Virus record (IMG/VR): IMGVR_UViG_2778261087_000006
Origin: a virus
Taxonomy: Duplodnaviria; Heunggongvirae; Uroviricota; Caudoviricetes
Direction: 5' to 3' (one strand)
Length of the DNA: 10,240 nt
Shown: one piece after another, positions 1 to 10,240 of the stretch
Layout of the letters: every line of letters begins with the position of its first letter
Numbering within the stretch: the stretch's first letter is position 1
Position numbers and translations under genes: made by a program
The notes under the pieces: generated by a model
What the model saw: only the letters and a program-made list of their open reading frames with translations
The model's database searches: none
Told to the model about the DNA's origin: nothing

Positions 1-186
1 TTCTATCAGAGCAGCCATTTTCTTTGCTTTCGCCGGAGTAGCTGTTGCGGTATCGCAGTAATGACGAGTGTCAACAAACTTATCCATGCCATCGATATCA
101 AGTACGCAAAACCATGTGTGATTCGGAATTCCTACAGGTGGTATTTGTTGCCCACGTCGGCGTTTATCAATGAGATATACACTCAC
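1..186 (-). CDS. Partial hypothetical protein; 5' end in window, continues past the left edge
   Basis: Minus-strand frame is open from a GTG at 186-184 to position 1 (60 codons, no stop). The GTG overlaps the TGA stop of the upstream 151-aa gene (GTGA). No family recognised from the fragment (…HTWFCVLDIDGMDKFVDTRHYCD…). Confidence 0.3.
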   Translation of the reverse strand, partial: MSVYLIDKRRRGQQIPPVGIPNHTWFCVLDIDGMDKFVDTRHYCDTATATPAKAKKMAALIE

Positions 187-638
187 TGGTTACCTCCTTT
201 GCGAAGCTCTGCGGCGAACTCGTTAAGTGATATGTAGCAATCTCCAAATGTTAACGAACCGCTCGACTGCATATGCTCCATAGCCATCTCCACCCCCTGC
301 GCCCGGACTTCAGCCAGGAAAGCATCAGTGGTTGGCGTTTCAGGTATCTGTCTCCTCATCCGTTCTATTACATGATTGAACCCGAAGTCTTCCGCGAGAG
401 ATACGTCATCCATATTGTCATTGTCATCCTCAATATCCCGTGATTCTGGAATTGCAGACTTTATTCCCGCATTCTCCGCCGCCAGCGCATTAGCACGCAC
501 CAGTTGCACTTCCAGTTGCGTTGCCAAATCGCTGATCAGCTTTGCCACACTGCGCATATCAACGGCACCACATTCTGCTTTCAGTTCCGAAGCCATCTCA
601 TGCCCGGCGGAAACTAACCCTTTGATATTACTTTCCAT
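183..638 (-). CDS. Hypothetical phage protein, 151 aa, acidic
   Basis: Complete ORF in the track. ATG at 638-636 is preceded by GAGGG about 6 nt upstream on the minus strand. Same orientation as the replication operon. Function not recognised. Confidence 0.6.
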   Translation of the reverse strand: MESNIKGLVSAGHEMASELKAECGAVDMRSVAKLISDLATQLEVQLVRANALAAENAGIKSAIPESRDIEDDNDNMDDVSLAEDFGFNHVIERMRRQIPETPTTDAFLAEVRAQGVEMAMEHMQSSGSLTFGDCYISLNEFAAELRKGGNQ

Positions 639-699
639 CTTTACCCTCGCTTATCCACATAACTTATTGATTACATTGATAACTAAAAAGATCGTCGAT

Positions 700-1044
700 T
701 CAGAACTCTTCGATGTTCCAGCCACCACCTGCTTTCTTTGGTTTAACCGTTACCCCGATGATTCGGAACGGATACTGATCTGCGGCGACTTTGGTTTTCA
801 CCCTGGCGTCGTCGGTCCAGAAACCTTTCACTTCGTGCAGTTCCATCTCGCCGGTGGCGAGCATCACAGCAAAATCGGGCGTATAGAACGTGTTGTCAGC
901 TAACCGAAGCTTGATACCCTCAAATCGATACCAGACGATTTCTCCTGCACGTTTACGCAGCTCAAGGTGCTGGCAATACGCAGATTCTGTTTTGTTCATC
1001 TGGCCTGTTTTGAGTCGACCAAGAGCCTGTATCTGTTTTCTCAT
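700..1044 (-). CDS. Small PD-(D/E)XK-motif protein (putative nuclease fold; resembles DUF1064-type phage proteins), 114 aa
   Basis: Complete ORF. Contains ...YTPDF...ELHEVKG..., which fits a PD-x(n)-(D/E)-x-K catalytic signature. ATG at 1044 is preceded by GAGG with 6-nt spacing on the minus strand. Family assignment is from memory, not a search. Confidence 0.55.
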   Translation of the reverse strand: MRKQIQALGRLKTGQMNKTESAYCQHLELRKRAGEIVWYRFEGIKLRLADNTFYTPDFAVMLATGEMELHEVKGFWTDDARVKTKVAADQYPFRIIGVTVKPKKAGGGWNIEEF

Positions 1045-1047
1045 GAT

Positions 1048-1062
1048 TTACCTCTGAGGTAA
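1048..1062. promoter_or_regulatory. Palindromic operator-like site TTACC-tctga-GGTAA
   Basis: Perfect 5+5 inverted repeat with 5-bp spacer. Overlaps the RBS/+1 region of the minus-strand gene starting at 1044. One of eight copies, all intergenic. Confidence 0.5.
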
Positions 1063-1090
1063 TTAAAAACCACATAAGACATGAAATCAA
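1062..1090 (-). promoter_or_regulatory. Candidate sigma70 promoter for the 1044->1 minus-strand genes
   Basis: On the minus strand: -35 TTGATT (plus 1085-1090), 17-bp spacer, -10 TTTAAT (plus 1062-1067). Flanked by palindromic sites at 1048-1062 and 1110-1124. Confidence 0.35.
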
Positions 1091-1109
1091 TAGAAACTAG
1101 AACATTTTA

Positions 1110-1124
1110 TTACCCGCAAGGTAA
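1110..1124. promoter_or_regulatory. Palindromic operator-like site TTACC-cgcaa-GGTAA
   Basis: Perfect inverted-repeat arms. Lies upstream of the candidate promoter at 1062-1090 on the minus strand. Confidence 0.5.
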
Positions 1125-1136
1125 TCATGTAGACGT

Positions 1137-1156
1137 AAAAAAATGCGCTATCGCGC
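1137..1156 (-). terminator. Candidate weak intrinsic terminator after the P-like gene (tR2-like position)
   Basis: On the minus strand: GCGC-gata-GCGC hairpin (plus 1145-1156) followed directly by a 7-nt U run (plus A-run 1137-1143), 5 nt after the P-like stop. The stem is only 4 bp, so it is probably partial. Confidence 0.3.
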
Positions 1157-1161
1157 TGGTA

Positions 1162-1962
1162 TTACTTGATAAATCCTGCCGCCTTTCCCCGCCTGTATTC
1201 CTCCATCAGCCACTGCGCCGGTGTTATTCCTCCCAGGGTGGCGGCGTTAGGCATGCACCCGAAACTTCGCCCTGGCGGGTGGTAAACGTCTCTCCCTGTG
1301 TCCGGAGGCGTACTCATGGGTTCTGGCTTTGCCTGTATGCTGATCACCGGATCGGGTATCTGCTGTCCGGAAGCCACCTTTTTCGCCCAATCATCGAGCA
1401 GCCTGCGCGCGTGTTTCTCAACCTCAATCTCGCTAAGCTGGCGCTGATACATTGCACGGCGGGTGTCACATACAACCCAGTACATAACCGGATGCCGCCA
1501 CGGGAATCTTTCGGGACCACCAGGATATAAACTTTTTTCCTTGCTGTACCGGTGAAACTCCGCCATCACATCGTCAATGGTGACGCCAAGAACCATCTTG
1601 CTGTCTTTGCACCACTTGATAAATTGCCCTGGCGACGGCCAGAACGGAGATTCACTGGCGCGGGCGTGGCGCATACCAGCAGAAACCTGTTCACGGGTTC
1701 GGATCCCCCCTTCGGCAAACGCAGCAATCCACTGCTGTTTTGCAGCAACTTCCTGCTCTGGCGTCTTCAGGTTGGTTACCACTGCCGCCGGAAACAGTTG
1801 TTTCAACTGTTTGAAAAGGGCATCAACAAGCCTCTCTGCTGACATGTTCACCACATTGTCATTGTTGACGTACTGATGCTCATAACCTGACATGCGAGAA
1901 AGGGCTTCTCCGTCACGGTTTTGTATCGCGGTAAAAACGTTGTTCACAAGAAATCCTCCCAC
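1162..1962 (-). CDS. P: Replication protein P-like (DnaB helicase loader), lambda P family
   Basis: Clear similarity to remembered lambda P: ...QQWIAAFAEGGIRTREQVSAGMRHARASESPFWPSPGQFIKWCKD... versus lambda ...RQWVLAFRENGITTMEQVNAGMRVARRQNRPFLPSPGQFVAWCRE.... Start is uncertain: GTG at 1962 overlaps the O-like gene end, with in-frame ATGs at 1893 and 1845. Confidence 0.85.
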   Translation of the reverse strand: MGGFLVNNVFTAIQNRDGEALSRMSGYEHQYVNNDNVVNMSAERLVDALFKQLKQLFPAAVVTNLKTPEQEVAAKQQWIAAFAEGGIRTREQVSAGMRHARASESPFWPSPGQFIKWCKDSKMVLGVTIDDVMAEFHRYSKEKSLYPGGPERFPWRHPVMYWVVCDTRRAMYQRQLSEIEVEKHARRLLDDWAKKVASGQQIPDPVISIQAKPEPMSTPPDTGRDVYHPPGRSFGCMPNAATLGGITPAQWLMEEYRRGKAAGFIK

Positions 1963-2759
1963 GCTTCAGGGCTGTTCCAGTGCGGAACGTTGTTATCAGG
2001 TAATGTTGATTGCTTCTGTCTGCTAATCTGCAGCCGCCTTGCCAGCTTCTGCTCCCACTGTGCCTGATGGTATGCCTTACCCTCAGCCATCCAGTAAATT
2101 CTGAACTCTGCAAGTTCCTGTGCCGTTGGCAGACTGTCCAGGTAGATTCCCTGCAATGAGCTTTTCCGAAGAAAGTCATCTGATGGCTGCCATTGTTCAT
2201 GCATGACAAATTTGCCTAATTGCCCTGGCCCACCTGGAGGAACAAAGTTATTCATCACGGCGTTGTTTGCGCCGGGGTCATGGGGCACGGAATCCCCGAT
2301 TTTTGTCCTGCTCTCCCTCTCTTGGTTAAATGACTGGTTATATGACTGGTTCTGGATCCCGTTTTTGGGATCATTCAACATCCCGTTTTTGGGATCATTC
2401 AATATCCCGTTTTTGGGTATATTCCCGTTTTCGGGAACATTACCGTTTTCGGGTTCATTACCCCCTTCCCGGTTGCCTTTAATGTTCCCTTTTTTGGTTA
2501 TATTAAGAGAGAAAACCCGTACTCTTTTCGTCGCCCCCTTTCTCTCTCCGGTATCTGAAATAAGCCCCATTTTCATGAGCGATATAAGCCCGGCCTGCAC
2601 GGTTTTTTTATTCAGGCAAGTGTCTTTAACGAGGCGTTCTATGCTGGGGTAGCAGAGGTTATATTCATCGGCTCTGTCAGCCATCGAGAGCAGTATGAGC
2701 TTTAATGACGAGCTCCCTGGATCTGTCTCCCAGGCCCAATCTGTTGCATGTCTGCTCAT
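1944..2759 (-). CDS. Replication initiator, O-like (N-terminal HTH domain, repeat-rich linker, C-terminal domain)
   Basis: Sits immediately upstream of the P-like gene. ATG at 2759 has GGAG 8-11 nt upstream. Central N/G/P-rich peptide repeats (PENGNVPENGNIPKNG...) are encoded by the iteron array, as in lambda O. N-terminal domain is not lambda-O-like in sequence. Confidence 0.75.
   Translation of the reverse strand: MSRHATDWAWETDPGSSSLKLILLSMADRADEYNLCYPSIERLVKDTCLNKKTVQAGLISLMKMGLISDTGERKGATKRVRVFSLNITKKGNIKGNREGGNEPENGNVPENGNIPKNGILNDPKNGMLNDPKNGIQNQSYNQSFNQERESRTKIGDSVPHDPGANNAVMNNFVPPGGPGQLGKFVMHEQWQPSDDFLRKSSLQGIYLDSLPTAQELAEFRIYWMAEGKAYHQAQWEQKLARRLQISRQKQSTLPDNNVPHWNSPEAWEDFL
2354..2460. 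repeat. Iteron array, putative origin of replication inside the O-like gene
   Basis: Five direct repeats with core CCCGTTTT(T/C)GGG starting at 2358, 2382, 2406, 2424 and 2443 (spacing 24, 24, 18, 19 bp). Preceded by tandem ATGACTGGTT x2 (2330-2352) and followed by a more A/T-rich stretch (about 2480-2520). Confidence 0.6.
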
Positions 2760-2774
2760 GATTAATCTCCGCTA

Positions 2775-2975
2775 TCAGCTTGAATGTTGTGGGGAGGAAT
2801 TAATCATGATCTGCTTAATCTCTGCCCTGATGCGACGGTTTGATTCCATGGTGCACTCAACACAGTGTCCGTTGTAAACCCAGCGTTCACTGTCATGTCC
2901 GTGCTTACATGGTTTTCCGGTGTAGTAGCGTTTAAGTCCGCGCTTTGCGGCATCAATACGTGTAATGATTTCCAT
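2775..2975 (-). CDS. Small zinc-ribbon protein (C-x-H-G-H ... C-x2-C), 66 aa; cII-position gene
   Basis: Lies within track ORF 2775-3038. Internal ATG at 2975 has AGGG 6-9 nt upstream, and the longer N-terminal extension is hydrophobic with no clear RBS. Motif ...GKPCKHGHDSERWVYNGHCVEC.... Function inferred from position only. Confidence 0.5.
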   Translation of the reverse strand: MEIITRIDAAKRGLKRYYTGKPCKHGHDSERWVYNGHCVECTMESNRRIRAEIKQIMINSSPQHSS

Positions 2976-3055
2976 GGTAAGCCCTGTTATTAGTATTGGG
3001 ATTACGGTTATTTTGTGCTGACACAAAAAAAAGATCAACCAGATTTGGTTTTTTA

Positions 3056-3070
3056 TTACCTTTGAGGTGC
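3056..3070. promoter_or_regulatory. Variant operator-like site TTACC-tttga-GGTGC
   Basis: One arm is perfect and the other degenerate (GGTGC). Located between the Cro-like gene and the zinc-ribbon gene, just past the hairpin at 3085-3104. Confidence 0.35.
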
Positions 3071-3084
3071 GAATAGATATGAAA

Positions 3085-3104
3085 AGACCGCCGGATGGCG
3101 GTCT
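3085..3104 (-). terminator. Candidate partial terminator between the Cro-like and zinc-ribbon genes (tR1-like position)
   Basis: Perfect 8-bp stem AGACCGCC / GGCGGTCT with 4-nt loop. On the minus strand it is followed by UUUC-AUAUCUAUUC, which is U-rich but interrupted. Confidence 0.3.
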
Positions 3105-3125
3105 ACAGAGGGTTGTGGCTGGATA

Positions 3126-3356
3126 TCATGAGTAGAAGAAGTATGCCAGTTCTGCTTTTGAGCGCAGCCATTGTCTTGTTTTACAGGCTTTAAAAAGCCC
3201 ATTCATCAATACCTTACCTGGCATTTTGCGCTTACCTGTTAAGTGAGTCTGGATATAGTGACTCGTCGTTCCGGCTTCCTGTGCGAAGGCTTCACGCTCA
3301 TCCGGAGTAAGTGCAAGCCAGTGCTTTTTGAAATCGAAATGTCCGTTATCGCTCAT
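3126..3356 (-). CDS. Cro-like small HTH DNA-binding protein, 76 aa
   Basis: Complete ORF, divergent from the repressor-like gene across an operator-rich intergenic region. First gene of the minus-strand operon. HTH-like segment ...EAFAQEAGTTSHYIQTHLTGKRKMPGK.... Confidence 0.6.
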   Translation of the reverse strand: MSDNGHFDFKKHWLALTPDEREAFAQEAGTTSHYIQTHLTGKRKMPGKVLMNGLFKACKTRQWLRSKAELAYFFYS

Positions 3357-3381
3357 AGCTATTGCCTGATATTTATTTCAG

Positions 3382-3410
3382 ATAATAAATATTCACCCAT
3401 AAGGTAACAA
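3382..3410 (-). promoter_or_regulatory. Candidate pR-like promoter for the Cro-like operon
   Basis: On the minus strand: -35 TTGTTA (plus 3405-3410), 17-bp spacer, -10 TATTAT (plus 3382-3387). The operator-like site at 3393-3407 sits in the spacer. Confidence 0.4.
3393..3407. promoter_or_regulatory. Operator-like site TCACC-cataa-GGTAA (variant)
   Basis: Inverted repeat with one mismatch in the left arm. Overlaps the pR-like promoter spacer. Confidence 0.4.
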
Positions 3411-3423
3411 AAATCAAGGATAG

Positions 3424-3438
3424 TTACCTATGGGGTGC
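3424..3438. promoter_or_regulatory. Operator-like site TTACC-tatgg-GGTGC (variant)
   Basis: Left arm perfect, right arm degenerate. Adjacent to the site at 3441-3455, centre-to-centre 17 bp. Confidence 0.4.
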
Positions 3439-3440
3439 AT

Positions 3441-3455
3441 TTACCTATTGGGTAA
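3441..3455. promoter_or_regulatory. Operator-like site TTACC-tattg-GGTAA
   Basis: Perfect palindrome arms. About 55 bp upstream of the repressor-like gene start, in the position of an autoregulatory (pRM-type) operator. Confidence 0.5.
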
Positions 3456-3510
3456 TATTGCTTTAAATTGAATCATCTACTGATTCATATATGAGGCGAT
3501 TTTCCAGAAA

Positions 3511-4095
3511 ATGAAAAGTATCCAGGACGTCCGCAGGCAAAATCTCAACGACTTGATCGACCGTGAATTCAATGGTGTTCAGACGCGGATGGCAGAAAAA
3601 CTTGGAACTCAGGCAAATCTGGTAAACCGCTGGGCTCTTGGCAAGAAGGTTATCGGCGACCAGGTTGCGCGAAAAATTGAAGCTGCCGCCAATAAACCCC
3701 GTAACTGGCTTGATATCGATCGCTCGCTTTCTCAGGAAGGTTTTCAGCCTGTCGGCCCAAGCGACATTGGTCAGCTGGCGGCTCACAACCTAGAACGCTG
3801 GATGAGCGAAAGCCGCGACCTTTCAACGCAGGGAAAACTTCACCGCGCATCCGGCGTCGCCCAGGTGACAATCAGCCGCCTGTTAAACAATGAGGTCAGT
3901 GTTTCCATTTCCACCCTGGAGAATGTTGCATCCGCATTCGGGCGTCACGGCTATGAATTACTGATTCACCCGCACGACCCTGCGACCATCAACTATGACC
4001 GCTCGCGCTACGCATTGTTACCTGAAACAGAGAAGGCAAAGATCGAAAGTTACATTGAATTTGTCATCAGCCAGAACGAAAAAAACAAACAATAA
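3511..4095 (+). CDS. Putative prophage repressor (CI-position), 194 aa, two predicted HTH domains, no S24 peptidase domain
   Basis: Complete ORF divergent from the Cro-like gene and followed by a strong terminator, then the pL-like promoter. N-terminal Cro/YdaS-like HTH (...GVQTRMAEKLGTQANLVNRW...) and a second XRE-like HTH (...ASGVAQVTISRLLNNEVSVSISTLENVA...). No obvious SD before the ATG, which resembles leaderless or weakly initiated cI genes. Confidence 0.65.
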   Translation: MKSIQDVRRQNLNDLIDREFNGVQTRMAEKLGTQANLVNRWALGKKVIGDQVARKIEAAANKPRNWLDIDRSLSQEGFQPVGPSDIGQLAAHNLERWMSESRDLSTQGKLHRASGVAQVTISRLLNNEVSVSISTLENVASAFGRHGYELLIHPHDPATINYDRSRYALLPETEKAKIESYIEFVISQNEKNKQ

Positions 4096-4116
4096 AATCA
4101 TATTTTTTCAGTAAGT

Positions 4117-4141
4117 AAGCCGCCTCATGGCGGCTTTTTTA
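4117..4141 (+). terminator. Rho-independent terminator downstream of the repressor-like gene
   Basis: 8-bp GC-rich stem AAGCCGCC / GGCGGCTT with loop TCAT, followed by a run of 6-7 T. Lies 22 nt after the stop codon. Confidence 0.7.
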
Positions 4142-4153
4142 TTGCCTGTGCGA

Positions 4154-4168
4154 TTACCTGATGGGTAA
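4154..4168. promoter_or_regulatory. Operator-like site TTACC-tgatg-GGTAA
   Basis: Perfect palindrome arms, 20 bp upstream of the -35 of the pL-like promoter. Confidence 0.5.
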
Positions 4169-4187
4169 TTTTTTTAACTCATATCTA

Positions 4188-4216
4188 TTGACATCAAACC
4201 AGATACGCATAATTAT
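4188..4216 (+). promoter_or_regulatory. pL-like promoter for the plus-strand early operon
   Basis: Consensus -35 TTGACA at 4188-4193. Candidate -10 AATTAT at 4211-4216 with 17-bp spacer (CATAAT at 4208-4213 is an alternative). The operator-like site at 4216-4230 overlaps the -10/+1 region. Confidence 0.5.
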
Positions 4217-4230
4217 TACCTCAACGGTAA
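4216..4230. promoter_or_regulatory. Operator-like site TTACC-tcaac-GGTAA
   Basis: Perfect palindrome arms overlapping the -10/start region of the pL-like promoter. An extra GGTAAC half-site follows at 4239-4244. Confidence 0.5.
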
Positions 4231-4249
4231 CAGACCGAGGTAACAAGTT

Positions 4250-4411
4250 ATGCAGTGGAAAATCATCAACGGTTGGTACTGCGTTACTGCATGCGGATTC
4301 ATGAGCTGGAAGTTCCGCACCTTACAGGAAGGCATTAAGTGGGCTTTCGTCAGCAAAGAAGCTCGCGATGTGGCCAACGATAACGAGATATGGGAGGAGG
4401 TTAGCAAATGA
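4250..4411 (+). CDS. Small ORF, 53 aa, first gene of the pL-like operon (not in the ORF track)
   Basis: ATG at 4250 with GAGG 10 nt upstream. Translated by hand without internal stops: MQWKIINGWYCVTACGFMSWKFRTLQEGIKWAFVSKEARDVANDNEIWEEVSK. Its TGA overlaps the ATG of the next gene (ATGA at 4408-4411). Competes with the opposite-strand track ORF 4216-4407. Confidence 0.4.
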   Translation: MQWKIINGWYCVTACGFMSWKFRTLQEGIKWAFVSKEARDVANDNEIWEEVSK

Positions 4412-5442
4412 GTGAATTATCAATCATCGAAATCACACCAGATATGGCACCAAGAATTTACGTTGAAAAAGGACTGGAAAAGTTTCTCGAGCAGATCCGT
4501 GAAGGTGTTAATGAAGTGCCTGACATTAGCACAGACAAAGGCAGAAAGCGCATTGCATCTCTGGCTGCGAAGGTTTCAAGAAGTAAAACAGCGGTAGAAA
4601 AACCAGGACGTGATTATCTGAAACGCCTGAAAGAACAGCCGAAAGTAGTTGAAGCAGAGTTACGACGCTTCGTAACCGAATGCGATCGGCTTCGTGATGA
4701 AGTACGCCGCCCACTCACCAAGTGGGAAAATGCTGAGAAATTACGCACTGAAGCACTGCAACAACGCCTGACAAATTTGCGAGCACTGGCTGACGTGATC
4801 GATCTCTCCGGAAACTACTTGCCATCAACTGATATTCAGGAACGAATTCAAGAGGCTAAATCAGTAGCACTTGATGAGAGTTGGCAGGAGTACGCAGCAG
4901 AAGCTGGAGTAGCCAAGGATTCAACCATCCAGAAACTGGAAGAATCACTCGCAGTAGCTCAAAAACGCGAGCATGAAGCCGCTGAGCTGGAGAGACTTCG
5001 CAAAGAAGCGGAGGAAAAAGCGCGCATTGAGCGAGAAGAGAATATCCGCCGGGAAGCTGCTGAACAGGCCAGGCTCGAAGCTGAACAAAAAGCGAAAGCT
5101 GAAATTGATGCTGCGGCACGCCTAGCGGCGGAAGAGAAAGCACGTGCTGAAGTAGCAGAACGTCAGCGAATTGAAGCAGAGCAGCGTGCACGACGCGAAA
5201 AAGAAGAAGCCGTTGCCGAGGAACGCCGACGCCAAGAGGAGGCAGAAAAAGCCCGCATTGAAGAACAGAAGCGTATCGCCGACGAAGAAGCGCGCCGAGC
5301 TGCGGATAAAGAGCATCGCCGTACCGTTAACCGCAGAGTAATCGCAGATCTGATAGCCCAAGGCATTCCCGAAGAATTCGCGCAGAAAGCAATGTTGGCT
5401 ATCGCTGGCGGCAAAGTGCAGGACGCGTATATCAAATATTGA
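4408..5442 (+). CDS. Coiled-coil protein, 344 aa, with a long E/A/R/K-rich charged helical repeat region (TolA-like composition only); function unknown
   Basis: Complete ORF with strong RBS GGGAGGAGG 7 nt upstream. C-terminal half is dominated by EAEQ/ARAE/ERRR repeats from a purine-rich DNA stretch (about 4980-5320). Sits in the accessory position just after pL. Confidence 0.8.
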   Translation: MSELSIIEITPDMAPRIYVEKGLEKFLEQIREGVNEVPDISTDKGRKRIASLAAKVSRSKTAVEKPGRDYLKRLKEQPKVVEAELRRFVTECDRLRDEVRRPLTKWENAEKLRTEALQQRLTNLRALADVIDLSGNYLPSTDIQERIQEAKSVALDESWQEYAAEAGVAKDSTIQKLEESLAVAQKREHEAAELERLRKEAEEKARIEREENIRREAAEQARLEAEQKAKAEIDAAARLAAEEKARAEVAERQRIEAEQRARREKEEAVAEERRRQEEAEKARIEEQKRIADEEARRAADKEHRRTVNRRVIADLIAQGIPEEFAQKAMLAIAGGKVQDAYIKY

Positions 5443-5449
5443 GGTGGGT

Positions 5450-5749
5450 ATGAACGTTAATCAGCAGAAAAATCTTCAAAAAATCATGCTGGCATTCGAC
5501 AAGGACTACCGCCTGTCAGAACAGCTATATGACCGACAAGTTGAACTGATTGAGAGTATCCGGCTTCATCAACTGGCATCAACTTTCGACGTTGTAACAG
5601 TTAAAGGCGTTCGCCAGGAAGTACTGGAGGCCGCTAAAGACAGCCCTGAGTTCGAAGAACTAATGGATGCCTACCGGCGCGAGGCAATGGCAATTATCGC
5701 CCGCTGGGATCTGGCTGATCAGATTGATGGGCAGAGGGACGCGGCATGA
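5450..5749 (+). CDS. Small protein, 99 aa, at the Gam position; possible Gam-like host-nuclease inhibitor
   Basis: ATG at 5450 with GAGGTGGG upstream, and the stop overlaps the exonuclease ATG (ATGA at 5746-5749). Weak local resemblance to remembered lambda Gam C-terminus (DSPEFEELMDAYRREAMAIIA versus [21 protein letters not shown]). Sits just upstream of the exonuclease/annealase pair. Confidence 0.6.
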   Translation: MNVNQQKNLQKIMLAFDKDYRLSEQLYDRQVELIESIRLHQLASTFDVVTVKGVRQEVLEAAKDSPEFEELMDAYRREAMAIIARWDLADQIDGQRDAA

Positions 5750-6567
5750 ATCCGGGAATTTATTTCGATATCAGCAACGAGGACTACCACGCCGGTGACG
5801 GCGTGAGTAAGTCGCAGCTAGATATGGTGGCTAAGAACCCTGCCCTTCTGAAATGGGTGAAGGCTGCTCCGGAAGACGAAGAGAAGAAGTCTGCACTGGA
5901 CATGGGTACTGCTCTGCACTGTCTGCTTCTGGAACCTGGAGAGTTTGACAAACGCTTCATCGTTTCACCGAAATTCGATCGTCGGACAAAACAAGGTAAA
6001 GCTGACGAAGAGGCATTTATTCGTGATGTAGCGGATATGGGGATTTCGGTACTTGATGCAGAGCAGTGGCGAAAACTGGAGCTGATGCGTGATAGCGCAA
6101 TGGCTCACCCGGCGGCACGCTGGATGTTGGAAGCACCTGGTTACTGCGAAGCATCAATGTACTGGAACGATGAAGATACGGGTGAGTTGTGCCGAATTCG
6201 TCCAGACAAATGGCTGAACGAGCACAACGTGATCGTCGACGTGAAAAAGGTTGCAGATATGGACCGTTTTGCACGCCACATCGAGGAGTTCCGCTACCAC
6301 GTGCAGGACGCAATGTACCGCGAAGGCGCAATGAGGGTTACTGGTCAGCCACATGGTTTTTTCTTTCTTGCCGTGAGCGAAAGCATTGATTGTGGTCGGT
6401 ATCCGGTACGCGTGTTCGAGCTGGATGCGCCGGATGTCGATGCCGGGCACGCTCTGTTCCGCCGGGATCTGAATACCTATCACGAATGCCGCATCAACGA
6501 TGAATGGGGCGGAGTGGAAATTATTAAACGCCCTGACTGGGCACGTAAACAGGATATGTACGTATGA
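5746..6567 (+). CDS. PD-(D/E)XK-family exonuclease (RecE-catalytic-domain-like; often annotated exodeoxyribonuclease VIII), 273 aa
   Basis: Catalytic-type motif ...CRIRPDKWLNEHNVIVDVKKV... (PD ... D-x-K). RBS AGAGGGA 6 nt upstream. Translationally coupled to the downstream annealase gene (ATGA at 6564-6567). Confidence 0.8.
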   Translation: MNPGIYFDISNEDYHAGDGVSKSQLDMVAKNPALLKWVKAAPEDEEKKSALDMGTALHCLLLEPGEFDKRFIVSPKFDRRTKQGKADEEAFIRDVADMGISVLDAEQWRKLELMRDSAMAHPAARWMLEAPGYCEASMYWNDEDTGELCRIRPDKWLNEHNVIVDVKKVADMDRFARHIEEFRYHVQDAMYREGAMRVTGQPHGFFFLAVSESIDCGRYPVRVFELDAPDVDAGHALFRRDLNTYHECRINDEWGGVEIIKRPDWARKQDMYV

Positions 6568-7445
6568 GCAATGATATCGCAATCACATCACAACCAGGCG
6601 CAACTGTAGGCACTGCTGCGGCAATCTTCAGCCCCGAGGGCATGAATCAACTGGTGCGTTTCGCGGAGTTGATGTCACAAAGCAAAGCGACTGTACCGAA
6701 ACATCTTGAAGGCAAACCTGCCGATTGCCTGGCGGTGACCATGCAGGCGGCACAGTGGGGAATGAACCCGTTCGCCGTGGCGCAGAAAACGCATGTGGTA
6801 AACGGAACGTTAGGCTACGAAGCACAGTTGGTAAACGCGGTCGTATCCTCTTCCAGCCTGCTGGCGACACGCCTGAATTATCGCTGGAGCGGTGACTGGT
6901 CGAATGTTAACGGCAAAACAGATAAATCACCTAATCTGACGGTAACTGTGTCAGCAGTTCTTAAAGGAGAAGCAGAACCACGTGAGCTTACCATCAGTAT
7001 GGCGCAAGCCGGAGTGCGTAACTCTCCATTGTGGGAACAGGATCCGCGCCAGCAGCTTGCCTATCTTTGCACGAAACGATGGGCTCGCCTGCACGCTCCT
7101 GATGTACTTCTCGGTGTTTACACACCAGACGAATTACAGGAAACGGCACCGCGCGTTGAGCGAGACATTACTCCGCAAACGACCACTGCTGCGGGAATGA
7201 ACAGTCTGATCAACGCTAAAACAGTGAAAAAGCCTGATGAGCAAACGCGTAAAGCGGATAGCCGTGATCCAGAAGAAATGCTGATGGCCTTTACCAGCGC
7301 AGCGATGAATTACAGCACTGTCTCCGAACTAGATAAGGCTTACAAATACATTGCACAAAAACTTTCAGATGATGACGAACTACTGGCAAAAGCCACCGAC
7401 GTTTACAGCGTTCGCCGGGAAGAATTAAACGAAACATCTATGTAA
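6564..7445 (+). CDS. RecT/Redbeta-superfamily single-strand annealing protein, 293 aa
   Basis: Paired with the upstream exonuclease. Local resemblance to remembered lambda Bet (...QWGMNPFAVAQKTHVV... versus ...QYGLNPWTKEIYAF...). Exact subfamily not resolved. Confidence 0.75.
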   Translation: MSNDIAITSQPGATVGTAAAIFSPEGMNQLVRFAELMSQSKATVPKHLEGKPADCLAVTMQAAQWGMNPFAVAQKTHVVNGTLGYEAQLVNAVVSSSSLLATRLNYRWSGDWSNVNGKTDKSPNLTVTVSAVLKGEAEPRELTISMAQAGVRNSPLWEQDPRQQLAYLCTKRWARLHAPDVLLGVYTPDELQETAPRVERDITPQTTTAAGMNSLINAKTVKKPDEQTRKADSRDPEEMLMAFTSAAMNYSTVSELDKAYKYIAQKLSDDDELLAKATDVYSVRREELNETSM

Positions 7446-7452
7446 CCACCAC

Positions 7453-7472
7453 CGCGGCGCAACGCGCGCCGC
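7453..7472 (+). other. GC-rich hairpin between the annealase and AlpA-like genes
   Basis: Stem GCGGCGC / GCGCCGC (7 bp) around loop AACGC (7454-7472). No U-tract follows, so it is not a canonical intrinsic terminator. Confidence 0.3.
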
Positions 7473-7494
7473 ACTGCAACCAAGAGAGGTATTT

Positions 7495-7743
7495 ATGAAA
7501 GGTGCATTAGGTAAGAAGGAACTCCTGGCGGTGGTGCCACTGTCATGGAGCACTATCGACCGTATGGAGCGCGCAGGTGAATTTCCTAAACGCTGGTATA
7601 TCACTGACAAACGCTGCGCATGGAACCGTGACGAAGTTGAGCGTTGGCTTGATGAACGTCAGGCAGCAAGCCCGGCAGAGTTCCAAGGTAAAAAACCTCC
7701 TGTTCAGCAACGTGTATATCGTCCTGTGAGCAACGCTGCATGA
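7495..7743 (+). CDS. alpA: AlpA-family DNA-binding protein (excisionase/transcriptional-regulator-like), 82 aa
   Basis: Typical AlpA/Xis-like signature ...LLAVVPLSWSTIDRMERAGEFPKRWYITDKRCAWNRDEVERWL.... RBS AGAGAGG 5 nt upstream of the ATG. Confidence 0.8.
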   Translation: MKGALGKKELLAVVPLSWSTIDRMERAGEFPKRWYITDKRCAWNRDEVERWLDERQAASPAEFQGKKPPVQQRVYRPVSNAA

Positions 7744-7852
7744 GTGTGCTGCTAAGGCACTTGAGCAAATGGTCATGATGGTACTTATTCCTGGCCTCTG
7801 TTTCAGCATGGCTTTATCTGCTGGCATTAATTTTCAGAGAGGGTTGGATTAA

Positions 7853-8152
7853 GTGAGAAAGTTAAGCCGACTTGAAAAATATCACATGAACAAAGTTTCA
7901 ATGCGCAGCCATTCAAAGGTTGTTGCCGTTACTCCTGCGGCGATAGAGATCGAAAAACGCGCGATTGAAAGAGAGAAAAAAGGGCGGTTCCGCATTGCCG
8001 CCCACCTTTGGCTTCAGTGTATGGATGTTGCTTCTGGTGATGTTGAGCGTGCAAGGATCGCGGTTCGCAGGGACCAATGTATCACAAAAGGTAACGGCCT
8101 TCGCCGTGGCGACTATAGCGGCATAGGATGTTGTGGGGTGGTTTATGACTAA
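7853..8152 (+). CDS. Hypothetical protein, up to 99 aa, upstream of and overlapping the methyltransferase gene
   Basis: GTG at 7853 with GAGAGGG 9 nt upstream, and alternative ATGs at 7886 and 7901. Stop TAA at 8150-8152 overlaps the methyltransferase ATG at 8145 by 8 nt. No family recognised. Confidence 0.55.
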   Translation: MRKLSRLEKYHMNKVSMRSHSKVVAVTPAAIEIEKRAIEREKKGRFRIAAHLWLQCMDVASGDVERARIAVRRDQCITKGNGLRRGDYSGIGCCGVVYD

Positions 8153-8795
8153 GAAATACACACTAATCTATGCAGATCCACCTTGGGTATACCGGGACAA
8201 AGCCGCAGATGGTAATCGCGGTGCCGGTTTTAAATATCCGGTTATGAGTGTGCTGGATATCTGCCGCCTTCCTGTGTGGGATTTGGCCGATGAAAACTGT
8301 CTGTTGGCCATGTGGTGGGTGCCAACACAACCACTCGAAGCACTAAAAGTTGTTGAAGCCTGGGGATTCCGTCTGATGACCATGAAGGGCTTCACGTGGA
8401 TAAAATGTGGTAGTCGACAACCAGATAAACTGGTTATGGGTATGGGACACATGACTCGCGCCAATAGTGAAGATTGCCTGTTTGCAGTAAAGGGAAAACT
8501 ACCTACGCGCATTAATGCAGGGATCGTTCAGTCATTTACCGCACCGCGGCTTGAGCATTCAAGAAAACCAGATATCGTTCGTGAAAAACTTGTGCAATTG
8601 TTAGGCGATGTTTCTCGCATTGAACTGTTCGCCCGCCAGTCGTCTCATGGTTTCGATGTTTGGGGTAATCAGTGCGAAGACCCGGCAGTGCAACTACACC
8701 CTGGATACGCGTTGGATATTGCCAGATTAACAAATGCATTCAGCAATGCTCCGCTGTCACCAACAGACAACCAGGGGCGGGAGCGTGCAGCATGA
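8145..8795 (+). CDS. MT-A70-family DNA N6-adenine methyltransferase, 216 aa
   Basis: N-terminal MTKKYTLIYADPPW carries the DPPW catalytic motif typical of MT-A70 phage methylases. The track ORF begins at an upstream GTG (8133); ATG 8145 is preferred, with GGTGG/GGGG just upstream. Confidence 0.85.
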   Translation: MTKKYTLIYADPPWVYRDKAADGNRGAGFKYPVMSVLDICRLPVWDLADENCLLAMWWVPTQPLEALKVVEAWGFRLMTMKGFTWIKCGSRQPDKLVMGMGHMTRANSEDCLFAVKGKLPTRINAGIVQSFTAPRLEHSRKPDIVREKLVQLLGDVSRIELFARQSSHGFDVWGNQCEDPAVQLHPGYALDIARLTNAFSNAPLSPTDNQGRERAA

Positions 8796-8986
8796 ACAGG
8801 GCATCACCAGCAGATTTAAGGAAATGCCTTGAAACTGCAAACATGCTTGCACACAGCGGGATCAGGTTTGTTCCAATTCCCGCTGTCACTGATGCTGAAT
8901 TTGCAACACTGTCAGCAATATTCACAGATAAAATTGAATCACTGGCAGCAGAAGCCGAGATGGAAGAAAATCAGCAGAATAATTAA
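8792..8986 (+). CDS. Hypothetical small protein, 64 aa, translationally coupled to the methyltransferase
   Basis: In-frame ATG at 8792 inside track ORF 8672-8986, and it overlaps the methyltransferase TGA stop (ATGA at 8792-8795). Ends 3 bp from the integrase stop on the opposite strand. Confidence 0.5.
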   Translation: MNRASPADLRKCLETANMLAHSGIRFVPIPAVTDAEFATLSAIFTDKIESLAAEAEMEENQQNN

Positions 8987-8989
8987 ACG

Positions 8990-10240
8990 TTATTCCCCCG
9001 CCATCCACTTCTCAAACTTCGACGGGGAGAACGGAATCAGATCCGTATGCTCCCCGTTAATCCAGGAATCAATCATATCGGCCCACTGCTGCAACATGTA
9101 GGCGCGCTGTCTGGCGTATTCCGCTTTGTTATATACGGCGCGCACACCTTTCTGCTCATGTGCCAGAGCCTTTTCAATCCAGTCTGAAGGATAACCAGCC
9201 TCATGCAACAACGTACTGGCTGTACGGCGCATATCGTGTACGGTGAAATCCTGAATATGCTCACCATCTTCATTTATTATTTTCACCGTTCTGTCGATCA
9301 GAGAGTTCAGCGCGGCATTAGATAATGGCTTCCGGAAATTGTAACGACCAGGAACCAGATATTCATTTCCACCAGCGCACATCTGCAACCCGACCAATAT
9401 ATCCTGAGCCTGTTTAGGCAGGTAAATAACATGCGCCCGGCTTCCCTTCATGCGGTCTGAAGGAATTGTCCATGTCCATTTTTTAAAATCTATTTCATCC
9501 CACGTTGCATTGGTGAATTCGCCCTTACGAACCATAGTGATAAGCACCAGTTTTAAAGCCATTTTCATAGTGCCCATAGCACCAATGGCATCCAACGTGC
9601 GGAAGAACAGGCCAATTTCTTCTGGTGTCAGTGTTCGCTCTCGTGGTTTAAATATGGCGATAGACGAAGGCTTAATGTCAGCCGCAGGATTAAACAAACC
9701 ATGACCACGGTCATTGGCGTGACGGTATACGCTGCTGATGATCTCCCTGGCCTGCACTGCTGTTGCCCGGCCACCGCGTTCGACAATCCGGTCACACAAA
9801 TCACGAACCATCGATGTGGTAATTTCAGCCATCATTTTGTTGCCAAGAACCGGAAGTATGTCACGGTCGATCACTGCCTGCTTCATTGCGCGGGTACTTT
9901 CAGCCAGGATGACGTGTTTCATATAACTGTCGGTATGTACCGCAAACGTTTCGGCACCACGAATCTTTTTGATGCCGTCACGTTTAGCAGCAGCCGGTGA
10001 CTGGCCTGCTTTAAGCAGCTTCTTTGCAGCAATCAGTTCTTCTCGCGCTTCTGCCAGGCTGATACCGTCACGCCCATACTGCCCGATTACCAGTGTTTCG
10101 CGGCGACCGTTGATACGGTAGTCATAGCGAAACGAGACCGTACCTGACGTAAGCACAGCTACATACAGCCCGTCACGATCGGAGACCTTGTACAGTTTGT
10201 CCTGCGGCTTGAGGTTTTTTAATTTTGTATCGGTAAGCAC
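8990..10240 (-). CDS. int: Tyrosine recombinase / phage integrase (P4-type, N-terminal arm-binding domain), 416 aa
   Basis: N-terminus MLTDTKLKNLKPQDKLYKVSDRDGLYVAV... aligns with remembered P4-family integrase N-termini, and the catalytic-domain Y/R/H signature lies toward the C-terminus (...HDMRRTASTLLHEAGY...). First codon is GTG exactly at the window edge (10240-10238), so the upstream RBS and att site are not visible. Confidence 0.9.
   Translation of the reverse strand: MLTDTKLKNLKPQDKLYKVSDRDGLYVAVLTSGTVSFRYDYRINGRRETLVIGQYGRDGISLAEAREELIAAKKLLKAGQSPAAAKRDGIKKIRGAETFAVHTDSYMKHVILAESTRAMKQAVIDRDILPVLGNKMMAEITTSMVRDLCDRIVERGGRATAVQAREIISSVYRHANDRGHGLFNPAADIKPSSIAIFKPRERTLTPEEIGLFFRTLDAIGAMGTMKMALKLVLITMVRKGEFTNATWDEIDFKKWTWTIPSDRMKGSRAHVIYLPKQAQDILVGLQMCAGGNEYLVPGRYNFRKPLSNAALNSLIDRTVKIINEDGEHIQDFTVHDMRRTASTLLHEAGYPSDWIEKALAHEQKGVRAVYNKAEYARQRAYMLQQWADMIDSWINGEHTDLIPFSPSKFEKWMAGE

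Follow-up and report, generated by a model that had tools for sequence, protein, structure and literature searches.

We consider it probable that the intergenic stretch at positions 1045-1161 serves a Uetakevirus prophage as an early promoter module gated by the phage repressor. The elements that lead us to this reading are a weak terminator-like hairpin, a candidate promoter and two palindromes, the latter with the same sequence as palindromes found at the predicted immunity region. Their arrangement repeats that of the leftward early promoter of the same phage.

The window (the whole stretch of 10,240 nucleotides that was analysed) reads as the early region of a Uetakevirus (phiV10/epsilon15-type) prophage of E. 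coli. When positions 650-1250 were searched by megablast, nearly all of the 24 phage records matched belonged to the phiV10/epsilon15 group (genus Uetakevirus; 83-98% identity), and the same junction between P and the DUF1064 gene is contained in 530 of 5426 complete E. coli genomes. The minus strand carries a Cro-like gene (3356..3126; 76 aa; phrog_35 'transcriptional repressor', E 5.6e-13), an O-like initiator gene (2759..1944; DnaT/HTH) with a small gene of 66-87 aa between the two, and the P gene (1962..1162, with its TAA at 1164-1162), which matches Pfam Phage_lambda_P (E 1.5e-56) and bears the annotation 'replication protein P' both in phiV10 and in RefSeq genomes of E. coli. Beyond the intergenic stretch, the next unit begins with a DUF1064 gene (1044..700, minus strand; 114 aa; Pfam DUF1064) and continues with an Ead/Ea22-like gene (638..183, minus strand; 151 aa), whose match to Pfam Ead_Ea22, at 27 bits, equals the cut-off. 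In phiV10 this unit extends to p55, annotated as a transcriptional regulator, and is followed by a terminator. On the plus strand, the gene for the prophage repressor, rep (3511..4095; Pfam HTH_3, with a match to PDB 5D50), is followed by a strong terminator, a near-consensus pL and the recombination genes. We treated as spurious a plus-strand reading frame at 1081-1530 (149 aa) that lies antisense to P, with its start within the cassette. Within the O-like gene, tandem 24-bp repeats at 2366-2409, TGGGATCATTCAA(C/T)ATCCCGTTTTTGGG, encode a repeated PKNG(I/M)LND peptide; like those in lambda O, they are probably iterons of the replication origin.

The preliminary description of this DNA had listed a hairpin with U7, two palindromes and a promoter after P, and reading the sequence recovers every one of these on the minus strand where it had placed them. 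The terminator-like element (1137..1156) is a GCGC-GATA-GCGC hairpin at 1156-1145, followed by an A and by T7 (U7 in the RNA) at 1143-1137. Next comes the distal operator, ATTACC-TTGCG-GGTAAT (1109..1125), an exact match to TTACC-N5-GGTAA whose centre lies about 62 bp upstream of the predicted start. The candidate -35 hexamer, TTGATT (1085..1090, minus strand), falls within a block, CTATTGA, that shows no variation in an alignment of distant relatives and recurs at pL as part of TCTATTGA. The candidate -10 hexamer, TTTAAT (1062..1067, minus strand), lies 17 nt past the -35, and its final T doubles as the opening base of the proximal operator. The latter, TTACCTC-A-GAGGTAA (1048..1062), is a perfect 15-bp palindrome and again an exact match to the motif. 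With TTTAAT as -10, transcription is predicted to start near 1055, and with respect to that start the proximal operator would extend from about -7 to +8. That this second palindrome overlaps the ribosome-binding site of the 700-1044 gene, as had been proposed, is borne out by the GAGG Shine-Dalgarno sequence (1054-1051), which lies inside it and 6 nt ahead of the DUF1064 ATG at 1044.

The palindrome over the ribosome-binding site could also be imagined to act as structured RNA, and we rejected this: the fold is weak (-4.2 kcal/mol, z -1.2) and the left half lies upstream of the predicted start. Because the leader of the predicted transcript would be only about 11 nt long, the proximal palindrome cannot work as an RNA hairpin. 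A scan of the region against Rfam gave a single chance match, to a snoRNA (E 0.68).

The palindromes belong to a small set of sites shared with the immunity region. Allowing at most one mismatch, TTACC-N5-GGTAA occurs six times in the window, at 1048 and 1110 (the cassette), 3393 and 3441 (OR), and 4154 and 4216 (OL). Shuffled versions of the sequence held 0.20 such sites on average and none of 200 reached six, which excludes chance as the source of the palindromes. OR, between the cro-like gene and rep, has three operators (3393-3407, 3424-3438 with two mismatches, and 3441-3455), and the promoter scan places there a pR-like TTGTTA-17-TATTAT on the minus strand at 3410-3382. The pL/OL cassette (4117..4230, plus strand) is collinear with 1045-1161: a strong terminator at 4117-4136, the distal OL operator at 4154-4168, the near-consensus pL promoter (TTGACA at 4188-4193, a 17-nt spacer and AATTAT at 4211-4216) and the proximal OL operator at 4216-4230. 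Both cassettes read, in order, a T-run, GATTACC-N5-GGTAAT, TCTATTGA containing the -35, 17 nt, the -10 hexamer and ATTACCTCA..GGTAA, and in both the operators are spaced 62 bp apart. From this collinearity and equal spacing we take the 1045-1161 locus to be a second copy of the pL-type operator-promoter-operator cassette.

The protein presumed to bind all of the TTACC-N5-GGTAA sites is Rep. The product of rep matches the SPC32H repressor structure 5D50 along almost its whole length (E 4.1e-42; residues 1-190 of 194). It could instead be supposed that some other protein, for example the 76-aa Cro-like product or the late regulator, is the main ligand of the palindromes, and that the locus is a site of lytic shut-off or activation. 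The Cro-like gene (phrog_35) does adjoin OR, and in lambda-type switches Cro and CI share operators. Such binding is compatible with binding by Rep, however, and pR and pL, at which the prophage repressor has to act, are overlapped by sites of identical sequence; the annotation of epsilon15, moreover, names the repressor. Recognition mainly by another protein is thus very improbable, and what merit the idea has would add to Rep control rather than compete with it. Since the operators of the cassette have the same sequence as those of OR and OL, the DUF1064 gene and the genes downstream of it very probably form one transcription unit repressed directly by Rep.

A further site may extend this pattern to the replication genes. 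On the minus strand, 14 nt past the cro terminator (3104-3085), lies a degenerate operator, GCACCTCAAAGGTAA (3070-3056), and between it and the genes for the 66-aa protein, O and P there is a possible promoter, TTGATC-17-CAAAAT. At the equivalent of 3056-3070, phiV10 has GTACCTCAAAGGTAA, with a single mismatch, and BUCT554 also has a one-mismatch site there. The replication genes, too, may have their own Rep-influenced start.

The arrangement is widely retained. Among 81 phiV10-like sources, comprising 80 IMG/VR loci picked by similarity of the repressor together with the window, 73 have both of the 62-bp operator pairs. These sources yield 66 distinct versions of the junction, in which column entropy picks out as constant the operator half-sites, CTATTGATT, the length of the 17-nt spacer and the -10 hexamer. 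The changes cluster in the operator centres and in a stretch of about 10 nt (about 1135-1126) that separates the T-run from the distal operator. Half-sites are thus fixed and centres free to vary, as expected for selected operator halves. Outside this set, the cassette is found in Enterobacter phage BUCT554, in Salmonella phages SPN1S/SPC32H and epsilon15, in a Klebsiella phage, and in an E. coli prophage with a Rep of 59% identity. In epsilon15 the same cassette has other neighbours, with a DnaT-like gene upstream and a RuvC-like gene downstream.

Whether a working promoter lies between the operators is a separate question from their identity. On its own, TTGATT-17-TTTAAT, which agrees with the consensus at 9 of 12 positions, is not significant in AT-rich DNA, and the promoter scan omits it, as its rule requires an A at the second position of the -10, where the sequence has T. 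Both hexamers and the 17-nt spacing are, however, unchanged in the 66 junction versions, they are also retained in epsilon15, SPN1S, BUCT554 and the E. coli prophage with the 59% Rep, and in distant relatives the -10 is either TTTAAT or TTAAAT with a spacer that is always 17 nt. The candidate promoter of the preliminary description is present where it was proposed, with hexamers and spacing conserved across the genus. The scan did report an alternative, TCTACA-18-TAAAAT at 1133-1104, which we rejected: its -35 falls in a hypervariable stretch and is missing from epsilon15, SPN1S and OL.

These observations bear on the view that the palindromes are Rep sites with no functional promoter between them, serving as auxiliary or looping sites or as roadblocks, with DUF1064 expressed solely by read-through. 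Sites of this kind might reinforce repression at OR and OL, in the manner of lambda OL-OR looping or of the flanking sites of phage 186, or might block stray read-through in the lysogen. The weak hairpin makes read-through plausible, the promoter is only a 9/12 match that the scan does not list, and the locus lies about 2.3 kb from OR, a distance over which repressor-mediated looping is known in lambda. Against this, the hexamers and their exact 17-nt spacing stay constant while unconstrained neighbouring positions are nearly saturated with change, and the collinear pL has a near-consensus promoter in the same register. A better promoter, TTGACA-17-AATTAT, also stands at the same position in L087/L088, where the operators are rearranged. 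We accordingly regard promoterless palindromes as unlikely.

The two loci just mentioned, L087 (a Serratia-type prophage) and L088, are more distant by their Rep and deserve a fuller description. At the position of the cassette both have a terminator followed by TTGCAA/TTGACA-17-AATGAT/AATTAT; the first operator falls within the promoter spacer, and the second, 18 bp further on, covers the start site. That a promoter and two operators are retained while their geometry has changed is, to our minds, the strongest in silico argument for a Rep-controlled promoter here.

We looked for relatives of another immunity type, in which OR/OL and the sites past the replication genes might have changed together, and came upon none: Rep homologues down to 52-59% identity, in Serratia and E. 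coli, all use TTACC/GGTAA. The identity of these half-sites among repressors of 52-59% identity in Serratia, Raoultella and E. coli prophages (P0057-P0082; L087-L089) is an observation in its own right. DNA-binding specificity, and possibly immunity, seems to be unusually uniform across the Rep family, unlike in the lambdoid phages, which have many immunity types.

Some positions of the two cassettes are hypervariable among phages that are otherwise nearly identical: 1115-1119 and about 1126-1135 of the window at one, and 4146-4153 and 4159-4163 at OL. At the centre of the distal operator we count 27 different pentamers in 75 loci, and nucleotide diversity (pi) reaches 0.46 per site, compared with 0.07 at third codon positions of DUF1064 and 0.026 in the flanks. 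Pairs that differ by less than 1% in the flanks already differ by about 20% at the hypervariable positions, yet the stretch is of constant length. Neutral saturation could be the cause, as could selection on affinity, gene conversion, or a hotspot of mutation where protein is bound to the DNA.

The preliminary description had also placed a terminator between P and the promoter. The hairpin and its U7 are there, but as a terminator the element is much weaker than that description implied: with 4 bp in its stem, it folds locally at -8.4 kcal/mol (z -2.07), compared with -21.1 and -15.0 kcal/mol for the terminators after rep and cro, respectively. Our terminator scan does not list the hairpin after P, its stem being under 5 bp. 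The phiV10 record, for its part, labels the equivalent hairpin a putative rho-independent terminator. The sequence GCGC..GCGCATTTTTTTAC is constant across the genus and the loop varies; stem and T-run are constant in the 66 junction versions from close relatives and in five more distant relatives. The genus alignment holds no compensatory changes in the stem. Because the hairpin is weak, with a stem of only 4 bp, transcription from upstream could still read through it and account for a large share of expression downstream. Some such read-through is likely, and the promoter may supplement rather than replace it.

The motif marks many units besides this one. The complete phiV10 genome contains 14 motif sites where 1.3 are expected, and 12 of the 14 are intergenic, although intergenic DNA makes up 6.5% of that genome (P 4.5e-13). 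The motif precedes terS, gp3, the tail fibre gene, the lysis cassette, int, the unit after cro, pL, pR and the DUF1064 unit; a genome of the phiV10 type has about nine operator loci. The remaining two phiV10 sites lie at the very start of the annotated terS frame, and in epsilon15 the homologous pair closely precedes the start codon of terS. With the phiV10 terS start as annotated (position 41), the operators fall inside the reading frame; that start has therefore probably been placed too far upstream. At terS the operators form a tandem pair, 18 bp apart, on the ribosome-binding site and start, just past a terminator; this pair is seen in phiV10 (L005, 87-119), epsilon15 (L006, 12-45), L002 (9441-9475), L088 (1167-1199) and L089 (1680-1712). 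The late operon thereby appears to be under direct Rep control as well.

Part of this pattern is already recorded. The epsilon15 RefSeq entry (NC_004775.2) carries the feature 'protein_bind: repressor' at seven such sites, an annotation that may itself be computational. The marked sites include 35906-35922, which is the homologue of 1109-1125, the OL sites, and sites before terS, gp3 and the tail fibre gene; the proximal operator, the promoter and the OR sites are left unmarked. The assignment of this sequence as the Rep footprint comes from the location of the motif and from this database annotation, and should be read with that in mind. In the paper on vB_EcoP_ZX5, four promoters are predicted and no operators are defined. 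A text search of the accessible literature for the motif and for Uetakevirus operators returned nothing relevant, and in the papers covered we found no experimental mapping of the 1045-1161 promoter. The feature is best described as a conserved, already partly annotated Rep operator/promoter module of Uetakeviruses.

The breadth of operator placement also bears on why the DUF1064 gene is gated. Its product matches DUF1064 (PF06356) at 31.3 bits against a gathering cut-off of 24.7 and phrog_190, 'Holliday junction resolvase', at E 7e-43, with a weak match to T7 endonuclease I (1M0D; E 0.19). DUF1064 has been predicted to be a PD-(D/E)XK nuclease (PMC1189080), and the 114-aa protein is a candidate T7-endonuclease-I-like junction resolvase. 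A DUF1064 gene is present in the window (700-1044), phiV10, SPN1S and BUCT554, and is swapped, at the same position, for a RuvC-family gene in epsilon15 (L004, 8988-9452). The exchange looks like a non-orthologous replacement and supports a junction-resolvase role for DUF1064.

The preliminary description had suggested that the nuclease-motif gene is kept silent as though its product were harmful in the lysogen. In favour of silencing a toxic nuclease as the purpose of the cassette, the unit opens with a gene for a predicted PD-(D/E)XK nuclease, the replacement of this gene in epsilon15 likewise encodes a structure-specific, RuvC-like nuclease, and the first gene in L088 is also DUF1064-like, though below the Pfam cut-off. 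The same operators, however, stand ahead of most units of these phages, among them terS, int, the lysis genes, the tail fibre gene and the unit that follows cro, and in L087 the cassette precedes an unrelated 157-aa gene with no Pfam match. Nor do phages with DUF1064 always gate it in this way: in the temperate Pseudomonas phage F116 the gene sits mid-operon, overlapping an upstream HNH gene, with neither promoter nor operator, and the motif is absent from Vibrio phage X29, which carries DUF1064. Lytic genes are silenced in every prophage, so silence is not specific to toxicity. A purpose tied to nuclease toxicity is in our view decidedly unlikely, and the idea that the nuclease is singled out as harmful is not supported; as far as the placement of operators can tell, the gating is a property of the Rep-type immunity system and not of the nuclease. 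The broader proposal, that these genes form an independently repressed unit wired into the immunity circuit, is well supported in silico by operators of OR/OL sequence, a pL-type anatomy and conservation.

The module might operate as follows. Transcription arriving from the replication genes would meet the weak hairpin and U7, and the sigma-70-type promoter TTGATT-17-TTTAAT would begin a new unit with a very short leader. This unit would cover the DUF1064 nuclease gene, genes of the Ead/Eae type and, in complete relatives, a regulator gene that directly precedes the late ones. Both TTACC-N5-GGTAA operators would be occupied in the lysogen by the SPC32H-type Rep. Occupancy of the proximal one, which covers the end of the -10, the start and the ribosome-binding site, would occlude RNA polymerase; the distal one, 62 bp or about 5.9 helical turns away, would lie on nearly the same face of the helix. 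A summary in PMC9638917 describes SPC32H Rep as a DNA-binding tetramer in which two pairs of N-terminal domains recognise palindromic sites and which the antirepressor Ant disassembles. Since two DNA-binding units are reported for the Rep tetramer, a single one could bridge both operators and loop out the promoter, as it may at pL. Removal of Rep by the antirepressor would then let the promoter fire along with pR and pL, and antitermination of the lambda N type would be needless for reaching the DUF1064 unit.

A more elaborate version of Rep gating is suggested by the spacing of terminator and operator. The distal operator always starts exactly 12 nt past U7, though the intervening sequence is hypervariable, and the terminator-operator spacing at OL is similar. 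The module could therefore be imagined as a bifunctional insulator-promoter, in which a polymerase blocked by Rep stalls with its active site on the U-tract and the terminator is efficient only while Rep is bound. We think this doubtful. If true, it would give tight insulation in the lysogen, with read-through and fresh initiation after induction; if the design recurred at the roughly nine operator loci, the whole programme would be run from one repressor without antitermination. The unusual diversity of the operator centres (0.46 against 0.07) could in that case reflect selection that tunes the occupancy of individual sites, or a hotspot at DNA that is permanently bound by protein.

The closest known relative of this arrangement is the Rep/Ant system of epsilon15 and SPC32H, which shares the genus-level organisation, the 17-bp ATTACC-N5-GGTAAT site and a homologous Rep. 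Epsilon15 differs in having a RuvC-like gene in place of DUF1064 and no P gene, and its record marks the distal site alone at the cassette. Lambda offers the next comparison. There too, palindromic operators overlap the promoters of the early operons (pL/OL and pR/OR), the order of repressor, cro-like, O-like and P genes is the same, and a terminator, tR2, follows the replication genes. We know of no third CI-controlled promoter after P in lambda, where the genes of the nin region are reached by N-antiterminated transcripts from pR. The operators of lambda are arranged in tandem, whereas here they flank the promoter, 62 bp apart, and Rep is a two-HTH, antirepressor-controlled protein, unlike the LexA-like, self-cleaving CI. 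In a look that was not rigorous, we recognised neither an N-like gene nor a nut site. The first gene of the pL operon (53 aa) and a 344-aa gene have no Pfam match, and in a PHROGs scan the 53-aa product matches only phrog_898, of unknown function.

Two further systems distribute repressor sites beyond the immunity region. In N15, the CB repressor was shown experimentally to bind its OR sites and two OL sites at the repA promoter (PMC4488713). CB of N15/phiKO2 resembles Rep in that its related operators serve the immunity region and, beyond it, a second promoter with another function; it differs in repressor family and operator sequence, and its extra target is a plasmid replication gene. The stoperators of mycobacteriophage L5 (PMC1934351) are many gp71 sites scattered in the prophage genome, mostly in short intergenic regions. 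Scattered placement is the likeness to L5. The L5 sites are asymmetric and orientation-dependent and act on elongating polymerase, whereas those described here are symmetric palindromes over or beside promoter hexamers. We ruled out the L5 type of stoperator on the grounds that these sites are perfect or near-perfect palindromes flanking or overlapping such hexamers.

The module leaves the current understanding of phage regulation unchanged, and its key site had already been flagged in the epsilon15 reference record. What it shows is how the early genes of a common group of E. coli and Salmonella prophages are wired. Knowledge of this wiring is of use in annotating such prophages and in predicting which genes are derepressed on induction, and compact Rep-controlled promoter cassettes are potential genetic parts. 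Rather than being served by one antiterminated transcript from pR, each unit of these prophages appears, from the distribution of operators, to start from a promoter of its own, over which one and the same antirepressor-controlled repressor has direct control.

Follow-up and report, generated by a model that had tools for sequence, protein, structure and literature searches.

Palindromic operators at the early promoters of a phiV10-like prophage and the repressor that very probably binds them

The immunity region and its repressor

The window, by which we mean the whole stretch of 10,240 nucleotides analysed here, constitutes the early/immunity region of a prophage of phiV10-like type (Uetakevirus) and is 97-98% identical to phage phiV10. 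This immunity region was found in 561 of 5426 complete E. coli genomes (~10%). The window carries rep (3511-4095, plus strand), which encodes a 194-aa repressor recognised by its match to PDB 5D50 and by Pfam HTH_3. The alignment with the Rep protein of phage SPC32H (PDB 5D50; E 4e-42) spans residues 1-190, indicating a full-length homologue in which an HTH DNA-binding domain at the N-terminus is followed by a dimerisation domain of HTH_3 type and then by a C-terminal tetramerisation/Ant-binding domain; the Pfam search of Rep returned HTH_3 only, without Peptidase_S24. Rep is also 99.5% identical to phiV10 p40 and to ORF21 of phage ZX5, whose repressor function was confirmed by overexpression in a study that includes neither EMSA nor operator mapping (PMC9782041). 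Divergent from rep is the gene for a cro-like regulator of 76 aa (3126-3356, minus strand), which opens the rightward operon and whose product matches the phrog_35 'transcriptional repressor' family (E 5.6e-13) and gave no match in the Pfam search.

Much of what is known of this type of repressor comes from SPC32H. SPC32H Rep is non-cleavable and works as a tetramer, a dimer of dimers (PMC9638917, PMC9986798), which is inactivated by the LexA-controlled antirepressor Ant. It is arranged as a DNA-binding domain, a dimerisation domain, and a tetramerisation domain of p53-like type that is associated with DNA looping (PMC9986798), and it binds palindromic sites as a tetramer whose DNA-binding pairs are formed across dimers (PMC9638917). 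One tetramer is stated to be enough for repression, by a mechanism that 'has not been extensively characterized' (PMC9638917, PMC9986798, the latter from 2023). The Ant protein of phiV10 is 88% identical to that of SPC32H, and a CTGT-N8-ACAG box is present upstream of phiV10 ant; the ant gene itself sits outside the window.

Palindromic sites in the window

With its flanks, the consensus of the sites is a 17-bp hyphenated palindrome, ATTACC-N5-GGTAAT, present in the window as five perfect and three degenerate copies. Perfect TTACC-N5-GGTAA copies start at 1048, 1110, 3441, 4154, and 4216, and the degenerate sites are at 3393 (one mismatch), 3056, and 3424 (two mismatches each). A preliminary description, made from the letters and their open reading frames, had listed eight such palindromes, five perfect and three with one degenerate arm. 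Re-reading of the sequence recovered all eight at the same positions and a mismatch scan gave the same division. They were also said to be intergenic throughout, which agrees with the window ORF list and the phiV10 annotation, and no full copy was found inside a coding region. When up to two mismatches were allowed, 12 matches were obtained versus 2.9 expected; the four extra matches (3232, 4715, 5327, and 5784) lie in coding DNA and agree with the chance expectation.

Conceivably, the A/T-rich character of intergenic DNA could have produced the sites by chance, or they could be a side effect of promoter and ribosome-binding sequences (GAGGTAA, TAAT), as GA before GGTAA gives a Shine-Dalgarno sequence (at 1053-1062 and at 4237-4243) and ATTA is similar to the ends of -10 elements. 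Nevertheless, five perfect copies were observed against 0.01 expected, none of 200 shuffles of the window gave five, the arms are invariant across genera, and the intergenic restriction in phiV10 (see below) goes far past chance. The shuffles and the comparative data together already refute this explanation, to which we assign a negligible probability.

Arrangement of operators and candidate promoters

Three of the sites (3393, 3424, and 3441) fall in the 3356-3511 interval that separates rep from the divergent cro-like gene, and make up a tripartite OR (operators are given without strand). OR1 (3393-3407; TCACC CATAA GGTAA) lies within the spacer/-10 region of a pR-like candidate promoter (3389-3417, minus strand; -35 TTGATT at 3417-3412, -10 GAATAT at 3394-3389), which would drive the cro-like gene. 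In this promoter, AAAAATCAA is invariant in the alignment of the OR intergenic regions of relatives (A1); the promoter scan offered TTGTTA-17-TATTAT at 3410-3382 as an alternative. OR2 (3424-3438; TTACC TATGG GGTGC) follows OR1 at 31 bp and precedes OR3 by 17 bp, and OR3 (3441-3455; tTTACC TATTG GGTAAt) is perfect and overlaps the candidate -35 (TTTACC) and the spacer of a weak rep promoter, a promoter that we infer because TTTACC and TT.AATT are invariant in A1. Two other palindromes of the OR region (3369-3392 and 3469-3487) were dropped as they are not conserved beyond the closest relatives in A1.

Downstream of rep, a pL-like candidate promoter (4188-4216, plus strand; TTGACA-17-AATTAT) scored 10/12 in the consensus scan, and its CTATTGAC and ATTATTACC are invariant in the OL alignment (A2). 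Behind it is the leftward early operon, consisting of small ORFs and genes for an exonuclease, RecT, AlpA-like and PerC-like proteins, and a methylase. The perfect OL-proximal operator (4216-4230; aTTACC TCAAC GGTAAc) overlaps the last -10 base and the predicted +1, and the equally perfect OL-distal operator (4154-4168; aTTACC TGATG GGTAAt) has its centre near -62 relative to the pL-like start. A third candidate promoter, P3 (1062-1090, minus strand; TTGATT at 1090-1085, 17-bp spacer, TTTAAT at 1067-1062), precedes the DUF1064/Ead-like gene block. P3 was taken directly from the sequence and scores under the promoter-scan threshold of 9/12; its TATTGA and -10 region are conserved in the P3 alignment (A3). 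The perfect O3-proximal operator (1048-1062; minus strand TTACC TCAGA GGTAA) overlaps the -10 end and +1 and contains the Shine-Dalgarno sequence (AGAGG) of the DUF1064 gene (700-1044, minus strand). The O3-distal operator (1110-1124; aTTACC CGCAA GGTAAt), also perfect, follows the replication-gene terminator, and its centre lies near -62 relative to the P3 start. Both promoters share a fixed design, with one operator centred near +1 and the other near -62; the spacing within the O3 pair is 62 bp in 7/7 genomes, and that within the OL pair is 62 bp in 6/7 and 63 bp in BUCT711. The operators had been described as overlapping the -35, -10, and +1 of the promoters, which is true of the proximal sites but not of the distal ones at 1110 and 4154, since these end 19 nt upstream of the -35.

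The eighth site, O4 (3056-3070; plus strand TTACC..GGTGC, minus strand GCACC TCAAA GGTAAt), is half-degenerate and is found downstream of the terminator of the cro-like gene (3085-3104), 17 nt upstream of a conserved TTGATC. As the promoter scan of the window yielded no more promoter-like sites than shuffled sequence, the promoter calls rest on the conservation of hexamers in the alignments, and all promoter assignments are consensus matches of candidate status. A second palindrome, AACC-N6-GGTT, is also present in the promoters.

Conservation across phages of the group

We scanned seven genomes (the window, phiV10, epsilon15, SPC32H, Tyrion, BUCT711, and BUCT554) and found the motif at equivalent places in all six relatives. 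The scan and the intergenic alignments (A1 to A3 as above, and A4 for O4) place the sites syntenically between rep and the cro-like gene, between rep and the leftward operon, and between the replication genes and the next block. Across the four alignments of six diverged phages the arms are invariant and the spacers variable, the degenerate sites apart. The same pattern is seen at short range, where the window and phiV10 differ at 1/80 arm bases, 7/40 spacer bases, and 3.7% of the remaining intergenic DNA. The imperfect sites have a conserved form of their own: OR1 has exactly one imperfect arm in every relative (A1 and genome scan); OR2 is degenerate in the window, Tyrion, and BUCT554 and perfect at the equivalent place in epsilon15, SPC32H, and BUCT711; and in the six phages of A4, O4 has an invariant GGTAAT arm with only the inner ACC of the other arm kept (CC in BUCT554). 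The degenerate sites are accordingly not products of chance.

The preliminary description had proposed a motif search over the whole phage and its relatives, and had named a similar density in coding regions as evidence against operators; no such density was seen in the genome-wide scan of phiV10, where the good matches are effectively confined to intergenic DNA. The phiV10 genome is 93.5% coding and 6.5% non-coding, and of its 14 matches with at most one mismatch, 12 are intergenic as annotated and the other two fall in what looks, from the sequence, like a mis-called 5' extension of terS. Two-mismatch matches are coding in 21 of 22 cases, as chance predicts. In phiV10, epsilon15, and SPC32H, further intergenic operators are present upstream of terS, head, tail, and lysis genes. 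A more distant relative, Pseudomonas phage PseuP_224, whose cI is an N-terminal-domain relative of Rep (39% identical over 65 aa), was rejected as a carrier of the motif, having only two-mismatch matches at chance level.

The conservation data also bear on whether the inverted repeats act as RNA or DNA structures such as small hairpins, attenuators, or processing sites. Every 17-mer is able to fold into a hairpin of 5-7 bp, and the site at 1048 lies in a 5' leader and includes the ribosome-binding site. The predicted stabilities, however, are only -1.1 to -4.5 kcal/mol, and there is not one compensatory change among 50 distinct perfect sites, in which the arm sequence itself is conserved; degenerate sites lose pairing without compensation, and the distal sites, being upstream of the promoters, would stay untranscribed from them. 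Owing to the weak hairpins and the lack of covariation, we rejected this reading as highly improbable.

Comparison with known repressor-operator systems

The closest system is that of epsilon15, which has the identical motif and the same gene order, with a pair spaced by 62 bp downstream of rep, ahead of the leftward operon, and another site beyond the replication genes. Its GenBank record (AY150271.2) annotates ATTACC-N5-GGTAAT sites as protein_bind features ('repressor / lysogeny'), of which 32616-32632 is syntenic with OL-distal, 32554-32570 with OL-proximal, and 35906-35922 with O3-distal; these 'repressor' features may themselves be predictions. The three OR sites and the proximal O3 site are unannotated in that record, although our scan found the motif there. 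Epsilon15 differs from the window in its Rep, which is only 42% identical, and in an additional, third OL site, located 76 bp farther along and absent from the window. The epsilon15 genome paper reportedly gives an operator consensus of the ATTACC-N5-GGTAAT form; a full-text literature search gave nothing relevant on ATTACC/GGTAAT operators or Uetakevirus operators. SPC32H likewise has the same motif at syntenic positions and a full-length Rep homologue (PDB 5D50, 5D4Z), again 42% identical overall and with a more diverged C-terminal half. Between phiV10-type and SPC32H-type Rep, identity is 54% in the N-terminal domain, where an NLVNRW helix is invariant, and 38% in the C-terminal part. The higher identity of the N-terminal domain fits the half-site common to both types.

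The CI-Cro systems of lambda, P22, and 434 resemble the window in having partly symmetric operators of ~17 bp, three sites between divergent repressor and cro-like genes, operators that overlap pR-like and pL-like promoters, and likely co-operative binding by an oligomeric repressor. The operator sequence differs, as had been noted before; the motif is nonetheless not new, being the operator of the epsilon15 group. Unlike Rep, which has no S24 match, the lambda-type repressor has an S24 domain for RecA-stimulated autocleavage. Lambda pL has three adjacent operators, whereas two sites 62 bp apart flank the pL-like promoter of the window, which also has extra operators at a third early promoter; the operators ahead of terS, head, tail, and lysis genes set phiV10, epsilon15, and SPC32H further apart from lambda, P22, and 434. 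The 'stoperators' of mycobacteriophage L5 are asymmetric, act in one orientation, and are often inside transcribed regions, in contrast to the symmetric, intergenic, and promoter-proximal sites of the window.

Proposed mode of repression

The presence of an SPC32H Rep homologue beside the sites, the epsilon15 annotation, the invariant arms with free spacers, and the location of the sites on or beside conserved promoter hexamers make an operator set for an HTH repressor the best-supported reading. The eight palindromes are real and almost certainly operators of the main repressor of the prophage, and we hold with high confidence that this is the immunity repressor Rep of phiV10/epsilon15 type. 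Operators of a dimeric HTH repressor had been proposed; the HTH repressor stands, whereas a simple dimer does not fit, the homologue being a tetramer.

The sites could instead be primarily those of the cro-like protein or another phage regulator, or be shared with Rep. Lambda CI and Cro share their operator sites, the cro-like gene adjoins OR, its product matches a repressor family, and sequence by itself cannot name the binding protein. On the other hand, the epsilon15 record assigns the sites to the repressor, the conservation of the N-terminal domain of Rep parallels the conserved half-site, and SPC32H Rep is reported to bind palindromic sites (PMC9638917). We consider this alternative improbable, and a sharing of sites by Rep and the cro-like protein would be compatible with Rep as the main repressor.

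As operators of Rep, the palindromes would be read by paired N-terminal HTH domains, one per TTACC half-site, with a preference for flanking A/T and, in the 5-bp spacer, an A/T centre without base-specific reading. OR1, within the core of the rightward promoter, would block it; the next two sites, OR2 and OR3, follow at 31 and 48 bp. OR3 would cover the likely weak rep promoter, which suggests autoregulation of rep. At the pL-like promoter and P3, the operator at about +1 would block RNA polymerase, and the second at about -62 would lie on the same DNA face beside an A/T tract, the would-be docking place of the polymerase alpha subunit. One Rep tetramer with two DNA-binding units may hold both sites of a pair co-operatively. 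Bridging sites 62 bp apart requires a sharp DNA bend, which counts against this explanation. Judging by homology, induction would involve no RecA-mediated cleavage; rather, a small LexA-controlled Ant, probably encoded elsewhere in the phage, would dismantle the tetramer.

Significance

Since epsilon15 already has this motif annotated at the corresponding positions, the present result is a correct rediscovery of a known motif and not a new kind of system. What is added is the +1/-62 geometry, the lambda-like three-site OR, the conserved half-degenerate fourth site, and the AACC-N6-GGTT palindrome. A reader of raw sequence had correctly picked out the operators of a prophage that is widespread. 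The operator annotation is transferable to phiV10-type prophages, the phiV10 GenBank record having none, and a concrete geometry (+1/-62 pairs, three-site OR) is now available for a repressor whose mode of repression is described as 'not extensively characterized' (PMC9986798).

A further, tentative possibility, to which we give rather less than even weight, is that the invariant +1/-62 geometry (62 bp, ~six helical turns; two non-homologous promoters, seven genomes, four host genera) is functional, a single Rep tetramer with its p53-like domain and DNA-binding units ~100 Å apart clamping both sites and wrapping the core promoter in a very small loop, and that a single operator specificity is locked in throughout the genus. 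Such locking is suggested by the dozen or more operators in each genome that was checked genome-wide; the half-site has stayed the same between phages whose Reps are only 42% identical. If true, this would mean that phages of E. coli, Salmonella, Klebsiella, and Enterobacter confer cross-immunity against one another, in contrast to the rapidly diversifying immunities of lambdoid phages.

Palindromic sites and gene order of the window

Direct reading of positions 900-4400 confirmed the observation of eight palindromes of the form TTACC-N5-GGTAA, all present where the preliminary description had placed them and named here by their first coordinate. Five are perfect, at 1048 (TTACC TCTGA GGTAA), 1110 (TTACC CGCAA GGTAA), 3441 (TTACC TATTG GGTAA), 4154 (TTACC TGATG GGTAA) and 4216 (TTACC TCAAC GGTAA); the site at 3393 (TCACC CATAA GGTAA) has one mismatch, and those at 3056 (TTACC TTTGA GGTGC) and 3424 (TTACC TATGG GGTGC) have two each. 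Five exact copies in the window compare with 0.01 expected, and at least five were obtained in 0 of 200 shuffles. With up to two mismatches, 12 matches were found against 2.9 expected, and the four additional ones are all in coding DNA, which equals the chance expectation. The ORF list and the annotation of phiV10, a phage nearly identical to the window, both place all eight between genes.

The window shares 97-98% identity with Escherichia phage phiV10 and its relatives (genus Uetakevirus, epsilon15 group), and genes were assigned by homology and Pfam. The rightward early operon, on the minus strand, comprises a 76-aa cro-like regulator (3126-3356), a terminator, a 66-aa protein, DnaT/O-like and lambda P-like genes, a second terminator, DUF1064 and an Ead-like gene. 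On the plus strand, rep (3511-4095) is followed by a terminator and the leftward early operon (small ORFs, PD-(D/E)XK exonuclease, RecT, AlpA-like, PerC-like, MT-A70 methylase and DUF1382), with the integrase at the right end. Of 5426 complete E. coli genomes, 561 carry the immunity region, with 95-99% identity. Within the DnaT/O-like replication gene, 2323-2462 holds iterons of three unit lengths, 24 bp (ATCCCGTTTTTGGGATCATTCAAC, 2.6 copies), 18 bp (3.1 copies) and 12 bp (2.4 copies), which are presumably the replication origin, by analogy with lambda O.

Conservation of the motif in related phages

The preliminary description had set the motif apart from the lambda, 434 and P22 operators, and it is indeed unlike them, yet it is not novel, being already marked in the GenBank record of epsilon15. 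Features of the protein_bind type with the label 'repressor / lysogeny' read ATTACCATTTTGGTAAT, ATTACCTTTTGGGTAAT, ATTACCATTTTGGTAAT and ATTACCAAAAGGGTAAT there; two of them are syntenic with 4154/4216 and one with 1110. Four further epsilon15 sites with at most one mismatch, at 7342-7403 and 9970-9984, are absent from its annotation; three are between rep and gp39 and one is just upstream of the RuvC-like gene, ahead of the next gene block. In a scan of phiV10, epsilon15, SPC32H, the Enterobacter phages Tyrion and BUCT554 and the Klebsiella phage BUCT711, the motif recurred in the four intergenic regions that contain it in the window. It is absent in a Pseudomonas phage with a more distant N-terminal-domain relative of the repressor Rep.

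In alignments of the four regions the arms are invariant and the spacers vary, within surrounding DNA that is 51-78% identical. Between the window and phiV10, differences affect 1 of 80 arm positions and 7 of 40 spacer positions, compared with 3.7% of the remaining intergenic and 2.6% of the coding positions; the 5-bp spacers are hypervariable (e.g., 1115-1119 and 4159-4163). Among 50 distinct perfect sites, flanking A/T extends the palindrome to 17 bp, and 92% have A or T at the centre of the spacer. A role of the palindromes as RNA or DNA hairpins is very unlikely: their predicted stability is weak (-1.1 to -4.5 kcal/mol) and it is the sequence that is conserved, without compensatory change.

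In the whole phiV10 genome, which is 93.5% coding, 12 of the 14 matches with at most one mismatch are intergenic as annotated, and the other two are in the first 80 bases of terS, whose annotated TTG start precedes a terminator-like hairpin. Two-mismatch matches are coding in 21 of 22 cases, as chance predicts. A chance origin of the palindromes is excluded by the shuffles and the intergenic restriction in phiV10. The phiV10 terS is annotated from the TTG at 41, which brings the hairpin and two Rep operators (87 and 105) inside the gene; this start is probably mis-called, because a gene beginning at the ATG at 119 or 122 would be as long as its counterparts in epsilon15 and Tyrion.

Geometry of the sites at candidate promoters

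At the pL-like candidate promoter (plus strand; TTGACA 4188-4193, 17 bp, AATTAT 4211-4216), which scored 10/12 in a consensus scan and has both hexamers conserved, the predicted start at ~4223 is the centre of the 4216 site, and the 4154 site is then centred at ~-62. The candidate third promoter, P3 (minus strand; TTGATT 1090-1085, 17 bp, TTTAAT 1067-1062), repeats this arrangement, with its predicted start at ~1055 in the centre of the 1048 site and the 1110 site again centred at ~-62. Both promoters have 19 nt between the distal site and the -35, and an invariant A/T tract (TTTT or AAAAT) comes after this site, at the position expected of an UP element. The centre-to-centre spacing is 62 bp at both promoters in the seven genomes, i.e., the window and the six phages (63 in one case). 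The 1048 site also holds the ribosome-binding site (AGAGG) of the gene starting at 1044.

Three sites, OR1 (3393), OR2 (3424) and OR3 (3441), lie between rep and the cro-like gene. The pR-like promoter has an invariant candidate -35 (TTGATT, 3417-3412, minus strand), and OR1 fills the spacer of this rightward promoter and touches its -10. OR1 and OR2 are 31 bp apart (three helical turns), and OR2 and OR3 are 17 bp apart. OR3 overlaps a conserved TTTACC-17-TTAAAT, which we infer to be a weak rep promoter. Exactly one arm of OR1 is imperfect in every relative. The phiV10 subgroup has a degenerate OR2 and the epsilon15 subgroup a perfect one. At 3056 the GGTAAT arm is invariant and the other arm retains only the inner ACC (CC in BUCT554) in all six phages. 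An invariant TTGATC follows 17 nt downstream, which suggests that 3056 is a distal-type site of an internal promoter located after the terminator of the cro-like gene.

A second motif at the promoters

A second palindrome-like motif, AACC-ATATAT-GGTT (variants of CATATGTGGTT), is distinct from the Rep operator. It is found in the window at 1068-1078 (minus strand), 3037-3050 and 4197-4207 (minus strand), and in phiV10 at 3308, 20921, 24739, 33135 and 35116. With at most one mismatch, 6 of 7 phiV10 matches are intergenic, against ~0.04 estimated by chance. Every copy has a Rep operator 23-56 bp away and falls within or beside a core promoter: in P3 and pL it occupies the spacer, and at the head, tail and lysis promoters it overlaps the -35 position. 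The copy at 3037 is just upstream of TTGATC, and its CC..AT..GGTT is invariant in six phages. The epsilon15 record has no annotation for this motif. It may be bound by a second regulator (the cro-like, PerC-like or AlpA-like protein) or may constitute a promoter element specific to the phage.

Rep as the predicted ligand

Residues 1-190 of the 194-aa product of 3511-4095 align with SPC32H Rep (PDB 5D50; E 4e-42), and HTH domains are present, whereas a Pfam search found no S24 peptidase domain. SPC32H Rep is described as a tetramer on palindromic DNA whose DNA-binding pairs form across dimers and which is taken apart by the tetrameric antirepressor Ant (PMC9638917). The 'dimeric HTH repressor' proposed previously is hence right as to the HTH repressor and should read 'tetrameric'. 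According to PMC9986798, SPC32H Rep has three domains, for DNA binding (N-terminal), dimerisation (middle) and p53-like tetramerisation (C-terminal); the two pairs of middle domains are separated by ~100 Å, and how Rep represses 'has not been extensively characterized'. ORF21 of ZX5, 99.5% identical to the window Rep, was verified by overexpression as the lysogeny-determining repressor, in a study from which operator mapping is absent (PMC9782041).

Between the phiV10 and SPC32H types, the N-terminal domain of Rep is 54% identical with an invariant NLVNRW helix, and the higher identity of this domain fits the unchanged operator half-site. The C-terminal half, reported to bind Ant, is only 38% identical, while Ant itself is 88% identical (phiV10 20543-20800, SPC32H 19676-19936) and the Reps 42% overall. 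The cro-like protein, also encoded beside OR, might bind the palindromes instead of, or alongside, Rep, a reading less supported than binding by Rep. The operator-set interpretation is supported, and the palindromes are most probably the operators of Rep.

Proposed switch and its relatives

The sites, their conservation, their geometry and the homology were observed directly, and we infer the remaining steps. Rep at the proximal sites and OR1 would block RNA polymerase. Distal sites would provide co-operativity, with a single Rep tetramer bound to the two members of a pair, and may also keep the alpha subunit off the UP-like tract. OR3 would serve autoregulation of rep, and induction would proceed through Ant and not by cleavage. 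Such an operator/repressor switch works like the lambda-type switch without belonging to that family, from which it differs in the missing S24 domain, in how the operators are laid out at pL and in its much larger number of operators. On every feature testable in the sequence, the window belongs to the epsilon15/SPC32H Rep-operator system.

The operator set counts as already known because the public epsilon15 record attributes the motif to the repressor and because the window hardly differs from a phage already sequenced. What may be new is the strict +1/-62 operator pairing, the three OR sites that had no annotation, the half-site conserved at 3056, the operator specificity shared by Reps only 42% identical, and the second promoter-associated palindrome. 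Beyond the window's region, good sites are found in the intergenic DNA that precedes the terS, head, tail-fibre/ant, lysis and int genes, so that Rep probably controls most of the phage's transcription units.

Follow-up and report, generated by a model that had tools for sequence, protein, structure and literature searches.

A Uetakevirus prophage repressor that has two HTH-type domains but lacks an S24 peptidase is probably an orthologue of the antirepressor-controlled Rep of phage SPC32H

The open reading frame at positions 3511–4095 of the stretch of DNA analysed here (10,240 nucleotides, hereafter the window) most probably encodes a Uetakevirus lysogeny repressor that is an orthologue of Rep of Salmonella phage SPC32H. 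By analogy with SPC32H, such a repressor would not be cleaved upon induction and would be controlled by the antirepressor Ant and LexA. We assign this reading a probability of about 0.9. Non-cleavage and binding of Ant were shown for SPC32H Rep, which is only 42% identical to the protein from the window.

Identity of the phage and of its repressor

With the early regions of four Escherichia phages, phiv142-3, phiV10, vB_EcoP_ZX5 (ZX5) and TL-2011b, the window shares 97–98% identity. It also matches prophages adjoining guaA in many E. coli genomes, and parts of it match 1154 of the 5426 complete E. coli genomes. Judging by its sequence, the window represents the early region of a phiV10/epsilon15-like prophage of the genus Uetakevirus, which comprises the epsilon15-like temperate podophages.

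The rep ORF (3511–4095, + strand) begins with an ATG and encodes 194 residues. Its product is 99% identical to phiV10 gp40, whose GenBank note reads 'two helix-turn-helix motifs (PF01381); similar to putative repressor epsilon15p38', and 99.5% identical to ZX5 ORF21, from which it differs in one residue. ZX5 ORF21 has been stated to have the same sequence as phiV10 gp40, and its overexpression abolished free phage and cut the transcripts of the endolysin and holin genes by over 99.9% (PMC9782041). These effects of a 99.5%-identical protein (PMC9782041) bear out the original prediction that the ORF is the lysogeny repressor. Rep is already known: it is nearly identical to a repressor annotated in phiV10-type phages and clearly orthologous to SPC32H Rep, for which both structural and genetic work exists. 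We also considered that the protein is the antidote of a toxin-antitoxin pair, as implied by the label 'VapI antidote' in the record of phage BP9, and rejected this on the grounds of the locus, the operators, the ZX5 experiments and the homology to PDB entry 5D50.

Homology to SPC32H Rep

A phmmer search aligned residues 1–190 of the window Rep with residues 2–197 of chain A of 5D50 ('Repressor', 199 residues; E = 4.1e-42). The match to 5D4Z, a C-terminal fragment covering residues 92–198 of Rep, had E = 4e-20. Both entries are SPC32H Rep, solved alone and with the antirepressor Ant. The BLASTP alignment of the window Rep with SPC32H Rep spans the full length (42% identity over 196 columns, E = 2e-53).

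The N-terminal domain of SPC32H Rep binds DNA, the middle one mediates dimerisation, and the C-terminal one serves both tetramerisation and Ant binding. The DNA-binding form is the tetramer, which Ant, itself a tetramer, breaks by binding two Rep dimers. SPC32H belongs to a group of Salmonella systems with an antirepressor that is made once LexA has been cleaved and that inhibits the repressor by protein-protein contact. In the work of Kim & Ryu from 2013 (J Virol) and Kim et al. from 2016 (PNAS), SPC32H Rep reportedly remained uncleaved during the SOS response and LexA is said to bind the ant promoter. The AlphaFold model, Foldseek and Pfam all give the window Rep the same three-part architecture without a peptidase. 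Furthermore, its locus is of the SPC32H type, with a divergent cro-like gene and palindrome arrays at OR and OL within a Uetakevirus early region.

Domain structure of the window Rep

The gene and its parts are as follows.

3511–4095, + strand: rep, probable lysogeny repressor of the SPC32H-Rep family (phiV10 gp40, 99%; SPC32H Rep, 42%; 5D50_A)
3511–3720, + strand: N-terminal HTH of rep, residues 1–70, inferred DNA-binding domain (Pfam, model, invariant helix)
3763–3966, + strand: second HTH-type domain of rep, residues 85–152 (HTH_3, five model helices, alignment to 5D4Z)
3967–4092, + strand: C-terminal element of rep, residues 153–194 (alignment to the C-terminus of 5D50 and 5D4Z)

The whole protein matched the Pfam family HTH_3 (PF01381) in two stretches with 38.5 bits (gathering threshold 23). 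The two halves were also scanned separately against Pfam with the HTH_3 cut-off of 23 bits. The C-terminal half alone scored 25.8 bits at residues 105–146, which is above the cut-off, and additionally matched HTH_26 and the LacI HTH. The N-terminal half alone gave matches below the cut-off at residues 21–67 (YdaS/Cro-like, 20.4 bits; HTH_3, 15.8 bits).

An AlphaFold model of Rep, built on 46 homologues, is all-alpha. Helices at residues 4–59 (pLDDT 85–92) are followed by a disordered linker at 62–84, five helices at 85–151 and a helical C-terminus at 164–193, in which residues 172–193 form one long helix. The C-terminal element was modelled as a monomer and its pLDDT is moderate (56–74). A Foldseek search with this model placed 5D50 and 5D4Z first, with NHTF, SinR and other HTH proteins of the XRE type behind them. 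The two HTH_3 stretches and the all-helical model thus agree with the earlier claim that Rep contains two HTH-type domains.

The most conserved helix of Rep, with N36, R40 and W41 invariant in the 46 homologues, lies in the N-terminal domain, and the HTH that reads DNA is most likely the N-terminal one. The invariance of this helix within the family fits the conservation of the operator half-sites described below. Aligned with SPC32H Rep, the middle HTH-type domain corresponds to the dimerisation domain of that protein. The second HTH of the original prediction is present as a fold, but its equivalent in the solved homologue serves dimerisation and is not a second DNA-binding domain. The last ~40 residues (153–194), which that prediction had overlooked, are a separate conserved third element with Y162, L170 and F184 invariant in the homologue alignment. 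By the same alignment this element corresponds to the CAD of SPC32H Rep, the domain for tetramerisation and binding of Ant.

Absence of an S24 peptidase

Pfam scans of the whole protein and of each half gave no match to Peptidase_S24 (PF00717) at E ≤ 10. All 86 related protein clusters come from Enterobacterales prophages and consist of short proteins of the XRE type that lack S24; none of them has a Pfam annotation of S24. Neither an Ala-Gly nor a Cys-Gly dipeptide is found in the Rep sequence. S24 domains are beta-rich; the Rep model is all-alpha and no S24 fold is among its Foldseek matches. Only ~40 residues are left past both HTH domains, too short a stretch to hold an S24 domain. The claim that Rep lacks the S24 module therefore holds by profile, cluster annotation, dipeptides and fold alike, and on the same evidence we ruled out a cryptic S24 domain. 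The profile search for Peptidase_S24 and HTH families that had been suggested as a check found HTH_3 above its cut-off and no S24 even at the permissive E-value.

Operators and promoters around rep

The regulatory features and the neighbouring gene are listed below.

3126–3356, − strand: Cro-like gene, 76 residues, divergent from rep (phrog_35 transcriptional repressor, E = 5.6e-13)
3382–3410, − strand: pR-like promoter for the Cro-like gene, TTGTTA-17-TATTAT (promoter scan; overlaps the operator at 3393–3407)
3393–3455, no strand: OR, three TTACC-N5-GGTAA operator-like sites at 3393–3407, 3424–3438 and 3441–3455 (motif scan)
4117–4144, + strand: intrinsic terminator past rep (stem-loop at 4117–4136, then a T-run)
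4154–4230, + strand: OL/pL, with TTGACA-17-AATTAT at 4188–4216 and perfect operators at 4154–4168 and 4216–4230 on either side
1048–1124, − strand: third operator-promoter-operator unit, with perfect sites at 1048–1062 and 1110–1124, ahead of the DUF1064 gene

All elements of the predicted layout were located in the window: rep is divergent from a Cro-like gene, shares operators with it and is followed by a terminator and then by pL. The Cro-like gene is syntenic with phiV10 gp41, epsilon15 gp39 and SPC32H_042. The terminator has an 8-bp stem with six G-C pairs followed by TTTTTATT, and the phiV10 record annotates a terminator at the syntenic position.

The 15-bp palindrome TTACC-N5-GGTAA is the sole enriched operator motif. 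It has 12 matches with at most two mismatches in the window, where 2.9 would be expected, and this number was never attained in 200 shuffles. The half-sites do not vary among six Uetakeviruses with repressors of 42–100% identity. The GenBank record of epsilon15 labels TTACC-N5-GGTAA sites throughout the genome as repressor binding sites, and the OL/pL layout of the window agrees with that of the OL repressor sites annotated on either side of a TTGACA in epsilon15. A further match in the window, at 3056–3070, has two mismatches. Genome-wide, phiV10 has 14 sites and SPC32H has 18, where 0.65 would be expected, and they occupy nearly every intergenic or promoter region. We do not put this distribution forward as a novelty, because it is already annotated in the epsilon15 record.

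In the third unit, a promoter-like element (TTGATT-17-TTTAAT) lies between the operators at 1048–1062 and 1110–1124, which is the same layout as at pL. The DUF1064 gene (700–1044, − strand) lies directly downstream. The syntenic pairs of sites are at 35070 and 35132 in phiV10 and at 35972 and 36034 in SPC32H. Since perfect operators surround the promoter-like element, Rep probably represses this transcription unit of the window as well.

Translation start of rep

The only Shine-Dalgarno-like tetramer upstream of the ATG at 3511 is GAGG, 14 nt away, which agrees with the earlier remark that the start codon lacks a clear Shine-Dalgarno sequence. The same holds for the five other Uetakeviruses that were aligned: none of the six phages has a Shine-Dalgarno sequence at normal spacing before the repressor ATG, so that the absence is real and conserved.

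From this lack of a ribosome-binding signal the original prediction had derived a leaderless or weakly initiated transcript. The leaderless option finds no support in the window, phiV10 or Tyrion, none of which has a −10-like hexamer just upstream of the rep ATG; weak initiation is still plausible. In epsilon15 and SPC32H, TACAAT is located 4 nt before the repressor ATG, and leaderless initiation is hence conceivable in these two phages. The sole conserved promoter-like pair before rep is TTACCT-17-TAAATT at 3441–3469, which overlaps the rep-proximal operator; a transcript starting from it would have a leader of ~35–40 nt. At the threshold of the promoter scan, no + strand promoter was found between 3400 and 3511.

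The antirepressor and its LexA box

The window contains no ant gene, the expected position of which is ~24 kb outside it, and no perfect LexA box (CTGT-N8-ACAG). One-mismatch matches to the box are at chance level (6 found, 3.7 expected). The statement that no antirepressor is visible in the window is thus correct.

In SPC32H, ant encodes 86 residues and adjoins the tailspike gene. At the syntenic position phiV10 encodes gp24, a 'hypothetical' protein by annotation that shares 88% identity with SPC32H Ant, and the Ant of the guaA prophage of E. coli E423 is 87% identical to it. The Rep of the E423 prophage is 99% identical to that of the window. In the genomes with a 99%-identical Rep (phiV10 and the E423 prophage), ant is found next to the tailspike gene ~24 kb from rep. 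A perfect LexA box precedes ant by ~25 nt from the start codon in all three genomes (CTGTATGTTTATACAG in SPC32H, CTGTGTATTTATACAG in phiV10 and CTGTATAAATATACAG in E423). Furthermore, Ant is present in 35 of the 36 phage-collection records that have a full-length Rep homologue.

The LexA-boxed Ant in genomes with a 99%-identical Rep, together with this co-occurrence and the Rep/Ant mechanism of SPC32H, supports the original prediction that induction proceeds through an antirepressor and not through RecA-mediated autocleavage. Prophages of the phiV10 species have been found to be induced 21- to 47-fold by a DNA-damaging microcin, which fits SOS-dependent induction.

The ant genes are at 20543–20800 (− strand) in phiV10 and at 35387–35644 (− strand) in the E423 prophage stretch. 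The records of phiV10, ZX5, TL-2011b, epsilon15 and the RefSeq E. coli prophages give Ant no label other than 'hypothetical protein'. Ant is 83–88% conserved between the Salmonella and E. coli phages, while its partner Rep is 42% conserved.

Just past the ant stop codon and before the gene of a Bro-N protein, phiV10 carries a perfect operator, TTACCTTTGCGGTAA on the + strand. It is the centre of a longer perfect inverted repeat with 18 bp per arm (GGAGTGCTTATATTTACC...GGTAAATATAAGCACTCC). The repeat between the two genes is located at 20480–20530 in phiV10 and at 35330–35375 in the E423 stretch, where it is imperfect. Rep binding, transcription termination or both are conceivable roles of this repeat.

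Downstream of ant, the Bro-N protein has a C-terminal segment (about residues 149–223) that is 42% identical to Ant (E ~1e-15). The segment is present in the Bro-N proteins of the E423 prophage (34381–35073 of the stretch, − strand) and of ZX5 (ORF4, 3074–3769, + strand). In phiV10 gp23 (19646–20230, − strand), only its first ~32 residues are kept. By this likeness, E. coli Uetakeviruses may carry two Ant-type proteins. When ZX5 ORF4 was tested as an 'anti-repressor', its overexpression lowered the prophage titre ~1000-fold (PMC9782041), an effect that the Ant-like C-terminus would explain.

Proposed mechanism and alternatives

By analogy with SPC32H, we propose that the N-terminal HTH of Rep would read the operator half-sites, the second HTH-like domain would dimerise the protein and the C-terminal element would assemble the tetramers that are the DNA-binding form. 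The operators overlap the pR-like and pL-like promoters. Upon DNA damage, cleavage of LexA would de-repress ant, and tetrameric Ant would bind the C-terminal domains of two Rep dimers, taking Rep off the DNA. As Ant would remove Rep after LexA cleavage, induction would be SOS-dependent without cleavage of the repressor.

Two other readings concern the repressor itself. One of them supposes that Rep hides a LexA-like self-cleavage module and that induction occurs by RecA-stimulated autocleavage. We found nothing in favour of it, and with no S24 match at E ≤ 10, no S24 annotation in any of the 86 clusters, neither dipeptide, an all-alpha model devoid of S24 fold matches and ~40 residues as the only space for such a module, we regard its probability as practically nil. 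The other reading lets both HTH domains bind DNA, so that one monomer would read two different sites. It would account for the fact that the second domain is the stronger HTH_3 match (25.8 versus 15.8 bits), but the only enriched motif is a simple 15-bp palindrome, the most conserved helix (N36, R40, W41) belongs to the N-terminal domain, and in the solved homologue it is the N-terminus that binds DNA while the middle domain dimerises. This makes a second DNA-reading domain very improbable.

A further reading accepts the repressor as described and concerns the inducer, which in the phiV10 clade would mainly be the downstream Bro-N protein with its Ant-like C-terminus, possibly in response to a different signal, and not the small LexA-controlled Ant. 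The 42% identity of the C-terminal segment to Ant in the E423 and ZX5 proteins and the ~1000-fold drop of the prophage titre upon overexpression of ZX5 ORF4 (PMC9782041) speak for it. However, the segment is cut down to ~32 residues in phiV10 gp23, a Bro-N gene is missing from that position in SPC32H and epsilon15, and the small Ant with its LexA box is found in 35 of 36 records, which renders a leading role of the Bro-N protein unlikely. The two routes are not mutually exclusive. It is therefore conceivable, and we offer this as a tentative suggestion only, that the phiV10-type switch has two antirepressor inputs, namely the LexA-controlled Ant and a Bro-N-fused Ant-like domain encoded past the terminator downstream of ant. 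If so, the second input could couple induction to a non-SOS signal or act on the Reps of co-resident prophages. Conservation of Ant far above that of Rep would allow cross-talk between heteroimmune Uetakeviruses. For the window itself, we retain the SPC32H-type repressor under Ant/LexA control as the preferred reading.

Other genes in the window

The second gene of the pL operon (4408–5442, + strand) encodes a 344-residue coiled-coil protein with a high content of Glu, Ala, Arg and Lys, which falls into phrog_1376 (unknown function). While phiv142-3 and E. coli prophages have this gene, phiV10 lacks it, and the alignment with phiV10 stops just before the gene. A YqaJ-type exonuclease (5746–6567) and RecT (6564–7445) are encoded by separate, overlapping + strand genes in the window, and at the syntenic position of phiV10 (29722–31482) a single CDS is annotated as 'fusion of RecE and RecT'.

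Significance and comparison with known systems

Beyond correct annotation, the significance of these findings is small. The proper label of the repressor is SPC32H-type Rep, Ant/LexA-controlled, compared to which 'HTH domain protein' and 'VapI antidote' are less accurate. Likewise, the 85-residue 'hypothetical protein' adjoining the tailspike gene in phiV10-like prophages should be labelled Ant. Knowledge of LexA/Ant induction helps to predict the behaviour of these common prophages under DNA-damaging antibiotics or bacteriocins.

The closest known proteins are phiV10 gp40, ZX5 ORF21 and the TL-2011b repressor, which occupy the same locus, are 99–99.5% identical to the window Rep and are putative repressors according to GenBank. 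They differ from it by one or two substitutions, for instance S187N. The epsilon15 repressor gp38, whose GenBank record cites an HHpred match to 5d50_A, is at the same position, has the same annotated operator motif and is 42% identical; it differs in its diverged sequence and in its host.

The characterised system that the window resembles most is Rep/Ant of SPC32H. The likeness extends to full-length homology, protein length, the three-part architecture, the lack of S24, the genus, synteny and the operator half-sites. The two Rep sequences have diverged (42% identity), the phage of the window has E. coli as its host, and the central 5 bp of the operators are A/T-rich in SPC32H but mixed in the window. 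Unlike SPC32H, some of the E. coli members add the gene of the Bro-N/Ant-like fusion downstream of ant.

Like Rep, repressors of the lambda CI/LexA type have an N-terminal HTH and oligomerise by means of C-terminal parts, and their gene likewise lies between OL and OR and diverges from cro. Rep differs from them in being all-alpha, without an S24 domain (Ser-Lys dyad) and without an Ala-Gly site. The same logic as proposed here, a non-cleavable repressor inactivated by a LexA-repressed antirepressor, is known from CI/Tum of coliphage 186, from Gifsy/Fels-2 and from Ant of P22. No sequence relationship of these proteins to Rep or Ant was detected, and their repressors and antirepressors have other folds; P22 c2, unlike the window Rep, additionally has an S24 domain.

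Follow-up and report, generated by a model that had tools for sequence, protein, structure and literature searches.

The window, meaning the whole stretch of DNA that was analysed, comprises 10,240 nt of a Caudoviricetes record (IMGVR_UViG_2778261087_000006). Its best genome matches are members of Uetakevirus, the epsilon15-like podoviruses, with 98% to phiv142-3. On these sequence matches it is an epsilon15/phiV10-like Uetakevirus prophage, and no lambdoid phage. An earlier note on this DNA had read the locus in a lambdoid frame, in which an N gene would be expected; the genome matches replace that frame with one of an epsilon15-like prophage, and the two genes of interest become ordinary members of existing uncharacterised families.

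Both genes lie downstream of a repressor gene (3511-4095). A hairpin resembling an intrinsic terminator (4117..4136, + strand; an 8-bp stem with 6 G-C pairs, then a T run) would close the repressor transcript, and phiV10 has an annotated terminator in the equivalent position. Beyond it is a sigma-70 promoter-like site for the early-left operon (4188..4216, + strand; TTGACA-17-AATTAT, agreeing with the consensus at 10 of 12 positions); its sequence is conserved in both phiV10 and BUCT554. A pattern search for palindromes of the type TTACC-N5-GGTAA found five in the window where chance predicts 0.01, and two of the five flank the promoter-like site. One of these operator-like palindromes, TTACCTGATGGGTAA (4154..4168, no strand assigned), is 5' of the -35 hexamer; the other, TTACCTCAACGGTAA (4216..4230, likewise unstranded), overlaps the -10 hexamer and the start region. 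Given the repressor gene, the hairpin and the palindrome-flanked promoter-like site upstream, the two ORFs therefore open an early-left operon under repressor control; that they come first agrees with the earlier note.

The first ORF encodes 53 aa (4250..4411, + strand), with GAGG 9 nt 5' of its ATG at 4250. It overlaps, through ATGA, an ATG-initiated ORF of 344 aa (4408-5442), which has a strong ribosome-binding site, GGAGG, 7 nt 5' of its start at 4408. These ORFs, their overlap and the strong site are as first described. They are followed by a gp38-like gene of 101 aa (5444..5749, + strand; PHROG 856, E = 5e-55), a RecE-like PD-(D/E)XK exonuclease of the DUF3799 type (5746..6567, + strand; Pfam PF12684, E = 2.5e-22; PHROG 412, exonuclease VIII) and a RecT single-strand annealing protein, or SSAP (6564..7445, + strand; Pfam PF03837, E = 1e-31; PHROG 561). 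The gp38-like gene holds the slot that lambda Gam takes in related loci; its product compares only weakly with lambda Gam itself (hhalign probability 14%, P = 0.002).

The 53-aa gene

The small ORF had been called unannotated, a description that public records do not bear out. It is Orf44 in phiv142-3 and p39 in phiV10, where it is noted as similar to epsilon15p37, and a 'hypothetical protein' was annotated under the match in 20 of 20 sampled rows of an E. coli RefSeq search. It belongs to PHROG 898 (E = 3.2e-38, residues 1-49 aligned to positions 1-49 of a 50-position profile) and is a homologue of phiV10 p39 and epsilon15 p37, the former confirmed by alignment. Likeness to phiV10 p39 extends to DNA identity over the first 36 codons and to place, each being the first gene past the repressor terminator. 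The last few codons differ (EEVSK* in the window, EG* in phiV10) because the downstream junction differs. The stop codon of the small ORF overlaps or abuts the start of a next gene that varies.

The leader and the 53-aa ORF were found together in 558 of 5426 complete E. coli genomes. Its protein forms 32 clusters, whose names point to Enterobacteriaceae hosts. Among 22 aligned homologues, residues 1-3, 6-16, 18, 21 and 25 were invariant, and among 26 DNA alleles the variable sites at codon positions 1, 2 and 3 numbered 8, 8 and 20. Sequence comparison supports a small ORF that is conserved and behaves as coding sequence. The leader and the 5' end of the ORF were also considered as a possible RNA element. 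Rfam gave no match across the window, the fold z-score of -1.14 lends no support, and an apparent DNA invariance of codons 1-12 was gone once more alleles were sampled.

The 53-aa protein has 7 lysines and arginines, not clustered, and no arginine-rich motif. Neither it nor the 344-aa protein matches Pfam at E <= 0.1, and thus neither matches N, Ral, Kil or cIII, which agrees with what had been read from the sequence. An AF2 model of the small protein was set aside because its pLDDT was 57, which made it uninformative. The product is a small soluble protein containing Trp and Cys, and its gene is the conserved first early-left gene of epsilon15-like prophages.

An optional cassette at a gene junction

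Relative to phiV10, the 344-aa gene occupies an inserted cassette of ~1.05 kb, with approximate limits 4398..5451 (+ strand), between the small ORF and the gp38-like gene. In the junction alignment, phiV10 homology breaks off after ...GATATGGGAG and picks up again at ATGAACGTTAATCAG; E. coli matches to the leader stop at about 4397. Both phiV10 and BUCT554 lack the 344-aa gene, and in them the gp38-like gene is directly 3' of the small ORF. The 344-aa gene was found in only 35 of the 5426 complete E. coli genomes, versus the 558 with the leader and small ORF. Among related E. coli prophages, about 94% are without the cassette, which is therefore dispensable. Its GC3 is 0.40, versus 0.50–0.65 for the flanking genes. 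The 344-aa gene is optional, a cassette placed at the junction that precedes the recombination module. In phiv142-3, the transcript of the corresponding gene, orf45, goes up together with those of orf47 and orf48 (PMC7724020, supplement).

The ATGA overlap and the first-in-operon position had led to the two genes being described as coupled, and could suggest a dedicated two-gene unit serving superinfection exclusion or an envelope-associated, 'TolA-like' role. The names of homologues would fit this, since phage records often call them 'TolA protein' or 'cell envelope biogenesis protein'. The genes are not co-inherited, however, as the E. coli counts show, and the 344-aa family is widespread in phages that have no small ORF; the overlap itself arose from insertion of the cassette where two genes meet. 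Transmembrane segments are absent from both proteins (maximum 19-residue Kyte-Doolittle hydropathy 0.78 for the 344-aa protein and 0.57 for the 53-aa protein), and Pfam returned no match of any kind, so none to TolA. We consider the two-gene unit largely refuted and barely credible. The 53-aa and 344-aa genes are real, conserved phage genes, and they do not form a functional pair. Nor does anything support superinfection exclusion or anti-defence, which the earlier note had put forward along with host interaction, or a host-surface role: besides the missing transmembrane segments, PADLOC, which covers defence and not anti-defence proteins, gave no match (E <= 1) to any of the 53-aa, 344-aa and 101-aa proteins.

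Family and architecture of the 344-aa protein

The 344-aa protein matches PHROG 1376 over its full length (E = 1.6e-120, residues 2-344 to profile positions 5-362 of 362). This group includes phiv142-3 Orf45, Pseudomonas phage JBD44 gp65 (named 'TolA protein') and MR13 gp38c, and the window gene is an ordinary member, differing in nothing material. The family comprises 5094 clusters at 50% identity, and in public records the window gene is annotated as a hypothetical protein. Both proteins and the family profile yielded nothing significant in Pfam, NCBIfam, PADLOC or PDB sequence searches. A fold search of BFVD with the AF2 model of the 344-aa protein returned uncharacterised relatives only, and in Foldseek on the PDB the best E-value was 0.059. 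No functional study of the family was found in the literature searched. On these searches, no structural or housekeeping family is a confident homologue of the 344-aa protein. That the two genes are the least explained, claimed earlier for the window, is likewise supported for the operon. With the small gene conserved, as shown above, neither of the outcomes that the earlier note would have counted as a refutation was seen.

AF2 modelled the protein with confidence (pLDDT 87.8), and the family shares a three-part architecture of helical N-terminal domain, charged helix and C-terminal hairpin domain. The N-terminal domain (aa 1-185; 4408..4962, + strand) forms an elongated bundle of helices, in which basic residues are conserved and G45, K60, R100 and P102 invariant. 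The middle part (aa 186-305; 4963..5322, + strand) is assigned as an ER/K-type charged single alpha-helix from its composition, its i/i+4 pairs and the AF2 helix. It lies inside one predicted continuous helix (aa 157-317), it consists of 28% E, 23% A, 20% R and 8% K, and just 12 of its 120 residues are strongly hydrophobic. Opposite-charge pairs spaced i/i+4 number 41, against 20.5 +/- 3.5 in shuffled sequences, an excess of about 6 sd that was reached in none of 2000 shuffles. The length of this helix varies among homologues.

The segment had earlier been called a coiled-coil E/A/R/K repeat. A long E/A/R/K helix in the C-terminal half is indeed present. Against a coiled coil in canonical form stand a sparsely filled a/d core (5 of 34 a/d positions hydrophobic in the best heptad register) and a missing 3.5-residue periodicity. 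Composition, charge pairing and model together mark aa 186-305 as a helix of the ER/K single-alpha-helix type, and the AF2 prediction would also be compatible with a dimeric, charged coiled coil.

A C-terminal mini-domain of roughly 45 aa (aa 306-344; 5323..5442, + strand) is conserved across the family and modelled by AF2 as a hairpin. Its consensus is ...HRxxINxxAxxxxxxGxxExxAKxxVxAIAxGxIPxVxIxY, with a nearly invariant terminal Tyr. Its profile finds RuvA domain III among weak PDB profile matches (E = 0.035–0.17 for E. coli-type sequences and 0.57 for Thermus). In Pfam, RuvA_C is not matched, and matches to UBA_7, UBA_8 and HHH are weak and scattered.

Recombination neighbourhood and known systems

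We sampled 80 IMG/VR loci containing a family member, in 76 of which 600 bp or more of downstream sequence were available. A recognisable SSAP or exonuclease gene starts within about 1.5 kb in 76 of these 76, a figure that overstates independence because the sampled loci are phylogenetically related. The neighbouring modules include RecT with DUF3799, RecT with YqaJ, Erf with SSB and Erf with an exonuclease. Annotated phages show the same adjacency: JBD44 (Erf), MR13 (Sak4 and DUF669), Shewanella phage 1/41 (ExoVIII and Bet) and Vibrio phage 1.225.O. In phiARM81mr the order is permuted to ExoVIII, RecT, family gene, and adjacency is retained. In HK633, a partial homologue is four small genes from erf, and Abc2 co-occurs. 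Adjacency to recombination genes was seen in genome and metagenome contigs as well, and spans hosts in Pseudomonas, Vibrio, Shewanella, Aeromonas, Azotobacter and enterobacteria. This association speaks for DNA recombination or DNA-end metabolism, and not for exclusion or anti-defence. Family proteins sharing 97.5% identity adjoin Erf in one locus and RecT in another, so the 344-aa protein is not tied to one SSAP.

Firmicutes phages carry DUF1351, DUF2483, Gp157 or Mu Gam-like genes in the equivalent slot, ahead of erf, sak4 and recT (PMC8093625). Sharing of this slot by Mu Gam-like genes, together with the gam-like position of the family gene directly 5' of SSAP/exonuclease modules, would suit an inhibitor of RecBCD or protector of DNA ends, a functional analogue of lambda or Mu Gam. 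We reject this idea, and judge it very improbable, because true Gam and Arf are encoded beside family members. Bona fide lambda Gam (PF06064, E = 2e-45) is encoded immediately 3' of the family gene at locus L082, P22 Arf (PF17585) co-occurs with a family member in L042-type loci, and many loci hold Gam-like small genes. With Abc2 in HK633 as a further case, the family is not a simple alternative to such proteins, but an additional component, no substitute. Similarity to Gam or Ku was found in neither sequence nor fold, and the Gam-sized slot in the window is already filled by the 101-aa gene.

The best explanation of the whole, to which we give about an even chance, is that the 53-aa and 344-aa genes are separate and that the 344-aa family is an SSAP-independent accessory adaptor in phage recombination or DNA-end metabolism, the function being read from gene neighbourhood. 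The analysis shows that the genes are real, that the large one is a cassette, how its product is divided into domains and which genes it lies beside; from this we infer DNA binding, the tether or adaptor role and the identity of the partner as follows. The basic, helical N-terminal domain would bind DNA or a DNA-bound complex; the ER/K single alpha-helix, rigid and about 18–24 nm long, would serve as a spacer; and the C-terminal helical-hairpin domain would dock a partner that is common to these systems, be it DNA or a host factor, and no specific SSAP.

An independent early function of the 'moron' type, such as anti-defence or host takeover, could occupy this place through conserved operon order. 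Several observations lean that way: the presence/absence polymorphism (35 versus 558 E. coli genomes), the sharp junctions and deviant GC3 of the cassette, the unrelated SSAPs beside near-identical copies, the lack of homology to known recombination proteins, and Gam and Arf being accompanied, not replaced, by the family. Weighing the other way is adjacency to recombination modules across very different genome architectures and hosts, persisting even in the permuted phiARM81mr. A large family with a conserved three-part architecture is also unlike typical, narrow-range anti-defence genes, and PADLOC gave no match, in a collection of defence and not anti-defence proteins. We hold the moron-type function to be unlikely but credible. 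Counting more generally against a recombination role are the dispensability of the cassette and the four small genes that separate the partial homologue from erf in HK633, and conserved gene order in early operons could put an unrelated early function at such a position.

The accessory-adaptor reading can be taken further. PHROG 1376 might be an unrecognised, widespread fourth component of Red, RecET, Erf and Sak4 systems, in which an ER/K tether of roughly 20 nm would hold a basic bundle on DNA ends or recombination intermediates, while a hairpin like RuvA domain III would recruit a host motor or replisome factor, for instance RuvB or a different AAA+ protein, coupling annealing to branch migration or replication restart. 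This extension is speculative and we think it distinctly improbable. Red, RecET, Erf and Sak4 modules underlie recombineering and influence both the mosaicism of phages and how they escape host defences, and PHROG 1376, with thousands of sequence clusters beside recombination modules of any SSAP, has neither a Pfam model nor a solved structure. If the family does modulate recombination or DNA-end handling, better recombineering tools may become possible and the action of these modules in vivo clearer.

Among known systems, the helix resembles ER/K single-alpha-helix spacers, such as the medial tail of myosin VI, and TolA domain II. They share E/R/K/A composition, a coreless helix, an excess of salt bridges and variable length; the resemblance is one of physical type and not of homology. 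Among PDB sequences, the family profile best matches a stretch of myosin VI that we take to be a single alpha-helix. The TolA name that homologues carry stems solely from the A/E/K/R-rich helix. TolA identity was rejected, there being no transmembrane anchor (the 0.78 hydropathy maximum above) and no TolA match in Pfam or NCBIfam. RuvA domain III, a RuvB-binding, UBA-like hairpin, differs from the C-terminal domain in its third element, which AF2 models as extended, not helical, in the 344-aa protein. The sub-threshold alignment covers residues 161-186 of E. coli RuvA, with a shared pattern a..AL.a.G....eA...V..Ia.

Lambda Gam and P22 Arf are likewise small accessory genes of the early-left operon just 5' of the annealing protein; they differ in having no homology to the 344-aa family, in whose loci one or the other is often present. 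One family member (P0321) carries the UniRef name 'DUF1351 domain-containing protein', and we therefore compared the family with DUF1351 (PF07083). Neither the window protein, nor 50 other members of alignment A1, nor 8 more scanned at E <= 10 gave a Pfam match to it. In hhalign, the DUF1351 protein of Enterococcus phage LG62 (verified as DUF1351 at E = 2e-18) and a 15-sequence alignment scored a probability below 1%, with a shallow DUF1351 profile (Neff 1.6). At 269 aa the DUF1351 protein compared is also shorter than the window's 344 aa. What the 344-aa gene shares with DUF1351, DUF2483 and Sipho_Gp157 is the slot: like those genes of Firmicutes phages, it fits a positional class of mid-sized proteins encoded directly upstream of an SSAP module, there erf, sak4 or recT (PMC8093625).

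The early-left operon and the phage that carries it

Both ORFs are real, as read from the ORF listing and the raw sequence: the 53-aa ORF at 4250-4411 (+), with GAGG 9 nt 5′ of its ATG, and the 344-aa ORF at 4408-5442 (+), with GGAGG 7 nt 5′ of its ATG, the two overlapping by ATGA. To that extent the earlier note holds; its framing needs correcting. Preceding the two ORFs are a two-HTH repressor gene (3511-4095; Pfam HTH_3), a terminator-like hairpin (4117-4136) and a promoter-like site, TTGACA-17-AATTAT (4188-4216). The window contains five copies of the palindrome TTACC-N5-GGTAA, where chance would give 0.01: at 4154-4168 and 4216-4230, bracketing the promoter-like site; at 3441-3455, between the divergent cro-like and repressor genes; and at 1048-1062 and 1110-1124, close to DUF1064-like and replication genes. 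Judged from their sequence and placement, all five are probably operators of the two-HTH repressor, and the last pair (~1050-1125) suggests a third repressor-controlled promoter. Repressor, hairpin, promoter-like site and bracketing palindromes together place the ORFs at the head of a repressor-controlled early-left operon, as had been proposed.

Downstream follow a 101-aa gp38-like gene (5444-5749; PHROG 856), a DUF3799 PD-(D/E)XK RecE-like nuclease and RecT (5746-7445), an AlpA-type excisionase or regulator, PerC, an MT-A70 methylase and, on the opposite strand, an integrase. In the window, as in phiv142-3 and BUCT554, the RecE-like nuclease and RecT are encoded by two genes with an ATGA overlap. 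The phiV10 record (4601-6361) has instead one 586-aa RecE-RecT fusion, which could be genuine or a frameshift or annotation difference.

Escherichia phage phiv142-3 matches the region over its full length at 98% identity, phiV10 and relatives match the flanks at 96%, and by sequence all of these are Uetakevirus, epsilon15-like podoviruses. The lambdoid frame, with its expectation of N, Ral, Kil or cIII, was thus the wrong reference. Nor are the ORFs unannotated: public records include both, as Orf44 (small) and Orf45 (large) in phiv142-3. The phiV10 counterpart of the small ORF is p39, whose record remarks similarity to epsilon15p37, and E. coli RefSeq labels read 'hypothetical protein' or 'coiled-coil domain-containing protein'.

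Three further observations concern the prophage. The methylase (8133-8795, 220 aa) is intact here and a 279-nt fragment in the phiv142-3 record; the integrase (8990-10240, at least 416 aa, running past the window end) is intact here and split into two CDSs there. Compared with that reference phage, the prophage in the window may have been better preserved, or better sequenced. Among E. coli sequences, the region is matched best by NZ_CP076267.1 (NADC1036), a 38,709-bp record classed as a plasmid, and by the same strain's chromosome; the record looks like an excised circular prophage copy, separately assembled. Within the minus-strand 271-aa replication-initiator-like gene (1944-2759), tandem DNA repeats at 2323-2462 (12 bp x2.4, 24 bp x2.6, 18 bp x3.1) encode the peptide repeat ...PENGNVPENGNIPKNGILNDPKNGMLNDPKNG... 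and look like origin iterons embedded in an initiator gene, by analogy with lambda O.

A conserved small gene and an optional cassette

The 53-aa ORF belongs to the known early genes of Uetakevirus and is conserved. Its product matches PHROG 898 (E = 3e-38). A search of 5.8 billion proteins gave only 32 homologue clusters, those named being from Escherichia, Salmonella, Klebsiella, Hafnia and Enterobacter. Among 22 aligned homologues, 17 of the first 25 residues are invariant (MQWKIINGWYCVTACG.MS.K...L) and the tail is variable. Variable sites in the first 36 codons of 26 distinct DNA alleles number 8/8/20 by codon position, and pairwise comparison with BUCT554 and Salmonella phages yields 6–11 synonymous and 5–7 non-synonymous codon changes; skew and counts show purifying selection on a translated product. 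No TM segment was found in the protein, inspection agrees that it has no arginine-rich motif, and its AF2 model reaches a pLDDT of only 57.

Leader and small ORF are present in 558 of 5426 complete E. coli genomes. The ORF's stop codon overlaps or abuts the start of the next gene, whichever that is (ATGA in the window, GTGA in BUCT554, TGATAATG in phiV10), so translational coupling belongs to the position and not to a specific partner. In phiV10, BUCT554 and most relatives, the gene directly 3′ is gp38-like. Homology to phiV10 ends after ...GATATGGGAG (~4397) and restarts at ~5452, at the gp38-like ATG; GC3 of the intervening 344-aa gene is 0.40, versus 0.50-0.65 for its neighbours. These sequence features mark the 344-aa gene as an optional cassette. 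The two ORFs had been read as a coupled unit, a reading that fails because the 344-aa gene is carried by just 35 E. coli genomes (~6% of the prophages that have the leader) and because its family is also abundant in phages without the small ORF.

The PHROG 1376 family and its architecture

Nothing sets the 344-aa protein apart within PHROG 1376, a very large and uncharacterised family, which it matches end to end (E = 1.6e-120). Its N-terminal 200 residues alone retrieve 5094 clusters (50% identity) at E <= 1e-3 and 2965 at E <= 1e-10. Homologues occur in 180 phage records, mainly from Pseudomonas, Vibrio, Escherichia, Klebsiella, Erwinia, Yersinia, Acinetobacter and Shewanella, and are often misnamed 'TolA'; the TolA or exclusion reading, with which such names agree, is rejected. 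For this protein and 58 other members, Pfam, NCBIfam and PADLOC gave zero matches, and in PDB sequence and profile searches nothing came up beyond weak matches of low complexity along the charged helix.

When 51 divergent members are aligned, the same three parts recur: an N-terminal domain of ~190 aa, in which G45, K60, R100 and P102 are invariant and numerous basic residues are conserved; a charged helix whose length varies; and a C-terminal segment of ~45 aa ending ...I.Y. The AF2 model (43-sequence alignment) is confident (pLDDT 87.8) and all-helical: helices 43-73 and 78-126 form a long hairpin, which is followed by a short insert, a single continuous helix (157-317) and a short last helix (322-333). 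The charged helix had been called a coiled coil, but a heptad coiled coil it is not: a/d occupancy is 5/34, 3.5-residue periodicity is absent and only 12 of 120 residues are strongly hydrophobic. Opposite-charge i/i+4 pairs number 41, against 20.5 +/- 3.5 in shuffles, the sequence signature of an ER/K single alpha-helix, predicted to form a semi-rigid spacer of ~18 nm, or 24 nm if the entire helix is counted; that homologues differ in its length agrees with this reading. The C-terminal profile resembles RuvA domain III weakly (E = 0.035-0.17), and Pfam gave only scattered weak UBA/HhH-type matches there; we take the RuvA likeness as a lead only.

Recombination neighbours and comparison with known systems

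Genomic context is the sole strong functional signal for the family. In annotated phages its gene adjoins recombination modules of unrelated types: Erf and exonuclease in JBD44; a Sak4-type ATPase, DUF669 and exonuclease in MR13; ExoVIII and Bet in Shewanella 1/41; ExoVIII, with an adjacent coil-containing protein, in Vibrio 1.225.O. The order is permuted in phiARM81mr (ExoVIII-RecT-family gene), and in HK633 Erf lies a few small genes away. Contigs place the gene near RecT-YqaJ-SSB (Stutzerimonas), AAA_24, which is Sak4-like (Azotobacter), and ERF-YqaJ (metagenomic). Among 80 IMG/VR loci, a recognisable gene for a single-strand annealing protein (SSAP; RecT, Erf, Sak4 or Bet) or an exonuclease starts within ~1.5 kb in every one of the 76 whose downstream sequence reaches 600 bp or more; the other four end at contig edges. 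In serum-grown phiv142-3 lysogens, the orf45 transcript rose together with the recE-like and recT genes (PMC7724020 supplement).

We put the chance of a link between the 344-aa protein and phage recombination or DNA-end metabolism at about even. The strongest competing reading is an early accessory function with no such link, for example anti-defence, riding at this mosaic boundary; the cassette's junctions would suit it, and the recurrent recombination neighbours speak for the link. Family proteins 97.5% identical to one another lie beside Erf at one locus and beside RecT at another, an arrangement that speaks against partnership with one particular SSAP and favours a shared substrate or host partner. 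On our best reading, the protein would be an SSAP-independent accessory adaptor or tether of phage recombination or DNA-end metabolism, with less credence for the tether mechanism than for the link itself. This large, unstudied family is tied to modules that matter in practice.

In three IMG/VR loci (L062, L063, L079), a 170-aa protein (MHEMSETKTHYRKAFDSPYLSSADIV...), ~+300 to +810 downstream of the family gene, is encoded where RecT or Erf usually is, with a Gam-like gene on one side and a YqaJ exonuclease on the other; this may be an annealing protein or an ssDNA binder not recognised before.

A Gam analogue, a reading that the neighbourhood might invite, is disfavoured for the 344-aa protein. 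In locus L082 the small gene between family gene and SSAP encodes true lambda Gam (PF06064, E = 2e-45); in Erf-type loci it encodes P22 Arf (PF17585, E = 8e-13). The family is therefore an additional component and no substitute for either. In size and position the 101-aa gp38-like gene corresponds exactly to the lambda Gam of related loci, and hhalign against Gam, aligning to its residues 66-132, is only weakly suggestive (probability 14%, P = 0.002); by sequence, its product could be a diverged or analogous host-nuclease inhibitor.

One homologue of the 344-aa protein carries the UniRef name 'DUF1351'. We do not class the protein as DUF1351: the Pfam DUF1351 model matches no family member tested, and hhalign gave a probability <1% both against the DUF1351 protein of Enterococcus phage LG62, itself verified at E = 2e-18, and against a small alignment of that protein's relatives. 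The slot upstream of erf, sak4 and recT is taken, in phages of Firmicutes, by genes of the DUF1351, DUF2483, Gp157 or Mu Gam-like type, proposed to be mutual functional analogues, of unknown function (PMC8093625). In Proteobacteria, PHROG 1376 is their positional counterpart.

Follow-up and report, generated by a model that had tools for sequence, protein, structure and literature searches.

The usual role of the orphan methylases of phages is anti-restriction by adenine methylation. In the window analysed here, a stretch of 10,240 nucleotides from a Caudoviricetes virus (IMG/VR record IMGVR_UViG_2778261087_000006), a gene of this kind overlaps a small gene on either side, and the resulting three-gene cassette abuts an integrase gene. 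The original prediction described this coupling as obligate and atypical, and suggested that the small proteins could be specificity or regulatory partners or a toxin/antitoxin-like pair. Do such tight overlaps betray a dedicated three-protein unit, or are they the ordinary junctions of a phage operon? Our analysis favours the second answer. Positions 7853–8986 are probably the distal accessory part of the one early-left operon in a temperate phage of the phiV10/epsilon15 type (Uetakevirus) that is integrated in Escherichia coli, and the three genes there can be exchanged separately. This reading is directly supported by the identity of the window to a known phage, the family assignments of the three proteins, the presence of overlaps throughout the operon, the exchange of neighbouring genes among related loci, and the lack of promoter or terminator matches inside the operon.

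Architecture of the locus

The overlapping geometry of the three ORFs was confirmed from the ORF list and the sequence, with overlaps of 8 nt and of ATGA. All three are real genes rather than chance ORFs, because each has a strong family-profile match. The features of the locus are as follows.

4188–4216, plus strand: sigma-70-like promoter TTGACA-17-AATTAT, a consensus match only, just after a terminator-like hairpin at 4117–4136
7495–7743, plus strand: AlpA-family regulator/excisionase-like gene (PF05930, E 3e-5; phrog_66, E 2e-16), equivalent to phiV10 p36, upstream in the same operon
7740–7856, plus strand: remnant of a 38-aa membrane-protein gene, equivalent to phiV10 p35 and epsilon15 gp32
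7853–8152, plus strand: PerC-family gene, GTG start, 99 aa (PF06069, phrog_868)
8145–8152, plus strand: 8-nt overlap ATGACTAA, with the methylase start inside the PerC stop; a conserved mosaic junction
8145–8795, plus strand: MT-A70 methylase gene, ATG at 8145, 216 aa (PF05063)
8792–8986, plus strand: DUF1382 gene, 64 aa, with its start within the ATGA that holds the methylase stop (PF07131)
8990–10240, minus strand: P4-type tyrosine integrase gene (PF13356, PF22022, PF00589), equivalent to phiV10 p31

The 8-nt overlap between the PerC and methylase genes (8145–8152) reads ...GGTTTATGACTAA. At the other end of the cassette, 3 bp (8987–8989) separate the convergent stop codons of the DUF1382 and integrase genes; the three profile matches and the phiV10 counterpart of the latter agree with its earlier designation as an integrase. 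Upstream, the small membrane-protein gene has degenerated: alignment with phiV10, epsilon15 and Tyrion revealed a G-to-T change at 7776 that creates a TGA after codon 12.

The plus-strand operon extends from 4250 to 8986, with successive junction gaps of −4, +1, −4, −4, +49, +31, 0, −8 and −4. The promoter-like site at 4188–4216 is the probable start of this early-left operon, whose end is the cassette. Consensus-match scans revealed no further plus-strand promoter-like or terminator-like site from 4400 to 10240.

An orphan methylase and two small proteins of known families

The designation of the central gene as an MT-A70 adenine methyltransferase proved correct. Its product matches the full PF05063 profile (79.7 bits against a cutoff of 23.9, E 3e-22; residues 5–176 on profile positions 1–172 of 172) and is a minimal MT-A70 domain, with the catalytic motif IV DPPW at residues 11–14 (...LIYADPPWVY..., residues 7–16). 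In an alignment of 13 methylase homologs, P12, P13 and W14 were invariant and D11 nearly so. PADLOC matched the protein to generic type II methyltransferase models only (E 2e-77). Its closest solved relatives were the MT-A70 family chains 7F4R and 7F4L (E about 4e-13), which we take to be chains of a ciliate DNA 6mA enzyme, and METTL3 (E 5e-6). On sequence, the protein is an orphan beta-class N6-adenine methyltransferase of the MT-A70 family. Our literature search found no study of the phiV10 (p33) or epsilon15 methylase, its biochemistry, its methylome or its target motif.

Like the window methylase, M.EcoGII is a prophage-borne orphan beta-class adenine methyltransferase; it is silent in the lysogen and has been proposed to act in lytic growth (PMC5778455, PMC7544214). 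M.EcoGII is non-specific, and its 349 residues include a DPPY motif and a central target-recognition domain (PMC5778455). On this description we rejected it as a close relative of the 216-aa DPPW enzyme, and its non-specificity cannot be transferred to the window methylase.

The two flanking proteins, both of which had been listed as unknown, could each be assigned to a family. The 99-aa upstream protein belongs to the PerC family (PF06069; 29.7 bits against a cutoff of 22.6, E 8e-7, covering profile positions 5–50 of 90) and matches phrog_868, 'transcriptional activator' (E 7e-61); it has the core motif R[RI]AA..W...RR..C in common with homologs from SfV, Lonsdalea and an N4-like phage. Its true start is likely the GTG at 7853 rather than the ATG at 7886, because residues 1–17 are kept in homologs (H11 and R18 nearly invariant) and because the equivalent start in epsilon15 is an ATG within an ATGA overlap with the preceding gene.

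The AF2 model of the PerC-like protein has four helices (mean pLDDT 72), among which there is no helix-turn-helix, and a C-terminal tail with pLDDT below 50. This disordered tail is nonetheless conserved (YSGI...GVVYD), and its YSG motif is common to PerC-like proteins that adjoin MT-A70. A fold search with the model against the PDB gave no significant match, the best being MIT/TPR-like bundles at E of at least 0.38, and no solved relative of the protein was found. In NCBIfam the sole match was to the ANR family, below threshold (23.1 bits against a cutoff of 32), and a word-indexed search reached only the protein's own subfamily, at identities of at least 56%. Transcriptional activation, for example of LEE1/ler by PerC and PchABC, is established for distant family members (PMC7369912, PMC5931665); the window protein may be a small protein-binding or nucleoid-modulating regulator.

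The 64-aa downstream protein is a DUF1382 protein (PF07131; 105.7 bits against a cutoff of 27, E 1.4e-30, positions 1–60 of 60) and a homolog of lambda Orf63. Its residues 2–62 match PDB 8DSB (E 5.8e-13), the lambda Orf63/DUF1382 structure; lambda Orf63 is an exo-xis region protein with a dimeric helical fold and promotes lytic development (PMC10869804). By analogy, the window protein may act on the lysis–lysogeny balance as lambda Orf63 does.

The cassette is a common, annotated prophage segment

The window is approximately 98% identical to Escherichia phage phiV10 (Uetakevirus). Across positions 7700–9100, nucleotide identity reached 98–99% with phiV10, TL-2011b, O157 typing phages 9 and 10 and others; besides phiV10, more than a dozen sister phages of this epsilon15-like genus matched the segment. 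The phiV10 gene order is RecT, an AlpA-family regulator, a 38-aa membrane protein, p34-p33-p32 and then the convergent integrase, so that the three genes, their overlaps, the convergent integrase and the flanking AlpA and RecT genes are arranged identically in the two. The phiV10 record already names p34 a PerC-type transcriptional activator, p33 a DNA methyltransferase and p32 a DUF1382 protein. The window differs from phiV10 in the nonsense change that interrupts its upstream membrane-protein gene and in having PDDEXK-nuclease and RecT as separate ORFs, where phiV10 annotates one fused CDS.

Other members of the genus place the window in the same setting. It contains the components of the Uetakevirus early-left operon (repressor, recombination genes, AlpA, small membrane protein, PerC, methylase and convergent integrase), and epsilon15, Tyrion and BUCT711 have the same gene order, with insertions. 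The 1134-bp cassette was carried by 539 of 5426 complete E. coli genomes, in which RefSeq/PGAP names its products 'PerC family transcriptional regulator', 'MT-A70 family methyltransferase' and 'DUF1382 family protein'. The element is thus no novelty: it is an annotated and common prophage segment of ordinary arrangement.

Neighbours of the methylase are exchanged

The proposed coupling of the methylase to both small ORFs carries an expectation of conservation, and the comparison of related loci went against it. Loci with methylase homologs were gathered, 80 of them viral and 50 genomic at species level; the three window proteins served as queries in iterative searches of their ORFs, which were also compared with Pfam. 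Of the 64 close relatives, defined by a methylase identity of at least 95%, 45 had both PerC and DUF1382 genes, 16 had a 219-aa Ser/Thr phosphatase gene in place of DUF1382, and 3 had other ORFs there; among the E. coli genomes sampled, roughly one in three had DUF1382 replaced. At the species level, DUF1382 was found in 0 of 44 methylase loci, and PerC was detectable in 12 of the 44 and in none of the remaining 32.

The identity of the adjacent genes varied as well. Immediately upstream of the methylase, 64 diverse loci had DUF1317 (13), PerC (6), NinB (3), DUF1382 (3) or various others, and the 42 ORFs scanned immediately downstream comprised RusA (6), DUF1382 (1), phosphatase (1) and others. 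Many lambdoid prophages carry the methylase in the nin region (NinB, MT-A70, NinD or NinE) or alone, without PerC or DUF1382, and other ORFs separate PerC from the methylase in epsilon15, Tyrion and Klebsiella phages. The flanking ORFs are absent or unconserved in homologous methylase loci in the case of DUF1382, and largely so in the case of PerC; obligate coupling to the two is not supported.

Overlaps are ordinary operon junctions and mosaic boundaries

Nor is the tight coupling atypical: overlaps run through the whole operon (4250–8986) and flank most methylase homologs. Junction statistics were drawn from 65 diverse methylase-homolog loci, 57 of which had an ORF ending near the methylase start, with 63 available for the downstream side. 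Upstream, the ORF overlapped or abutted the methylase start in 52 of 57 loci, the commonest gap being −4 (26 loci); downstream, overlap or abutment occurred in 35 of 63. Overlaps of −4, −1 or −8 nt were usual on both sides, whatever the neighbour. The 8-nt and ATGA overlaps are ordinary translational-coupling junctions of a phage operon and no sign of a three-protein complex. Tight overlaps are normal phage operon architecture, and the locus itself adds nothing new.

The junction sequences further illustrate how genes have been exchanged. At the PerC end, GGGGTG(G/A)T(T/C/G)TATGACTAA was unchanged before the methylase (MTKKYTLI) or before a DUF1317-type ORF (MTNPHD...), which takes the place of the methylase in the Klebsiella phages BUCT711 and ST512-KPC3phi13.3, in epsilon15 and in Tyrion. 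At the methylase end, the junction GCAGCATGAA was unchanged whether DUF1382, a phosphatase or another ORF came next; in PAS61, a NinI-type phosphatase gene replaces the DUF1382 gene at precisely this GCAGCATGAA site. These sequences stay constant despite different next genes, and the overlaps are therefore mosaic boundaries too.

PerC-family genes recur upstream of adenine methylases

The alternative that survives best, although we consider it improbable, is that the PerC-like protein is a dedicated partner of the methylase (a regulator of its expression or activity, a targeting adaptor or a reader of its mark), the two genes forming a mobile module in which DUF1382 is unrelated cargo. The pairing does recur elsewhere. 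A Lonsdalea lambdoid nin region has the order P, PerC (74 aa), MT-A70 and RusA, with PerC overlapping MT-A70 by 8 nt; an Acerihabitans lambdoid prophage has a replication gene, PerC, MT-A70 (4-nt overlap), an unknown ORF and RusA; and in Buttiauxella a wHTH-PerC gene (152–170 aa) is followed by MT-A70 and then by a LexA-like gene. In SfV, 1720a-02, ST64B and an Stx2k phage, with a Buttiauxella-type backbone, the series is a YfdN-like PerC gene, a PF05869 Dam gene and a LexA-like gene. The YSG motif in the otherwise disordered tail of PerC-like proteins adjoining MT-A70 is also consistent with partnership, as is the existence of a natural, if rare, in-frame PerC–methylase fusion (P0005).

A close parallel comes from yfdN, the K-12 PerC homologue (PMC5931665). 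In yfdN–yfdM of the K-12 prophage CPS-53, SfV orf40–dam and ST64B sb43–sb44, as in the window, a PerC-family gene lies directly upstream of an N6-adenine methyltransferase gene, with stop and start abutting or overlapping. The methylase of these pairs is PF05869 Dam, not MT-A70, and BLASTP detected no similarity between it and the window enzyme (E 0.8); the yfdN-type PerC is longer (162–174 aa), and its N terminus matches a MarR-type winged helix only weakly, below threshold; and the pair is located in the early-right (nin) region. The yfdN–yfdM pair was present at a coverage of at least 80% in 1639 of 5426 E. coli genomes.

Other observations argue against a dedicated partnership. In addition to the 32 species-level loci in which PerC was not detectable, and the methylase homologs that sit in nin regions or alone without it, yfdN is followed immediately by the LexA-like gene, without a methylase, in some E. 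coli genomes, and no methylase is annotated among the neighbours of the PerC homolog of an N4-like phage. Even in Uetakevirus, PerC and the methylase are often not adjacent, having one to three further ORFs between them. An exhaustive PerC-profile search yielded 64 representatives with no recurrent methylase fusion, all but two of them 153 aa or shorter; the two long proteins matched by the profile are multi-repeat proteins. The lambdoid cases may, moreover, all stem from one ancestral nin-region arrangement.

Two further proposals of physical linkage were rejected. A programmed PerC–methylase frameshift does not account for P0005, which arose from a 1-nt deletion, has 3 member sequences and lacks a conserved slippery site. 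Longer methylase homologs are not PerC fusions, as the extra sequence lies mostly at the C terminus and a PerC domain is absent from all of them.

The link between PerC and the methylase is facultative. PerC nevertheless immediately precedes adenine methylases at a higher frequency than simple synteny would account for, and 'fully independent genes' may be too strong a description of the pair because the adjacency recurs across backbones and methylase families. We doubt, but think it worth stating, that PerC-family proteins, including EPEC/EHEC PerC and Pch, are ancestral partners of phage orphan adenine methyltransferases. If they were, PerC could control methylase expression or activity or couple transcription to methylation state, and PerC–MT-A70 and yfdN–yfdM would represent the same unrecognised two-gene module in two forms, with a methylase that is replaceable by one of an unrelated family. 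A functional pairing would give biochemists a first point of entry to the PerC/Pch regulators, a poorly understood family, and would bear on how phages restrain potentially toxic orphan methylases. The comparative point, that PerC is found upstream of two methylase families in two phage operon contexts, is worth keeping.

Other readings of the cassette

Far less probable is that the MT-A70 enzyme methylates RNA (m6A) rather than DNA and so modulates host or phage transcripts. METTL3 is among its closest solved relatives, and some sources label its homologs 'N6-adenosine-specific RNA methylase IME4'. These labels, however, come from automatic COG transfer, and the strongest match among solved structures (E about 4e-13) was to chains whose deposited name is 'MT-a70 family protein'. 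A review derives the MT-A70 clade itself from a group prototyped by prokaryotic restriction–modification DNA methyltransferases such as M.MunI and M.MboII (PMC4738411).

The suggestion that the two small ORFs are a toxin–antitoxin-like or addiction pair riding with the methylase now carries very little weight. The genes are small and tightly overlapping, and promiscuous phage methylases such as M.EcoGII can be toxic when overexpressed (PMC5778455). The PerC-like and DUF1382 genes, however, are not adjacent to each other, since the methylase lies between them, and neither product matches a toxin–antitoxin or defence family in Pfam, NCBIfam or PADLOC. The DUF1382 protein is a lambda Orf63 homolog whose gene was swapped in 19 of the 64 close relatives with the other two genes unchanged, and P0239, a deletion variant, lacks the methylase altogether and has PerC fused to DUF1382.

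We likewise give almost no credence to the cassette being a restriction–modification remnant with the upstream small gene as its controller (C) protein, a layout that a small regulator gene before a methylase does resemble and to which the PADLOC type II models (E 2e-77) could be taken to point: neither the window nor any related locus examined has a nuclease ORF next to the methylase (the neighbours are PerC, DUF1317, NinB, RusA, DUF1382 and phosphatase), PerC does not belong to the Xre-type helix-turn-helix C proteins and its model is a helical bundle with weak MIT/TPR-like matches, and the cassette genes lie inside a long phage operon.

A model for expression of the accessory end

With the cassette read as the accessory end of an early-left operon, we infer when it is expressed, that the methylase counters restriction and what it targets, and how the PerC-like protein and the Orf63 homolog act. 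Transcription of the operon would probably begin at the promoter-like site near 4200 once induction or infection has occurred, and ribosomes would be coupled from gene to gene at the overlaps, so that the methylase would probably be made only then. The enzyme would probably methylate adenines of replicating phage DNA and so blunt host restriction. Anti-restriction has also been offered as the reason why prophages keep silent methylases, M.EcoGII among them (PMC5778455). On the precedent of lambda and Phi24B, the DUF1382 protein may bias the lysis–lysogeny decision. The overlaps double as recombination boundaries for module swapping. As there is no terminator-like site between the operon and the convergent integrase gene, read-through would, speculatively, yield antisense int RNA.

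The position of the cassette, between the recombination genes and xis/int, corresponds to that of the lambda exo-xis region. Like the cassette, the exo-xis region of lambda and Stx phages (orf60a, orf61, orf63, orf73, ea22 and ea8.5) lies in the early-left operon and consists of small, non-essential, exchangeable genes that include an Orf63 (DUF1382) homolog. The two differ in that the lambda region has neither a methylase nor a PerC gene, and that int is co-directional in lambda but convergent in the window. An intermediate arrangement is found in the Stx2 phage TL-2011c, in which an MT-A70 gene 83% identical to that of the window is followed by DUF1382 inside the exo-xis region.

Gene boundaries and neighbourhoods of the PerC–methylase cassette

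Comparison of the window with five related loci (L002, L003 and L005–L007) revealed that both internal junctions of the cassette, …GGGGTGRTTTATGACTAA at the methylase start (8145–8152) and …GCAGCATGAA at its end (8792–8795), are kept though the downstream gene differs. Because these boundary sequences are constant while the genes behind them vary, modules are swapped precisely where the stop and start codons overlap.

PerC-family proteins also directly abut methyltransferases of another type, PF05869 Dam, in the following loci:

L144 (SfV), 1704–2845, PerC-family gene and PF05869 Dam
L146 (ST64B), L145 and L147, the same pair
E. coli yfdN–yfdM, the same pair

The Dam-adjoining PerC-family proteins are longer (162–174 aa) and match a MarR-type profile weakly in their N-terminal part, and the gene order in these loci is PerC-family, PF05869 Dam, LexA-DNA-binding-like gene and RusA. 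Two Buttiauxella prophages (L104 and L105) share this backbone, but their methylase slot is filled by MT-A70. In Brenneria and Lonsdalea prophages, a small Cys-rich ORF of 65–67 aa lies immediately upstream of the methylase:

L099, 2792–2992, small Cys-rich ORF
L103, 2798–2992, small Cys-rich ORF

Judging from its sequence, we would guess that this ORF encodes a TraR/DksA-type zinc finger, as in lambda Orf73.

The PerC core as a possible repeat

Profile positions of about 33–79, the PerC core, were matched in 11 tandem stretches of one 923-aa representative (P0249) and in five of another of 428 aa (P0258). These tandem matches suggest that the core is a repeat-type helical hairpin (TPR/Sel1-like), consistent with the weak MIT/TPR fold matches.

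The early operon around the cassette

Four further plus-strand features of the operon were compared or noted:

4408–5442, 344-aa ORF, second gene of the operon
5746–6567, PDDEXK nuclease (DUF3799) ORF
6564–7445, RecT ORF
7740–7856, homolog of phiV10 p35 and epsilon15 gp32, which encode a 38-aa membrane protein

The window copy of the membrane-protein gene is interrupted after codon 12 by a TGA that arises from a G-to-T change at 7776; phiV10, epsilon15 and Tyrion have intact copies. The nuclease and RecT are two ATGA-coupled ORFs, in contrast to the single fused RecE–RecT CDS annotated in the phiV10 reference. No terminator-like structure was found between the operon end and the convergent integrase (8986–8990), an interval that in epsilon15 spans about 150 bp with annotated RNase III sites; read-through from the early operon into the integrase would yield antisense int RNA. 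The centre of the 344-aa ORF is highly charged, with abundant Glu, Arg, Ala and Lys that form runs like AEEKAR and EAEQ.
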